From the IMG/VR virus record IMGVR_UViG_3300031673_000001: a stretch of 64,000 bases of DNA; one strand, written 5' to 3'. Each line of letters opens with the position of its first letter. Positions within the stretch are counted from its first letter, which is position 1. Both the position numbers and the translations under genes were made by a program. Shown piece by piece: positions 1 through 64,000 of this stretch. A model generated the notes under the pieces. It had not been told where the DNA came from and searched no databases. It saw only the letters and a list, made by a program, of their open reading frames with translations. Source of the DNA: a virus (lineage: Duplodnaviria > Caudoviricetes).

Positions 1-75
1 GAGAACTTGACCAATTCAAGTCAATGCCAGGGTGCTTGATTCCCTGCTCACTACCATAGGAAATTATATTCTACT

Positions 76-1134
76 TTATCTTGACAATTTCCAATTCAGT
101 TTATAATTCGCACTATCTATTAAGTTATCAAATGCTACTACAAATCCATCTACTGTTTTACTTGTAACCATATATTGATAAAATGATGGAGATGGATCAG
201 TTATATTTTCTAACGTACAGACTGGATGATAATCTTCATCCACTTGTGCTACTACAAATACTACTGCTACTGATGTTGAATCGCTTGAGATATCTTCTAC
301 ACCACCAATAAACTCATCAACTGTATAACTTGTCAACCACAAACCTGATGTTGAATCCCAAGTAAGTATCGACCCTTCAACTGTTCCAGTAACGTTTACA
401 TCAGCTAATAGATTTAAATCACCAAAAACTGATGGATATACAAGAATTGATCCATTCACTCCTGATATAATAACAGTTCCTACAAATCCTTTATAATATG
501 GACTAGGTGGTGGACTATCTCTTAGACCTCCTGGTATTGATTCTGAAACCCATAAACCTGCTCCTTCTGCAAATGTACTTGTATTAATATTACGTACCAT
601 TCCTAAAAGAGTTATATAGCCATTATTATTATTATCAATACTATGAGTTGCTACTCCTATTCTCTTAATAATTTTCTCTTGTGCAATCGCTTGCGATAAA
701 TCAACTGTTGGAGTTTGTCCACTTGATCCATTAATATAAACAATTTGTCCACTAAGAATATCACTACCTGTTAAATTCCTAACTCTCACATGCATTTCTT
801 GACCAACCTGTAAAGTAACATCTGAAACATCATTATATAATCCCAACGTATTTGAACTATCATCCCAGAATACACGACCTCTATTCCAAGATGGAACAAC
901 ACCATCTGTTTTAAAATCCGTATACTCTATATCTGTTAAACGTTCTACACTAATTTGTAAAACTGAAGTCCCATCATATGTTAATCTAACATTATCAGTT
1001 CCCAATTTACTAAATTCACTCAATAATTGATCTACAGTCACTTTTATTGAAGTATCAGATTGTGACATTTCCATTAACTCGGAACCATTTAATGGAATTG
1101 TTGGATCATTTAATTCTATAATTTTTTTTGCCAT
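76..1134 (-). CDS. Putative virion structural / tail-fibre-associated protein
   Basis: 352-aa ORF rich in beta-strand-type Gly/Thr/Val sequence. The N-terminus (MAKKIIELN...GSELMEMSQ) resembles the starts of tail-associated proteins. Confidence 0.45.
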   Translation of the reverse strand: MAKKIIELNDPTIPLNGSELMEMSQSDTSIKVTVDQLLSEFSKLGTDNVRLTYDGTSVLQISVERLTDIEYTDFKTDGVVPSWNRGRVFWDDSSNTLGLYNDVSDVTLQVGQEMHVRVRNLTGSDILSGQIVYINGSSGQTPTVDLSQAIAQEKIIKRIGVATHSIDNNNNGYITLLGMVRNINTSTFAEGAGLWVSESIPGGLRDSPPPSPYYKGFVGTVIISGVNGSILVYPSVFGDLNLLADVNVTGTVEGSILTWDSTSGLWLTSYTVDEFIGGVEDISSDSTSVAVVFVVAQVDEDYHPVCTLENITDPSPSFYQYMVTSKTVDGFVVAFDNLIDSANYKLNWKLSR

Positions 1135-1149
1135 TATACTATCCTCTTA

Positions 1150-2505
1150 TTATAATACCCTTATATCATCATCATCTGTTAATCTTACTTCTCCATTATC
1201 TGTTAATCTTATTTCAGAAGCTAAACTAGAACTAAAAGAACTAGAACTTAAACTTGAGATACTGATTGATATGGAACTAGAACTTGATGAATTAATATCT
1301 TCATATACAAACAGTTCTAAAAACCAACCTGCTTCAAGTGTAACATTTGCCATTTTAATTCTCAACGTATTTCCATTGCTGACAATTAAAAAATGATCTC
1401 CATAATTCAACTCTCCATACCTTGAATTAACAACTAACATCAATCTATTAGTTATCTGCTCTGGTATTGTAATATCTAAATATGTTTCTTGTGCAGCATC
1501 TGTTGCTGTAACCTCATGAAAATATCTAGTCTTAAAAATATAATCTCCCACATTATCTATTTCACAAGTTGCATCTGAAGGGTCGAGATATGTAATACTA
1601 TTATTTGATGTTTCATCCAATCCCCAATCCCAATGATAATCATATAACTGTCTATTAACGGGAGGTTGATAGTCATTATATGCTGAATATGCTGAACCAT
1701 ATCTCAATTCTAAATTAACATTTTCAGCTAAATAATCTGACTCTAAAATAAGATAATTTGGTATTTCAATTTCATAATTAATAGTTGAAGTTAATCTCCA
1801 TTCAGCTATTTTATCTGGACCACCATATCTATTACTTGCATCTGACATATTAACTAATGAAATTTGTGGTTTAATATTTAATGGCAAAACTACTTCATTT
1901 CTAGCTGTTGATCTCACTAATTGATTTGAGGCATTTGCTGTTGTCCAATCTATATTATAAGTCATACCAGTATACTCATTACTATACTCATATGTCAAAA
2001 ATGAATCTGGTAGAATAATAAATGATGAAAAGAATCTAGGATAGATAATTCTATCCGTTCCACCAAAATAATTAATCAGCATGAGTCTTAAATCACAATA
2101 TTCATAAAAGCTATTCAACATCATTATCAACTCAAACTCACCCTTTATCCTTATAAATCCAGCATGCATAATTAAATGATCATCCTGGTATATAGGATTA
2201 AAAAGTCGTTTGATCATTGTAGGAGCTAAATTTGGATATCTCCACAATTGCCTACCACCAGCATTTCCATCTGCTGGAGAGAAGTCCCCAGAAGGATTTA
2301 AAATTAACGCAGGTAATAGAGGTTGATCTGTTTCTCTATCATATTGTGCTCTTTTCGCCAAATACTCTACAGCTTTGTCATAGGTTCCCACAACTCTATA
2401 TTCAAATCGAGGATAAAGGGTTGTACTGAAATAATCCAACATATCCTTAAAAAAATGACCGAATACATTATGTATAAAATGATATGTTTCCCTAGTTTGT
2501 GCCAT
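1150..2505 (-). CDS. Hypothetical, probably structural protein with Ser-rich C-terminal tail
   Basis: 451-aa ORF in the minus-strand operon. It ends in a poly-Ser tract followed by RLTDNGEVRLTDDDD. Confidence 0.5.
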   Translation of the reverse strand: MAQTRETYHFIHNVFGHFFKDMLDYFSTTLYPRFEYRVVGTYDKAVEYLAKRAQYDRETDQPLLPALILNPSGDFSPADGNAGGRQLWRYPNLAPTMIKRLFNPIYQDDHLIMHAGFIRIKGEFELIMMLNSFYEYCDLRLMLINYFGGTDRIIYPRFFSSFIILPDSFLTYEYSNEYTGMTYNIDWTTANASNQLVRSTARNEVVLPLNIKPQISLVNMSDASNRYGGPDKIAEWRLTSTINYEIEIPNYLILESDYLAENVNLELRYGSAYSAYNDYQPPVNRQLYDYHWDWGLDETSNNSITYLDPSDATCEIDNVGDYIFKTRYFHEVTATDAAQETYLDITIPEQITNRLMLVVNSRYGELNYGDHFLIVSNGNTLRIKMANVTLEAGWFLELFVYEDINSSSSSSISISISSLSSSSFSSSLASEIRLTDNGEVRLTDDDDIRVL

Positions 2506-2544
2506 TTATAAATCCTCATATTGAATTCTATATATAAATACTAA

Positions 2545-3153
2545 TCAAACATCTGATAGTTTAATTGTTTTATCTCTATTTATCTTATCAGTAAAATCAC
2601 TCCTTCCTGCCCATCTTTCACGGTGATAATCGTCAAGCATTTCTAGTGAAGGACTTGTGGCAATCTGTAAACCGCTAGTTCTAACAATTTTTTTTCCTAA
2701 TCTTTTTTGAATATTGTGACGTTCAGTTAAAATAAAAATAAAATCTTCCACATAGGAATTCATTGTAAATCCATAAATATTTAAACAATCAAATACACAC
2801 TTATCTTCAATATCTACTTTAGATAAAACAATAGACTCATTAAAAACAAAAATTATATCACTTGTATATTCCGGTTTAATTCTTTCAAATTGATTTGAAA
2901 TGTCCAAAGTATTCTTTCTAAAATTATGAAGATCAATGAATGTTTCACAAAACTTGGAAGATTCTAAATTTTTGAACATACCTACTTTTACATTTCTTTT
3001 ATAATCATCTCCTTGAGAAAAATCTGGGTCAAGTCTAAAAAGTAAAAATGTAGATCTTTTATCAAAGTACACCCCTATGTTATAAAATCCTTTCAAAATA
3101 GAAATTCTAATATTGTAACATCGGTTAAAAGACTTTCCTAATTTTAATGACAT
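2545..3153 (-). CDS. Hypothetical protein
   Basis: 202-aa ORF with an RBS-like GAGGGG upstream, co-oriented with its neighbours. Confidence 0.6.
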   Translation of the reverse strand: MSLKLGKSFNRCYNIRISILKGFYNIGVYFDKRSTFLLFRLDPDFSQGDDYKRNVKVGMFKNLESSKFCETFIDLHNFRKNTLDISNQFERIKPEYTSDIIFVFNESIVLSKVDIEDKCVFDCLNIYGFTMNSYVEDFIFILTERHNIQKRLGKKIVRTSGLQIATSPSLEMLDDYHRERWAGRSDFTDKINRDKTIKLSDV

Positions 3154-3170
3154 TCGTAATTCCCCTCTTC

Positions 3171-5123
3171 TTATAATGAATCAATATCAAAATTATCAAA
3201 ATTAAATTTTGATTCTGTTTGTTCTTCAGAAGCTTCCTTTGCAAAGATGCTTGATCTTGTATGTGCAGATTCTTTCCATATATGTGTCAAATATTTTGCA
3301 CTTTTAATAAGTTTATCATCTTGCTCTGGTTTCCATAAGTATAAAATTTTAATTAAATCATCACCAAACTGCTCATATGGAAAATCAACTTTATCAAATT
3401 CAAAATCTTTATCACCCAAATTAGCAACATATAAAATAAATTCATCTCTAACTGACTCAGGAATCTGTTCCTTAAATATCTCATTACCAATCATTCTTTG
3501 AAGATTTGAAATTGTGCTTTTCTTTACAGTTTTTACTATTTTATGTTTCTGTTTAAAAAACTCAATTATTTCATCCGAGATATTTTGCTTCTCTTTAATC
3601 TTCTCAATTAATGAATCTGTCAACTCATTATTATTTAATTTAATTGAAACTTCTACTGGAATAATCTCATTTGTAATTTGTTCTAAATTATAACTATTTT
3701 GTGTTGTCAATTTGAGATTTCCAGATTCATATCCATCTCTATGTAGAAGATCTATTGTGGGTATTCCACCATTACCTGCAATCTTTTCAGCAAGATCTAT
3801 AATAAAATCTCTTACATCATTTTCACCAACTGCTTGAACACCAAAACTCATACATGAAGTTTTATATTTATCGAAAACTCCCTTGCTATCAAAACAATTA
3901 TATCTATTTAAAATTACAGATACTAATTGTTCCTTCTCAATATCAGTAATAAAACTAAAGATAAAAGAATCCAAGAAACATCTGTATGCTAAATGAAAGA
4001 TACTTTTATTCTCAAGTGCATTTGGAATCTTACTTTCTAATCTTGTTCTTAACAATCTAACATAAACATTGAAAAGTAAAAGATCATACGCTAACTCAAC
4101 ATTTTCATTCGTATAATCTTTTGTTTTAAAACTCAATGGACTAAATCCCTGTGGAATTAAAGATCCATTCTCAATATAACTCTTTTGAAACATTAAAAAT
4201 GTAACTCTTGAGATATAACATAGAGATTTTAAATCGTCTTCTGTTATCCCTGATAATGGTTGAAAATTATCCTCATATCCACCATCTTCAACTAATCTTT
4301 TTCTAAAACCTTCAACTGGATTATGAGAAACTGATAAACCTGAAATTATATTTTCTAATGTAAAAAGATCATTCTTTAAAATATTAGTTACAAACTTACT
4401 TTCAACATCTATAAATACTACTTTATTTTCCTTCTCTTCAATTTTATTATCATCAATCTCTGGAACAGTTACTTTACTCATATCATTTCCACCAATAAAC
4501 TTATCTAAATCTTCTATTGATGTTTCTGTCTTTTCTATAACTTCCTTATCTAAAATCGGCAAATCTAATTCTATTGGCATTTCAACCTGCCTAGACATCC
4601 CTTTTAAAAGAGCTGGTAATTGTAGAATAACTTCTTTTTGTGTTGAATCAATTGTCTTATAGAATATATTCTCACAGATGTTGAAATAGTTATTAGAGAA
4701 ATCTTTTATAGTTCTTCCAAACAACATGAATGTGGGAAATAAAGGGATTACTATAATAGTAAAATCAGTTGAATTTGAAAGCAATGTAATCTTTGCTAAA
4801 TCCGCTCCTTCGTGTTGAAATAGTTCTAATACTAACTGTAAATTAGCTTTGAATTTTTTAACTATTTCTAGCTTTTCCCCTTTGAATGTTTTAATAGCTT
4901 GTGCTAATGCCATAGTTAATTCAAGAGCATTTTCACCACTTAAACTAATGTTTTTTGAATGGTTATTTTTGACTGTAATATTCAGTCTCGGAGGATTGAA
5001 ATTTTTGTTATCATCTGAATTAGTCATAAGAGCTACTCTTAGATAACCTTGGGTGCCATAAACCTTGTCTTTGTACGTTTGAATAGTTTGACTAAACCAA
5101 TGTGTCTCTTCCGTTTGATACAT
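3171..5123 (-). CDS. Hypothetical protein with acidic/aromatic C-terminal tail
   Basis: 650-aa ORF with AGGAG RBS. Ends EEQTESKFNFDNFDIDSL. Confidence 0.65.
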   Translation of the reverse strand: MYQTEETHWFSQTIQTYKDKVYGTQGYLRVALMTNSDDNKNFNPPRLNITVKNNHSKNISLSGENALELTMALAQAIKTFKGEKLEIVKKFKANLQLVLELFQHEGADLAKITLLSNSTDFTIIVIPLFPTFMLFGRTIKDFSNNYFNICENIFYKTIDSTQKEVILQLPALLKGMSRQVEMPIELDLPILDKEVIEKTETSIEDLDKFIGGNDMSKVTVPEIDDNKIEEKENKVVFIDVESKFVTNILKNDLFTLENIISGLSVSHNPVEGFRKRLVEDGGYEDNFQPLSGITEDDLKSLCYISRVTFLMFQKSYIENGSLIPQGFSPLSFKTKDYTNENVELAYDLLLFNVYVRLLRTRLESKIPNALENKSIFHLAYRCFLDSFIFSFITDIEKEQLVSVILNRYNCFDSKGVFDKYKTSCMSFGVQAVGENDVRDFIIDLAEKIAGNGGIPTIDLLHRDGYESGNLKLTTQNSYNLEQITNEIIPVEVSIKLNNNELTDSLIEKIKEKQNISDEIIEFFKQKHKIVKTVKKSTISNLQRMIGNEIFKEQIPESVRDEFILYVANLGDKDFEFDKVDFPYEQFGDDLIKILYLWKPEQDDKLIKSAKYLTHIWKESAHTRSSIFAKEASEEQTESKFNFDNFDIDSL

Positions 5124-5207
5124 TTACTAATTCTCCTTTCTTGGATTTACTCTATTATTTATTTGTTACTTACAATAATTGAATAGACTCAATTGTTAGG
5201 ACTTCTC

Positions 5208-5264
5208 CCCCACCGGTGGGGATGTGCTCACCTGGTGCCCGCAAGGGCAGAAAGGTGGAAGCAC
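5208..5264. other. GC-rich palindrome plus nested hairpin (ncRNA or origin candidate)
   Basis: CCCCACCGGTGGGG is a perfect palindrome (5208-5221). Nested stems follow: GTGCT/AGCAC, CACCT/AGGTG and TGCCC-GCAA-GGGCA. Confidence 0.6.
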
Positions 5265-5448
5265 GGAATTACTTTCCTTTTTTATTTAACTCTTCTATAA
5301 TCTCTTTTCTTGTCTCTTTCTTTCTGTTCTAATAACTAGGACTAATAGCTCTTTATACTATATAAGTTCCTTATATAAGCAGTTGTACTTCAGTGAAATA
5401 ATTGAAAAAAATCAATTAATCTATGCCTTAATATATAAGCAGAAGTAA

Positions 5449-6102
5449 TTAGTTGTTTTTATTCGTATTTTCTAAAAAATCCCTTTTTGCCCATCTTCTA
5501 CATGCTATTCTCTTTTTATAACCACTATCCAACTTTTCATATTTAAATTTATATTTTTTTGATATTCCTTTCATATAATTTTTAAGATTGAACTTTTTAC
5601 CAATATGAGTTTTCATATATTCAACTTTATCTAATAGAGCTGTTTCTAAAGCTGTAGTTTCTTGTTTTCTTTCCATTTTAATAACTCTAATCTTATAGAG
5701 CATATTTATATATTCTTTCTCATCTTTAGACAAACTATTCAAAAAATTTCTTCGTTTTTTCTCTTTTAAAGAAATAACATTTTTCGATCTATTAATTACT
5801 TTTGTATAATCAGTATGAACATCATCAATATCTACATATCCACAAATTGAATCTGGATTACTCGATAATTGAAAATCTGAAGTAACTCTTAAATTAGATT
5901 CTCTAAAGAAAACTTTATCAAAAAAGCGATACGTTTCTATAGAATCTTTTATTCCAACATATCCAACTGCGCTTCCATCTCCTGGTTTAAATACATCATA
6001 TACTAAAATAGTGTTGGGAGATAATACGATTTCTCTATCATGGGTTTTAATGAATGCTTGGTGTTTTCTCGGGTTTGGTGATGGTAGGGTTTGACTCGAC
6101 AT
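5449..6102 (-). CDS. Hypothetical basic protein, possibly DNA-binding
   Basis: 217-aa ORF with a Lys/Arg-rich C-terminal half. Confidence 0.5.
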   Translation of the reverse strand: MSSQTLPSPNPRKHQAFIKTHDREIVLSPNTILVYDVFKPGDGSAVGYVGIKDSIETYRFFDKVFFRESNLRVTSDFQLSSNPDSICGYVDIDDVHTDYTKVINRSKNVISLKEKKRRNFLNSLSKDEKEYINMLYKIRVIKMERKQETTALETALLDKVEYMKTHIGKKFNLKNYMKGISKKYKFKYEKLDSGYKKRIACRRWAKRDFLENTNKNN

Positions 6103-6607
6103 TTTCTTCTTCCTCCTTGTATTCTTCTAAGAATTTCGCCAATACAACTATTGACTGTTGAAATAGCTTTTTCACATTTTTCACTTGTTTCTTCTCTACC
6201 TGACTTATTATTATGTTCCTCATACTAACTAAAAAATCCCCAATTTCTTCATCCTTTATACTTGGGAGATTCATCTTTGCATTTGGACATAGTTCGCCTG
6301 AACGTATAGGTGGGTGTATGGTGTTACATTGTGGGCATACATCTCTTGTTACTGGTTGTGATACTCCAGCAGGTGTGGAATATACTGGAGGAGCTGTAGT
6401 AGGAGCATGTTGTGGATTAACAACTACGCCTGGATTATTAGCTACTGTATTTGCTTCTACTTGTCTTAACACAGCTTGTTGTTCTGGAGTAACTTCAGAA
6501 GGACCTCGACCTGGAGTTCCTTGATTCTTAAAATTCTCTATTGGCGGTGTAGTATAAATTTTATCATGTTGTTCATTAAATATTCTCAATCTTTCGTCTT
6601 CATCCAT
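6047..6607 (-). CDS. Hypothetical protein with Pro-rich linker and putative Zn finger
   Basis: CPQC...H...C motif. GGAGG RBS upstream. Confidence 0.6.
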   Translation of the reverse strand: MDEDERLRIFNEQHDKIYTTPPIENFKNQGTPGRGPSEVTPEQQAVLRQVEANTVANNPGVVVNPQHAPTTAPPVYSTPAGVSQPVTRDVCPQCNTIHPPIRSGELCPNAKMNLPSIKDEEIGDFLVSMRNIIISQVEKKQVKNVKKLFQQSIVVLAKFLEEYKEEEENVESNPTITKPEKTPSIH

Positions 6608-6669
6608 GATTACCTCCTAATGATTGTGTCTTTATTTTTTGTTCTTATTATTTATTATAACATCCTAAA

Positions 6670-6683
6670 CTATATATATTAAT
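6670..6683 (+). promoter_or_regulatory. CTATATATATTAAT promoter-like motif, copy 1
   Basis: Exact 14-mer in the divergent intergenic region. It recurs at 39442, 41098, 53681 and 53849; every copy I found is intergenic. Confidence 0.65.
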
Positions 6684-6749
6684 TAATGATAATAAAACTA
6701 ATGTTCGAATTTTTTTAACAAATTATAAAAGGGAGGAAATATATATGAT

Positions 6750-8009
6750 ATGGTAGATCAACAAAAGAAGGTTAAAAATGATGTAATGGATATCATTCAT
6801 CACAGTGGTATTAGAAATACAGCAAGCAGTGTTTTAACATCTAACTCTTTTATCACAACTATAGGAGGATATGCAGGAACTGGAAAAACACATCTAATTG
6901 GCCAATTAAGAAAAGAAATAAAAGAAAACTTTCATAGACTATCAGTTGGATTCTGTACATTTACGGGAAAAGCATCAAGTGTTTTAGCGTCTAAACTATA
7001 TGCAAACCAATCCATTCTTTATAATGATTATGTTGGAACCATTCATCGAATGATATACAAACCACAAACGAGGTATGATAAAAATTTAAAATGCCACGTT
7101 ATTGTGGGTTGGACATTATTAGAATCAGGTAGTCTTCCGTATGATCTTATAATTATAGATGAAGCATCTATGGTTTCAAAAGATATATGGACTGATTTAA
7201 AATCATTTGGTGTATCAATAATTGCCGTAGGTGATCATGGACAATTGGGTCCGGTAGGTGATGATTCATTCAATCTTATGAAAAAACCAGAACACACACT
7301 TACTGAAATTCGTCGTCAAGCAAAAGATTCTGAAATAATAAAATTGTCCATAATAGCAAGACAGCAAGGAACCATTCCATTAAAAATCTTTTCTCGAGAT
7401 CCACCTGTATTAAAAGTTCCATGGAAAAGTGGAATCTGTCAAAATATTTGGAAAAAATTACAGTTTGATGAAGATACCATGGCGCTATGTGGATTGAATA
7501 TGACGAGAAACTATATAAACAGAATGATTAGAAAAGATCTTGATTATAATATGGTTGCACCCTATGCAGGTGAAAGAGTTGTCTGTCTAAAAAATAACAG
7601 AGACTTGGGAATTATGAATGGCCAGACAGGAACAGTAGTTTATTTAATGCCAGAAAAATACAAGAATACCTTTAGATTAACATTTCAACTTGATGGTTCT
7701 TCAGATTACACCGAAGCATTTGTAGATGGAACTACATTTGATCAGGTAACATACACAATGTTTGGTGATATGGAGAGAGTGAAAAAACTGAATAAGTATT
7801 CAGGCAAAAATGATCTTCATGGGGTTAACTATTTTGATTATGGATATTGCATTTCCGTTCATAAATCTCAAGGTAGTGAATGGAAAAGAATAGTTCTATT
7901 TGAACAAAGAAATCGTTATCAAAATGATGAGCAATACGCTCGTTGGTTGTACACTGGCATTACTCGGGCAAAAGAAAGATTACTTATAATAACAGATTTT
8001 TATTCGTAG
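6750..8009 (+). CDS. SF1B helicase (Dda/RecD-like)
   Basis: Walker A GYAGTGKT, IIDEASM, VGDHGQL, LTEIRRQ, HKSQGSEW, YTGITRAK. Confidence 0.92.
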   Translation: MVDQQKKVKNDVMDIIHHSGIRNTASSVLTSNSFITTIGGYAGTGKTHLIGQLRKEIKENFHRLSVGFCTFTGKASSVLASKLYANQSILYNDYVGTIHRMIYKPQTRYDKNLKCHVIVGWTLLESGSLPYDLIIIDEASMVSKDIWTDLKSFGVSIIAVGDHGQLGPVGDDSFNLMKKPEHTLTEIRRQAKDSEIIKLSIIARQQGTIPLKIFSRDPPVLKVPWKSGICQNIWKKLQFDEDTMALCGLNMTRNYINRMIRKDLDYNMVAPYAGERVVCLKNNRDLGIMNGQTGTVVYLMPEKYKNTFRLTFQLDGSSDYTEAFVDGTTFDQVTYTMFGDMERVKKLNKYSGKNDLHGVNYFDYGYCISVHKSQGSEWKRIVLFEQRNRYQNDEQYARWLYTGITRAKERLLIITDFYS

Positions 8010-8028
8010 AGAAAGGAGAAGAATTTTT

Positions 8029-8331
8029 ATGGGGAGAAATGCACACAGAGATGAACATGAAAAAATGATGAGCGACTTAATTGCAAATCAAACTACAATA
8101 GTAAGAAATTGTTATAAATTAATTCCTGAAACGGGATTGTTTCAACATTGCATCAGAACAGTTTTTTCACATGAAATTTGTGATCCTCCACTTTGTAGCT
8201 GTTTTATTAATCCTATGGCGAAATGGAAAAATGGCGACTGTGCAATGGCAGACGAATTCCTTAGAAAAACTTACGCTGCACCCAAAGAAAAAATAAAAGT
8301 GGGGCAACAAAAACAAAGAAAAAAGAAATAG
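8029..8331 (+). CDS. Hypothetical Cys-containing protein
   Basis: 100-aa ORF with AGGAG RBS. Confidence 0.6.
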   Translation: MGRNAHRDEHEKMMSDLIANQTTIVRNCYKLIPETGLFQHCIRTVFSHEICDPPLCSCFINPMAKWKNGDCAMADEFLRKTYAAPKEKIKVGQQKQRKKK

Positions 8332-8335
8332 ACAA

Positions 8336-8381
8336 TTATGACACATCTTATAAATTTATATAAGATGTGTCATAACTTTTT
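8336..8381 (+). terminator. Intrinsic terminator
   Basis: 17-bp inverted repeat TTATGACACATCTTATA/TATAAGATGTGTCATAA followed by a T-run. Confidence 0.7.
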
Positions 8382-8445
8382 TAAATTTTCTTCCACAAAT
8401 TAAGATTATTTTTTAAATAAAAGGAACAAAATAATAAATACATTT

Positions 8446-8862
8446 GTGGAGGATTGGTCTATGGAAAATATTTGTCAACTTGTAAAAAATAAATTAGAAC
8501 AATATGGTTATGAAGTATCACAATTAAGGCAAACATCTAACTTTAAGGAATTTTGTATTATGTCAAATTCAATGATAATTTTTGTTAATGAGGAGGATAA
8601 ATCTTTAACATTGTCATTTGAGTGTAATTTGGAACCACAAAAAGTTGGGCAAAGAATGACCATACTTAATGATATTAAAGAAATAAATTCTGTCTTTATT
8701 ACAGAATCTCATATGTTTGATAGCATTAATAAAAATTATACAATTGGAAAAGAAGCTAAAGAGTTAGATCTTAAAATGAAAATATATATGTTAATGAAAG
8801 AAATCACTGAACAGCAAGTATATCGTGAAGTTTTAATGACACAGAAATGTCATGAATGTTGA
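8446..8862 (+). CDS. Hypothetical protein
   Basis: 138-aa ORF in operon with replication genes. Confidence 0.55.
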   Translation: MEDWSMENICQLVKNKLEQYGYEVSQLRQTSNFKEFCIMSNSMIIFVNEEDKSLTLSFECNLEPQKVGQRMTILNDIKEINSVFITESHMFDSINKNYTIGKEAKELDLKMKIYMLMKEITEQQVYREVLMTQKCHEC

Positions 8863-8876
8863 AAAGGAGTTTTTGA

Positions 8877-9866
8877 ATGGAAGAAATTTTAGATAGTCTA
8901 TGGGTAGAGAAATATAGACCAAAAAAATTAGATGATTTAGTTCTGCCAATACAATATAAAAAAGATTTTGAAATAATATTCAATAAACAGTCCATTGGAA
9001 ATCTTTTACTTTCAGGTCCACCTGGAGGAGGAAAGACTACACTGGCAAGAATCATATGTTCAAAAAATGGTATTCTTCAAAATAAAAAAGATAATTTATT
9101 AATGGCAAATGGATCAGCTAAATCGACAAGAAATATTCAATTTGTTGATACAGTAGTAGAACCATTTCTAAAACATCCACCATCCAGAGATAAATTCAAA
9201 GTTGTATTTATTGACGAGGCAGATAAATTAACTCCAGAAGCTTATGATTCATTTAGAGGAATCATAGAAAAATATCAAGTAGCATATGGAAGATTTATTT
9301 GGACTTGTAATTATATCTATAAAATTCCAGATCCAGTTCAAAGTAGATTTACAATTTATAAATTTAAACAAATTTCAAAGGAGTTTATTTTTGATTATTG
9401 TAAAAATATATTAATGAAAGAAAATATAAAATTTGATGAAGAATCAATATATCTAATCATTAATAATTTGTATCCAGATGTAAGAAAGATTGTTACTACA
9501 ATGGCACAATGTTCATTAGAAGGAACATTGAAGGTTTCAGAAAATGATGTTATTACAGCAGAAAAAATAGTAATTGCTCATATCATTGAAATAATCTCTT
9601 TGATTGAAAAAGATCTACCTACACAAATTGGAAAAGAAATTAAAAGTTTAGCTGATATTTTATCAGAGAGAGATTTAGAATATTATAGAATTTATAATGA
9701 ACTCTTTTTTATGGATAAGATACCTGCACCTGCAAAGATAATGATTAATAGATATTCTTTAGATCATCAATCATGTCTATCACCACAGATGCATTTTATG
9801 GCAATGATATTTGATATTATTAAAACATTAAGGGATTTTAGATTAGCAAGGATTGTGAAAAAATGA
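8877..9866 (+). CDS. Clamp loader ATPase subunit (RFC small subunit / T4 gp44-like)
   Basis: LWVEKYRPKKLDD, Walker A GPPGGGKTT, IDEADKL, SRF arginine finger, DVRK. Confidence 0.93.
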   Translation: MEEILDSLWVEKYRPKKLDDLVLPIQYKKDFEIIFNKQSIGNLLLSGPPGGGKTTLARIICSKNGILQNKKDNLLMANGSAKSTRNIQFVDTVVEPFLKHPPSRDKFKVVFIDEADKLTPEAYDSFRGIIEKYQVAYGRFIWTCNYIYKIPDPVQSRFTIYKFKQISKEFIFDYCKNILMKENIKFDEESIYLIINNLYPDVRKIVTTMAQCSLEGTLKVSENDVITAEKIVIAHIIEIISLIEKDLPTQIGKEIKSLADILSERDLEYYRIYNELFFMDKIPAPAKIMINRYSLDHQSCLSPQMHFMAMIFDIIKTLRDFRLARIVKK

Positions 9867-10153
9867 ATTGGAAGAAATTGAAATTTTGGAAGACAAATGA
9901 ATATAAATTTCCTTGTATTAACTGTTTTGTTAGACCCATTTGTAATCTTTCAAAATCATGTGATAAATTAGAATTGAATGAAAATAAACTTAAAGATTTA
10001 TTTTCAAAATATAAATGTTGTGTTGACTGTGGATCTAAAAAATTTATTGAAGGTCCAAGTGGTGGAATGATAACAAATTTTAAATGTGCTGGTTGTGGTC
10101 ACTGGTTTAATATGGCATTGCCATTATTTATTCAAAGGATTCGAATGCCATGA
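9863..10153 (+). CDS. Small Cys-rich putative Zn-binding protein
   Basis: CxxC motifs (CINC, CVDC, CAGC). Confidence 0.55.
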   Translation: MNWKKLKFWKTNEYKFPCINCFVRPICNLSKSCDKLELNENKLKDLFSKYKCCVDCGSKKFIEGPSGGMITNFKCAGCGHWFNMALPLFIQRIRMP

Positions 10154-11130
10154 TTGGAATTTATCAAGATTCATTTATAGATTATTTAAAAGATAGATTA
10201 GGTGTTCATCCAAAGATAACTGCAAAGAATATTATTACGAGATGCCCATATTGTGAACATGGAAGAGATCGAGATCATTATCATTTATATATAGGGTTGG
10301 ATATTCCAATTTTCAATTGTTTTGGAGCAGGATGTAACACTCATGGATTTATTGCAAAGTTTATAAGTAAAATAGAAGGTCATGATATATCAGATCAATT
10401 TATAGACAAAAAATCATTACAACAAGCAGCAAGATCAAGAAAAGAATTTACGACTGATGAAAAAATAACAAAACTAAAAATACCAGAAATAAATATAAAT
10501 TCTTTTCCATATAAACATCTTTACATTCAAAAAAGATTAAAGTTTGCAAATATTTCAATTAAATATATTAAAGGGTTAATCTTTGATATACACGAATTTT
10601 TGAATATCAATAACATTCCAGTAAGTGAAACCCTTGGAAGATTGAGAGATTATCTACATAATAATTTTGTTGGATTTGTTACAGAAAGACATTCAATGGT
10701 AATCTTTAGAAATATAGATCATTCTCAATCAATGAAACATTATAAGTTATTTATCCAACCAACAAATTTTTTAGATTACTATAAATTATTAGGAAATAAA
10801 AAAGATTCTAATCGAATAATCCTTGCTGAAGGAATATTTGATATTTATACAGAACATATATTTGATTTTTTAAATATTAAACATGATGTCTCTTTATATG
10901 CTTCAGTTCTTTCATCTAAATATCTTTCTTTAATAAAAAGCATAATATTCAATGAACAGATATTCAGACCTGATGTAATTATATTATCAGATAATAATAT
11001 CAAGGATGAAGAATATAAAAAATTGAAGAAATACAATTCACATTTATTTAATTCTCTTACAGTCTATTATAATAAATATAGAAAAGACTTCAATGAGACA
11101 CCTGTTATTTTAGAAGAAAATATCATTTAA
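10150..11130 (+). CDS. DNA primase (T4 gp61-like)
   Basis: N-terminal Zn site CPYC...FNCFGAGC and TOPRIM motifs LAEGIFD and SDN. Confidence 0.8.
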   Translation: MIGIYQDSFIDYLKDRLGVHPKITAKNIITRCPYCEHGRDRDHYHLYIGLDIPIFNCFGAGCNTHGFIAKFISKIEGHDISDQFIDKKSLQQAARSRKEFTTDEKITKLKIPEININSFPYKHLYIQKRLKFANISIKYIKGLIFDIHEFLNINNIPVSETLGRLRDYLHNNFVGFVTERHSMVIFRNIDHSQSMKHYKLFIQPTNFLDYYKLLGNKKDSNRIILAEGIFDIYTEHIFDFLNIKHDVSLYASVLSSKYLSLIKSIIFNEQIFRPDVIILSDNNIKDEEYKKLKKYNSHLFNSLTVYYNKYRKDFNETPVILEENII

Positions 11131-11146
11131 AAGGAGACAAATACTA

Positions 11147-11536
11147 ATGAATTATATTGTTGAAAGATTACAAGAAGTTTTTGAATCCACAATTGAATCA
11201 GATCAGACATACGCTGGACCCGTTGAAACTATTGACTATTACTCATTATTTTGTAAAGCAGCATCTAATAATAATTTGTATAAATTAATGGGAAATAATT
11301 TTTGTATGTTTAAATGTGGTTATAAGGGAAAAGATGCAATTATGACAATGTTCTCGATACCAATTAATAATCAAGATGAATCTCCGGGAGCAAAAAATGT
11401 TGCAGAAAGAATTATGGAAGTAGTTGAACATTCAGAAAAATATTTTATTACAATTGACAGTATGAGATCCGAAGAGGTGAAAGAAGATAAATTTGTATAT
11501 GTAACTATGATTAAAGTTTTGGAAGGAGGAATTTGA
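11147..11536 (+). CDS. Hypothetical protein
   Basis: 129-aa ORF with AGGAG RBS. Confidence 0.55.
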   Translation: MNYIVERLQEVFESTIESDQTYAGPVETIDYYSLFCKAASNNNLYKLMGNNFCMFKCGYKGKDAIMTMFSIPINNQDESPGAKNVAERIMEVVEHSEKYFITIDSMRSEEVKEDKFVYVTMIKVLEGGI

Positions 11537-11769
11537 TGAATAGACAGCGAAGTAAATGGATTCAGAGACTTTTTATTGCAATGGATCCAGGTTTGATTCT
11601 TTCTATGAATAAAATCTATGGAGATGAAGACACTAAACTACAACCAAGAAAATTACATCGAAGAGCAAAAAGAATGTGGAATCAACATGATCCATCAACT
11701 AAAACTTGGGGTAAAATGTCACAAGTTAAAATGAAAGGAGTTAGAAATGACAGAAGAAGCAACAGATAG
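11533..11769 (+). CDS. Hypothetical basic protein
   Basis: 78-aa ORF with coupled overlaps and GGAGG RBS. Confidence 0.5.
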   Translation: MMNRQRSKWIQRLFIAMDPGLILSMNKIYGDEDTKLQPRKLHRRAKRMWNQHDPSTKTWGKMSQVKMKGVRNDRRSNR

Positions 11770-12532
11770 AAGTTTTAATCTAGATCAAGAACAATTTGGG
11801 CATTTTATTAGATGTCTGAATAATATAAAAGAAATATGTAATGATATTGATATTCGTGGTGGAATTGTTCGACAGAGAAGTAATGATCGTTCATGTATCT
11901 TTGAATTTGATATGCAAAATATTTTTACCGATATTTCCATGCCAATTTCAGATATTAAAAAGAAATTAGATTTGTTGAAATCGTTTGTAGGACAACAGGA
12001 TATTAAATTTGATATTCATACTGAAGGTCAAGAATCAGAATCCTATTTTATAATTTCAGATCAAATCTCTTCAATTAAATTTATGTTTCCAGCAATACAA
12101 TTCATTGATAATAATTTTATGACTCAAGCAGAACTTGATAGTGTTTTATCCATCAATGAAGAAGAACTTCTTTTAGAAACCAAATTATCAACTTTAATAA
12201 CTGATAGAATTAGAATCATCACAGACAATTTTAATTGTCCAGCTATTCAAGTTGTATTCAATGAGCAAACAGCATCAATTCAAACCCAGACTCAATCAAA
12301 AGATCAATATGCAGTATTTATGAAAGATATACCAACTAATATTATTCTTGAACCTTGTGCAGTTAATTTAGTAACAATGCTTTTTAAAATGGAGCATGAT
12401 ACACAGGTTGATTTTAATATGTATAAGGATTCTGAAAGAGCAATTACAATAAATAAATTAGAAACAACTATTGGAGATATTGAAGCTAGAATCTATTCAA
12501 GATCTTCAGTTGTTCCATTAGATGAAGAATAA
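11747..12532 (+). CDS. Putative sliding clamp (gp45/PCNA-like)
   Basis: 261-aa acidic protein with a repeating beta/alpha pattern, located next to the clamp loader and primase. Confidence 0.55.
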   Translation: MTEEATDRSFNLDQEQFGHFIRCLNNIKEICNDIDIRGGIVRQRSNDRSCIFEFDMQNIFTDISMPISDIKKKLDLLKSFVGQQDIKFDIHTEGQESESYFIISDQISSIKFMFPAIQFIDNNFMTQAELDSVLSINEEELLLETKLSTLITDRIRIITDNFNCPAIQVVFNEQTASIQTQTQSKDQYAVFMKDIPTNIILEPCAVNLVTMLFKMEHDTQVDFNMYKDSERAITINKLETTIGDIEARIYSRSSVVPLDEE

Positions 12533-12559
12533 TAGAAGATATGGTTATGAGGTAAAATA

Positions 12560-13687
12560 ATGCATCCAAGTTCTCTATTAAGCTATTATCCCACATATAA
12601 TATATTAGATCAGATTGTTTCATATAATGATTATAAGAAATTAAATATTTTTATTGATTTAAAAAATACTTTGCAAACTACCTATATGGAGCATGCAATT
12701 GTAAATATAATCCAGAATTCAAAGAATACAAAATATGTGGATACTTCAATTTTTTCATCTGTAGTTTCATTTTTAGCATTCCATAAAATCTATGCGATGA
12801 AAAGAGGAATTGAAGTTAATTTTATTATTTTCTTTGAATCTGGAAACTCATCTTATCATAAAAACATATCAAAAAAATATAAAATATCTAGAAAGATTGA
12901 TGACTTATACGGACTTGATAGAGAAGATAGGGAATTATTCTATAATGTTTTAATGAAAAATTTTCAATTGATTGAAAAATCTTTGAATATGATGCCTTCA
13001 GTTACAGTTATTCGTTTGCCAGGGTTAGAAGCTGATTTTATTCCATATTATCTATTGAGTCGTGGTCATATTGCAGTTGACGGTTCTGTCTGTAATATAA
13101 CATATTCAAATGATCACGACTTATGGCAATGTGCTGCTAATCATTCTTATATTTATTCCAAATCAGCAAAATCTAGAAAAATTATAAAAGCAGGAACTAT
13201 CATGGATCTCATTTTGAAAAAACCAAATAATATTCCTGATATTTATGCTCCATTAGCTATGGCAGTCATAGGAGATCCAGGAGATGATATTGACGGAATT
13301 AATGGAGTTGGTCCAGTGGGTTTTCTTGAAATCTTTGATCAGTTAATTGCTTTAACTGGAACGATGGGAGAAATATACAAAAAACTTCAAAAGAATGAAG
13401 ATTTGTTTAAAGTAGTACCTATTAAAGTAGTTAATAAAAAATTAGATAAAGTTATTAAACAAGAAATTAAAACAAAAGTTTTATCAAAAGCTATTAAACT
13501 AATATCATTTGAACTGCTTTCTATAGCATTAGATGATCCAAATACAACAGAAATGTTAGATAAGAGAAACCTAATAGAAAAGAGAATGTCAGAGAAAAAA
13601 ATAGTTCCTTTGGAATCAATGAAAGTCGCTTTAATAAAAAGTGGAGTTTTTCTAGAAGAAAACTCAATAGAATATTTATATATTTAA
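12560..13687 (+). CDS. 5'-3' exonuclease / flap endonuclease (T4 RNase H-like)
   Basis: LEADF, SNDHDL and H3TH motif GDPGDDIDGINGVGP. Confidence 0.8.
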   Translation: MHPSSLLSYYPTYNILDQIVSYNDYKKLNIFIDLKNTLQTTYMEHAIVNIIQNSKNTKYVDTSIFSSVVSFLAFHKIYAMKRGIEVNFIIFFESGNSSYHKNISKKYKISRKIDDLYGLDREDRELFYNVLMKNFQLIEKSLNMMPSVTVIRLPGLEADFIPYYLLSRGHIAVDGSVCNITYSNDHDLWQCAANHSYIYSKSAKSRKIIKAGTIMDLILKKPNNIPDIYAPLAMAVIGDPGDDIDGINGVGPVGFLEIFDQLIALTGTMGEIYKKLQKNEDLFKVVPIKVVNKKLDKVIKQEIKTKVLSKAIKLISFELLSIALDDPNTTEMLDKRNLIEKRMSEKKIVPLESMKVALIKSGVFLEENSIEYLYI

Positions 13688-13738
13688 CCAACTTCATTTT
13701 AGAACAAATTAAAAATATGATGTATAGGGGACAATTAA

Positions 13739-14458
13739 ATGCTAAATAAATCAGAAGTGTTAGAATATGTAAAGTCCAATCTAGGTTTTCCTTTTATGCA
13801 TCTTGAGTTAGAAGATGAACAAATACTGGAATATATAACTAAAAACACTCGAAAGACATTCTCTTATTATATTCCACAGAAAGTAATGACCTCATTGAAT
13901 ACTACAGTTGAGTCTAACAAGGTGCCTGGAAAAGGAAATGAATATTATATTACTGAACCAGATGGTATGGAGATATTAAATGTAGTTGATATTTACACAA
14001 CATCTGGTGAACTTTATATGTTTGGTCATCCACCAATGGGAGTGTTTTCACATTTTGAGTTGAGAGAATGGGCACTATCCGTGAGTATGGCAATGGATAC
14101 TAAAATGTTTTCTTCATTTGATTATACATTTGAGTTTAAACATCCTAATGTTATAAGAATTTCTCCTCTAACATCTGCACTTGGTTGGGTTGCTGTTGAA
14201 TATGAAAGAATGCAACCTGAGGATTTATCTGGAATACCCAATGATATTCAACTAGATTTTAAAAATCTAGCACTTGCAGATGTTATGATGGTTATTGGTA
14301 GGATTCGAAAAAGATATGGGGGAGGGACTCTTAGAACTCCATTTGGGGAGATTCCTCTTGAATCAGATGTGTATGATGAGGGGAAAGAGTTAAAGAGAGA
14401 GATCATTGAAAAATTAGAAAGATTATTCATCCCAAATGTGAGAATTGATTTTGGATAA
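13739..14458 (+). CDS. Neck protein (T4 gp13-like)
   Basis: N-terminal LGFPFMHLELEDEQI resembles gp13 LGAPIINVEL. C-terminal GRIRKRYGG...G..LKREIIEKL. Confidence 0.7.
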   Translation: MLNKSEVLEYVKSNLGFPFMHLELEDEQILEYITKNTRKTFSYYIPQKVMTSLNTTVESNKVPGKGNEYYITEPDGMEILNVVDIYTTSGELYMFGHPPMGVFSHFELREWALSVSMAMDTKMFSSFDYTFEFKHPNVIRISPLTSALGWVAVEYERMQPEDLSGIPNDIQLDFKNLALADVMMVIGRIRKRYGGGTLRTPFGEIPLESDVYDEGKELKREIIEKLERLFIPNVRIDFG

Positions 14459-14475
14459 AAAAAGGATATTATATA

Positions 14476-15009
14476 ATGTCGAAAGCAAATGAAGTTATTA
14501 GAGCTGAACAGGAAGAATGTACAATTGAAAAGAAATGTTTATCAGACCCCAAGTTTGTTGGATTAGATTTGTCTTATACTGGCACTGGCGTAATTGTGCT
14601 TGACAACGACGGACAAATTTTAGAACAAAAACTTATAAGCACTAATGCTAAATCTGATACGGAGGATAGAATAATAGAAATTCAGAATGAAATTAAATTT
14701 ATTCCAACGATAGTAGGATTGAGCAGTGTTTTTGTTGAAGGACCTTCTTATTCAAGTAGAGGGGATCAAATGATTCAAATGGGTGCTTTAAATATTTTTA
14801 TACGAATTTTTTTTCGTAAAAAAAATATAAAATTTAGAGTAATAGCTCCACAGACACTCAAAAAATGGGTGGCTGGAACTGGGAGAGCTGCAAAGGAAAT
14901 GATGTTACTCCACGTATATAAAAGGTGGGGAATTGAGTTTGAGGATAATAACTTAGCAGATGCCTATGGATTGGCACGAATGTCAATGGAGGAAGAAAAA
15001 AATGAGTAA
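14476..15009 (+). CDS. ruvC: RuvC-like Holliday junction resolvase
   Basis: VGLDLSYTGTG, FVEG, PQTLKKWVAGTGRAAKE, DNNLADAYGLA. Confidence 0.85.
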   Translation: MSKANEVIRAEQEECTIEKKCLSDPKFVGLDLSYTGTGVIVLDNDGQILEQKLISTNAKSDTEDRIIEIQNEIKFIPTIVGLSSVFVEGPSYSSRGDQMIQMGALNIFIRIFFRKKNIKFRVIAPQTLKKWVAGTGRAAKEMMLLHVYKRWGIEFEDNNLADAYGLARMSMEEEKNE

Positions 15010-15706
15010 AGTTGATACACTATTACAAGAGATTTATGTAGACATGATGTTAGAAGAAGCTGATGAGTTCATTGAAAATTTTGAGTTAGGACTTGTCACA
15101 GAAGCAGATACTTGGGCAAAAGTAGCTCAAACCAAACAACAGTATATGGCCATGGTAGATAAAGCTAGAGAAGCAAAAGCAGCTGGCAATTCTGATCTGT
15201 ACAATAAGCTTATGGCACAGGTAGGTAAGTTAAAAGAAAAATGGGAAGAATTAAAAACATTGGCCAAAGGTGCTGCCAGTTCTGCAGCTACAAAAGGTAG
15301 TGAATTAGTGACTAAAGCTCAAGGAGCAGTTGCTGGTGCTACTCCAGGTCAAAAACTTATGGTTGGTGGTGCTGCTGCTGCTGTTGCTGCTATTGCTGCT
15401 GGTGTTGTAATTTATAAAAAGTTCTTTAGTCAAGCAGCTAAAGCGTGTAAAGGCAAATCAGGTCCCGACAAGAAAAAATGTCTGGCAAGTTTTAAAGTTA
15501 AGGGACTACAAGCAGCTAAATCAAAAATTCTTGCTGGTATGTCTAAATGTAAAGATGACAAGTGTAAAGCAAAACTAAAAGCTAAAGCTCAAAGTTTTGA
15601 TGCAAAGATCAATTCTATGAAAGGTGCAGTCGCAGAAGCTGTTATCAATGAATATGTTGGTGAATATATTTCCGAGTTGTTTCTAGAAGGTCTAGAAAAA
15701 AACTAA
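15002..15706 (+). CDS. Putative head-packaged Ala/Cys-rich protein (paralog of 18700..19587)
   Basis: Probable start MSKVDTLLQE. A hydrophobic helix precedes YKKFFSQAAKACKG...C...C...C. Confidence 0.6.
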   Translation: MSKVDTLLQEIYVDMMLEEADEFIENFELGLVTEADTWAKVAQTKQQYMAMVDKAREAKAAGNSDLYNKLMAQVGKLKEKWEELKTLAKGAASSAATKGSELVTKAQGAVAGATPGQKLMVGGAAAAVAAIAAGVVIYKKFFSQAAKACKGKSGPDKKKCLASFKVKGLQAAKSKILAGMSKCKDDKCKAKLKAKAQSFDAKINSMKGAVAEAVINEYVGEYISELFLEGLEKN

Positions 15707-15744
15707 TCGAGACAGTCTCGTATGAACCCAAAAAGGGTGATACG

Positions 15745-16107
15745 ATGTACTGTCAGATATGCGGGAGAAAAGCGCATTGTCTGAATAATGGCAAAGGTCC
15801 TCTCATTTGTTGTGGAAAACCGATGACGAAATCATTAGTAGCTGAAGCTGAAGGATGGGTCGGTTTTCCCAAGGGATGGACAGACAGCAGCGTTGAAAAA
15901 TTTGGAAAAACACTTGTTAAGGGTGGTGCAACCAAAAAGAATTTTTTTGATAAGTGCGTCGAAAAAATGAAAGATAAAGTTGACAATCCACAAGGATTTT
16001 GCGCTGGGTTGAAGGATGAAGCTCATGGTTCAACACACTGGCGAGGGAAGGGAAAGACATCCCAACAAGTACGTAAAGATGTTAAGGCGCATCAAAATGT
16101 TACATAA
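15745..16107 (+). CDS. Desulforedoxin-like metal site fused to a phage domain
   Basis: MYCQICG...GPLICCGKPM matches the CxxC-x11/12-CC desulforedoxin pattern. Confidence 0.65.
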   Translation: MYCQICGRKAHCLNNGKGPLICCGKPMTKSLVAEAEGWVGFPKGWTDSSVEKFGKTLVKGGATKKNFFDKCVEKMKDKVDNPQGFCAGLKDEAHGSTHWRGKGKTSQQVRKDVKAHQNVT

Positions 16108-16115
16108 GGATATCA

Positions 16116-17246
16116 ATGCTCAAATATATCACCATAATAATAATATTTGTATTGATGCTTTTCGCATGTAGTGATAAAAAGAGTACGGATCCTATTACAA
16201 ATGATGGAAAGAAATGGAGAATAGGATATTATGAAGGTGGTCCTTATAAAGATTATCAGACATATTTTATAGCATTAGTAAAGGGATTAGAGAAATTAAA
16301 ATGGATACCTGAAGTAAATATTCCAAAACGTATTGGCAATAGCGATAACAGAGAAATATGGGATTATCTTTCAAAAATTGATAGTGAATATATAGAATTT
16401 GTAAAGGAAGCTTATTGGTCAGCTGATTGGTATGAGGAAAAACGGGATATTAATAAGTTAAATGCTATTGTTTATCTTCAAAAGAAAAAGCTCGATTTAA
16501 TAATAGCTGCAGGAACATGGGCAGGATTAGATCTAGCAAATAATAGTCATCAAATACCAGTTATAGTAATATCTAGTAGTGATCCTGTTAGAGCTGGTAT
16601 TATAAAGAGTTGTAAAGATTCTGGATTAACTAACGTTTATTCTCCTTGTGATCCTGAACAATATGTAAGACAAATAAGAGTTTTTCATAATATTGTAGAG
16701 TTTAAAAAATTAGGTATTGTATATGAAGATACACCAGAGGGTAGAATTTATGCATCTTTAGATGATGCAGATATAGTCGCTAAAGAAAAAAATTTTGAAG
16801 TAATTACCTGTATAGCTAGAGATTACAATCAAACTGATTATGAATCAATGCTACTTATGTATAAATGTCATGAAGAATTAGCTACTAAAGTCGACGCTCT
16901 ATATATAACAGCTCATCGAGGAACAGATCCTAAATTTATGCCAAAGGTATTGGAACCCTTATTTAAATATAAAATTCCAACATTCGCACAAGAGGGTCCC
17001 GATCAAGTTGAATGTGGAGTGATGCTGAGCATCGCCAGGAGTGATGAAGAAAATAGAGGTCTGTTCAATGCTACTACAATAGCAAGAATATTTAATGGAG
17101 AAACTCCAAGAAACATTAGTCAAATATTTAAAGAAGAAAAAAGAATAGTTATAAACCTGGAAACAGCAAGAATTATTGGATATAAAATTCCTAAATCCAT
17201 CATAGATGCTGCAGATTATACATATAAGAAGATAGAAAATGATTAG
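16116..17246 (+). CDS. ABC-type substrate-binding lipoprotein (ABC_sub_bind/TrpX-like)
   Basis: Lipobox LFAC. Motifs IPVIVISSSDPVRAGII, KKLGIVYEDT, DALYIT and IVINLETARIIGYKIP. Confidence 0.85.
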   Translation: MLKYITIIIIFVLMLFACSDKKSTDPITNDGKKWRIGYYEGGPYKDYQTYFIALVKGLEKLKWIPEVNIPKRIGNSDNREIWDYLSKIDSEYIEFVKEAYWSADWYEEKRDINKLNAIVYLQKKKLDLIIAAGTWAGLDLANNSHQIPVIVISSSDPVRAGIIKSCKDSGLTNVYSPCDPEQYVRQIRVFHNIVEFKKLGIVYEDTPEGRIYASLDDADIVAKEKNFEVITCIARDYNQTDYESMLLMYKCHEELATKVDALYITAHRGTDPKFMPKVLEPLFKYKIPTFAQEGPDQVECGVMLSIARSDEENRGLFNATTIARIFNGETPRNISQIFKEEKRIVINLETARIIGYKIPKSIIDAADYTYKKIEND

Positions 17247-18687
17247 AAAGAAATCAACATATAAGATTCTATTTGCATCATTCTTATTTGGAATTGCATT
17301 CTGGATACTTCAAAGCATTCAATATTATTTTTTATTTACTGAAAGAATAAGATTTTTAATTTTTCAAGCTCCTATGTCATTTATGGATTCTTTAATTTTT
17401 AATATTCCCCCCAATGATTTAATTGTTAGACTTTCATTTATATTAGCGTGTCTTATAGCAGGTATCTTAACAGCTAGATTTTTATATATTATACAAAATA
17501 GAACAATTGAACAAGAGAATCTAAAAATACAACTTATTCAATCTCAAAAAATGGAAACTGTTGGGGTATTAGCAGGTGGAATGGCGCATGATTTTAACAA
17601 TCTTTTAACTACAATATCAGGATATACTCAATTAATTATTTATGATAAGTCCGAAGATCATGAAGATTATAGTAAATTGCAAAAGATTATAAATTCTGTT
17701 GAAAGAGCTAATGAGATAACATCTAGATTACTTACACTTGGATCTAAAGTTCAAACCCAAAAAAAAATTATTAATTTAAATAATAGTATTGTAGAGTCAC
17801 TAAAATTATTAACCAGCACTATATTTAAAATGATTGAGATTAATAATTTTTTAGAAGATGCTCCTCAAATAATTGAAGCAGATTCTGGGCAGATTCAGCA
17901 AATTATAATGAATCTAGTTATAAATTCTAGAGATTCTATGCCAAATGGGGGCAAAATAACTATAACTACAGAAACTGTAACATGCCCAAAAGAATGTATA
18001 ATAAAACAAAAAAATTATAGCAATACCAGTACCTTTCCTAAGAGTGGAGATTATGTATTACTTAGTATTAAGGATAACGGGGGCGGAATTCCAAAAGAAG
18101 TAATAGATTCTATTTTTGATCCATTTTTTACTACCAAACAAATTAATAAAGGTACAGGTCTTGGTTTAACAATGGTTTATGAAATTGTTAAGAACCATGG
18201 AGCATACATAATATGTTACAGCACAGTTGGAGAAGGAACCACTTTTGAGATATATTTTCCATTGAGTAAAAAAGAAATTGAACCAGAACAATCCAGTGTA
18301 TTTATTGAAACAAAAAGTGGTAGTGAAACAATCCTGGTAATTGATGATGAAGAAAATATAAGAGATATAACCAAAACTGCGCTTAATAGAAAAGGTTATA
18401 ATGTATTTACTTCTTCTACTGGAGAAGATGGTTTAGATATTTATAATAATAATAAAGTAGATTTAGTGGTATTGGATATTATTATGCCTGGAATGGGAGG
18501 AATAAAATGTCTTTCTAAACTTCTTGAAATAAATTCTAAAGCTAAAGTTATTGCAATTAGTGGGTTTTCCAATAAAAACTCAAATGATTTCCTTAAATTG
18601 GGAGCAAAAAGATTTGTTTCAAAACCGTTTGATATTAATTACTTGCTTTTAGAAATTCGAAATACTTTGGATCAAAAAATTAAGTGA
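17239..18687 (+). CDS. Membrane hybrid sensor histidine kinase (HisKA-HATPase-REC)
   Basis: Two TM helices. H-box [14 protein letters not shown]-box [11 protein letters not shown]1 DNGGGIP, F-box FDPFFTTK, G2 GTGLGL. REC motifs LVIDDEE, LDIIMPG and KPF. Confidence 0.95.
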
Positions 18688-18699
18688 GGATAAATTATT

Positions 18700-19587
18700 A
18701 TGCCAAATTTTGACTATGCCAAACTTTATGATAATGCTCGTACAAATGTGGGTTTGATAAAAACATACTTGGGCAAACTTAATGGTTTATTAGTTCGAGC
18801 AAAAGAAACTGGCGATAAAAAATTAATAGATAAAGTTGAAAAAGGTATTCAGCATACAAGTAAAGTATTGAAGAATGGAACGAAAAAACTTGATGATATT
18901 AAACTAGGAACTTCTCATAAACCTACTGGAGCTAAACCTTTATCTTCAGTTCCAGTTCCAAAATTATTACCACAAACTCCAAAATCCGCTCCTCGTGAGT
19001 TTGATAATGTGCAACTTGTTGCATTTACTGGTGCAGCAATAGCTTTTACAGCTATAGTAGCATCTGCTATTTTATATAAACGATTTCTTAGTAGAGCTGC
19101 CAAAGCTTGTACAGGACAAAAAGGATTTCAAAAAGAAAATTGTATGACAAAGTTTAAAATAGCAGGTTATGAAGCTTCTGTAAAGTCATTACAAAGAAAT
19201 TTACCAGATTGTTCTCAAGCACAAGATCCTTTTAAATGTAAACATAAAATTCAAGATAAAATTGTTTCATATGCTGCCAAGATAAGAAAGCATAAAAAGA
19301 AATTAAGTGAAACTACATCTATGAATTTTCTTAATGGTTATTTAGAATATCTAAATGAAGATAGAGGTATTAATCTTCCAATTGAAGCAGATAATAAACC
19401 AAACTATATTAGAATCTGTATGATGCAAGAGGATGATAGAGTTAAAATTAGATGCCTTAGAAAATTAAAAGAGATAACAGCAATGAATCCATTTTATCAA
19501 TATCGTATTGATAGATTTGTTGATGCAATTACTAATACTTATGAAGCAACAAGAGAACCTGGATTCAATGAGTATAAAAATGATTGA
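18700..19587 (+). CDS. Putative head-packaged Cys-rich protein (paralog of 15002..15706)
   Basis: Hydrophobic helix, then LYKRFLSRAAKACTG...C...C...C. Internal YLEYLNE motif. Confidence 0.6.
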   Translation: MPNFDYAKLYDNARTNVGLIKTYLGKLNGLLVRAKETGDKKLIDKVEKGIQHTSKVLKNGTKKLDDIKLGTSHKPTGAKPLSSVPVPKLLPQTPKSAPREFDNVQLVAFTGAAIAFTAIVASAILYKRFLSRAAKACTGQKGFQKENCMTKFKIAGYEASVKSLQRNLPDCSQAQDPFKCKHKIQDKIVSYAAKIRKHKKKLSETTSMNFLNGYLEYLNEDRGINLPIEADNKPNYIRICMMQEDDRVKIRCLRKLKEITAMNPFYQYRIDRFVDAITNTYEATREPGFNEYKND

Positions 19588-19621
19588 TACCTATCTTAAA
19601 TATCTACAAGAGGAAAAGTAA
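19580..19621 (+). CDS. 13-aa mini-ORF MIDTYLKYLQEEK
   Basis: Translated by hand. It overlaps the upstream stop, and its TAA overlaps the next ATG (TAATG). Confidence 0.45.
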   Translation: MIDTYLKYLQEEK

Positions 19622-19947
19622 TGAAATTACTTGAAATTTATCTATATTTTCTTCAAGAAAAAGAATGGGATGGAGATAGCGATATTAAATCAAATGATTT
19701 AGATATAATTCGCAAATTACTTTTAACTCTTGGTGGACAGGAAGAAGAACTAAATAATAAATGCCATAATATTCAACCAACATTGATGGGTCTTATTGCT
19801 AATACAGGAGGAGATTATAAAGGGAGAACGACAGCAGCAAATACAAAAAGAGATCCAAGAAGTGGTTTTGCTATACTAAAAAAATATTTACCAAAAAATT
19901 GGAAGGAATTGCTACATAAAGCTCCAATTAAAATAGGGCATGATTAA
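19621..19947 (+). CDS. Hypothetical protein with YFLQE leader
   Basis: 108-aa ORF, translationally coupled to its neighbours. Confidence 0.55.
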   Translation: MKLLEIYLYFLQEKEWDGDSDIKSNDLDIIRKLLLTLGGQEEELNNKCHNIQPTLMGLIANTGGDYKGRTTAANTKRDPRSGFAILKKYLPKNWKELLHKAPIKIGHD

Positions 19948-38919: not shown

Positions 38920-39421
38920 AGCAGCATTATTAAATATAAGACGAGGTCCAGTTAAATGGATCATCATTCATCATACAGCAGAAATGTATGAAGCACCTGA
39001 GACAAAAATTGATAATGCTAAATTTCAATATCCTGGTATTATAAATGGTGTCCTAGAAAAAGCTGCTCCAGATATTAACTATCATTATATTATTGAGAAA
39101 ATCAAAGAAGATTATATTCCAATCGTATGCCGTCCTATTTCAAGTCTATGTGAGTGGGATGATATATCTGATGATATAAATAAAAGAGCAGTTCATCTTG
39201 CTATTATGGGTTCATATGACTTCAAAATTCCAGAGAGAAGATTGTATGAAATATTATCCTACCGCTTAATTAGTCCAATGATAAAGATCTATGGACTTAC
39301 TCCAAAACGTGTTAAATTCCACAGAGATGTATCCTCAAATAAAGACTTATCTTGTCCCGGTGAATTTGCTGATGCAGGTAAACTTGAAGCAATAATAAGA
39401 AGATTTATGATAACAAGGTAA
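38903..39421 (+). CDS. N-acetylmuramoyl-L-alanine amidase-like protein (Amidase_2 fold)
   Basis: WIIIHHTA, NYHYII, FHRDV...SCPG. Confidence 0.7.
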   Translation: MRMPFKAALLNIRRGPVKWIIIHHTAEMYEAPETKIDNAKFQYPGIINGVLEKAAPDINYHYIIEKIKEDYIPIVCRPISSLCEWDDISDDINKRAVHLAIMGSYDFKIPERRLYEILSYRLISPMIKIYGLTPKRVKFHRDVSSNKDLSCPGEFADAGKLEAIIRRFMITR

Positions 39422-39441
39422 TATCATTTAAAAAATCCTAT

Positions 39442-39455
39442 CTATATATATTAAT
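39442..39455 (+). promoter_or_regulatory. CTATATATATTAAT promoter-like motif, copy 2
   Basis: Exact copy in an intergenic region. Confidence 0.6.
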
Positions 39456-39536
39456 AATTGAAAAGGAAGATTTATAACTATTTTTTTGATTATTCCGATA
39501 TCATATGAAAGGAGAACTAATTTTTGAATTTCAGTT

Positions 39537-39702
39537 TGCGAAGATAGGACTAGGATATTACGTATAACGTAGTTGATATGGCAGGGATCTTTAAACTATT
39601 AAAATCCCATACCCATTCGATCAATATCCAATATATAATTATAAATGGCGCGAATGTTTTTTATATTAAAGATATCGCTCATTTTATTATCCTATCTTCG
39701 CA
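39537..39702. repeat. 13-bp inverted repeat TGCGAAGATAGGA flanking a 140-nt segment
   Basis: 39537-39549 and 39690-39702 are exact reverse complements. Confidence 0.8.
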
Positions 39703-39914
39703 TTTCTTGCAGAGTAAGTCCTATAAAGAGAACATTAAAAGGTGAGGTAGATGATCCTTGACTGAATACCTGAGTCATTTCTGTCTCCAGGTACAAGATC
39801 CTATCAAACGTTTCACTTACTCTGCATTCTTTAAAATAGAAATATTTTTTTAAATAAAGAACAAATATATAATGGATATACATATATTGATTATTTTTTT
39901 GAAAGGATATAAAA

Positions 39915-40832
39915 ATGGATGTTGATTTAAAAGACAAAAATATTCTTGTGGTTGGAGATATAATGCTAGATCACTATATAATGGGGGAAGTTGAAAGGAT
40001 ATCTCCTGAAGCTCCGGTTCCAATAGTTCATGTTCAAAAGGAATATTCTACCCTTGGAGGATGTGGTAATACGGTTAGGAATATTAGAGAATTGGGAGCT
40101 AACGTTTATTGTTTATCATCTATTGGGAATGATTTATATGGTAGAGAAATAATAAATCATTTAGACAAAATTAAGGTTATTCCAATTTTAGTTCAAGAAT
40201 CCAAGAGCACAATTGTTAAAGAAAGAGTCATTGCAAGCGAAAGAAAGATTCAAATGATTCGTATTGATAGAGAGATTGTCCATCCTATTAATTCAAAAAT
40301 TCTAATTGAAAAGTTATCAGACTATGAAATTGAATACGATATAATTGTTATTTCAGATTATGCCAAAGGATTAATTACAAAAGAGTTAATGGATTATTTA
40401 CATTCATTAAAAATAACAATTATTGTAGATCCAAAACCCAAAAATTTTAATTTATATAATAACGTTTTTATGATAACTCCCAATGAAAAAGAATGGGAAG
40501 AAATTGTTAAAAATACATTTCCAAAACCCCCCAATTCAACTAATTATACATTATTGACTCAAGGAAGTGGTGGAATGCTCTTGATAAATAATGTTGATAA
40601 AACACGAATTAAGATTTATTCTGAAGCAGTTGAAGTCTATAATGTATCAGGTGCTGGAGATACTGTAATTTCAATAATGACAGTGTGTTTATCTATGGGT
40701 TGGAATCCAATTGATGCTGCTTATATAGCTAACAAGTGTGCGGCATACGTCGTAACTCAATCGACTACAGCAATAGTTCCAAAAGAATTTTTCTTTAAAA
40801 TTGTTAAAGATTATAAAAAGGGAGAATTTTAA
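39915..40832 (+). CDS. rfaE: Heptose-7-phosphate kinase (HldE/RfaE domain I, PfkB family)
   Basis: LVVGDIMLDHY..G.VERISPEAPVP, GGCGN, SDYAKG, VDPK, TPNEKE, NVSGAGDTV. Confidence 0.9.
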   Translation: MDVDLKDKNILVVGDIMLDHYIMGEVERISPEAPVPIVHVQKEYSTLGGCGNTVRNIRELGANVYCLSSIGNDLYGREIINHLDKIKVIPILVQESKSTIVKERVIASERKIQMIRIDREIVHPINSKILIEKLSDYEIEYDIIVISDYAKGLITKELMDYLHSLKITIIVDPKPKNFNLYNNVFMITPNEKEWEEIVKNTFPKPPNSTNYTLLTQGSGGMLLINNVDKTRIKIYSEAVEVYNVSGAGDTVISIMTVCLSMGWNPIDAAYIANKCAAYVVTQSTTAIVPKEFFFKIVKDYKKGEF

Positions 40833-41087
40833 ATGAACACCTCAGACCAATTTCTAAAAAGGTCAAAAAAATTATTTGCAGCATTTCGTGATCTTGATCC
40901 TAAAGATCTTGGAAATAAAACCCTGATTGAATATCATAGGAAAACACATATGCTTTATGCTGGAAATATAAAACGTGACCCACCAAATAAGCAATTTATA
41001 AATAGTATTGTTACATATCACGATCGTTTGGTTGAGGAGATGTTAAAACGAAACTTTAATCACAATACTCCACTAAAGAAAATTTAA
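40833..41087 (+). CDS. Hypothetical protein
   Basis: 84-aa ORF with RBS. Confidence 0.55.
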   Translation: MNTSDQFLKRSKKLFAAFRDLDPKDLGNKTLIEYHRKTHMLYAGNIKRDPPNKQFINSIVTYHDRLVEEMLKRNFNHNTPLKKI

Positions 41088-41097
41088 ACTCATTCGT

Positions 41098-41111
41098 CTA
41101 TATATATTAAT
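41098..41111 (+). promoter_or_regulatory. CTATATATATTAAT promoter-like motif, copy 3
   Basis: Exact copy about 30 nt upstream of the 41141 ORF. Confidence 0.6.
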
Positions 41112-41140
41112 TACCGAATAGGCAAAACAACTTTAACAAT

Positions 41141-42598
41141 TTGAAAGGAGATATTTTATTGCTGAATTTTGAAAAGGTAGCACCAAAAGAATGGAACTTA
41201 TTATATGAAGATGAAATTATTCCATTGAAACTCGTAGCTTCAACAGTGACAAATAAATATCAAATTGTCACGAAATTTATACAGCGAGTTGATGCATTTC
41301 ATGGAGAGGAGTTTAGTAATTGGTTTGTTAATTTAATAAAAGACTGTCAAGACATTGATAGAAGATCAGAAATTTTTGTCAATAATATTGATAAACTTAA
41401 ACTATATGTTGATCAATATATAGAATCAACACATATAGATTATGATAGATTTGTTGATATTACTAAAGCAAAGAAAAACTCAATTCTATTTAATGCGAAT
41501 GAAATTAAAAATATACTAAGGTTATCCTCCTATTTGAAAATTTATTCAATTATTTCAAATAATGAAGAGATGGCATTTGGTAAAAGTTTGCATAAACAGA
41601 TTTATAATAAACTTGCAACTAATGTTATTGAAACAGATATAGCATCAAAATTATTTGATGTTATCAAAACAAAAACATTTAGATATAATCTTTCAGATAA
41701 GTATATGTGGGACTATATTAAAAAGATTCAATGCAAGGATATTGGTTCTCATATAATTGAAATTTTTAATTTCATAATGAATTACATTATAGTATTATGT
41801 GAGGAAGATAAAAATCCAATTACTTATTTTGTTGGTGTCATTGATCAATCTGTAAAATGGATTCTTCGTTCTGTATATAAAGGCACTATTGTCTATGATG
41901 ATAGTATCTCAACTGAAGATATTCATGGAATTAATATAAATAACTTATTAACTTATAGTTTTAATGACACCCTTGGTAGAATAAAAGCAATGGCATTTGA
42001 AAAAATCCATTCACAATTGGAAAAATCAACTTCTCTAACAGTAGATGAAGATGCTGTAGACAAAGATCTGATTGAATTTAATAATCGTGTTGAACAAATT
42101 GAATATATTTCTCCTCTTTGCACATCATTAGTGTTTCCTTTATTAGCAAGGATGACTAATATTTCATATGTTCATTTTAAAACTATTTCTCCAGATCATG
42201 CTGCTATTCTTTCATACTACTTACATAGTCTTTTACAAAAATCATTTAAAGGAGAATATAAAAATTTATTATCATTATTGCAATATTATCCTTTAAGTCA
42301 ACCATCAATAAATACGACATATAAAATAAAAACAATACATGATTATATCAACATTCAAGATGACACACAAAATTTTTATGGGTTTAATACAAAGATGTTA
42401 CCTCATAAAATTCTATGTCATTTTATTGGAAGAGTATCTAGAATAAACTTTTGTCATCTTTTAACAGGACAAAAATTATCTGGTATCCCTCTTAGTAAGG
42501 TTGAACTTGATATGATTTTATTTTATACTAAACTATTTGCTGGTGAAATGGATCCAAAAATAAAACAATTAGTCCGTTTAATGAATCAAGATTTTTAA
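41141..42598 (+). CDS. Hypothetical helical protein
   Basis: 485-aa ORF; start codon uncertain. Confidence 0.65.
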   Translation: MKGDILLLNFEKVAPKEWNLLYEDEIIPLKLVASTVTNKYQIVTKFIQRVDAFHGEEFSNWFVNLIKDCQDIDRRSEIFVNNIDKLKLYVDQYIESTHIDYDRFVDITKAKKNSILFNANEIKNILRLSSYLKIYSIISNNEEMAFGKSLHKQIYNKLATNVIETDIASKLFDVIKTKTFRYNLSDKYMWDYIKKIQCKDIGSHIIEIFNFIMNYIIVLCEEDKNPITYFVGVIDQSVKWILRSVYKGTIVYDDSISTEDIHGININNLLTYSFNDTLGRIKAMAFEKIHSQLEKSTSLTVDEDAVDKDLIEFNNRVEQIEYISPLCTSLVFPLLARMTNISYVHFKTISPDHAAILSYYLHSLLQKSFKGEYKNLLSLLQYYPLSQPSINTTYKIKTIHDYINIQDDTQNFYGFNTKMLPHKILCHFIGRVSRINFCHLLTGQKLSGIPLSKVELDMILFYTKLFAGEMDPKIKQLVRLMNQDF

Positions 42599-42680
42599 TT
42601 ATTAAGATTTTTTACGGAGAATAAAAAAAATGTTAAAAATAACAATATCTAAAATAATTACCTATTTTGTAGAAGATAAA

Positions 42681-42722
42681 AGTGGGGTTTCTAATTAAGA
42701 CTCCCCACTGAGTCTTTTTTTT
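42681..42722 (+). terminator. Possible intrinsic terminator
   Basis: AGTGGGG...CCCCACT stem followed by a T-run. Confidence 0.5.
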
Positions 42723-42780
42723 AGTTAGATTTTAGAACAAAATACAAATATGGAATTGTACAGATATTGGAGGAAACAAA

Positions 42781-43227
42781 ATGGAAAATATAAAAATACA
42801 AGAAAGTCTTGAAGTAATAGATGAACTAATTAGGTCTGTTGCAAGAAATCTAGAACCACATGATACATTAAAAGCACTTCAAAGTCAAGATCTAAGAAAT
42901 AGACTGAGGGGGAAATATCCTAAATGTTTTCTTTCTGTTAAATCAATAGGCGGGCAAACTCCAGATTTCTTTCCTGTTTGTAATACAGCAGGAATGATAG
43001 ATCCGAGAGCTATTGAGTTATCTTTAAGATCGGTATCGAGATTAATGAATGATGATAGTGGAACATATGATACCAATGATTTATCTAATATGTTATCAAA
43101 GTTAGAGAGAATGAGAAGTGTTTATTCTAAAGACATAGCAAAACCACCCAATCAAGCAGGAAGAAAAGCAGTAGTTACAAGAATGATGAATCATGTAAAA
43201 GATCATTTAAGAACAATTAGGACTTAA
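42781..43227 (+). CDS. Hypothetical protein
   Basis: 148-aa ORF with GGAGG RBS, directly before beta'. Confidence 0.6.
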   Translation: MENIKIQESLEVIDELIRSVARNLEPHDTLKALQSQDLRNRLRGKYPKCFLSVKSIGGQTPDFFPVCNTAGMIDPRAIELSLRSVSRLMNDDSGTYDTNDLSNMLSKLERMRSVYSKDIAKPPNQAGRKAVVTRMMNHVKDHLRTIRT

Positions 43228-43229
43228 TA

Positions 43230-46200
43230 ATGAAAATAAAATTTCTCGATATTAATAAGTTTATAAGAGGATTAAAACCCGTTACAACTGCTGAATTTAG
43301 AACTAGAGCTGGAGAATTTCATCCGGATGGTTTATTTAGTGAAAAGATATTTGGAGTTGAAAATTCTAGGGAAAGATCTCAAACTTATTCATATATAGAA
43401 CTCCATACGCCAGTAATCCATCCCGCAGCTTTTATAATCTTTAAAAGAATTGATAAAAAACTAATTGATTTCTTTTCAACTGAAAAACTTTTCACAATTC
43501 AAAATGATGGATCATATTTTGAATCTGAAAAGGGGGTAACAGGAATCAAGGAGTTTATTAAGGCGTTTCTTAATTTAAACTTTAAAGGGGGCACACCTGC
43601 TCGAGAAGCTTTAATTAAAGTTCTAAAACAAGGTGGTAAAGATGGGACATTATTCATTGATAAAATTCCAGTTATACCACCCGAACTTAGACCTGCATAC
43701 GAAGATGAGAATAAACGATGGATTATTGATGAACTTAATACTGTTTATACTGGTCTAATAAGAAAAGCAACTCAAATAAAAGGTGTTGGAAAATCTGGAG
43801 CATTATTTGATCTTCTAAATTATAATTTACAGTTAGCTGTTAATTCGCATGATGCATATATACGCACAAAAATTTCTAAAAAGCATGGAATAATTAGAGA
43901 TAAAATGTTGGGAAAGAGAGTGGATTTTTCAGCTAGAGCTGTTATTACTCCTGGTCCAAAACTAAAAATTAATGATGTGGGTTTGCCTGTTAGAATAGGA
44001 GTTATTTTATTTGAACCCTTCATTATACATTACATGCTTTATTCTAAAAGATATCCTAGATATGCAGAATTAGAAAATGAAATTAGAAATTATACTGATT
44101 CAGAACTATCAGTTGATACAATAAAAAGAGTTATGAAAGGAATTAAAGATGATGATAAAATTCCAGATCTCTTATATGAACTATTATTTGAAGCGTGTGA
44201 AATTGTAATGAAAGGCAGGGTAGTAATATTAAAACGAGATCCTGCACTACATGATGGTTCATATAGAGCATTTAATCCAGTATTAACAAGAGGATCAACA
44301 ATAGAAATATCAACAATGCAGGTTGGTCCATTTAATGCTGATTTTGATGGAGATCAAATGGCGGTTTATCATCCTCTTTCTCAACAAGCACAAAAAGAAG
44401 CTAGAGAAAGAATGATGCGAGGAGTTGGAAGTAAAAGCTCAAATGCAACCATGTTTGAAATTTCAAAGGAGATGAGTTTAGGAGTTTACTTGATGACCAA
44501 AGATACTAAACTAAAAACCTCTCCAATAGCAGTAACACTTCAAGATTTAGAAAAAGCAAATAATCCTTTTATTCCTGTTAGATTTAGAGGACATAATACA
44601 ACAATGGGAAGAGCTATAATAAATTCTGCTTTTCCTTCTGATTTTAAATGGATTGATGGTCAAGTCACAAAGAAAATTATCAATAATTTAATTCCTGAAA
44701 TTATTGATAAGTATGGAGATGATACTGCAGCTAATATTTTTACAGATATAAAAAATGTGGCATTTAAATTTGCAACCATCGGAGCTTCATCAATAACTCT
44801 AGATATGCTTGATATTCCTGATAGTATATTAAAATTGAAAGAAAAACTTACAAGTTCAACACCAGAAGAAGCACAAAAATTATTGAAAGAAATGGAAATA
44901 ATATTAAAGAAACATTTAAAAGATACAGGTTTGTATGAATTAGTTGAATCTGGTGCTGGAAAAGGATGGGATCAACCCATGCAGATTCTTGTTGCTAAGG
45001 GTATTATTGCTGATACAAGTGGTAAACTGCTTGAACCAATTAAAGGATCATTTTCAGATGGATTGACAAATATAGAATATTTTAATGCAGCTGGTGGTGC
45101 TAGAAAAGGAATGGCAGATAGAGCTTTAAATACTGCTACAACTGGATATTTTACAAGACAACTTGTCTATGTATTGTCTCCAATAGAAGCACATCCTACT
45201 CTAAAAGATTGTAAAACAAAACGAACAGTTCAATTAAGATTGACCAATGATCTTATTAAAAGAATGACTGGACGATATATTATCAAAGGTAGTAATGTAA
45301 TTCCATTTAAAAAATCAGACTATAATATAGGAGACGTTGTTAATTTAAGAACTTCTATTTATTGTGAATCTTATAAATTATGCCATACCTGTTATGGAGA
45401 TTTATTAAAACGACACAAATCTCCTTATGTTGGAGTGCTAACAGGAGCATCAATTGGAGAACGTGGCACCCAGTTAATTATGAGAACATTTCACACTGGT
45501 GGTGCTGTTAATATAGTTGTTCGAGATATTTTATCTGATATTATTGATAACGATCCATTGATTGAAGCATCTAAACAAAAACTTGGTCAATATTTAGAAC
45601 AACTAGATGATAAATTAATAGCTAAAAAACAGTGTAATATAAAAATTGATTTATCAACATATGAAGTGCAGAAATCTTATTTAATTGACGACGATAAAGA
45701 TTATGTTTGGTTTAATCATCTCATATCTCAAATAGAATTTGATGATATAATTTTTAATATATCTCTTGATTATCCAGTCCATTTATTTAAACAAAAATTT
45801 CAAAAAATTGGAAAAGAAACATTGACCTTTGATTATTCTGTTGGAGATACAATGATGGAAACACCTTTACAAACAACAGAAATTAAAGAAGAGGTAAATT
45901 ATATTAACAGATTGATTGGAGGTCGAGTAGTTTATAAAGATCCAAGTCATTTGTTACTAAAGGTTTTGAAAGTATATGGTGGTTCGGTATCCGATTTAGA
46001 TTTATGCTATTTTGAAGTATTATGTTCACAGGTATTAAGAGATAGAAAAAATGAATCATTGCCTGCAAGAATGGGAAAGACTTGGGATCCCGTAATGATG
46101 AATATTAAAAGCACAGTATTTACTACAGGTTTTATTCAAGGATTAGCTTTTGAAAATATAAATAAAGCTATTGATACAGGATTGGTTTCTGAACAGGATC

Positions 46201-46253
46201 TGCCTCCATCAATATTAGAGAAATTGGTAACAGGAGAGGAATTAAGGAAATGA
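43230..46253 (+). CDS. rpoC: DNA-directed RNA polymerase beta' subunit (phage-encoded)
   Basis: DGLFSEKIFG, PVIPPELRP, LGKRVDFSARAVI, RDPALH, catalytic FNADFDGDQM, TGYFTRQL, Zn site DC...C...CHTC, GERGTQLIMRTFHTGG. Confidence 0.96.
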   Translation: MKIKFLDINKFIRGLKPVTTAEFRTRAGEFHPDGLFSEKIFGVENSRERSQTYSYIELHTPVIHPAAFIIFKRIDKKLIDFFSTEKLFTIQNDGSYFESEKGVTGIKEFIKAFLNLNFKGGTPAREALIKVLKQGGKDGTLFIDKIPVIPPELRPAYEDENKRWIIDELNTVYTGLIRKATQIKGVGKSGALFDLLNYNLQLAVNSHDAYIRTKISKKHGIIRDKMLGKRVDFSARAVITPGPKLKINDVGLPVRIGVILFEPFIIHYMLYSKRYPRYAELENEIRNYTDSELSVDTIKRVMKGIKDDDKIPDLLYELLFEACEIVMKGRVVILKRDPALHDGSYRAFNPVLTRGSTIEISTMQVGPFNADFDGDQMAVYHPLSQQAQKEARERMMRGVGSKSSNATMFEISKEMSLGVYLMTKDTKLKTSPIAVTLQDLEKANNPFIPVRFRGHNTTMGRAIINSAFPSDFKWIDGQVTKKIINNLIPEIIDKYGDDTAANIFTDIKNVAFKFATIGASSITLDMLDIPDSILKLKEKLTSSTPEEAQKLLKEMEIILKKHLKDTGLYELVESGAGKGWDQPMQILVAKGIIADTSGKLLEPIKGSFSDGLTNIEYFNAAGGARKGMADRALNTATTGYFTRQLVYVLSPIEAHPTLKDCKTKRTVQLRLTNDLIKRMTGRYIIKGSNVIPFKKSDYNIGDVVNLRTSIYCESYKLCHTCYGDLLKRHKSPYVGVLTGASIGERGTQLIMRTFHTGGAVNIVVRDILSDIIDNDPLIEASKQKLGQYLEQLDDKLIAKKQCNIKIDLSTYEVQKSYLIDDDKDYVWFNHLISQIEFDDIIFNISLDYPVHLFKQKFQKIGKETLTFDYSVGDTMMETPLQTTEIKEEVNYINRLIGGRVVYKDPSHLLLKVLKVYGGSVSDLDLCYFEVLCSQVLRDRKNESLPARMGKTWDPVMMNIKSTVFTTGFIQGLAFENINKAIDTGLVSEQDLPPSILEKLVTGEELRK

Positions 46254-46735
46254 TAATTGAAAATTACTTATCTGAAATTCAGTCTACCAAAAAACTATAT
46301 CATATAGCTCAACAAGAATTAGATGGTAAAATAGTAAAACCCAAAATTCCAGAAAATCTTTTTACTAAATTAGGACTAGAGGATAAAACAATTCCAAGAA
46401 TTTCTTTTGCTCCTACTATTAATCAATGTATTACTGCAATAGGAAACAATAGAATTGAAGGATCTATCGAAAAAAGATGGATAGTATTTGAACCCTCTAA
46501 TTATAACACAATTAAAATAATATCAAATAAAGAGTTAATAAGAAGAAAGCTAACAATTGATGCAAAATATAGTGGTGAAATTTGGGTTACATCTACTATT
46601 GAATTTAAAGAAATTGGAGTAATTGAGGTAATAAAGAAAATTAGATTAGCATATGAAATTCAGCTTCCTGGTCACAAAGAAATATCTAAATTTTATCATT
46701 GGAAATATAAGGTCTTAGATGGAGACATAGAATGA
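46250..46735 (+). CDS. Hypothetical protein with YLSEIQ leader
   Basis: 161-aa ORF with ATGA overlap to beta'. Contains LYH...PRISFAPTI...GEIWV. Confidence 0.6.
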   Translation: MIIENYLSEIQSTKKLYHIAQQELDGKIVKPKIPENLFTKLGLEDKTIPRISFAPTINQCITAIGNNRIEGSIEKRWIVFEPSNYNTIKIISNKELIRRKLTIDAKYSGEIWVTSTIEFKEIGVIEVIKKIRLAYEIQLPGHKEISKFYHWKYKVLDGDIE

Positions 46736-46839
46736 TTAAATTTCAATTATTAACACAATATACAGGATTAGTTTCTGAACAAGATATGCCTCCATCAATA
46801 TTAGAAAAATTAGTAACAGGAGAGGAATTAAGAAAATAA
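46732..46839 (+). other. 35-aa chimeric mini-ORF: beta N-terminus fused to beta' C-terminus
   Basis: MIKFQLLTQYT (matches 47278-47310) joined to GLVSEQDMPPSILEKLVTGEELRK (matches 46179-46253). Confidence 0.85.
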
Positions 46840-47285
46840 TGGATACAGAAACAAAAGTCACAATAAATTTTTTAGATAAAAATCCAATAGGTCTAAAAAA
46901 CTATTTGCAGCATAGATACGCAAAAGAAATAAATCAAATAATGCAAAGGTTAACCTCATATTTTAATGAGAGAGTTGATATTCATTATACATTTGAAGAT
47001 CAGGAACCTGTATGGTCTTCTGATTTAGATTTCTATTTAGCAGATAACAAATCTAAATATCCTATTGCAAATGCCGGTAATAGAAAATTACCTGTATGTT
47101 TTGTTATAAATCCTCCATGTTATAAAAAACCAAACTTAGATGAATGGATAATAAAAGATGAGGGAATATATTTAGTTGAACCTTTTAAATCTAAAAAACT
47201 AAAATGGTTATATAAGAAAAAAGTTAATACCATTTCATGGGAACGATTATTTAAGAAATCTTTGGAGATTAACCTATATGATTAA
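46839..47285 (+). CDS. Hypothetical protein
   Basis: 148-aa ORF with TAATG overlap. Confidence 0.6.
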   Translation: MDTETKVTINFLDKNPIGLKNYLQHRYAKEINQIMQRLTSYFNERVDIHYTFEDQEPVWSSDLDFYLADNKSKYPIANAGNRKLPVCFVINPPCYKKPNLDEWIIKDEGIYLVEPFKSKKLKWLYKKKVNTISWERLFKKSLEINLYD

Positions 47286-50200
47286 ATTTCAATTACTAAC
47301 ACAATATACAAGAGTAGTAGATGGAGTTCGTTTCTTAAAAGAAAAAGATAAACCATTTGCATTATTTTATTTCTCCGAGAATTCAACTCTATATAATGAC
47401 TATCCAAAGATGAATCTAATGAGAATAGATTCTAAATATGTAGTCGTTCCGATAACAAAAATTCCTGTTTCACGATTAACAGGAGATCAAAGAAAGATTT
47501 ATAAATCATTTGGTTTAATTCCATTTCAATCAAATCAAGCATATCCTCCAAACTCAAATATTATATTTGATACAAGTCAGTATGTTTCATTAATAGATCA
47601 AACATATAAACCAACAACATATAGACAAAGAGCAGGATTTCTTCTTAATAACTTTTTTTACAAATCATTCAATTCCCTTCCTAATAATTATCAAAAGGTT
47701 CTAATTTACACTGTTGATATTAATAAACCAATAAATTCGTTTATAAATAGAAAAATATTTCCTATATTAAGAAACATGAAAGAAAATGAAATTTCATTTG
47801 ATCATATGCTTTTAGGATTGGTCGGTGAGACATCAACTAGATATAGACTATTAGTTAAAGATAGAAACTATAAATTTGCAAGAGTTACTCAATATATAAG
47901 AAAAATTAAAATGGTTGATTCAGATGAAGAGAAAGAACAAGATGTTGAATCAGCAACCAACTCATTTGATGAGAAAGATTCTAAAATTAAAACAGCAATT
48001 CAAAACTATCTAAATAAGAATGATAAAGATCTTGAGAAAGTTTCTAATGATGAACTTGATAAAACAGAAAAAGATAGATTGACAATAGCTTCTATCTTAT
48101 ATAAAGTTACAGGAAACTATTCAAAATCTCAAAGACTTGCAAAATCTATACCTGACTCAAACATCAAAACTGCAGTTCAAAAGATAAGTAATTTATATAG
48201 AGATGATTTATTAACAGGTGAAAAAGCTGTTAGTCTTAGTGAGTCGTATATTATTCAAGGAATGAATGTTGGTAAAGCAGTCCAAAATAAAACACCAGAG
48301 CATATATTTGATAAAAGAAGAATCGACTTTGAAACAAATTTGAAAAAAGATATGTCCAGTGCTTTTAAAGTTTTACAAAAAGGAAATGTTCCTATTAAAT
48401 TCAATTCAATTAAGGTTACTAGTAAAATATCAAGACCTGGAGAACTTAAAAAATCAGACGTTGCAATTGTATCTATAAGCGTAACAGATGCTGCAGGAAA
48501 TGAGCAAATAATTGAATTTGAAATTCCTGAGATTGATCCTAACTCTGGAACTTTTAGAGTAAATGGTCAACGTAAATGTTTAATAAATCAAATAGTGTTG
48601 ACCCCTATTAGCTTTCCTAAACCTTATGATTCTAAATTTGAGAGTTCATATTCAAAATTCCATATCTATAGTAGGAAGACCAAGAGATTGTCGTATCTAG
48701 AAGCATACATGGGTTCATTCCGCCTCCCATTGATGATCTTGTTATCATATAGTTTTGGATTTGAAGAAACAGTCAAAAGAGTAGGAATAAAATATAAAAT
48801 TGTTCAAGATAGACCTGAAAAAGATGTAGTTTTTACACAGGTTCCGTCCTCATATATGATATTTGAAGGTTTAGATACTGATTTAAAACGAGAAATGGTA
48901 ACATCATTTACTCATAGTAACATCAGTCAATATAAAAATGATAAAGAATTTTTATCAAAAGATTATTTCATAGATTTAATTATTCAAATGACTGGAAGGG
49001 TTGACTCAACATATTTGATAAATAATAATATTGAATACATTGTTGATCCAGTTTCAAAACAAGTTTTAATCAATCAATTATTACCATATAAACTAGAAGA
49101 TATTATGCACTATATGGCATCTAAAGCTGTTGAAGGTTATGTTCAAGAAAGAAATGATATTCAATATCAAAGAATTAGAAATTCAGAAATTCTAGTTCAT
49201 TTAGCACAAAAACAATTTCTTAAATCATATACTGAATATAAAGAACAATATCTATCAGGAAATAAAGATGCAAAATTTAATTTTCCACCTGGTTCTATAT
49301 TAGGTCAATTTACTAATTTAGAGATTGTTCAAAATATGGAATATGCAAATCCAGTTGAAGAAATGGCAACCATTACAAAAATTTCTCCAGTTGGAAAAAC
49401 TGTTGGTGGAGTTCCTGATAAGGAGGGATTAAATCTTGAAGCTCGAAATGTTCATAGATCATATTTTGGAAATATTGATCCAGTTGATACAGCAGAGGGT
49501 GGTAATATTGGTATAACCCAACAACTAACAGTTGATGCATATTTAACATCTTCAAGAGGACTTTTTGGAATTAAAGATTTAAAAAATGATGAAGGATCTG
49601 GAATACTATCAACGACTCTTTCAATGGTTCCATTTATTGAAAACAATGAAGGTGCCAGACTTATCATGGCAGGAAATCAAGGAAAACAAATGCTGCCCTT
49701 GAAAAATCCTGAACCTCCTATTGTTCAAACTGGATATGAGTCATTACTTTCCAATGTTCTATCTGATAGCTTTATTAAGAGATCTCCATGTGCTGGAAAA
49801 GTATCAAGTATTACAAATGACTTTATTGAAATAAGTTGTAAAGAAAATTCTAAAAAGAAAGTTGATATTACACCAGGTCAACTAAAATCTGGATCTGGAA
49901 AAAATACATTGAGCACATTTAGACCAACTGTGACTGTTGGTCAATCTGTTAAAGATAAGCAAGTAATTGCAGAAGGAGCTTGTATATCTGGAGGAACTAT
50001 ATCATTAGGAAGAAATCTTGCAACATGCTATATGCCATATGAAGGATATAATTTTGAAGATGGTCTTGTAATAAATGAAAGATTAGCAAATGATGATAAA
50101 TTAACTTCCTTACATGGAGTTGATATTGAAGTAAAAATTGATCATAAAGATAGAATTTTACATATTATAGAAATGGGAGCTTATACTAAAAAAGGTGAAC

Positions 50201-51342
50201 CTTTATTAATAAAAACAGCAGGAGATATTGAAGAACTACTGGGTTATCAAGAACAGGAAGAAGAAGGAGTTGATGTATATGAAGGTCAAATTGTTATAAA
50301 AAGTCCAGGAGGACAAGTTGTTGATATTGAAGTATTCTCTAATCTTGATATAGATGATTTTCCTTCTATTAAAAAGTTAGTTAAAAGAACTAACTTAAGA
50401 CATAAAAAACCTGATAAAGATAAATATACAGATAGATCAATTTCAATTAAAGGAATATTAATTGTATTTAAAGTTGAACAAGAATTGAAAATTAGAGTGG
50501 GTGATAAACTCTGTAACAGATATGGAAATAAAGGAATTATTTCATTAATTGAAAAAGATAATTTAATGCCAAGAACACCTTGGGGTGAAACAGTTGATAT
50601 AATTATGAATCCTCTTGGAGTTACAGGTCGAATGAATATGGGGCAAATATACGAATTATACTGTGGTCTTATTTCTAAAGAAGTAGCAAAGAGAATGATA
50701 AAGTTGACCAGACCACAAGGAATTGCATTGATGAAATCTGTAATAACAAAACTTGATAATACAAAAGATAAGAAAATTAGCACATCATTAATTGCTTCCT
50801 TAACTAAAATGAGTGATGGAAAATATAAAGAAATGTTAAGTCAAGTTGAAAAGAATAAATTTATACCAATAGTTATTCCTCCATTTCAATCTCCTAATCA
50901 CAAAAGTATAGCGGAAGTATTAAAATTATTAAAACTAAAAACAGGATATAAATTAAAACTTCCAAAGTATAATACATTGACGCAAAATGAAGTTCCTTTT
51001 GGTTATGAATATGTTTCTAAATTAGAACATCTCGCAGATGCTAAATTACATGCAAGATCAACAGGACCAACAGCAGGAAAAGGAGGACAACCAACTGCTG
51101 GAAAAAGAAAAGAGGGTGGTCAAAAAATGGGTGAAGGTGATACATGGGCGTTAGCTTCTTATAATTGTCCAACAGTATTATCTGAATTTTTTGGTCCTAT
51201 GTCTGATGATTTTGCATCTAAAAATGAAATGTTATCAGAAATTATACAAACTGGAACAACAGATTTTAAGCAAACAAAAATGTCTCCAACTAGAGATCTA
51301 TTAAGTGCATATTTTATTTCATTGATGTTAGGAGGTCAATAA
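47278..51342 (+). CDS. rpoB: DNA-directed RNA polymerase beta subunit with long N-terminal extension
   Basis: FRVNGQRK, DTAEGGNIG, QGKQMLPL, YNFEDG, GDKLCNRYGNKG, MNPLGVTGRMNMGQ, KLEHL...HARS, GGQKMGEGD. Confidence 0.95.
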   Translation: MIKFQLLTQYTRVVDGVRFLKEKDKPFALFYFSENSTLYNDYPKMNLMRIDSKYVVVPITKIPVSRLTGDQRKIYKSFGLIPFQSNQAYPPNSNIIFDTSQYVSLIDQTYKPTTYRQRAGFLLNNFFYKSFNSLPNNYQKVLIYTVDINKPINSFINRKIFPILRNMKENEISFDHMLLGLVGETSTRYRLLVKDRNYKFARVTQYIRKIKMVDSDEEKEQDVESATNSFDEKDSKIKTAIQNYLNKNDKDLEKVSNDELDKTEKDRLTIASILYKVTGNYSKSQRLAKSIPDSNIKTAVQKISNLYRDDLLTGEKAVSLSESYIIQGMNVGKAVQNKTPEHIFDKRRIDFETNLKKDMSSAFKVLQKGNVPIKFNSIKVTSKISRPGELKKSDVAIVSISVTDAAGNEQIIEFEIPEIDPNSGTFRVNGQRKCLINQIVLTPISFPKPYDSKFESSYSKFHIYSRKTKRLSYLEAYMGSFRLPLMILLSYSFGFEETVKRVGIKYKIVQDRPEKDVVFTQVPSSYMIFEGLDTDLKREMVTSFTHSNISQYKNDKEFLSKDYFIDLIIQMTGRVDSTYLINNNIEYIVDPVSKQVLINQLLPYKLEDIMHYMASKAVEGYVQERNDIQYQRIRNSEILVHLAQKQFLKSYTEYKEQYLSGNKDAKFNFPPGSILGQFTNLEIVQNMEYANPVEEMATITKISPVGKTVGGVPDKEGLNLEARNVHRSYFGNIDPVDTAEGGNIGITQQLTVDAYLTSSRGLFGIKDLKNDEGSGILSTTLSMVPFIENNEGARLIMAGNQGKQMLPLKNPEPPIVQTGYESLLSNVLSDSFIKRSPCAGKVSSITNDFIEISCKENSKKKVDITPGQLKSGSGKNTLSTFRPTVTVGQSVKDKQVIAEGACISGGTISLGRNLATCYMPYEGYNFEDGLVINERLANDDKLTSLHGVDIEVKIDHKDRILHIIEMGAYTKKGEPLLIKTAGDIEELLGYQEQEEEGVDVYEGQIVIKSPGGQVVDIEVFSNLDIDDFPSIKKLVKRTNLRHKKPDKDKYTDRSISIKGILIVFKVEQELKIRVGDKLCNRYGNKGIISLIEKDNLMPRTPWGETVDIIMNPLGVTGRMNMGQIYELYCGLISKEVAKRMIKLTRPQGIALMKSVITKLDNTKDKKISTSLIASLTKMSDGKYKEMLSQVEKNKFIPIVIPPFQSPNHKSIAEVLKLLKLKTGYKLKLPKYNTLTQNEVPFGYEYVSKLEHLADAKLHARSTGPTAGKGGQPTAGKRKEGGQKMGEGDTWALASYNCPTVLSEFFGPMSDDFASKNEMLSEIIQTGTTDFKQTKMSPTRDLLSAYFISLMLGGQ

Positions 51343-52205
51343 TGAACTTATGTGAATATGGTTGTGGACAAGAAGCAAAATATAAAACATCTAATAACAG
51401 ACAATGTTGCAGTCCTAAATTTAATTCTTGTCCAGGAATAAGAAAAAGAAATTCAGAAACAAATAAAATAAAACAGTCAGGAAAAAATAATCCAATGTAT
51501 GGAAGAGAACAAACTATAGAATCTAAACTAAAAAATAGTGAGTCAAATAAAAAAGTTTGGAAAGATAAATCATCAACTTTTAATAATCCTCAATATAGAA
51601 AGAAATTAAAAAAAGCTTTGATAGAAGCATCCAAAAAAAGAAAAAGAACTATTAAAATGCTAAAAGAAAAATATACGCTATTTTCAAAAATTGAAGAAAT
51701 GAGATATAATCCAGATAAACCAAAAGAAAAAGAAATTCAAGTTCATTGTAAAAATCATAATTGTTCAAATTCAAAAGAACAGGGAGGTTGGTTTACACCA
51801 ACAAATATTCAACTATATGAAAGAATAAGAAATGTAGAACACCACGGATTAGATAACTCTTATTACTATTGTTCTCAAAAATGTAAAAATGAATGTCCAT
51901 TATTTAATTTACATTCTGATCCATTTAAAAATAATGAAATACCATATACATCACAAGAGTATCAAACTTTTAGAAATTTCGTTCTTGAAAGAGATGATTA
52001 TAAATGTCAGTATTGTGAAGATTTAGCAACAGATGTTCACCACGAAAGATCACAAAAATTAGAACCATTTTTTGCGCTTGATCCTAATTTAGCTTGGAGT
52101 TGTTGTGAGAAATGTCATTATACAAAAGGTCATAAAGATGAATGTTCAACTGGAGCTTTAGCTAATAGAATTTGTACAGATGGAGTCAATAATGAATGCT
52201 CCTAA
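51342..52205 (+). CDS. Free-standing HNH homing endonuclease
   Basis: CEYGCG, NPMYGR (NUMOD3-like), ERDDYKCQYC...VHHE...CCEKCH. Confidence 0.8.
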   Translation: MNLCEYGCGQEAKYKTSNNRQCCSPKFNSCPGIRKRNSETNKIKQSGKNNPMYGREQTIESKLKNSESNKKVWKDKSSTFNNPQYRKKLKKALIEASKKRKRTIKMLKEKYTLFSKIEEMRYNPDKPKEKEIQVHCKNHNCSNSKEQGGWFTPTNIQLYERIRNVEHHGLDNSYYYCSQKCKNECPLFNLHSDPFKNNEIPYTSQEYQTFRNFVLERDDYKCQYCEDLATDVHHERSQKLEPFFALDPNLAWSCCEKCHYTKGHKDECSTGALANRICTDGVNNECS

Positions 52206-52707
52206 CTACAAACAAATTGACTTATTAAGAAAAGCAGGTTTAAGACCTGAGGTTGTTGCTTATATTATTAGAGATGGAGAATTTCTATTAACATATTCCA
52301 AAGAACATGATCTCTGGTTTGTTCCTCAAGGTGGAATTGATAATAAAGAAACACCTGAAAAAGCATTATATAGAGAGCTTGGAGAGGAACTAGGAATAAA
52401 ATTACAAAAAAGTTTATATGGAAAACCTGAGTTAATACATTTAGATAAAATAATGTTTACAAGTGGAATTGGAAGCAGAGACTTAAGAACTGACTCTGGA
52501 GAGTCTGTAGTTATGAAAGGTAAATACTATTTACATTATGTAGTTCAATCTACTATTCAAGAAATAGATGTTAGAGATACCGAGTTTGATAAATTAATTT
52601 GGGTAGGAAAAGAGAAACTATATATTGTTCCAAAAATTATAAATGTATCCACAAAGAAAAATCAATTTATAAATGTAATGCCTAAATTGGAAAAATATCT
52701 AACATAG
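52180..52707 (+). CDS. NUDIX hydrolase
   Basis: Nudix box PQGGIDNKETPEKALYRELGEELG. Confidence 0.88.
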   Translation: MESIMNAPNYKQIDLLRKAGLRPEVVAYIIRDGEFLLTYSKEHDLWFVPQGGIDNKETPEKALYRELGEELGIKLQKSLYGKPELIHLDKIMFTSGIGSRDLRTDSGESVVMKGKYYLHYVVQSTIQEIDVRDTEFDKLIWVGKEKLYIVPKIINVSTKKNQFINVMPKLEKYLT

Positions 52708-52717
52708 GAGGTCAATA

Positions 52718-53311
52718 ATGAGCGGTTTAGAAGCTTTATGTGGCGATTCAATCATTCCACCTGAAATGGATAACTATGAAGAAGATGTTGATAAATACAA
52801 TGATGTTGCTAGTTTTAGATATTCCGCTCTTGATATAATAAACTCTGTTGGATTAGAAAATTTTAAAGAACTATATATGGTTCAAATTGATGTTGTTAAA
52901 AATGAAACTCTACATGCACAAAGAACATTTCTTATTGAAATGCAACAAAAGATAAGCGAAATATATGACTGGGAATTTTCTGATGAGTGGGGATTAGTTG
53001 ATACTACATATCAACAAGAACAATTATATAAATTTATAGAATTTCTTGAATTTGATAACTATTTATTTCTATCTTATGTTTGGAAATTTTTACTTGATGA
53101 TCCTTTAAAACTTATGAAGCTTAATATTAAAGAATTCTGTAAATTAAATGAAATGAGGATTATTAAAGAAACAGAAGAACAATTAGAAATACATTCTCAA
53201 AATCAATTAGTTAATATATTTTTAAAAACTTTTTATAAAGAGAAGTATATTGAATGGTTTATAAAGAATACAAGCAAAAATAAAACCGTTATTATTACTG
53301 AAATTATGTAG
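52718..53311 (+). CDS. Hypothetical protein
   Basis: 197-aa ORF with GGAGG RBS. Confidence 0.6.
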   Translation: MSGLEALCGDSIIPPEMDNYEEDVDKYNDVASFRYSALDIINSVGLENFKELYMVQIDVVKNETLHAQRTFLIEMQQKISEIYDWEFSDEWGLVDTTYQQEQLYKFIEFLEFDNYLFLSYVWKFLLDDPLKLMKLNIKEFCKLNEMRIIKETEEQLEIHSQNQLVNIFLKTFYKEKYIEWFIKNTSKNKTVIITEIM

Positions 53312-53403
53312 TAAAATTTAAGTTTCTAACTGACTAAAATTTTTAGTTGATTTAAAATTTTTTTAGAACAAAAAAATAAACTGAATTGTGAGAGGAGAGA
53401 AGA

Positions 53404-53661
53404 ATGGCAGAACCTATAATTAAAATTACGAAAGGTAATGTTGTTATAACAGGACCTAAATCTGAATTAGTTGAAGTATCCGAAACCCATGATGGTATAG
53501 CATTTAACTTCAAACGTGGTTTACAGGTGTATCAAGTTGAACAGTTCATGCCGACTCATATAAAACAACTTATCAAAAATACAACTGACTCATTTGAAGG
53601 AAATAATATTATTATAGATTTGGATAATGCTAGAAAACCTGTTATGGTTGATGCTACCTAA
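53404..53661 (+). CDS. Hypothetical protein
   Basis: 85-aa ORF with AGGAG RBS. Confidence 0.6.
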   Translation: MAEPIIKITKGNVVITGPKSELVEVSETHDGIAFNFKRGLQVYQVEQFMPTHIKQLIKNTTDSFEGNNIIIDLDNARKPVMVDAT

Positions 53662-53680
53662 TTCATTTTAAAGAAAATGT

Positions 53681-53694
53681 CTATATATATTAAT
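53681..53694 (+). promoter_or_regulatory. CTATATATATTAAT promoter-like motif, copy 4
   Basis: Exact copy upstream of RNA unit 1. Confidence 0.65.
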
Positions 53695-53730
53695 AAGTGA
53701 TAATATATGATTTGACTTATTTTTTTCAAT

Positions 53731-53829
53731 TTCTGGGAGGACTTGATATAATTTCAGAACTGTGTAATTACAGTGCCATTAAGGGGATTAAATTCCCTGA
53801 CATTAAATTACATCTTCTGCTTCCCAGAA
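53731..53829 (+). ncRNA. Array RNA unit 1 (type A)
   Basis: Terminal stem TTCTGGGAGG/CTTCCCAGAA, core ACTTGATATAATTTCAGAAC, and internal hairpins CTGTGTAATTACAG and GGGGATTAAATTCCCT. Confidence 0.65.
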
Positions 53830-53848
53830 AACATTTAAGAAAAAACAT

Positions 53849-53862
53849 CTATATATATTAAT
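53849..53862 (+). promoter_or_regulatory. CTATATATATTAAT promoter-like motif, copy 5
   Basis: Exact copy upstream of RNA unit 2. TTTGACTT follows, as in copy 4. Confidence 0.65.
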
Positions 53863-53895
53863 AGGTGTAATAAAAATTTGACTTGTATTTTTAGT

Positions 53896-54004
53896 TTCCA
53901 AGAAGACTTTATGTAATTTCAGAGCTGATTGGTTCAGCATCTTACTTGAAATGAGACGTGAGGGTTCGATTCCCTATTTTAGTTACATCTATTACTTCTT
54001 GGAA
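53896..54004 (+). ncRNA. Array RNA unit 2 (type A) with tRNA-like D, anticodon and T arms
   Basis: Stems TTCCAAGAAG/CTTCTTGGAA and ATGTAA/TTACAT. Arms GCTG-ATTGGTT-CAGC, TCTTA-CTTGAAA-TGAGA and AGGG-TTCGATT-CCCT. Confidence 0.75.
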
Positions 54005-54015
54005 TCATTTTTATT

Positions 54016-54086
54016 TGGGGACAATAAAGAGAATTAACTTAATACAAGCGTTGGCCCGCCCGGATTAAATTAGTTCTCTGTCCCCA
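54016..54086 (+). ncRNA. Array RNA unit 3 (type B)
   Basis: TGGGGACA/TGTCCCCA and GAGAATTA/TAGTTCTC stems around a GC-rich loop. Confidence 0.55.
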
Positions 54087-54094
54087 CCAATTTT

Positions 54095-54177
54095 AGATGA
54101 GAAGACTTTATGTAGTTTCAGAAAAAATACAATTGGCGTATTCACTATCTACATATTTTTAATAATACTTCTCATCT
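54095..54177 (+). ncRNA. Array RNA unit 4 (type A)
   Basis: AGATGAGAAG/CTTCTCATCT and ATGTAG/CTACAT stems. Core ACTTTATGTAGTTTCAGA. Confidence 0.65.
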
Positions 54178-54184
54178 TTACTTT

Positions 54185-54248
54185 TTCAAAAGACTTTATG
54201 TAATTTCAGAACCGATTGAGTTAATGACTTACATATGCTTCTTTTGAA
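54185..54248 (+). ncRNA. Array RNA unit 5 (type A)
   Basis: TTCAAAAG/CTTTTGAA and ATGTAA/TTACAT stems. Shares 21 identical nt (AAGACTTTATGTAATTTCAGA) with unit 2. Confidence 0.65.
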
Positions 54249-54254
54249 TACATC

Positions 54255-54330
54255 TTGTGAGGACACTGGGTATAACAATTTCAATATCATTCGGGGATCA
54301 TTGTTAATTATACTGATATTGTCCTCACAA
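54255..54330 (+). ncRNA. Array RNA unit 6 (type B)
   Basis: 11-bp TTGTGAGGACA/TGTCCTCACAA plus GTATAA/TTATAC and AACAAT/ATTGTT stems. Confidence 0.55.
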
Positions 54331-54335
54331 TCTTT

Positions 54336-54394
54336 AATGGACTGAGTGTGATTTCAGAACTCGCAGAGAAGTTTCAATTACACTCAACTCCATT
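54336..54394 (+). ncRNA. Array RNA unit 7 (type A)
   Basis: AATGGA/TCCATT and GAGTGTGATT/AATTACACTC stems, followed by TCAGAAC. Confidence 0.6.
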
Positions 54395-54490
54395 TTTTTG
54401 AAAGGAAAGTAATGAAATTCCTTAAACCAAAAATATTAGATATCATTGCTTTACGTTGGTTGTTAAAAACTAAAATAAAGGAGAAGCTAA

Positions 54491-56014
54491 ATGCCAATAG
54501 GGGAACTGGGAATCATTGATTCGGGAATTTTACAATTCGCCCCGAAGGGAGCTTATTATGAAGAAAAGGATGAACAATATCAAGCAGTTAAAAACATGTG
54601 GATGCAATTATTAGATTACGACAGAACCTTATTCTCTTTAGTAATGTTATTAAATGGCACTGGTTTCTCTAAAGGAGCTATGAGTCACATCCTATTATCA
54701 AATAGTATAAAGAATGTGAATAATCTACCAGCAATTACAGATGGATTACCAGAAGAATTTGAAAAGGAGATTATTAGATATAATCTCTATAAAGAGAGAA
54801 CACCAAGAGCATTGAAAAATCTATTAATGTTGGCAGGGGAAGAAGGACATAAAAAAATAAATAATTCAAAAACCAGAAAAATTATTTTGGAGTTCATCTT
54901 CAATCGAGATAATAAAAGTCTTGATTATCTTGCTGTAAATTATAAGATTAAACTTCAAAAACTAATTAAACATGCTCTTGGAAAGCAAGATCTCTATAAA
55001 ATTTTAAATGGAAGCAATAGTGATACTATATTTAGAAAAAATATTGGCAGATACAATAATCATTCTTTTCCAGTTGTATGCCATATATTCAATAAACCTA
55101 TTCCTTCCGGAACTTTCTTTCCAATGATTCAAAAGTATTATGAACTCAAAGATGCAGCAAAAATTGGAAATCTTGTTGAATTTAGAAAGCATATGAAAGG
55201 TTTTCCAGAAAGAACCGTTATGGGAATGAGAAATTTATATAAACTTGATATTCCCATATCTGATATAAAGAATGATACCCAGAAATCAGAGAAAGATAAA
55301 ATTCAAGGAATAGCAGCAGCAAAACGAGCTGGTGCAAAGAAAGTAGATATTAATTATAAAAAACAAGATATCTATGATCTATTCAAGCTTCTATATTTTA
55401 AACTCAACACTAAAGATGAAGAGGATGTTGATAAAATAATAGAAGCAATGGATTATGTTACAGATAATATGATCAAACTTGATATTGGAGAGTGTATAGT
55501 TATTATGGATGCCTCTCATTCAATGTTTGGAAGTGAAGAAAGACCAATGCATCCATTTTTAACTGGACTGTGCATTATTGCAAACCTCGACAATGTAAAA
55601 GATATAATATATGTTGGAGGACAAGCAATTAAATTTTCAACAATTAATCCAGGAGTTATAATACCAAAGAATTATACAGATCTCTGGAGAGCATTAATTA
55701 AAGCAGTCTCAAAAGGTGTTGAAAATATAGTTATTATTTCTGATGGTTATGAAAATTCTATTAAAGGGATGTTCGGGCACGTATATAAGCATTTGAAGGA
55801 GACAGGATATAATTTTAAATTAACACATCTCAATCCTGTATTTTCAGCTGGATCCTTAACAGGAACCTCAATAAGATTAACAGAGGATGTTAGACCATTT
55901 CCAGTTGGAGATTATAAGTTTCTTGAAACTGAAATAATCTTTTCTAAACTTATCGAAGATAAAGATATGGTTAGAAAATTATTAATATCAAAATATAAAA
56001 GTCTGATTCAATGA
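54491..56014 (+). CDS. TROVE/Ro60-like protein with C-terminal vWA domain
   Basis: Helical N-terminal region. The vWA MIDAS motifs IVIMDASHSMFG and VIISDGYEN are clear; the TROVE relationship is inferred from architecture and context. Confidence 0.55.
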   Translation: MPIGELGIIDSGILQFAPKGAYYEEKDEQYQAVKNMWMQLLDYDRTLFSLVMLLNGTGFSKGAMSHILLSNSIKNVNNLPAITDGLPEEFEKEIIRYNLYKERTPRALKNLLMLAGEEGHKKINNSKTRKIILEFIFNRDNKSLDYLAVNYKIKLQKLIKHALGKQDLYKILNGSNSDTIFRKNIGRYNNHSFPVVCHIFNKPIPSGTFFPMIQKYYELKDAAKIGNLVEFRKHMKGFPERTVMGMRNLYKLDIPISDIKNDTQKSEKDKIQGIAAAKRAGAKKVDINYKKQDIYDLFKLLYFKLNTKDEEDVDKIIEAMDYVTDNMIKLDIGECIVIMDASHSMFGSEERPMHPFLTGLCIIANLDNVKDIIYVGGQAIKFSTINPGVIIPKNYTDLWRALIKAVSKGVENIVIISDGYENSIKGMFGHVYKHLKETGYNFKLTHLNPVFSAGSLTGTSIRLTEDVRPFPVGDYKFLETEIIFSKLIEDKDMVRKLLISKYKSLIQ

Positions 56015-56023
56015 GGAGAACTT

Positions 56024-56992
56024 ATGTCAATTTTTAGAATATTAAAATTTTCAGATGAAGATATTGGAGCTGGAAGTATTCAGGGTGTAGATGAAATGAC
56101 AGTGGTGCCTCTCATTGGTGAAAATCTAGGTAATGTAGCAGAACCACTTTCATTAAAATTCAAACGAACGGATAGTTATGGTTCCATGGTATATGAAAAT
56201 ACAGATAAGGAACTATCCGGAATTATTCCTACAAACATAATGGTTAGAGGATTTAATGCTCAAGATCATGCAATGGCAGGTTCAGGAATAATTACAGCAA
56301 ATAAAACAACAAAATTCACTAATGCATGCTGTATTGAATCAGGTCAGGGAGGATATCTACAAGATAAAGGTAATGATTATGATATCTTACCAATTGAGCT
56401 TCGTAAAAATCTCTTACCATTAAAAATGAGAGACAAGAATAGATATGATAAATTATGGCCAGACATTTCAAAATGGTTAGCTGGCACAGGAGTTTCTAAA
56501 TCAATAATGCAGTCACATTTAAGATATTTCTATGATAATCCTCAAATAAAGGAATCTCTTGAAGAGTTTTCTGCTTCCTTTGAACCAGTATCTAATCAGA
56601 TTGGAGCTGTCATATTATTTAAAGACAAAGTTGTTGGAATAGAAATTATGCCAAGTGTTCAACATTGGGAAAGTTATTGGAAGTTATTAATTCGAGGATG
56701 TTACGGCGCCGAGTTATTGAGACTTAAAAAACTTGGCAAAATTAATTCATCTCTTAAACTACCAAAATTTAAGAAGGGTGATAAGGTGGAACATCTAGAA
56801 CTAATTGTTGATAATTTTTTACATGATATTAGAAAAGATATTTTACAAATAATAGATAATATTAAAATAAAAAATGCCTCAATATTAAATAAAATTGAGA
56901 ATTTTGAAACTATATTAATAGAAACAGATTCAGGTGGTGGGGATCTTATAACTCAAGATAAAAAACCTATATATCTTTCACTGGTTCTCTAA
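56024..56992 (+). CDS. ARPP/DUF6569-like protein
   Basis: QGVDEMTVVPL, AQDHAM, ACCIESGQGG, FEPVSNQIGAVI, GIEIMPS. Family recalled from memory, not searched. Confidence 0.5.
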   Translation: MSIFRILKFSDEDIGAGSIQGVDEMTVVPLIGENLGNVAEPLSLKFKRTDSYGSMVYENTDKELSGIIPTNIMVRGFNAQDHAMAGSGIITANKTTKFTNACCIESGQGGYLQDKGNDYDILPIELRKNLLPLKMRDKNRYDKLWPDISKWLAGTGVSKSIMQSHLRYFYDNPQIKESLEEFSASFEPVSNQIGAVILFKDKVVGIEIMPSVQHWESYWKLLIRGCYGAELLRLKKLGKINSSLKLPKFKKGDKVEHLELIVDNFLHDIRKDILQIIDNIKIKNASILNKIENFETILIETDSGGGDLITQDKKPIYLSLVL

Positions 56993-56993
56993 T

Positions 56994-57164
56994 ATGAATC
57001 AGCAAGATCTTGAGCATTTAGTCAAAAAAGTAAGGAGAAGGTTGGTAGCAATTTTCCAAAATCCAGCAACATCTCCTAGCATTATTGTTAAAGTTGCAAA
57101 AATTTGTAGTATTAAGATTCCACTTGAAGTTGAAAAACATTATTATGGTTCTGACGAACCCTAA
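56994..57164 (+). CDS. 56-aa hypothetical protein
   Basis: Translated by hand (MNQQDLEHLVKKVRRRL...GSDEP). Starts 1 nt after the upstream stop. Confidence 0.5.
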   Translation: MNQQDLEHLVKKVRRRLVAIFQNPATSPSIIVKVAKICSIKIPLEVEKHYYGSDEP

Positions 57165-57172
57165 AAGATACT

Positions 57173-57289
57173 CGCCCCTGCTATTACGATAGCTTGTGGA
57201 AGATGCTTTTAGTTTTTGATCTTAGTTATTTAATTAACTAGGATTGAGACTAATAGTATCTTCCACAAGCTACCGTAATAGCAGGGGCG
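57173..57289 (+). ncRNA. Long intergenic RNA hairpin
   Basis: CGCCCCTGCTATTACG-A-TAGCTTGTGGAAGAT pairs with ATCTTCCACAAGCTA-C-CGTAATAGCAGGGGCG. The inner stem has several G-U pairs on the + strand. Confidence 0.6.
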
Positions 57290-57343
57290 TATATATCACC
57301 TTACTTTTTGTTGTCTAAACTTTTTTTGATGAGAGGTTAATTA

Positions 57344-57961
57344 ATGGTAAAACTATCTTTAATTTCTGTTCCAGGGGATAGATATATGAGAAGAGTATCA
57401 GCAGAAAGATACATAGAGCAATTAGGAGCAGAAGTTTATCCCATTGCACTTATTAAGTTTCTATTAAATAAAAAAAGAATTATGAATTATTTCTCAAAAG
57501 CGGCAAGTAAAAATTTCAATCCAAAATTTAAATTTGACTTAAAAACAGATGAATGTAAAGAATGTCAACAAAAGAGAGACCAAGGAATGTTTTGTCGTCA
57601 GCATACATCAATTCAAAGAGTATTAAATGCTGATGAAGTAATGTATGATCTAGATACATATACCTACATATATCAAAATGAAATTTATCGAATGGTGGGA
57701 AATAAATTAGTTATTGTTTACTGTCCACATACAAAATTAATTTCAGGAGGAATTACAGATTCAAAAGTTAGAAAAATAAATCCTATAACAGTTGAAGATC
57801 CAGATTTAGAAGATCTTCCAGAATATAATAAAGTTCATAAATTTATATCATCACAATTATTAGATCGATATATGTCTTGCTGGTTTGATAATGAATTTTC
57901 AATTGTAACAATACCGATGGATAGAGATGGTCAAAATTGGTGCTTATTTCCAAACAGATAA
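57344..57961 (+). CDS. Hypothetical protein with putative Zn site
   Basis: CKEC...FCRQH. Confidence 0.6.
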   Translation: MVKLSLISVPGDRYMRRVSAERYIEQLGAEVYPIALIKFLLNKKRIMNYFSKAASKNFNPKFKFDLKTDECKECQQKRDQGMFCRQHTSIQRVLNADEVMYDLDTYTYIYQNEIYRMVGNKLVIVYCPHTKLISGGITDSKVRKINPITVEDPDLEDLPEYNKVHKFISSQLLDRYMSCWFDNEFSIVTIPMDRDGQNWCLFPNR

Positions 57962-57982
57962 AATTAAAAAGGAGAAAAACTA

Positions 57983-58945
57983 ATGAGTGGATTTGAAGAG
58001 TATGGTGATTTACAAGGTGTTGGTTTTCAAGGTCAATCAGAATCCGTACCACCAGAGGAAGAATTTTTCAAGAGCATTTATATTGCTGGAATTACAAGAA
58101 AGAATCATATTAATATAGAAGAAGTAGCAGGCAAATTACAAATTAGAGGATTACAGTATAATGTAGATGAAGTTAATATGGTTATTACTCATACAAAACC
58201 AATACTTGTTAGAGAACCAGAAAAGGGAACTAGAGATTTATATTCTTGTTTTTCATATAAAAATGGTGCTCCGCCATGGCATGGGACAACTAAACTTCAA
58301 GATGGTAGAGACAGACCTTGTCCAGCAACAGCACCTGAAAGAGCAGTTAATGATTTTTGTGCTCCATGTAAAGCACAAATTATTGTTGCAGGAATATGTT
58401 GTAAAACCAATGGTTCTCCAGTTGTTGATACAGAAGGAAAACCAGTATTTATATTCCTAAGAGGTAAAGGTGTAAAATATGGAAATATATCAGGTTATCT
58501 TGATGAAATGTATAAACTAGAACTGTCTCCTATATTTGAACCTGTTACAACTCAAAGTCAAGAGTTTGAAAAACAAGTCGTTAATAATAAACGTCATGTT
58601 ACCAGAATTACAATTGGACAATCAAATACAAGATATGGTGATAAAAATGTCTTTGTATTAGAAAAAGGTCCAGCATTAGATAAAGAATCTGTAATGAATA
58701 TATTAAAAGTTACAAAACAAACTTTAGAAAAGTTTAATGAGAAGTTTGACTGGTCAAGAAAACGTCAAGCGGTGGCACCCCCAGTAGATGGAGTTTTAAC
58801 AATGGATGCTCCTCCACCTGTATCTGATACTCCTCCAACTCAAACACAACCACAAACAACCCAAAAACAATTCACTCAACCTCCAGTTCAAAAAGAAGAA
58901 GATACCTCAGATAAGTCATTTAGCTTTGACAAAATTTCATTCTAG
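57983..58945 (+). CDS. Hypothetical protein, possibly ssDNA-binding/annealing
   Basis: Beta-rich core with Cys ligands, a Pro/Gln linker and an acidic-aromatic tail (EEDTSDKSFSFDKISF). Confidence 0.4.
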   Translation: MSGFEEYGDLQGVGFQGQSESVPPEEEFFKSIYIAGITRKNHINIEEVAGKLQIRGLQYNVDEVNMVITHTKPILVREPEKGTRDLYSCFSYKNGAPPWHGTTKLQDGRDRPCPATAPERAVNDFCAPCKAQIIVAGICCKTNGSPVVDTEGKPVFIFLRGKGVKYGNISGYLDEMYKLELSPIFEPVTTQSQEFEKQVVNNKRHVTRITIGQSNTRYGDKNVFVLEKGPALDKESVMNILKVTKQTLEKFNEKFDWSRKRQAVAPPVDGVLTMDAPPPVSDTPPTQTQPQTTQKQFTQPPVQKEEDTSDKSFSFDKISF

Positions 58946-58974
58946 ATAGTTAATCTTTACTAAGGAGATGCTAA

Positions 58975-60195
58975 ATGTCAAATGAAAATATTCCAGTCGA
59001 AGAACAGAAATATTACGAGAAACTAAATATTTCAGTTCTTTCAATCAGCAGAATTAAAGAATTATTAAAAGATGATATTAAATCAACAATCATCTCCTGG
59101 CAACAAGGAAGAAATGTTGAAAGACAATGTTATAGAATTATTGGACCAGCTGGCGTTGGTAAGACTCAAATCTGTTATCAGATAGTTGATGAATTAACCC
59201 AAGAAGTAGGTCAAAAATTTCATATTATTATGATCAAAGCTCCCGTTTTATCAAGGGATGATTTTATTATTCCATTTCCAGTTATCGACAATGGAAATAC
59301 AAGATTCAAAATGTTGTATTCGGATTTCGTGCCAGAAGGTAAAGATACCTATGGACTATTTGTTATTGACGAGTGTGGTCGTGGAGATCATGCATTACAA
59401 CAATTATTATGGCAAGTTCAAAATGAATATGCCATCCATAGGTATGAGTTTCCAAAACATTGGTTTGTTATATCAATTGATAATCCAGATGATTCTGAAT
59501 ATTCAATGGATATAATTGAGGATGCTGCAGGACTTCGTCGAAATCTTCATATTTATACAGAGGTTAGTGCAAAAGATTTTCTTGATTATGCAATTCTAAA
59601 TGACTTTCATCCATTTGTAATTGAGTATATTCAAACTCATCCAGAAAGGGTCTATGACTTTCAATCTCAAAAAGTAGGAGCAGTTTACGCCAATCCTGCA
59701 AGTTGGGAAAAGATTTCAGATCATCTATGGAAAATGGAAATAGCTCATGGAAGTATATTATTTGATAAGTTTGAACCCAAATGTTCTGGTTTGATTAATA
59801 CTAATCAAACTAGAATGTTTTTAGAATTTGCAAGAGATAAGAAGGATATTAATCCAAGAGATATCTTTTATAATTTTAATAAAGTTGAATCTCAAATAAA
59901 AGATCTTATTAAAAATAATGATAACTCCAAACTTGGTGAATTAATGATAAGTTTCGGAACTTTTATGGTTACCACAATGCCTAACTATGAAAATGGTAAC
60001 TTAAAGAATGTAATTGAGTTTCTATTATTAATGCCAATAGATACAGCAGCATTATTTATGTCTCAAATAGATCAATATGAAAGAAGCTCAAAAGCATTTC
60101 AATATATGGTAAAACTTCACATTATATTGACTCAAAGATCAAATAAATACAAGAAAGAATTCTATGATCCATTGGTTGGACTTGGACTAGAATAA
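58975..60195 (+). CDS. MoxR-like AAA+ ATPase
   Basis: GPAGVGKT, FVIDECGR, DNP, DAAGLRR, ANPASWEKIS. Confidence 0.85.
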   Translation: MSNENIPVEEQKYYEKLNISVLSISRIKELLKDDIKSTIISWQQGRNVERQCYRIIGPAGVGKTQICYQIVDELTQEVGQKFHIIMIKAPVLSRDDFIIPFPVIDNGNTRFKMLYSDFVPEGKDTYGLFVIDECGRGDHALQQLLWQVQNEYAIHRYEFPKHWFVISIDNPDDSEYSMDIIEDAAGLRRNLHIYTEVSAKDFLDYAILNDFHPFVIEYIQTHPERVYDFQSQKVGAVYANPASWEKISDHLWKMEIAHGSILFDKFEPKCSGLINTNQTRMFLEFARDKKDINPRDIFYNFNKVESQIKDLIKNNDNSKLGELMISFGTFMVTTMPNYENGNLKNVIEFLLLMPIDTAALFMSQIDQYERSSKAFQYMVKLHIILTQRSNKYKKEFYDPLVGLGLE

Positions 60196-60216
60196 ACCAA
60201 ATGTAAAGGAGTCAAT

Positions 60217-61494
60217 ATGCCTGGAAATCAAACCGATCAAAGAATAAAAGAATTACTTGCTAAATTTGTTCTAAAGTATGATTATTGGGGATATTTATTT
60301 TCTATAATAAGAAGAAAACCATCTGACAATTTTCCATCTATTATGGGAGTAGCACCTGAAATGGATGGAACAATAACTCTATGGTATAATCCTAAATTAA
60401 CCGATGGAACAAATGATAAAAATATTAGATTAGTTCTTGAACATGAAGGAATGCATTTATTAAATAAGCATGTAGCAAGATTAATAAGAATTCTTTCGGA
60501 TGAGACTGATATTACAAAGTTCCATATAAAAAGAGATTTATGGAATTTTGCAGCAGATGCTGCTGCTAATCAGCAAGCAAAATTTGAGCAAACACTTTGT
60601 ATAAATGGAGAAACCTGGCCATTAATATTTCCAAGTAGTTTAAACCTTCCTGATGGTAAAACCACTGAATGGTATTTTCATGAGCTATTAAAAAAGAATA
60701 AAGATTCAATGGATAAGCTTTCAGAAGAAATGAAAAAAATCTTTAAGATGTTAGAAAATCATTCAGAATGGGGAAAAGGTTTATCTAAAAGTCCAGATCC
60801 AAATTCTTTATCAAGAAAAATTGATAGTTTTCTAACAGATATTATAAAAAAATCTGTTAGAAGTTTTTCAAAAGATAGAGGAAATCTTCCAGCACATATA
60901 CAAGAATTAGTTGAACAAGCATTGGGTCCACCAAAAGTTCCATATTATGCATTAATTAAAAAACTTATTAAAGGAAGCAGACTATCTAAATTCAAAAGAT
61001 CTCACACTAAAGTCAATCGAAAGAGAGGGTATGTATTTATAATTGGAAATAAAGGTATTCCAGAAATATCACCTTTTCCAGGTCGAACTAGAGATTTCAC
61101 ATTTAAGGTGGGTATTGTTATTGATACATCAGGTAGTATGTTAATACAATGGATTGCAGAAGGTCTCTCTGGTGTGAAAAATATATTAGAAAAAGATAGA
61201 CACTGTCATGTTACAGTTATGCAAGTTGATACAGTAATTGAAAGTGAATATCAACCAAAGAAAATTAGAGATATTAAATTTGAAGCAAAAGGTAGGGGAG
61301 GAACATCACTATTTCCTGGTTTGGAAAGATGTAAAGAGTTAGGAGTTGATGTTTGTCTAGCATTTACAGATGGATTTTGTGAAAATATAAATCAAATATC
61401 TAGAAAATTATTACCAAAAAAAATTATTTGGATTCTAACTCCAAATGGAAGTATAAATAACATTAATAAAACTGGATATGTAATAAAGATTTAA
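60217..61494 (+). CDS. Metallopeptidase-like plus vWA protein (DUF2201-like)
   Basis: LEHEGMHLL, WNFAADAAAN, VIDTSGSM, GRGGT, FTDG. Confidence 0.85.
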   Translation: MPGNQTDQRIKELLAKFVLKYDYWGYLFSIIRRKPSDNFPSIMGVAPEMDGTITLWYNPKLTDGTNDKNIRLVLEHEGMHLLNKHVARLIRILSDETDITKFHIKRDLWNFAADAAANQQAKFEQTLCINGETWPLIFPSSLNLPDGKTTEWYFHELLKKNKDSMDKLSEEMKKIFKMLENHSEWGKGLSKSPDPNSLSRKIDSFLTDIIKKSVRSFSKDRGNLPAHIQELVEQALGPPKVPYYALIKKLIKGSRLSKFKRSHTKVNRKRGYVFIIGNKGIPEISPFPGRTRDFTFKVGIVIDTSGSMLIQWIAEGLSGVKNILEKDRHCHVTVMQVDTVIESEYQPKKIRDIKFEAKGRGGTSLFPGLERCKELGVDVCLAFTDGFCENINQISRKLLPKKIIWILTPNGSINNINKTGYVIKI

Positions 61495-61507
61495 TTTCTC
61501 ATCAAGA

Positions 61508-61541
61508 AAAGGTCTAGTTCTTTTATAAGGACTAGACCTTT
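61508..61541 (+). terminator. Intrinsic terminator
   Basis: AAAGGTCTAGTTCTT/AAGGACTAGACCTTT hairpin. Confidence 0.7.
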
Positions 61542-61564
61542 AAAATGATAGGAGGTAGTGGAGT

Positions 61565-63364
61565 TTGCATACGCCAAAGAAGGAAACAGGTTATACTTCT
61601 AAAGATATTAGAGTTCTAGAAGAAATCGAACATATAAGATTGAACCCATCTATGTATATTGGGTCTACCAACAATCCAGTTCATCTTGTTGAAGAAGCAA
61701 TTGACAATGCTCTTGATGAAGCATTAGCAGGTTATGCAACAATTATTGCTGTAGTAATTGATACTAAAAAACATATATGTACAGTAATGGACAATGGAAG
61801 AGGAATTCCAATTACAAATGATGCTCCTATAATTATATCATCTAAATTATTTTCTGGAGCAAAGTTTCAAGATAAGAAAACCGCATATCAGATAAGTAGT
61901 GGCATGCATGGTATAGGACTAATTGCTATCAATGCTTTGAGTAGTGACTATAAAATTGAAATATTTAGAGATAACAAGCATGCTTTATTTATCTTTAAAA
62001 ATGCAAAATTAAAAAGCACATTAATTGAACCAAATGGAGATTCACGATTCTCAACAAAAATTGAATTTATTCCAGAAAAGAAAATTTTTGAAACTCTGAT
62101 TCCAGATATTGATAGAATAAGAAAAAGATTGATTACAGCATCTGCTGAACTAGATGAGAAAATAACATTCGTTTTACAAGTAGATGATGAAAAGGAAATA
62201 ATCAAATTAAGTTTGGATGACTATTTCAAAAATAATTGCACATCAACAGGTGAAGTAGAAACAACAATAGTTTTAAATTCTGTTCATAAACCAGAACAAT
62301 TTAGAGTAATGATGGCGTATGAAGATTCAGGGTCAATATCTTCCAAGGTATTATCGTCAGTTAATTTATTACCAGTAGAAGGAGGAGGAACTCATGTAAA
62401 TTGTTTTTATGAATTGCTTAGAGATTTCTTTATAACTAAAGCAAAAAAATTCAATTATAAGTTTCAACCAAATGATTTTCTCTATGGTTTAAGAGCATAT
62501 TTAATGTTGAGTTTGATTGAACCAAAATTCTCAGGTCAAACAAAAGATAAGTTAACAAATAGAAAAGTTTATTTTGATAAATTTATAAAAGATTGTAGAT
62601 TTCAATTAGAAGAATTTTCAAATAAATATCCAAAAAAACTTGATGAATTTCTACAGAGATTTCAAGATTATAGAAAAAAGATTGATGCAAAAAAATTAAC
62701 AGCAAATGGTTCAGGTGGCAGAAGAGCATCAACAAAATTTACAAAGCTTAGAGATTGCACAAGTAGGAATGGAGAGTTATTTATAGTTGAAGGAGAATCA
62801 GCAGGTGGTTCTATTATACAAAGTAGAAATCCAGCTATGCACGCAGTCTTACCATTAAAGGGAAAATCAATTCCAAATGTTACAATGAAAAAAGAGATAT
62901 TGAAAAATAAAGAAGTAGGTGAATTAGTTATGGCAATCGGAGCAGGAATTGGTCCTCATTTTGATATATCTAAAATGAGATATTCTAAAATCATTTGTGC
63001 TACGGATGCTGATCACGATGGTGCTCACATTGCTTGCTTGTTGACGATGGTTGTGGGAATACTATTACCTGAGATTATCAAGCAGGGTCGGTATTATATA
63101 GCACAGACGCCGTTGTTCGCAATCAATGAAAAGAAAGTATTTATCCCACTCTGGACAGAAGAGGAATTAGAAAAAGCAAGAAAAGCAAATAGAACTATTC
63201 AAAGATATAAAGGTTTGGGAGAAATGAATCCAGCACAATTGAAAATTAGTTTATTAGATGAAGCAACAAGAAATTTAACTCCACTAATATATAGTGAAAA
63301 TATTTCTGGATTGACCAAGTTATTTTCGAGTGCTGAAGAAAAAAGAAAATTAGTCACTGGATAG
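61565..63364 (+). CDS. Type IIA topoisomerase B subunit (GyrB/ParE-like)
   Basis: IRLNPSMYIG, EAIDNALDE, DNGRGIP, GMHGIG, TOPRIM VEGESAGG, PLKGK, DADHDG, QRYKGLGEMNP. Confidence 0.95.
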   Translation: MHTPKKETGYTSKDIRVLEEIEHIRLNPSMYIGSTNNPVHLVEEAIDNALDEALAGYATIIAVVIDTKKHICTVMDNGRGIPITNDAPIIISSKLFSGAKFQDKKTAYQISSGMHGIGLIAINALSSDYKIEIFRDNKHALFIFKNAKLKSTLIEPNGDSRFSTKIEFIPEKKIFETLIPDIDRIRKRLITASAELDEKITFVLQVDDEKEIIKLSLDDYFKNNCTSTGEVETTIVLNSVHKPEQFRVMMAYEDSGSISSKVLSSVNLLPVEGGGTHVNCFYELLRDFFITKAKKFNYKFQPNDFLYGLRAYLMLSLIEPKFSGQTKDKLTNRKVYFDKFIKDCRFQLEEFSNKYPKKLDEFLQRFQDYRKKIDAKKLTANGSGGRRASTKFTKLRDCTSRNGELFIVEGESAGGSIIQSRNPAMHAVLPLKGKSIPNVTMKKEILKNKEVGELVMAIGAGIGPHFDISKMRYSKIICATDADHDGAHIACLLTMVVGILLPEIIKQGRYYIAQTPLFAINEKKVFIPLWTEEELEKARKANRTIQRYKGLGEMNPAQLKISLLDEATRNLTPLIYSENISGLTKLFSSAEEKRKLVTG

Positions 63365-63377
63365 AAAGGAGAATAAA

Positions 63378-63866
63378 ATGGCAAGAGAAGGAAGGCAATG
63401 GACAAAAGAAGATCGAAAATTACTCTGTTTAATATTAAAAAAGATAGGGTTCAAATTTGAAAATTGTGAAACTGCAGAAGAATATTCGAATCTAAAAAGA
63501 AAACATTCACAATTATATGAAAAAGCAGCTCAAATTATGACAGTTATTTTTGGAGAAACATTTTCTGATTCCCAGTTAGAGTTACAAGTAAACAAAACAA
63601 ATATGTATCGTTTTCGAGAAACAGGACAAATAAATGATTCTGCATTACAGATGACAGGATGTATGATTGATACTGGACTTATAGATGCAGAAGGATTTAA
63701 AAATCTACATCATACATATTTTGATTTGCTACACATCAAAAAGCAAGAAGATCAAATTTTAAAGAAAGCTGAAGAAATAATTGAAAGAAAAAAATTAAAT
63801 AATAATTTTAATTTAGATAAAGAGATAGCATCTATAGATGATTTTATTAATGGAGATAAAACATGA
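63378..63866 (+). CDS. Hypothetical protein
   Basis: 162-aa ORF with AGGAG RBS. Confidence 0.6.
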   Translation: MAREGRQWTKEDRKLLCLILKKIGFKFENCETAEEYSNLKRKHSQLYEKAAQIMTVIFGETFSDSQLELQVNKTNMYRFRETGQINDSALQMTGCMIDTGLIDAEGFKNLHHTYFDLLHIKKQEDQILKKAEEIIERKKLNNNFNLDKEIASIDDFINGDKT

Positions 63867-64000
63867 GACAAAAAACTCTAACAAAACAATGTGATAGCTG
63901 TAACTTTTGTATAATGAATGAAAGGAATCAATTGTGTTGCACCTGGGGACATGGAAAATTTATTAAAGTTTTAAATACTCCAAAAAGAAAAAAAGGATAT
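63863..64000 (+). CDS. Partial Cys-rich ORF running off the window
   Basis: MRQKTLTKQCDSCNFC...CCTWGHG, open to the window end. Confidence 0.45.
   Translation, partial: MRQKTLTKQCDSCNFCIMNERNQLCCTWGHGKFIKVLNTPKRKKGY

Follow-up and report, generated by a model that had tools for sequence, protein, structure and literature searches.

A phage-borne pair of solute-binding protein and hybrid histidine kinase, probably a sensor for signals outside the cytoplasm, and its descent from a bacterial two-gene sensor family

LuxQ and TorS, two membrane kinases that work together with a solute-binding protein (SBP), are hybrid kinases, as is the phage-encoded kinase described here. They belong to the SBP-dependent sensor kinases, for which the pairs LuxP/LuxQ, TorT/TorS, XylFII/LytS, and HptA/HptS have been described (Review: PMC8050422). 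All the kinases of this type studied so far have a sizeable periplasmic domain on which the SBP docks, and the review that covers them mentions neither the protein family PF04392 nor phages (PMC8050422). The LuxPQ type resembles the phage locus in that an SBP gene without transporter genes adjoins a gene for a membrane histidine kinase. LuxP also has the same general type I binding-protein fold as the phage SBP, and is found at ranks 25-47 in Foldseek. It is to be noted, however, that the phage kinase has a loop of about 26 residues instead of a large periplasmic docking domain, and that its genes are borne by a phage. Given the sizeable periplasmic domain of all those kinases, the mode by which the SBP would dock here is without precedent. 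Another set of relatives comes from the family of the SBP itself. The PF04392 proteins of solved structure are uptake proteins with Trp, Tyr, or Phe as their ligands (PMC10443332, PMC6816091). SP1069 (3LFT, Trp), VC_1101 (3LKV, Phe), CD0873 (6HNI, Tyr), which is a lipoprotein (PMC6816091), and TrpX share both the Pfam family and the fold with the phage SBP. They differ from it in their partner, which is an ABC transporter in their case and a kinase in the case of the phage SBP, and the latter is only distantly related to them (18-22% identity) and has an N-terminal region of its own.

What is known about sensing and signaling proteins on the phage side? Our literature search for a phage-encoded SBP-kinase pair found no paper. 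The well-studied forms of phage sensing, namely arbitrium and quorum receptors of the VqmA type, depend on soluble intracellular receptors. PstS of cyanophages, a periplasmic binding protein that these phages encode and that stems from their hosts, acts in phosphate uptake via the host transporter and has no kinase partner encoded by the phage. Another case is phiCDHM1, a temperate Clostridioides phage with a gene for AgrC, a kinase whose multi-pass membrane domain itself senses a peptide and which has neither a binding protein nor a receiver domain. This phage carries agrD, agrB, and the histidine kinase gene agrC (PMC3901668), and its agrC is similar to the present kinase gene in that a host-derived membrane sensor kinase is carried on a phage without its response regulator. 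Histidine-kinase systems are not discussed in a comparative survey of 224 jumbo phages (PMC7824862).

The DNA analyzed here, hereafter the window, is a stretch of 64,000 nucleotides from the IMG/VR record IMGVR_UViG_3300031673_000001, whose source is an uncultured giant phage from sediments with a genome of about 228-238 kb. It is a part of a jumbo phage, encoding two phage RNA polymerase beta-type subunits, RNR, UvsX, a Dda-like helicase, and topoisomerase II, and nearly all of its genes lie on one strand at a GC content of about 30% throughout. An earlier note, made from the DNA letters only, had pointed out an ABC_sub_bind protein followed by a HisKA-HATPase-REC kinase at positions 16116-18687, and both the open reading frames and the Pfam matches agree with this description. 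The SBP gene (16116..17246, plus strand) encodes 376 aa, of which residues 106-367 match PF04392 (ABC_sub_bind) with 70.2 bits against a gathering cut-off of 25.9 (E 2.3e-19), and the Pfam match and an AlphaFold2 model together predict a membrane-tethered, solute-binding-protein-like sensor. A Shine-Dalgarno-like AAGGA (16106..16110, plus strand) is located 5 nt 5′ of the ATG, where it overlaps the stop codon of the upstream gene, and it is the same in three further assemblies. From the position of this motif, the ATG at 16116 is taken as the start in preference to an internal ATG that some gene callers pick. The N-terminal signal or anchor (16116..16169, plus strand), predicted from sequence and hydropathy, consists of K3, a hydrophobic run, and then L15-F16-A17-C18, which is a loose lipobox. 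Thus, the lipobox reported earlier does exist as a loose match at Cys18, but this cysteine is found in only 2 of the 20 closest SBP homologues while the others have an uncleaved N-terminal helix; what is conserved in the SBP is membrane tethering, not lipidation. In the AlphaFold2 model (mean pLDDT 87.5, pTM 0.82), the protein folds into two alpha/beta lobes of the type I binding-protein fold, for which the best Foldseek matches are 3lft, 3lkv, and 6hnj/6hni (TM 0.72-0.80 by target, E 1e-16 to 1e-18). Its identity to the solved 3LFT, 3LKV, and CD0873 is only 18-22%, and at about residues 26-105 its subfamily has a separate N-terminal region, in which the motif GYY-x-GG is invariant. A TrpX-like function with an aromatic amino acid as the ligand, which had been suggested before, does not follow from relatives so distant, because the phage SBP falls into a separate, kinase-linked subfamily; for this SBP, aromatic amino acids as the ligand class are only a lead.

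The kinase gene (17239..18687, plus strand; 482 aa) is co-directional with the SBP gene and really overlaps it by 8 nt (ATGATTAG), as described previously. Its N-terminal input module (aa 1-100; 17239..17538, plus strand) is predicted from hydropathy to have helix 1 at about residues 9-33, an outside loop at about 34-59, and helix 2 at about 60-86, so the loop between the two helices has about 26 residues, and no Pfam domain is found N-terminal of HisKA. Pfam then assigns three domains on the plus strand: the HisKA dimerisation and phospho-acceptor domain with H117 (aa 111-169; 17569..17745), the HATPase_c catalytic domain with N, G1, F, and G2 boxes (aa 215-343; 17881..18267), and a receiver domain, Response_reg (aa 365-473; 18331..18657; E 7.9e-25). 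The ATP-binding motifs are located at N225/N229, D279-G281-G283, F293-F297, and G305-G307-G309, and the receiver has the acidic pair D369/D370, the phospho-acceptor D413, S441, and K462. Judged from these residues, all the catalytic motifs of the kinase are intact; the two membrane segments, the H, N, G1, F, and G2 boxes, and the receiver Asp and Lys were all found as the earlier note had listed them. The catalytic residues are all kept also in phage copies whose identity is only 55-62%.

Does the pair truly reside on the phage genome? Assemblies of ENA, JGI, and Logan contain the identical kinase on 17 contigs in total, and its neighbours are always the same. Sequencing depth is even over the locus in the Logan contigs, which derive from runs of three studies including a marine-sediment study other than the likely source; one of these contigs covers 14895-19507 with a single mismatch, and others bridge both junctions. 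The 17 concordant contigs and the bridging contigs from three studies rule out a host/phage chimera, a misassembly that had been considered as a danger to the whole reading. The composition of the pair is also that of the phage. GC and GC3 are 0.308 and 0.170 for the SBP gene, and 0.275 and 0.155 for the kinase gene, while those of 24 other large genes in the window are 0.302±0.026 and 0.162±0.028. The pair is at the phage mean, as AT-rich as had been remarked, and is fully adapted. Its placement between virion-type genes holds only in part: one virion structural protein is encoded upstream of the pair (13739-14458; phrog_18911, E 3.8e-36), but the remaining genes nearby encode a RuvC-like resolvase, a desulforedoxin-like protein, an LigD 3′-phosphoesterase, and unknown proteins. 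The desulforedoxin-like gene, of 120 aa and upstream of the pair, was a candidate for a third component but was rejected, as it is not conserved beside the module in other phages. A 295-aa protein encoded downstream gave no usable match in an atlas comparison. A scan for sigma-70 promoters and terminators returned fewer sites than in shuffled sequence. The ratio dN/dS among phage copies, estimated by the Nei-Gojobori method, is 0.08-0.48 across pairs of sequences, and in the nearly unsaturated pair L001/L005 the SBP has 0.36 and the kinase 0.23; these values are rough, upper estimates, because dS is underestimated in very AT-rich genes. Ratios of about 0.1-0.4 indicate purifying selection on both genes, not the relaxed selection that had also been considered.

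To find relatives of the SBP, 5.8 billion proteins were searched together with JGI metagenomes and GTDB genomes. The bacterial SBP family is large and belongs mostly to Desulfobacterota, with some members in Gammaproteobacteria, and its members are at most 49% identical to the window SBP. At 44 of 165 loci, the gene directly 3′ of the SBP gene bears the N-terminal module of the kinase (phmmer E 1e-6 to 1e-32). All the full-length partners, 23 in number, are HisKA plus HATPase kinases, 13 with PAS domains and 10 with receivers, and H117 of the phage kinase is invariant across them. No Pfam family covers the N-terminal two-helix module in any of these 23 proteins, in which W22, P45, and R64 never vary and D25, D50, and G75 hardly do. 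The two-helix module is rare, with 139 representatives at E ≤0.001 among 1.84 billion proteins; in an atlas comparison, which serves as a lead only, it resembles generic two-helix kinase anchors such as the transmembrane domain of ArcB (score 0.87). Partnership with a module-bearing kinase is clustered on the SBP tree, requiring 7 changes versus 27.8 when labels are shuffled. This linkage and its clustering mark the SBP subfamily as dedicated to signaling, not to transport. It is a new finding of this analysis, drawn from gene order, that this subfamily of SBPs in bacteria adjoins module-bearing kinases and not ABC transporters, and the earlier idea that the phage pair senses something gains support from this linkage. 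Pairs in MAGs of Desulfobacteraceae, Desulfatitalea, and Desulfovibrionaceae (L093-L104) agree with the phage pair in gene order, SBP subfamily, and kinase module. They differ from it in that their kinases usually have PAS domains and in that bacterial pairs usually adjoin further hybrid kinases or small receivers, while the window copy is a minimal form and has none of these genes beside it. Such bacterial pairs of SBP and module kinase are the evolutionary source of the phage pair, which was copied long ago from this bacterial two-gene sensor family. Judging from the nearest bacterial relatives, a host in Desulfobacterota is plausible.

SBPs at least 53% identical to the window SBP make up one clade in quick tree searches, with SH-aLRT support of 99 both with 8 rows and with 24 rows. 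Among named bacterial genome sequences, none falls within this clade except L085, a 3.3-kb fragment of 31% GC which was binned into a Woesearchaeota MAG and is probably mis-binned. The sister branches of the clade, on the other hand, are bacterial: L093 (Desulfovibrionaceae) and L039. Queries of IMG/VR viral contigs with a single protein or with an alignment returned no relatives of the SBP. In deposited phage genomes, the SBP had only two matches, both weak and on short unannotated contigs, and kinase matches were at 29% identity or less; kinase families are contained in PHROGs. Members of the clade are found in two groups of phages. Group A, with about 30% GC, comprises the window and L001, which have in common the two-gene module, two RebB-like genes (79-88% identical), and a Q_salvage gene (40% identical). 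Group B, with 42-49% GC, comprises L004/L170, which carry TerS, TerL (E 1e-32), and portal (E 4e-54) genes, L169, which is syntenic with them, L171, in which a tail protein (E 1e-57) is encoded upstream of the module, and L168, which is included as a candidate phage context. Only the module is common to group B and the window. Its location also differs: in the window it lies amid genes for replication and repair, in L004 it separates TerS from TerL, and in L171 it follows the tail genes. A third gene, 5′ of the SBP gene, is conserved in group B; it encodes an Arg-rich membrane protein of 142-148 aa and is without counterpart in the window. In every phage copy the SBP and kinase genes are adjacent. 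Thus, members of the SBP clade are carried by two or more phage groups that are unrelated to each other, and at differing places in the genome, which is also a new finding here, and by its sequence relationships the SBP-kinase pair is a phage-specific, mobile lineage.

The two halves of the pair do not show the same degree of conservation. Between groups A and B, the SBPs are 55-59% identical versus 27-34% for the kinases, and in the comparison across phage groups the ranges are 55-62% for the SBP and 29-34% for the kinase. In a tree of kinase cores, group A is nested among PAS hybrid kinases of bacteria in a clade with an SH-aLRT of 98, and group B is placed elsewhere on a long branch. Forcing the A and B cores together costs 47.3 log-likelihood units (AU p 0.00064), although this p value is somewhat optimistic, since the grouping of A with B was named after the tree had been viewed. 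With this post-tree grouping and the long branches, the evidence that the kinase cores are not sisters is good but not final. If they are not sisters, the transmitter has been exchanged behind a conserved input, and our reading is that the SBP and the two-helix module have been kept as the input while the cytoplasmic transmitter was replaced at least once.

To which partner would the kinase hand its phosphate? By phmmer, the window has no receiver or kinase core besides those of this kinase. Pfam searches (E ≤0.01) of the 47 window ORFs of up to 300 aa found no Hpt, Response_reg, ABC_tran, or permease families, so the earlier statement that the window has no ABC permease or ATPase and no output regulator holds. 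Precomputed Pfam annotation of about 20 kb of flank on each side likewise contains no Hpt, regulator, or ABC parts, and with these flanks the search covered about 104 kb of the approximately 230-kb phage genome. As neither an Hpt nor a regulator is encoded in these 104 kb, the phosphate may be handed to partners of the host. As for the contact between the two proteins of the pair, a structure prediction of kinase residues 1-112 with SBP residues 22-376 weakly favors it, scoring 0.46 while the best of three controls scored 0.00. At least 88% of the predicted contacts agree among the runs, and partner pLDDT is 88 or higher. Of 80 solved complexes, 58 pass the mark used for a contact, as do 2 of 110 mismatched pairs, counts which are roughly valid for this prediction made with its own alignments; with scores of 0.60 or less, the mark is passed by only 7 of the 80 solved complexes, and both of the passing mismatches are in that range.

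Taken together, it is rather probable that the pair works as a sensor owned by the phage, that it detects signals from outside the cytoplasm, and that it descends from the bacterial two-gene sensor family. We infer ligand binding, the SBP-kinase contact, the direction of regulation, and the output, and the life of the pair in an infected cell might run as follows. After infection, the SBP and the kinase would be inserted into the inner membrane of the host. The SBP, held by its N-terminal anchor, would bind a small molecule in the periplasm and would signal via the conserved two-helix module and the short outside loop of the kinase. Autophosphorylation at H117 would then be altered, and the phosphate would move to D413 of the built-in receiver and onward, most likely to a host phosphotransfer protein or regulator, none of which is encoded nearby by the phage. 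The last step could also be different: the output may stay within the phage if a receiver is encoded elsewhere in its genome of about 230 kb, for example as a receiver-enzyme fusion, and the phage would then own a complete pathway. There is room for such a gene, as the partner search spans only about 104 kb, but neither the window nor the 20 kb of flank on either side has a receiver or an Hpt, and group B loci also lack a receiver gene near the module. We consider a pathway closed within the phage to be unlikely.

Must the pair sense anything at all? It is conceivable that it hijacks host signaling without a ligand, the kinase acting as a constitutive kinase, a phosphatase, or a phosphate sink which jams or locks a phosphorelay of the host, with the SBP left as a structural cofactor or a relic. 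A hybrid kinase without an Hpt or regulator of its own in the searched region would suit this, as would an exchange of the transmitter core between phage groups, which is expected if the core is fitted to host partners, and there are known examples of phage proteins interfering with two-component systems of the host (PMC10714779). Such a hijack is nevertheless hard to reconcile with the SBP being the most conserved part across phage groups and being under purifying selection, and we give it only a small chance. The SBP could alternatively help a host ABC transporter in nutrient uptake, in the manner of cyanophage PstS, with the kinase as an unrelated passenger. This possibility is raised by the solved PF04392 proteins, which belong to amino-acid uptake systems (PMC10443332, PMC6816091), but the bacterial members of the SBP subfamily precede kinases and not permeases, the two genes overlap in the window and travel together in every phage copy, and ABC parts are not found nearby, so that we regard a role in uptake as very improbable. 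Finally, genes of bacterial type on viral DNA might be a piece of host DNA that was captured recently and is neutral, or a chimera made in assembly, in either case without any role for the phage. This reading is largely refuted by concordant independent assemblies and bridging contigs, by the fully phage-adapted composition, and by a phage-specific clade of deep divergence with intact motifs, and it retains hardly any credibility.

If the pair is indeed a phage-owned sensor, a wider picture can be drawn, which we offer tentatively and would not yet call probable: phages of anoxic sediments may own a portable chemosensor for the outside of the cell, whose input is kept across lineages and whose transmitter is swapped to fit the phosphorelay of each host, and which would tune host physiology or the phage programme, that is, lysis, lysogeny, or virion output, to an external metabolite. 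The more specific earlier proposal of an effect on lysis timing found no support in this analysis. With a sensor of the proposed kind, viruses could read extracellular chemistry via the membrane of their host, a kind of phage sensing distinct from that by cytoplasmic quorum and arbitrium receptors. The pair also points to an unstudied family of bacterial sensors, composed of a PF04392 binding protein and a kinase with the two-helix module, which could reveal the way in which a kinase with hardly any periplasmic domain receives the signal of a binding protein, and the minimal phage version, with 376 and 482 residues, would be a convenient form for testing this. As a minor observation on the sequence of this version, residue 300 of the SBP is Cys in the window, and is Arg in all four sequencing runs examined and in most relatives.

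In the second group of phages that carry the module of binding protein and hybrid histidine kinase, the binding-protein gene is always preceded and overlapped by a gene for a conserved protein of 142-148 aa (L004:9571-10017, L168:9598-10035, L169:9595-10026, L170:3034-3474 and L171:6446-6874). This protein has an Arg-rich N-terminus, a single membrane helix and a coiled-coil tail, finds no match in Pfam or PHROG, and possibly belongs to the module as its third component. No counterpart of it is present in the window.

There, the position directly upstream of the binding-protein gene is taken by a gene for a 120-aa protein with a desulforedoxin-like cluster of Cys residues (15745-16107; Desulfoferrod_N, E 1.6e-7), whose stop codon overlaps the ribosome-binding site of the binding-protein gene. 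This neighbor hints at an anaerobic host, and it shows no linkage to the module in other phages. Immediately after the kinase lies a 295-aa gene (18700-19587), for which no convincing family was found, only weak tape-measure and DUF1247 matches and an Atlas model of pLDDT 0.63; it is not kept beside the module in the related phage contig L001. About 2 kb past the kinase of L001, a second binding-protein-like gene is seen (L001:14480-15322; Pfam NMT1_3; phrog_6856, E 8.9e-37).

Within the binding protein itself, the codon at window position 17013 is TGT, giving Cys300, while the same codon is CGT (Arg) in contigs from all four runs compared; in most relatives this column is occupied by Arg or by some other amino acid that is basic or polar. 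Cys300 is thus the odd allele out at a well-conserved position. The gene ends with TAG, followed five codons downstream by TAA (17244-17264), and readthrough of the TAG would extend the protein by six residues only. Farther along, at 21258-21600, contigs from three runs contain a joint that goes back 343 positions, with 69 other letters, and spans two tandem RebB-like genes of 108 aa each. This joint suggests that copy-number or arrangement variants of the tandem pair exist within the population.

A phage-type binding protein and kinase are also borne by L085 (CBFCXS010000100.1), a 3.3-kb fragment of 31% GC filed under a Candidatus Woesearchaeota MAG. Its binding protein is 98% identical to that of another contig, L005, and the fragment is probably a piece of phage mis-binned into that MAG.

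What the first reader, a model, noticed from the sequence alone, without database searches (positions are those of the whole stretch)
53681..56992. Polycistronic array of seven structured RNAs feeding a TROVE/Ro60-like vWA gene and an ARPP-like gene
Seen: about 830 nt without a long ORF, holding two copies of the promoter motif and seven closed stem-loops. Units 2-7 are separated by only 5-11 pyrimidine-rich nt. Five units share one architecture: a terminal helix ending G(A/G)AC, an internal loop, an ATGTAA/TTACAT-type helix and an unpaired TTTCAGA, enclosing a different insert each time. Compensatory changes occur between units (ATGTAG/CTACAT, GAGTGTGATT/AATTACACTC, different terminal stems), which supports RNA structure. 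Established: Ro60/Rsr binds Y RNAs encoded next to it, where a constant stem binds Ro and a variable module recruits partners. Inference: a modular phage ribonucleoprotein system with one scaffold protein and an expandable set of adaptor or decoy RNAs, possibly counter-defence or RNA repair. This is the best candidate for an undescribed system here.
Basis: partly seen in the sequence, partly recalled or inferred. Interest (0 to 1): 0.9.

Follow-up and report, generated by a model that had tools for sequence, protein, structure and literature searches.

The report
Phage Ro60-like protein with Y-RNA array
A large uncultured phage carries seven tandem small structured RNAs, five built on one shared "handle" (one of them also displays a tRNA look-alike), just upstream of a very diverged Ro60-type ring protein and an enzyme-like ARPP partner: a new, widespread branch of the known Ro60/Y-RNA machines, not a wholly new system.

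Summary
Window 53681-54490 has no ORF and folds into seven closed stem-loops (z -9.8). A covariance model built from related loci finds exactly five handle-bearing units in the 64 kb, all on the + strand inside this array. The handle is: outer stem, invariant GACU, covarying second helix, invariant UUCAG. The inserts differ; unit 2 is a tRNA mimic without an acceptor stem.

The 507-aa protein matches no sequence family. Its confident model aligns over its full length to solved Ro60 structures only (Z 12-15), and it keeps an invariant MIDAS DxSxS. The 322-aa protein is Pfam ARPP-1.

In 69 related metagenomic loci, 246 of 249 handle matches lie between the same upstream gene and the Ro60-like gene (1-6 per array). 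Members too distant to align in DNA show the same arrangement.

A complex prediction places ARPP on the MIDAS face of the vWA domain (0.61 against 0.00 for controls).

Most likely this is a phage Ro60/Y-RNA-type ribonucleoprotein, a new variant of a known kind (Rsr-YrlA; Thermus phage phiLo Ro60-Yrl). Transcription, processing, RNA binding and biological role are inferred, not shown. This scan has met the same module before in at least five other genomes.

The parts
53680..53695 (+). Promoter-type motif, copy 1 (TCTATATATATTAATA)
   Evidence: Exact 16-mer. The same motif lies at 39441 (exact), 41097 (1 mismatch) and 6669 (2 mismatches), all on the + strand and, by the ORF list, between ORFs. 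The motif also starts the arrays in L001, L003 and L017. Promoter function is inferred.
53733..53827 (+). Unit 1: handle RNA with a two-hairpin insert
   Evidence: R1 hit 36.9 bits, E 2.5e-7; not in the model's seed. Fold z -3.3. Absent, together with promoter copy 1, from the closest relative L017.
53848..53863 (+). Promoter-type motif, copy 2
   Evidence: Exact 16-mer. Aligns with the single promoter motif of L017.
53895..54005 (+). Unit 2: handle RNA carrying a tRNA-like module (D arm, anticodon-type arm, T arm; no acceptor stem)
   Evidence: R1 hit 45.5 bits, E 1.2e-9; not in the seed. The Rfam tRNA model matches positions 9-63 at 53923-53975 with 25 bits, below the gathering score of 29. 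ARAGORN calls no tRNA. Fold. Nearly identical in L017 apart from the anticodon-loop region.
54018..54084 (+). Unit 3: closed hairpin without the handle (variable slot)
   Evidence: Fold z -4.0; not matched by R1. At the same position L017 has DNA with almost no identity to unit 3.
54095..54177 (+). Unit 4: handle RNA with a single-hairpin insert
   Evidence: R1 hit 33.8 bits, E 1.7e-6; not in the seed. Fold z -3.4. The handle is conserved and the insert diverged relative to L017.
54186..54247 (+). Unit 5: minimal handle RNA
   Evidence: R1 hit 52.8 bits, E 1.3e-11; a seed member. Fold z -3.9.
54257..54328 (+). Unit 6: second RNA class, a long hairpin with an invariant apical UUCGGGG(A/U)UC
   Evidence: Fold z -4.0. 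The same core with a changed basal stem is found in six other distinct arrays.
54334..54399 (+). Unit 7: minimal handle RNA followed by a run of seven U (54393-54399)
   Evidence: R1 hit 42.9 bits, E 6e-9; a seed member. Fold z -4.3. A U-run after the last unit is seen in several related loci, among them L005, L017, L018 and L020, and after the last unit of distant L098.
54429..54459 (+). Conserved linear motif in the leader of the Ro60-like gene (A-run, TTRGATAT, 6-8 nt, TACGTYG)
   Evidence: Conserved in 22 aligned leaders, with no conserved pairing. Not repeated elsewhere in the window. A short upstream ORF overlaps it but in different frames in different loci. Role unknown.
54491..56014 (+). 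Ro60-like protein, 507 aa: helical ring plus C-terminal vWA domain with MIDAS
   Evidence: No Pfam, NCBIfam, PHROG or PDB-sequence hit. AF2 model pLDDT 84, pTM 0.80. The ten best PDB matches are all Ro60/TROVE over the full length (Foldseek E 1.5e-5 to 5e-4; VIA Z 12.3-15.0, about 405 residues aligned). D340, S342, S344 and S417-N422 are invariant in 42 homologues.
56024..56992 (+). ARPP-1 protein, 322 aa, the constant partner gene
   Evidence: Pfam PF20208, 73.5 bits against a cut-off of 27, E 2.5e-20. tblastn finds a homologue in 92 of 97 sequences (96 loci plus the window). C102, C103 and Q108 are invariant. Predicted to dock on the vWA MIDAS face. No solved fold resembles it.

Best explanation
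This is a phage-encoded ribonucleoprotein system of the Ro60/Y-RNA type. Shown: the noncoding stretch encodes seven closed stem-loop RNAs. Five of them share a handle made of an outer stem that ends in an invariant G-A-C-U, an asymmetric internal loop, a second covarying helix and an invariant U-U-C-A-G junction. Each handle carries a different insert, and unit 2 carries a tRNA-elbow mimic. Shown: the adjacent 507-aa protein has the Ro60 architecture (helical ring plus vWA/MIDAS), and the next gene is an ARPP-1 protein. Shown: RNA handle, Ro60-like gene and ARPP gene travel together across a large, deeply diverged family. Inferred: the array is transcribed from one or two phage promoters and cut in the U-rich spacers into RNAs of about 55-110 nt. 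The handle docks on the Ro60-like ring, as the conserved stem of Y RNAs docks on Ro60. The variable inserts act as adaptors or decoys that bring tRNA-binding or other RNA-handling factors to the ring, or gate access to it. ARPP, held on the MIDAS face of the vWA domain, supplies an enzymatic activity on RNA or ribose-linked groups. The likely role is RNA surveillance or repair, or counter-defence during infection.
For: RNA structure: fold z -9.8 for the array and -2.9 to -4.3 per unit. All 14 handle pairs covary, 91.5% paired against 64% shuffled and 34-44% slid. G-U pairs are present, which fits an RNA read from the + strand. Specificity: R1 finds only the five units in 64 kb. In 69 related loci 248 of 249 hits are on the + strand and 246 lie between the 85-aa gene and the Ro60-like gene; there are 1-6 per array (mean 3.8) with a median spacer of 16.5 nt. 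Near-invariant handle positions: G7 A8 C9 U10, U20 U21 C22, G24. Protein: the ten best structural matches are all Ro60/TROVE over the full length. BFVD and AFDB matches include named Ro-like and TROVE proteins. MIDAS is invariant. Deep co-occurrence: a profile search finds 441 clusters. Distant member L098 has at least five GAGACUU...UACAG units with T-arms upstream, seen by reading the sequence. L100 has one unit plus ARPP. The 462-kb phage LR756500.1 has the Ro60-like/ARPP pair and a handle-like stem around a tRNA-like module 1.4 kb upstream. tRNA mimicry rather than decoding: the units that ARAGORN calls as tRNA in 20 of the 32 loci scanned carry 13 different anticodons, several starting with A and one reading a stop codon. 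Partner docking: ipSAE 0.61 against a best control of 0.00; a mark reached by 58 of 80 solved complexes and 2 of 110 mismatched pairs; runs agree on at least 89% of contacts; partner pLDDT at least 86. The interface covers S342-S344 and 418-427 of the vWA domain and residues 18-23, 181-189 and 244-266 of ARPP. Precedents: Rsr-YrlA in more than 250 bacteria and phages (PMC4201824); phiLo Ro60 binds two upstream Yrl RNAs and host PNPase (PMC12135203); Bas63 gp130, Ro60-like by structure, counters the ppl defence (bioRxiv 10.1101/2024.10.10.617714).
Against: There is no sequence-level link to TROVE: neither the protein, nor its 42-sequence profile, nor ten distant relatives hit TROVE or any Ro60 chain. 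Homology therefore rests on fold, with moderate TM of about 0.46. The handle lacks the Ro-binding motifs of known Y RNAs (GNCGAA, GGUCCGA). Two of the seven units lack the handle. No expression data exist for this uncultured phage. The complex prediction used my own alignments, so its calibration holds only roughly, and it does not show binding. The selection of seed units from RNAfold domains favours paired stems, although the alignment itself was made on sequence alone.
Confidence: 0.8

Rival explanations
1. The stem-loops are a cis-acting leader of the Ro60-like/ARPP mRNA, for example autoregulatory binding sites, attenuators or stabilisers, and are not released as independent small RNAs.
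For: All units lie on the same strand directly upstream of the genes. A U-run follows the last unit, and a conserved leader motif lies between it and the start codon. No small-RNA data are available.
Against: Arrays hold 1-6 interchangeable units whose inserts diverge fast. In L087 and L093 a unit lies downstream of the Ro60-like gene instead. In LR756500.1 the only handle-like unit is 1.4 kb away, beyond other ORFs. tRNA-like modules with intact D-loop GG and T-loop UUC point to trans-acting mimics, as in YrlA (PMC4201824).
Confidence: 0.1
2. The units are degenerate phage tRNA genes, or tRNA-derived decoys against host tRNA-targeting nucleases, that work independently of the neighbouring protein. 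The adjacency reflects only shared regulation.
For: ARAGORN calls a tRNA inside one unit in 20 of the 32 loci scanned. Unit 2 scores 25 bits with the Rfam tRNA model.
Against: About three quarters of the units have no T-loop-like motif yet keep the same handle (53 of 246 have one). The called anticodons are diverse and mostly implausible. The handle tracks the Ro60-like gene even in relatives too distant to align in DNA.
Confidence: 0.06
3. The repeats act at the DNA level (replication, packaging or recombination sites, or plain terminators), and the RNA folds are incidental.
For: It is an AT-rich intergenic region with many inverted repeats. Terminator-like U-runs follow some stems.
Against: Pairing is kept through G-U pairs and compensatory changes, while loop and junction bases are strand-specific invariants. 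248 of 249 hits are on the strand of the genes. Modules copy tRNA D, anticodon and T arms.
Confidence: 0.03

Closest known systems
Bacterial Ro60 (Rsr) with YrlA/YrlB Y RNAs (Salmonella rsr-yrlBA-rtcBA; D. radiodurans Rsr-Yrn1-PNPase; Chen et al. 2014, PMC4201824)
   Same: A ring-plus-vWA protein is encoded next to small RNAs. Their 5' and 3' ends pair into a conserved stem and they carry a variable module. At least one RNA mimics tRNA, and several Y RNAs per locus occur.
   Different: The protein is not recognised by the TROVE profile. The handle motif is GACU...UUCAG rather than GNCGAA. [quoted passage not shown] Arrays have up to six handle units. The constant partner is ARPP-1 rather than RtcB/RtcA.
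Thermus phage phiLo Ro60 with Yrl1/Yrl2 (PDB 9KOP, 9L5Y; PMC12135203)
   Same: A phage Ro60 with Y-like RNA genes directly upstream. It is the best structural match to this protein (Z 15.0, 401 residues aligned, rmsd 5.8 A).
   Different: phiLo has two RNAs with a CGAA motif, and no ARPP partner is reported. Here there are five handle RNAs plus two others, a different motif, 14% identity and no sequence-level similarity.
Bas63 gp130, a Felix O1-type phage protein similar to Ro60 by structure (bioRxiv 10.1101/2024.10.10.617714)
   Same: A phage protein recognised as Ro60-like only by structure and placed beside tRNA-type genes. It is reported to counter a host defence (ppl), which gives experimental precedent for a counter-defence role.
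   Different: No detectable sequence similarity to this family (the tblastn search of the phage collection found only LR756500.1). Its RNA partners were only suggested, and no ARPP partner is described.
ARPP in ARG-centred conflict systems (Iyer et al. 2022, PMC9503650)
   Same: The same Pfam family (PF20208) with the conserved Cys and Gln that suggested an enzyme acting on ribose-containing groups.
   Different: That paper lists ARPP with ADP-ribosylglycohydrolase and phosphatase systems, HIRAN, WYL regulators and deacetylases, not with a Ro60-like protein or structured RNAs.

Membership tests
Ro60 / TROVE (Pfam PF05731) | Sequence match to the TROVE domain profile or to solved Ro60 chains | tested here: not met
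   No Pfam hit even at E 10. No PDB sequence hit with the protein or with the 42-sequence profile. Ten distant relatives also lack TROVE.
Ro60 / TROVE (Pfam PF05731) | Architecture: N-terminal helical-repeat ring followed by a vWA domain | tested here: met
   AF2 model pLDDT 84. The ten best PDB matches are all Ro60/TROVE over about 405 residues, Z 12.3-15.0, above the vWA-only rows at Z 11.6 or less. Foldseek probability 1.00.
Ro60 / TROVE (Pfam PF05731) | MIDAS motif (DxSxS plus downstream Thr/Asp) in the vWA domain | tested here: met
   D340, S342, S344, T358 and D418 are invariant in 42 homologues.
Ro60 / TROVE (Pfam PF05731) | Binds Y RNA on the outer surface and misfolded RNA ends in the central hole | not testable with these tools
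   Needs EMSA, RIP-seq or a structure.
Y RNA / YrlA-type RNA | Encoded next to the Ro60 gene, with 5' and 3' ends paired into a conserved stem that has an internal loop | tested here: met
   Five units here; 246 of 249 model hits lie just upstream of the gene in 69 loci; both helices covary.
Y RNA / YrlA-type RNA | Ro-binding sequence motif GNCGAA(N)G (bacteria) or GGUCCGA (animals) | tested here: not met
   The invariant handle bases are G-A-C-U and U-U-C-(A)-G. No Rfam family other than a sub-threshold tRNA hit matched the array.
Y RNA / YrlA-type RNA | At least one RNA per locus with a tRNA-like domain | tested here: met
   Unit 2 has D, anticodon-type and T arms. 39 of 60 complete arrays have a unit with a T-loop motif.
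Y RNA / YrlA-type RNA | YrlA topology: T arm before D arm, with the acceptor-type stem-loop between them | tested here: not met
   In the 29 T-loop units where a D-like arm was recognised, D precedes T. The T-loop sits at about 62% of unit length.
ARPP-1 (Pfam PF20208) | Profile match above the gathering score, with the conserved Cys and Gln | tested here: met
   73.5 bits against 27. C102, C103 and Q108 are invariant in 32 homologues.
tRNA | Complete cloverleaf with acceptor stem, and a conserved plausible anticodon | tested here: not met
   ARAGORN finds none in the window. Rfam tRNA scores 25 bits, below 29, and covers model positions 9-63 only. Called anticodons in related loci differ widely and many are implausible.

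The most novel reading that the evidence does not exclude
The Ro60-like ring and ARPP form a stable heterodimer through the MIDAS site. This would give the long-unexplained vWA/MIDAS domain of Ro60-family proteins a job as an enzyme dock. The tandem handle RNAs would be interchangeable adaptors that programme this enzyme: tRNA-mimic and other fast-evolving modules would steer it to damaged or chemically tagged RNAs, or decoy host tRNA-targeting defences. The result would be a modular RNA-guided counter-defence or repair particle that phages expand by adding units.
Probability: 0.2. Interest if true: 0.85.

Novelty: new variant of a known kind. Interest (0 to 1): 0.68.

Why it matters
Ro60/Y-RNA particles are conserved from bacteria to humans, and Ro60 is a major autoantigen. 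Yet the role of the vWA/MIDAS domain and the logic of Y-RNA modules are still unclear. This locus belongs to a large family (441 clusters at 50% identity) that sequence annotation misses entirely. It offers natural experiments: up to six adaptor RNAs on one handle, rapid turnover of the variable modules, and a fixed enzyme-like partner predicted to sit on the MIDAS face. The RNA handle has no match in Rfam and the protein family no match in Pfam, so models for both would annotate many phage genomes. One phage protein that is Ro60-like by structure is already reported to counter a defence system, so this family is a reasonable place to look for RNA-based counter-defence.

Tried and rejected
- Sequence searches for the 507-aa protein found no family: Pfam to E 10, NCBIfam, PHROGs, PDB sequences with the protein and with its profile.
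- DNA search of the phage collection with the locus found no match.
- No whole genome is held for this window.
- Sequencing runs: 20 DNA holders were listed (soil, sediment and aquatic metagenomes). No RNA holder was listed for either query, so transcription could not be examined and read laying was not used.
- Rfam at E 10 over 53000-57500 gave only a sub-threshold tRNA hit in the array. The microRNA-family hits at 57173-57290 reflect a generic long hairpin.
- My two ad hoc scaffold parsers missed or merged units, so I replaced them with the covariance model.
- A small ORF in the leader (start at 54412) was considered. I rejected it as the reason for conservation, because the conserved bases fall in different frames in different loci. 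No conserved structure was found there either, and the leader motif is not a general promoter of this phage.
- R1 found nothing in the whole 462-kb record LR756500.1 and nothing significant in L098. Handle-like units are visible there by eye, so the model does not reach the most distant members.
- ARPP fold searches found no Foldseek PDB match at E 0.001 or better. The best VIA Z was 5.9, over 42 residues only.
- A search for permuted tRNA-like modules in this family found none.
- The sigma-70 promoter and terminator scan was not above shuffles.
- The downstream AAA ATPase was considered as a MoxR-type partner of the vWA domain. It resembles a clamp loader or PHROG ATPase and sits beside GyrB, so I dropped the idea.


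Full report
**Setting.** The window looks like part of a large uncultured phage. The window's own Ro60-like protein is recorded on contigs up to 238 kb, and relatives on contigs up to 304 kb. The gene order is conserved: an RNA-polymerase beta-like gene (1354 aa), small genes, an 85-aa gene, a gene-free gap, a 507-aa gene and an ARPP-1 gene. DNA search of the phage collection finds nothing. The only isolate-level relatives of the polymerase are distant jumbo phages. No whole genome is held.

**The observation.**
- The 829-nt gap (53662-54490) has no ORF of 60 aa or more.
- Region 53735-54400 folds into seven closed domains, far better than shuffles (z -9.8). Each unit alone folds at z -2.9 to -4.3.
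- The exact 16-mer TCTATATATATTAATA lies at 53680 and 53848. It recurs at three other + strand sites that lie between ORFs (39441; 41097 with 1 mismatch; 6669 with 2), so it is a plausible phage promoter.
- Units 1, 2, 4, 5 and 7 share one plan: an outer stem ending in G-A-C, a U-rich 5' loop, a second helix of the AUGUAA/UUACAU type, and an unpaired UUUCAGA. The inserts differ.
- Units 3 and 6 are closed hairpins without this plan.

**Is the shared plan real?**
- I took short closed domains from the equivalent gaps of related loci, plus units 5 and 7 of this window, and aligned 43 of them by sequence alone.
- RNAalifold recovered the two helices. All 14 pairs show double compensatory changes.
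- 91.5% of cells are paired, against 64% after shuffling partners and 34-44% after sliding them. There are 188 double-change cells against 54 expected.
- One caveat: the seed units were picked as RNAfold domains, which favours pairing. Even so, the helices fall at fixed positions relative to sequence motifs that the aligner used.
- The resulting model R1 finds exactly five hits in the 64-kb window on both strands, all in the array. Three of them (units 1, 2 and 4) were not in the seed. The next hit has E 0.22.

**Comparative evidence.**
- The protein has more than 249 close homologues, all metagenomic and unnamed. I fetched 96 loci.
- In about 70 loci where both flanking genes are present, the gap is 439-1371 nt.
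- tblastn finds an ARPP homologue in 92 of 97 sequences, counting the window.
- R1 gives 249 hits at E 0.01 or better in 69 distinct loci. 248 are on the gene strand, and 246 lie between the 85-aa gene and the Ro60-like gene.
- Arrays hold 1-6 handle units (mean 3.8), units are 52-135 nt long, and the median spacer is 16.5 nt.
- Near-invariant bases are G7 A8 C9 U10, U20 U21 C22 and G24, plus A, A and C on the 3' side.
- Against the closest relative (L017, 80% protein identity), the handles, unit 2, the apex of unit 6, unit 7 and the leader are conserved.
- In the same comparison the inserts of units 4 and 5 have diverged and the unit-3 position shares almost no sequence. The window's first promoter plus unit 1 are simply absent. 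So arrays gain units and the variable parts turn over quickly.

**tRNA mimicry.**
- Unit 2 has a D arm with the GG loop, a 5-bp anticodon-type arm with a 7-nt loop, and a T arm with UUCGAUU. Seven unpaired bases on each side separate this module from the handle helix, and there is no acceptor stem.
- Rfam tRNA gives 25 bits for model positions 9-63 only. ARAGORN calls nothing.
- In 20 of the 32 loci scanned, ARAGORN does call a tRNA inside one unit. The anticodons differ widely (ATG, TTA, GAT, ATC, AAT, ATA, TTG, TGA, ACG, ACT, TCG and others), and several are not used by bacteria. These are mimics, not decoders.
- 53 of 246 distinct units carry a T-loop motif, and 39 of 60 complete arrays have at least one. 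Where a D-like arm was recognised it precedes the T arm. This differs from the permuted YrlA described by Chen et al. (PMC4201824).

**The protein.**
- No sequence method recognises it.
- With a 42-sequence alignment, AlphaFold2 gives pLDDT 84 and pTM 0.80: about 330 helical residues followed by an alpha/beta domain.
- Foldseek's ten best PDB matches are all Ro60/TROVE entries aligned over the full length: phiLo Ro60, Xenopus, human and Deinococcus (E 1.5e-5 to 5e-4, probability 1.00).
- VIA-align gives Z 12.3-15.0 over about 405 residues for those ten, above the vWA-only matches at Z 11.6 or less.
- Viral and AFDB libraries add named Ro-like and TROVE proteins, and two unnamed cellular proteins at TM 0.63-0.74.
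- The MIDAS residues (D340, S342, S344, T358, D418) are invariant.
- TM of about 0.46 is moderate and the helical part could in principle converge. I therefore call it Ro60-like by architecture, not a demonstrated TROVE member.

**A large hidden family.**
- A profile search of 1.84 billion representatives finds 441 clusters at E 0.001 or better, and 317 at 1e-10 or better. None of ten sampled has a TROVE hit.
- Three distant members were inspected.
- L098 (E 4e-47) has a sigma-70-type promoter followed by at least five units of the form stem-GAGACUU-helix-UACAG, read by eye from the sequence. Several carry T arms, and the run ends in a U-tract just before the gene.
- L100 has one unit (R1 20 bits) behind a promoter, and an ARPP-1 gene two genes downstream.
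- The 462-kb phage LR756500.1 has the Ro60-like gene (27% identity) followed by ARPP (30% identity). A tRNA-Leu-like module enclosed in a handle-like stem lies 1.4 kb upstream.
- R1 itself does not reach these distant units.
- The three-part association therefore persists far beyond alignable DNA. This is the strongest argument that protein and handle work together.

**ARPP.**
- The 322-aa protein is Pfam ARPP-1, with invariant C102, C103 and Q108.
- This agrees with the conserved Cys and Gln that led Iyer et al. (PMC9503650) to propose an enzyme acting on ribose-containing groups. That paper does not list a Ro60-like or RNA context.
- Its model is confident (pLDDT 90), but no solved fold resembles it.
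- The complex prediction supports binding but does not show it. The score is 0.61 against a best control of 0.00. That mark was reached by 58 of 80 solved complexes and 2 of 110 mismatched pairs; the counts hold only roughly because my own alignments were used. The runs agree on at least 89% of contacts, and the partner's pLDDT is at least 86.
- The interface is the MIDAS face of the vWA domain (S342-S344, 394-407, 418-440) against ARPP 18-23, 181-189 and 244-266. Nearly invariant E24 lies next to the first segment. No like complex is known to me.

**How it probably works.**
- Shown: the anatomy, the covariation, the fold and the co-occurrence.
- Inferred: transcription from the phage promoter motifs, and cleavage in the U-rich spacers.
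- Inferred: docking of the handle on the ring, by analogy with Y RNA on Ro60, with the variable modules acting as adaptors or decoys.
- Inferred: ARPP as an enzyme held at MIDAS.
- The U-run after unit 7 is shared by several related loci, such as L005, L017, L018 and L020, and by distant L098. It may end small-RNA transcription, so 'polycistronic with the genes' remains open.
- A role in RNA surveillance, repair or counter-defence rests on precedent. phiLo Ro60 with its Yrl RNAs binds host PNPase (PMC12135203). Bas63 gp130, Ro60-like by structure, counters the ppl defence (bioRxiv 10.1101/2024.10.10.617714).

**Comparison and novelty.**
- Phage Ro60 with adjacent Y-like RNAs is known, so this is not a new kind of system.
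- Five things are new in this branch: a protein family invisible to the Pfam, NCBIfam and PHROG models; a different handle motif with no match in Rfam; arrays of up to six handle RNAs plus a second RNA class (unit 6 type); tRNA mimics in natural arm order; and the constant ARPP partner with a predicted MIDAS contact.
- Full-text searches found no paper that links ARPP with TROVE or Ro60.
- This scan has already reported the same module in at least five other genomes. My tests here were made independently of those notes and agree with them.

Noticed in passing
window 57168-57294: A long near-perfect hairpin (46-nt arms, 89% complementary, 35-nt apex) lies downstream of ARPP and a 56-aa ORF. A similar hairpin with a shared CUUGUGG...GCUUUUAGU core and changed bases on both arms lies at the same place in L005 and L017, and a shorter one in L003. 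The Rfam microRNA hits there only reflect a long hairpin. It could be a terminator, an RNase III site or another RNA component of the module.
   Followed up: partly
window 54429-54459, and the leaders of 21 related loci: A strongly conserved linear motif (A-run, TTRGATAT, 6-8 nt, TACGTYG) lies between the last RNA unit and the ribosome-binding site of the Ro60-like gene. There is no conserved pairing and no consistent reading frame, although most loci have a short upstream ORF with its own Shine-Dalgarno sequence (window start at 54412). It may be a protein-binding or regulatory site.
   Followed up: partly
L087 4508-4569 and L093 4508-4568: In a more divergent subgroup (43-45% identity) a handle unit lies between the Ro60-like gene and the ARPP gene instead of upstream.
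   Followed up: no
L097 (LR756500.1) 1300-1425: In a 462-kb uncultured phage, a tRNA-Leu(UAA) call by ARAGORN is enclosed in an 11-bp outer stem, with a GAGAACU...UACAGAA stretch that resembles the handle. It lies 1.4 kb upstream of a distant Ro60-like/ARPP gene pair.
   Followed up: partly
window 39441-39456, 41097-41112, 6669-6684: Further copies of the promoter-type 16-mer TCTATATATATTAATA (0, 1 and 2 mismatches) on the + strand, at positions that fall between ORFs in the ORF list.
   Followed up: no
window 51342-52707: An HNH-endonuclease-like gene and a NUDIX hydrolase gene lie between the RNA-polymerase beta-like gene and the locus. They are not present at this position in L001 or L003.
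   Followed up: no
window 54257-54328 and six other loci (e.g. L005 2764-2830, L007 2345-2406): Unit 6 represents a second recurring RNA type: a long hairpin with an invariant UUCGGGG(A/U)UC apex and a basal stem that changes between loci. Only seven examples were collected, by a narrow pattern search.
   Followed up: partly

What the first reader, a model, noticed from the sequence alone, without database searches (positions are those of the whole stretch)
53896..54004. tRNA mimic with D, anticodon (UGA) and T arms but a repeat helix instead of an acceptor stem
Seen: a D arm with GG, a 5-bp anticodon stem with loop CUUGAAA, a short variable region and a canonical TTCGATT T loop, in normal tRNA order, with no acceptor pairing and no CCA. 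Unit 1 looks like a reduced version with only D-like and T-like hairpins. Established: YrlA Y RNAs mimic tRNA but use the anticodon-equivalent stem for Ro binding. Here the anticodon loop is kept and exposed. Inference: a non-chargeable decoy or bait for anticodon nucleases or tRNA-modifying enzymes, possibly derived from a captured tRNA.
Basis: partly seen in the sequence, partly recalled or inferred. Interest (0 to 1): 0.75.

Follow-up and report, generated by a model that had tools for sequence, protein, structure and literature searches.

The report
Phage Y-like RNA carrying tRNA mimic
One of five small RNAs in front of a giant phage's Ro60-like gene mounts a tRNA look-alike with no acceptor stem on a shared helical handle, so it looks like a new branch of the known Ro60/Y-RNA particles rather than a stand-alone decoy; this scan has met the same module before.

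Summary
53896-54004 folds into a 10-bp outer stem, a conserved internal loop, an 8-bp inner stem, then a D arm, a 5-bp anticodon arm (loop CUUGAAA) and a T arm (UUCGAUU). It has no acceptor pairing (0 of 7) and no CCA. It is not a decayed tRNA: 20 relatives of this type keep all five helices, and 22 of 28 pairs show compensatory changes.

The "repeat helix" is a conserved handle (G-ACUU-inner stem-UCAGA). A covariance model finds it exactly 5 times in the window. It finds it 248 times in 87 related loci, always on the strand of a 507-aa gene and almost always just upstream of it. That gene's predicted fold matches only Ro60/TROVE proteins, and an ARPP-1 gene always follows it.

The best reading is a Y-RNA-like scaffold RNA: the handle is the likely Ro60-like docking site and the tRNA mimic is the effector module. 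The wiring is that of Deinococcus Yrn1 (D, anticodon, T), not YrlA.

The anticodon triplet is not conserved: the closest relative has UGU, and the triplet drifts as fast as the variable loop. A sequence-specific anticodon-nuclease bait is therefore unsupported, though not excluded.

RNA expression and protein binding are untested. This scan has already reported the same module on this genome and on at least five other genomes.

The parts
53680..53695 (+). Phage promoter-like motif TCTATATATATTAATA ahead of unit 1
   Evidence: The same 16-mer, with 0-2 mismatches, lies at five + strand sites that are intergenic by the ORF list (6669, 39441, 41097, 53680, 53848). Function as a promoter is inferred.
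53730..53831 (+). Unit 1: handle carrying a reduced cargo (D-like and T-like hairpins, no anticodon arm)
   Evidence: R1 hit at 53732-53828, 45.5 bits, E 4e-9. Fold -31.8 kcal/mol, z -4.4. Absent from the closest relative L013.
53848..53863 (+). Second copy of the promoter-like motif, ahead of unit 2
   Evidence: The same motif precedes the U2 orthologue in L013.
53896..54004 (+). Unit 2 (the finding): handle plus tRNA mimic. Outer stem 53896-53905/53995-54004; loop ACUUU 53906-53910 opposite CUAUUA 53989-53994; inner stem 53911-53918/53981-53988; UCAGA 53919-53923; D arm 53924-53938; anticodon arm 53940-53956 (triplet UGA 53947-53949); variable region 53957-53960; T arm 53961-53975; 3' linker 53976-53980
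   Evidence: (51.8 bits, E 1e-10, 53-nt insert).
54016..54088 (+). Hairpin H-A without the handle motif, lying between units 2 and 3
   Evidence: Fold -27.9 kcal/mol, z -5.1. L013 has a different long hairpin at this position.
54095..54177 (+). Unit 3: handle with a small cargo
   Evidence: R1 38.5 bits, E 2.5e-7. Fold z -3.3.
54184..54249 (+). Unit 4: handle with minimal cargo
   Evidence: R1 61 bits (this unit was in the training set). Fold z -3.8.
54255..54330 (+). Hairpin H-B without the handle motif; its core UUCGGGGAUCAUUG recurs in relatives
   Evidence: Fold z -4.3. The core is found in 9 loci. Its outer stem covaries with the L013 copy.
54332..54399 (+). Unit 5: handle with small cargo, followed by a run of seven U (terminator-like)
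   Evidence: R1 50.9 bits, E 2e-10. The U run is also present in the close relatives L013, L014 and L016, but only in 17 of 66 arrays overall.
54491..56014 (+). 507-aa Ro60-like protein (helical-repeat ring plus vWA domain with a DxSxS motif), the presumed partner of the handle
   Evidence: AlphaFold2 model with pLDDT 82. The top 13 Foldseek PDB hits are all Ro60/TROVE, E 5e-6 to 9e-4. D340, S342 and S344 are invariant. No Pfam or PDB sequence hit.
56024..56992 (+). ARPP-1 family protein, always next to the Ro60-like gene
   Evidence: Pfam PF20208, E 2.5e-20. Present in 89 of 93 loci; the other four loci end within or just after the Ro60-like gene. Also present beside distant homologues.

Best explanation
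Unit 2 is one member of a tandem array of Y-RNA-like scaffold RNAs that serve the Ro60-like protein encoded directly downstream.

Each RNA pairs its 5' and 3' ends into a common handle. The handle has a variable, covarying outer stem, a conserved asymmetric internal loop (5' ACUU, 3' NNNUA), a semi-conserved inner stem, and the single-stranded motif UCAGA. The handle is the likely docking site for the Ro60-like ring. This step is inferred, by analogy to the bulged helix of Y RNAs.

The insert at the top of the handle is an exchangeable effector module. In unit 2 it is a tRNA core: a D/T-loop elbow plus a free anticodon arm. The handle takes the acceptor-stem position, so the RNA cannot be charged.

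By analogy to Yrn1 and YrlA, the tRNA-shaped module most likely does one of two things. It may recruit a tRNA-recognising host or phage factor (an exoribonuclease such as PNPase, or a modification or repair enzyme) to the Ro60-like/ARPP particle, or it may gate access to the ring.

Shown: the structure, its conservation, and its strict linkage to the gene pair. Inferred: transcription, protein binding, and the identity of the factor that reads the tRNA shape.
For: 1. Handle family. Model R1 (17 pairs, 14 with compensatory changes) finds exactly 5 units in 64 kb, all at 53732-54398. It finds 248 units in 87 related loci, all on the + strand of the Ro60-like gene. A motif count gives 256 on + against 2 on -.

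2. Outer stems pair with their own partner at -10.1 kcal/mol, against -3.5 with foreign partners; there are 180 distinct arms. G-U pairs occur in the stems, which argues for RNA rather than DNA structure.

3. The downstream protein has a Ro60 fold: the top 13 PDB hits are all Ro60/TROVE, including a phage Ro60.

4. Linkage survives deep divergence and rearrangement.
- In L084 and L091 (44% identity) the units sit between the Ro60-like and ARPP genes.
- Handle-like RNAs with GACUU and UCAGA lie upstream of distant homologues in other gene contexts: L094 (E 0.012), L093 in a Microscillaceae genome bin, and L097/L098, the last by eye only.

5. The layout matches known systems: several Y RNAs upstream of the Ro gene on the same strand, one tRNA-like and others plain hairpins (PMC4201824; phage phiLo Yrl1/Yrl2, PMC12135203).

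6. The tRNA core is selected. 96.8% of cells are paired, against 71% in shuffles and about 43% when partners are slid, and 22 of 28 pairs are compensatory. GG in the D loop and UUCRANY in the T loop are kept. The D stem is almost invariant at 0.02 changes per site; YrlA RNAs likewise have conserved D- and T-stem nucleotides (10.1101/312249).

7. A phage promoter-like motif precedes units 1 and 2.
Against: - No RNA data exist for this phage, so transcription, RNA ends and processing are unknown.
- Binding of the handle to the Ro60-like protein is inferred only.
- The canonical bacterial Ro-binding motif GNCGAAN0-1G is absent, and Rfam's Y RNA and YrlA models do not match.
- The protein is Ro60-like by fold only (TM about 0.47), with no sequence match to TROVE.
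- Gene order is conserved across the whole lineage (orf197-orf85-array-Ro-ARPP-orf205). Within that lineage, adjacency alone is therefore weak evidence.
- One distant homologue, L095, has no recognisable RNA upstream.
Confidence: 0.65

Rival explanations
1. Decoy or bait. The exposed anticodon arm on a non-chargeable body soaks up, or reports, host anticodon nucleases or tRNA-modifying enzymes. This could work alone or while held by the Ro60-like/ARPP particle.
For: - A 5-bp anticodon stem with a 7-nt loop is kept with full covariation.
- U33, purine 37 and A38 are conserved.
- The RNA is not chargeable.
- Triplets are very diverse (21 kinds in 61 modules), which could reflect an arms race.
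- The module is phage-borne, and tRNA-targeting host defences are well known (my own knowledge).
Against: - The triplet changes at the rate of the unconstrained variable loop (0.40 against 0.42 per site). It differs between the two closest relatives (UGA and UGU). This fits drift as well as an arms race.
- The same handle carries cargoes with no anticodon arm at all: unit 1 here and L012:2494-2622 (read by eye).
- There is one copy per array, which makes a poor stoichiometric sponge.
- No nuclease or host is known for this phage.
Confidence: 0.13
2. Cis-acting leader. The array is the 5' leader of the Ro60-like/ARPP operon. The handles are sites where the protein feeds back on its own expression, through termination at unit 5 or through transcript stability.
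For: - The array lies on the same strand within 100 nt of the gene.
- Unit 5 is followed by a run of seven U in this phage and its close relatives.
- No separate promoter-like motif lies between unit 5 and the gene.
Against: - The U run is absent in most arrays (17 of 66).
- In L084 and L091 the units lie after the Ro60-like gene.
- Five to seven elaborate units, some with complete tRNA mimics, are far more than an attenuator needs.
- Known Ro60 systems have the same layout with trans-acting Y RNAs (PMC4201824).
Confidence: 0.1
3. tRNA-gene remnant or processing scaffold. Unit 2 is a decaying tRNA, or the long helices are RNase III-type processing stems for a tRNA-like precursor array.
For: - Some sister units (type C) hold complete tRNAs with a 6-7-bp acceptor stem, mostly followed by NCCA. 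ARAGORN calls several units in these arrays tRNAs.
- The helices are long enough for RNase III (my own knowledge).
Against: - Unit 2 has 0 of 7 acceptor pairs.
- The acceptor-less design is kept in at least 20 relatives down to about 50% protein identity, with compensatory changes in every arm. That is the opposite of decay.
- The handle has conserved unpaired motifs (ACUU, UCAGA) that a plain processing stem does not need.
Confidence: 0.07

Closest known systems
Deinococcus radiodurans Yrn1 (Y RNA bound by Rsr; Chen et al. 2014, PMC4201824)
   Same: - The 5' and 3' ends pair into the protein-binding stem.
- The apical module is modelled as a D-like loop, a 5-bp 'anticodon arm' and a T arm in tRNA order, so the stem takes the acceptor position.
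- It is encoded upstream of the Ro gene with other small RNAs, as a polycistronic set.
   Different: - Yrn1 has a 6-nt loop, no clear D arm and no variable region. Unit 2 has a full D arm, a 7-nt loop with U33 and A37, and a 4-nt variable region.
- Yrn1 keeps the metazoan-type Ro-binding box; the handle here has ACUU and UCAGA instead.
- The protein here is Ro60-like by fold only.
YrlA (Salmonella, M. smegmatis, mycobacteriophages; PMC4201824; structure in 10.1101/312249)
   Same: - A tRNA-mimicking Y RNA next to a Ro60 gene on the same strand.
- D/T-loop elbow kept, no free CCA end, and conserved D/T-stem nucleotides.
- A second, plainer Y RNA lies beside it.
   Different: - YrlA is wired T arm, closed acceptor-like stem-loop, D arm, with the Ro stem in place of the anticodon stem. 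Unit 2 is wired D, anticodon, T, with the handle in place of the acceptor stem.
- YrlA's 5' GNCGAAN0-1G motif is absent here.
- There is no Rfam match.
Thermus phage phiLo Ro60 with Yrl1/Yrl2 (PMC12135203; PDB 9KOP, 9L5Y)
   Same: - A phage-encoded Ro60-type ring with Y-like RNAs just upstream of its gene.
- The phiLo protein is among the top fold matches of the 507-aa protein.
   Different: - The phiLo RNAs were found through a CGAA motif and are not described as tRNA-like.
- Two RNAs there, against five handle units plus two other hairpins here.
- That paper, searched only for Y-RNA terms, showed no ARPP partner.
Canonical tRNA (Rfam RF00005)
   Same: D arm with GG, 5-bp anticodon stem with a 7-nt loop, short variable region and a UUCGAUU T loop, all in the normal order.
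   Different: No acceptor stem, no discriminator or CCA, 25 bits against a gathering score of 29, and not called by ARAGORN.

Membership tests
tRNA (Rfam RF00005) | 7-bp acceptor stem with discriminator and CCA end | tested here: not met
   0 of 7 pairs in register and no CCA. The Rfam alignment covers model positions 9-63 only.
tRNA (Rfam RF00005) | D, anticodon and T arms in order, with conserved loop residues | tested here: met
   Covariation in 20 relatives.
tRNA (Rfam RF00005) | Score at or above the family's gathering threshold; called by a tRNA finder | tested here: not met
   25 bits against 29. ARAGORN finds 0 genes in the window.
YrlA-type Y RNA | Encoded beside a Ro60 orthologue on the same strand | tested here: met
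   The array ends 92 nt before a gene whose model matches only Ro60/TROVE structures. The protein is Ro60-like by fold, not by Pfam TROVE.
YrlA-type Y RNA | 5' GNCGAAN0-1G motif (the presumed Ro contact) | tested here: not met
   The 5' strand of the handle reads (A/G)GACUUUAUGUAAUUUCAGA with no CGAA.
YrlA-type Y RNA | Order T arm, acceptor-like stem-loop, D arm, with the Ro stem at the anticodon position | tested here: not met
   The order here is D, anticodon, T, with the handle at the acceptor position. The definition is from PMC4201824.
YrlA-type Y RNA | Match to a curated Rfam Y RNA or YrlA model | tested here: not met
   No such hit even at E up to 10. I assume, but did not verify, that Rfam release 15 holds these models.
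Y RNA (functional class) | Termini pair into a long stem interrupted by a conserved bulge or internal loop; variable apical module; several paralogues per genome | tested here: met
Y RNA (functional class) | Bound by the Ro60 protein | not testable with these tools
   No RNA-protein prediction or binding data are available. Linkage across distant homologues is indirect support only.
Y RNA (functional class) | Expressed as a stable small RNA | not testable with these tools
   No RNA run lists this stretch.
Ro60/TROVE (the partner protein) | Ring of helical repeats plus a C-terminal vWA domain with a MIDAS motif | tested here: met
   The model shows helices over residues 1-326 and then an alpha/beta domain. 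Full-length Foldseek matches go to Ro60 only. DxSxS is invariant (D340, S342, S344).
Ro60/TROVE (the partner protein) | Sequence match to Pfam TROVE or to solved Ro60 chains | tested here: not met
   No Pfam family. No PDB sequence hit with the profile. Ten distant homologues also lack it.

The most novel reading that the evidence does not exclude
The array is a set of interchangeable tRNA-shaped adaptors on one handle. With them, a phage Ro60-like/ARPP particle could capture, shield or repair tRNAs damaged by host defence (cleaved or chemically tagged), or trap the host enzymes that attack tRNAs. Unit 2's free anticodon arm would be the part that those enzymes engage. This would be a phage counter-defence ribonucleoprotein with exchangeable RNA baits.
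Probability: 0.15. Interest if true: 0.85.

Novelty: new variant of a known kind. Interest (0 to 1): 0.6.

Why it matters
Ro60/Y-RNA particles are known from animals, some bacteria and a few phages, and what the tRNA-like part of bacterial Y RNAs binds is still an open question (PMC4201824, 10.1101/312249).

This family offers a large natural experiment on that question:
- It has hundreds of units on one handle.
- The tRNA mimics are wired in three ways: no acceptor, closed acceptor with NCCA in the loop, and a full tRNA.
- They sit beside a Ro60-like protein that sequence models miss and an ARPP enzyme-like partner.

The contrast between an almost invariant D stem and a free-running anticodon triplet says where to look for the contact surface. 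If the handle does bind the ring, the known range of Ro60 particles widens considerably, and giant phages gain an RNA-surveillance or counter-defence module.

In the paper library I searched, no paper linked ARPP with TROVE/Ro60.

Tried and rejected
Searches that found nothing:
- ARAGORN on the window: no tRNA.
- Rfam at gathering thresholds: nothing in 64 kb.
- blastn of 53000-55000 against the phage collection: no match.
- Exact 21-mer handle motif in viral contigs: none.
- Whole-genome search: no genome is held for this window.
- Single-protein locus search in viral contigs: none confirmed. The alignment-based search then worked.
- Pfam and PHROGs on the 507-aa and 85-aa ORFs: nothing.
- PDB sequence search with the profile: nothing.

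Other points:
- Sequencing runs: no RNA holder is listed, so expression could not be examined.
- DNA contigs of four sediment runs showed only strain variants. One strain changes the variable region and turns a G-U pair of the anticodon stem into A-U while keeping the loop. They also showed swapped array content in related phages.
- Sigma-70 promoter and terminator scan: not above shuffles. Its one 'terminator' is the D arm itself.
- A general terminator role for the last unit is rejected as a family feature: a U run follows in only 17 of 66 arrays.
- I looked for 15:48 Levitt-pair covariation. My indexing was too rough to say anything.
- The distant homologue L095 has only a 111-nt AT-rich spacer and no handle.
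- A DNA-level repeat (cruciform, protein-binding site or mobile element) is rejected. The evidence is the strand bias of 248 to 0, the G-U pairs, and the promoter-like motif upstream.

Full report
**What is there**

The window is AT-rich (about 30% G+C). It belongs to an uncultured large phage with its own multisubunit RNA polymerase and has no close relative among deposited phages.

Between an 85-aa ORF (ends 53661) and a 507-aa ORF (starts 54491) lie 829 non-coding bases. They hold five hairpin units that share a 5' module, consensus GACUUUAUGUAAUUUCAGA(A/G)C:
- U1 53730-53831
- U2 53896-54004, the finding
- U3 54095-54177
- U4 54184-54249
- U5 54332-54399

Two other long hairpins without that module lie at 54016-54088 and 54255-54330. 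All seven fold better than shuffles, with z from -2.9 to -5.1.

**The observation**

It has a 10-bp outer stem, the unpaired ACUUU opposite CUAUUA, an 8-bp inner stem and UCAGA. Then come a D arm with GG, a 5-bp anticodon stem with loop CUUGAAA, a 4-nt variable region and a T arm with loop UUCGAUU.

Rfam's tRNA model aligns positions 9-63 only, at 25 bits, below the threshold of 29. ARAGORN finds nothing. In the tRNA register, none of seven acceptor pairs can form and there is no CCA.

**The 'repeat helix' is a conserved RNA handle**

I aligned 32 short units from 32 loci (A2). RNAalifold gave an 8-bp outer stem, a 4-nt 5' bulge (ACUU), a 5-nt 3' loop and a 9-bp inner stem. Of the 17 pairs, 14 show compensatory changes.

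The covariance model R1 built from this alignment finds exactly the five units in the 64-kb window, at E 5e-13 to 2.5e-7. Four of them were not in the training set. U2 scores 51.8 bits with a 53-nt insertion where the tRNA core sits.

Across 87 related loci (450 kb, both strands) R1 finds 248 units at E up to 1e-3. Every one is on the strand of the 507-aa gene's homologue. A plain motif count gives 256 on + against 2 on -.

Outer-stem arms are highly variable, with 180 distinct arms among 218 units. Yet they pair with their own partner at -10.1 kcal/mol, against -3.5 with other units' partners. G-U pairs in the stems and the strand bias argue for an RNA rather than a DNA structure.

**The neighbour is a Ro60-like protein**

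I treated that as a lead and tested it.
- Sequence methods see nothing (Pfam; PDB profile search).
- An AlphaFold2 model built from 22 homologues (pLDDT 82) has as its top 13 Foldseek matches only Ro60/TROVE structures: Xenopus, human, Deinococcus Rsr and Thermus phage phiLo. These are full-length alignments with E 5e-6 to 9e-4 and TM about 0.47.
- The vWA domain keeps an invariant DxSxS motif.
- The next gene is an ARPP-1 family protein.

Ro-like and ARPP are adjacent in 89 of 93 loci; the other four loci end within or just after the Ro-like gene. They are also adjacent beside three distant homologues in otherwise different gene neighbourhoods.

**Does the RNA travel with the protein?**

Within the main lineage the whole block orf197-orf85-array-Ro-ARPP-orf205 is syntenic, so adjacency there is weak evidence. 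The more telling cases are the diverged ones:
- In L084 and L091 (44% protein identity) the handle units lie between the Ro-like and ARPP genes instead of upstream.
- A 23%-identical homologue in a Microscillaceae genome bin has, upstream, a hairpin with the same G-ACUU bulge, a 9-bp inner stem and a 3' UUCCUA loop.
- L094 (56% G+C) has GACUU ... UCAGAUU just before the gene, at E 0.012.
- L097 and L098 have two tRNA-like units on a comparable double-stem frame before the gene. This I read by eye.
- One homologue, L095, has none.

Overall this is good indirect support that the handle and the protein belong together. Binding itself is untested.

**The tRNA core is under selection, but the anticodon is not**

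Of 218 distinct units, 61 carry D, anticodon and T arms in tRNA order. I aligned twenty units of U2's type (A3). RNAalifold independently recovers the five helices. On that structure:
- 96.8% of cells are paired, against 71.2% in column shuffles and 40-45% when partners are slid.
- 22 of 28 pairs have compensatory changes.
- All five anticodon-stem pairs covary, with 99% of cells paired.

The family is therefore not a decaying tRNA.

Across 60 modules, U33 is kept in 55, a purine at position 37 in 58 and A38 in 52. The T loop is always UUC(A/G)ANY and the D loop nearly always contains GG. Positions 34-36 use all four bases.

In 101 pairs of modules that are 70-99% identical, changes per site are:
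- anticodon triplet 0.40
- variable region 0.42
- anticodon stem 0.34 (compensated)
- T loop 0.14
- D stem 0.02

The closest relative, L013 (80% protein identity), has CUUGUAA where the window has CUUGAAA. A near-identical strain in a sediment run keeps the loop but changes the variable region.

So the loop's shape is selected and the triplet is free. The almost invariant D stem points to the elbow side as the recognised surface, much as was proposed for YrlA (10.1101/312249).

**Three wirings on one handle**

Sister units fall into three types:
- Type A, like U2: no acceptor element.
- Type B: after the T arm, a covarying 6-7-bp hairpin whose loop mostly begins with NCCA. This is a closed acceptor mimic, so the whole cloverleaf is present and the handle enters between positions 7 and 8.
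- Type C: an ordinary 6-7-bp acceptor stem, mostly followed by NCCA. ARAGORN calls several units of this kind tRNAs, often with odd anticodons.

Other units carry small hairpins only. Array composition varies between relatives. U1 of the window is absent from L013 and looks like a recent duplicate of U2, with its promoter, that lost the anticodon arm.

**Transcription signals**

A 16-mer, TCTATATATATTAATA, occurs with 0-2 mismatches at five + strand sites in the window that are intergenic by the ORF list. Two of them lie about 50 nt ahead of U1 and U2, and it precedes the U2 orthologue in L013. I read it as a phage promoter element; this is an inference.

U5 is followed by seven U in this phage and its close relatives, but not generally. 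No RNA sequencing run lists this stretch.

**Comparison with what is known**

Bacterial and phage Ro60 genes are typically preceded, on the same strand, by two or more Y RNAs. One is tRNA-like and another is a plain hairpin, and they are sometimes co-transcribed with a tRNA (PMC4201824). Phage phiLo's Ro60 binds two upstream Y-like RNAs and can engage host PNPase (PMC12135203). Jumbo phages with TROVE proteins have also been noted (PMC7824862).

The present array fits that pattern, but it fails the membership tests for YrlA: no GNCGAA motif, different arm order, no Rfam hit. Its wiring is the one Chen et al. describe for Deinococcus Yrn1, where the Ro stem is at the acceptor position and an anticodon-like arm lies between the D-like and T elements. 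Here, however, the tRNA core is far more complete.

I therefore file it as a Y-RNA-like scaffold RNA of a new, diverged Ro60 branch. It works like a Y RNA but is not a member of the curated families. In the paper library I searched, no paper linked ARPP with TROVE/Ro60.

**Verdict on the interpretation**

- 'Non-chargeable tRNA mimic' is right.
- 'Derived from a captured tRNA' is plausible, given the type C units that still look like tRNAs, but it is untested.
- 'Decoy for anticodon nucleases' finds no specific support: the triplet drifts, some cargoes lack the arm, and the unit is tied to a Ro60-like protein. A role as bait for enzymes that read the loop's shape is not excluded, and I keep it as the main rival.

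**Relation to earlier work in this scan**

The same three-part module (Ro60-like protein, ARPP, tRNA-mimic RNAs on one handle) has already been reported by this scan, on this genome and on at least five others. My analysis was done from the data, and it agrees with those notes.

It adds the following:
- the orthologue series for U2
- the rate comparison showing a free triplet and a fixed D stem
- the explicit test for acceptor pairing
- the relocated arrays in L084 and L091

Noticed in passing
window 54016-54088 and 54255-54330: Two long hairpin RNAs without the handle motif are interleaved in the array. The core of the second (UUCGGGGAUCAUUG) recurs in 9 loci, with a covarying outer stem in L013. 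The first is replaced by an unrelated long hairpin in L013.
   Followed up: partly
window 6669, 39441, 41097, 53680, 53848 (+ strand): A 16-mer, TCTATATATATTAATA, with 0-2 mismatches lies at five sites that are intergenic by the ORF list, upstream of + strand genes and of units 1 and 2. It is a likely promoter element for the phage's own transcription machinery.
   Followed up: partly
L040:2172-2304, L042:2172-2304, L041:2106-2240, L051:2105-2233: Type C units hold complete tRNA-like genes (6-7-bp acceptor stem; NCCA follows in three of these four, L041 has AACAA) nested inside the handle, with anticodon UUA, which would read the UAA stop codon. Other type C units have UUG, UGA, UGG, UCG or CGG.
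   Followed up: no
L084:4009-4160 and L091:4009-4159: In a diverged clade (44% protein identity) the handle units sit between the Ro60-like and ARPP genes instead of upstream of the pair.
   Followed up: partly
window 53404-53661 (85 aa) and 52718-53311 (197 aa): Two ORFs with no Pfam or PHROGs match are kept directly upstream of the RNA array in 66 and 57 of the 93 related loci. Whether they belong to the module is unknown.
   Followed up: no
L093 (contig of a Microscillaceae genome bin): A 23%-identical Ro60-like gene with an ARPP-like gene downstream and a handle-like hairpin upstream sits in a bacterial genome bin. It may be a prophage, a contaminating phage contig or a cellular copy.
   Followed up: no
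window 53697-53861: A 54-codon GTG-started ORF overlaps unit 1. Given the conserved RNA structure it is most likely spurious.
   Followed up: no
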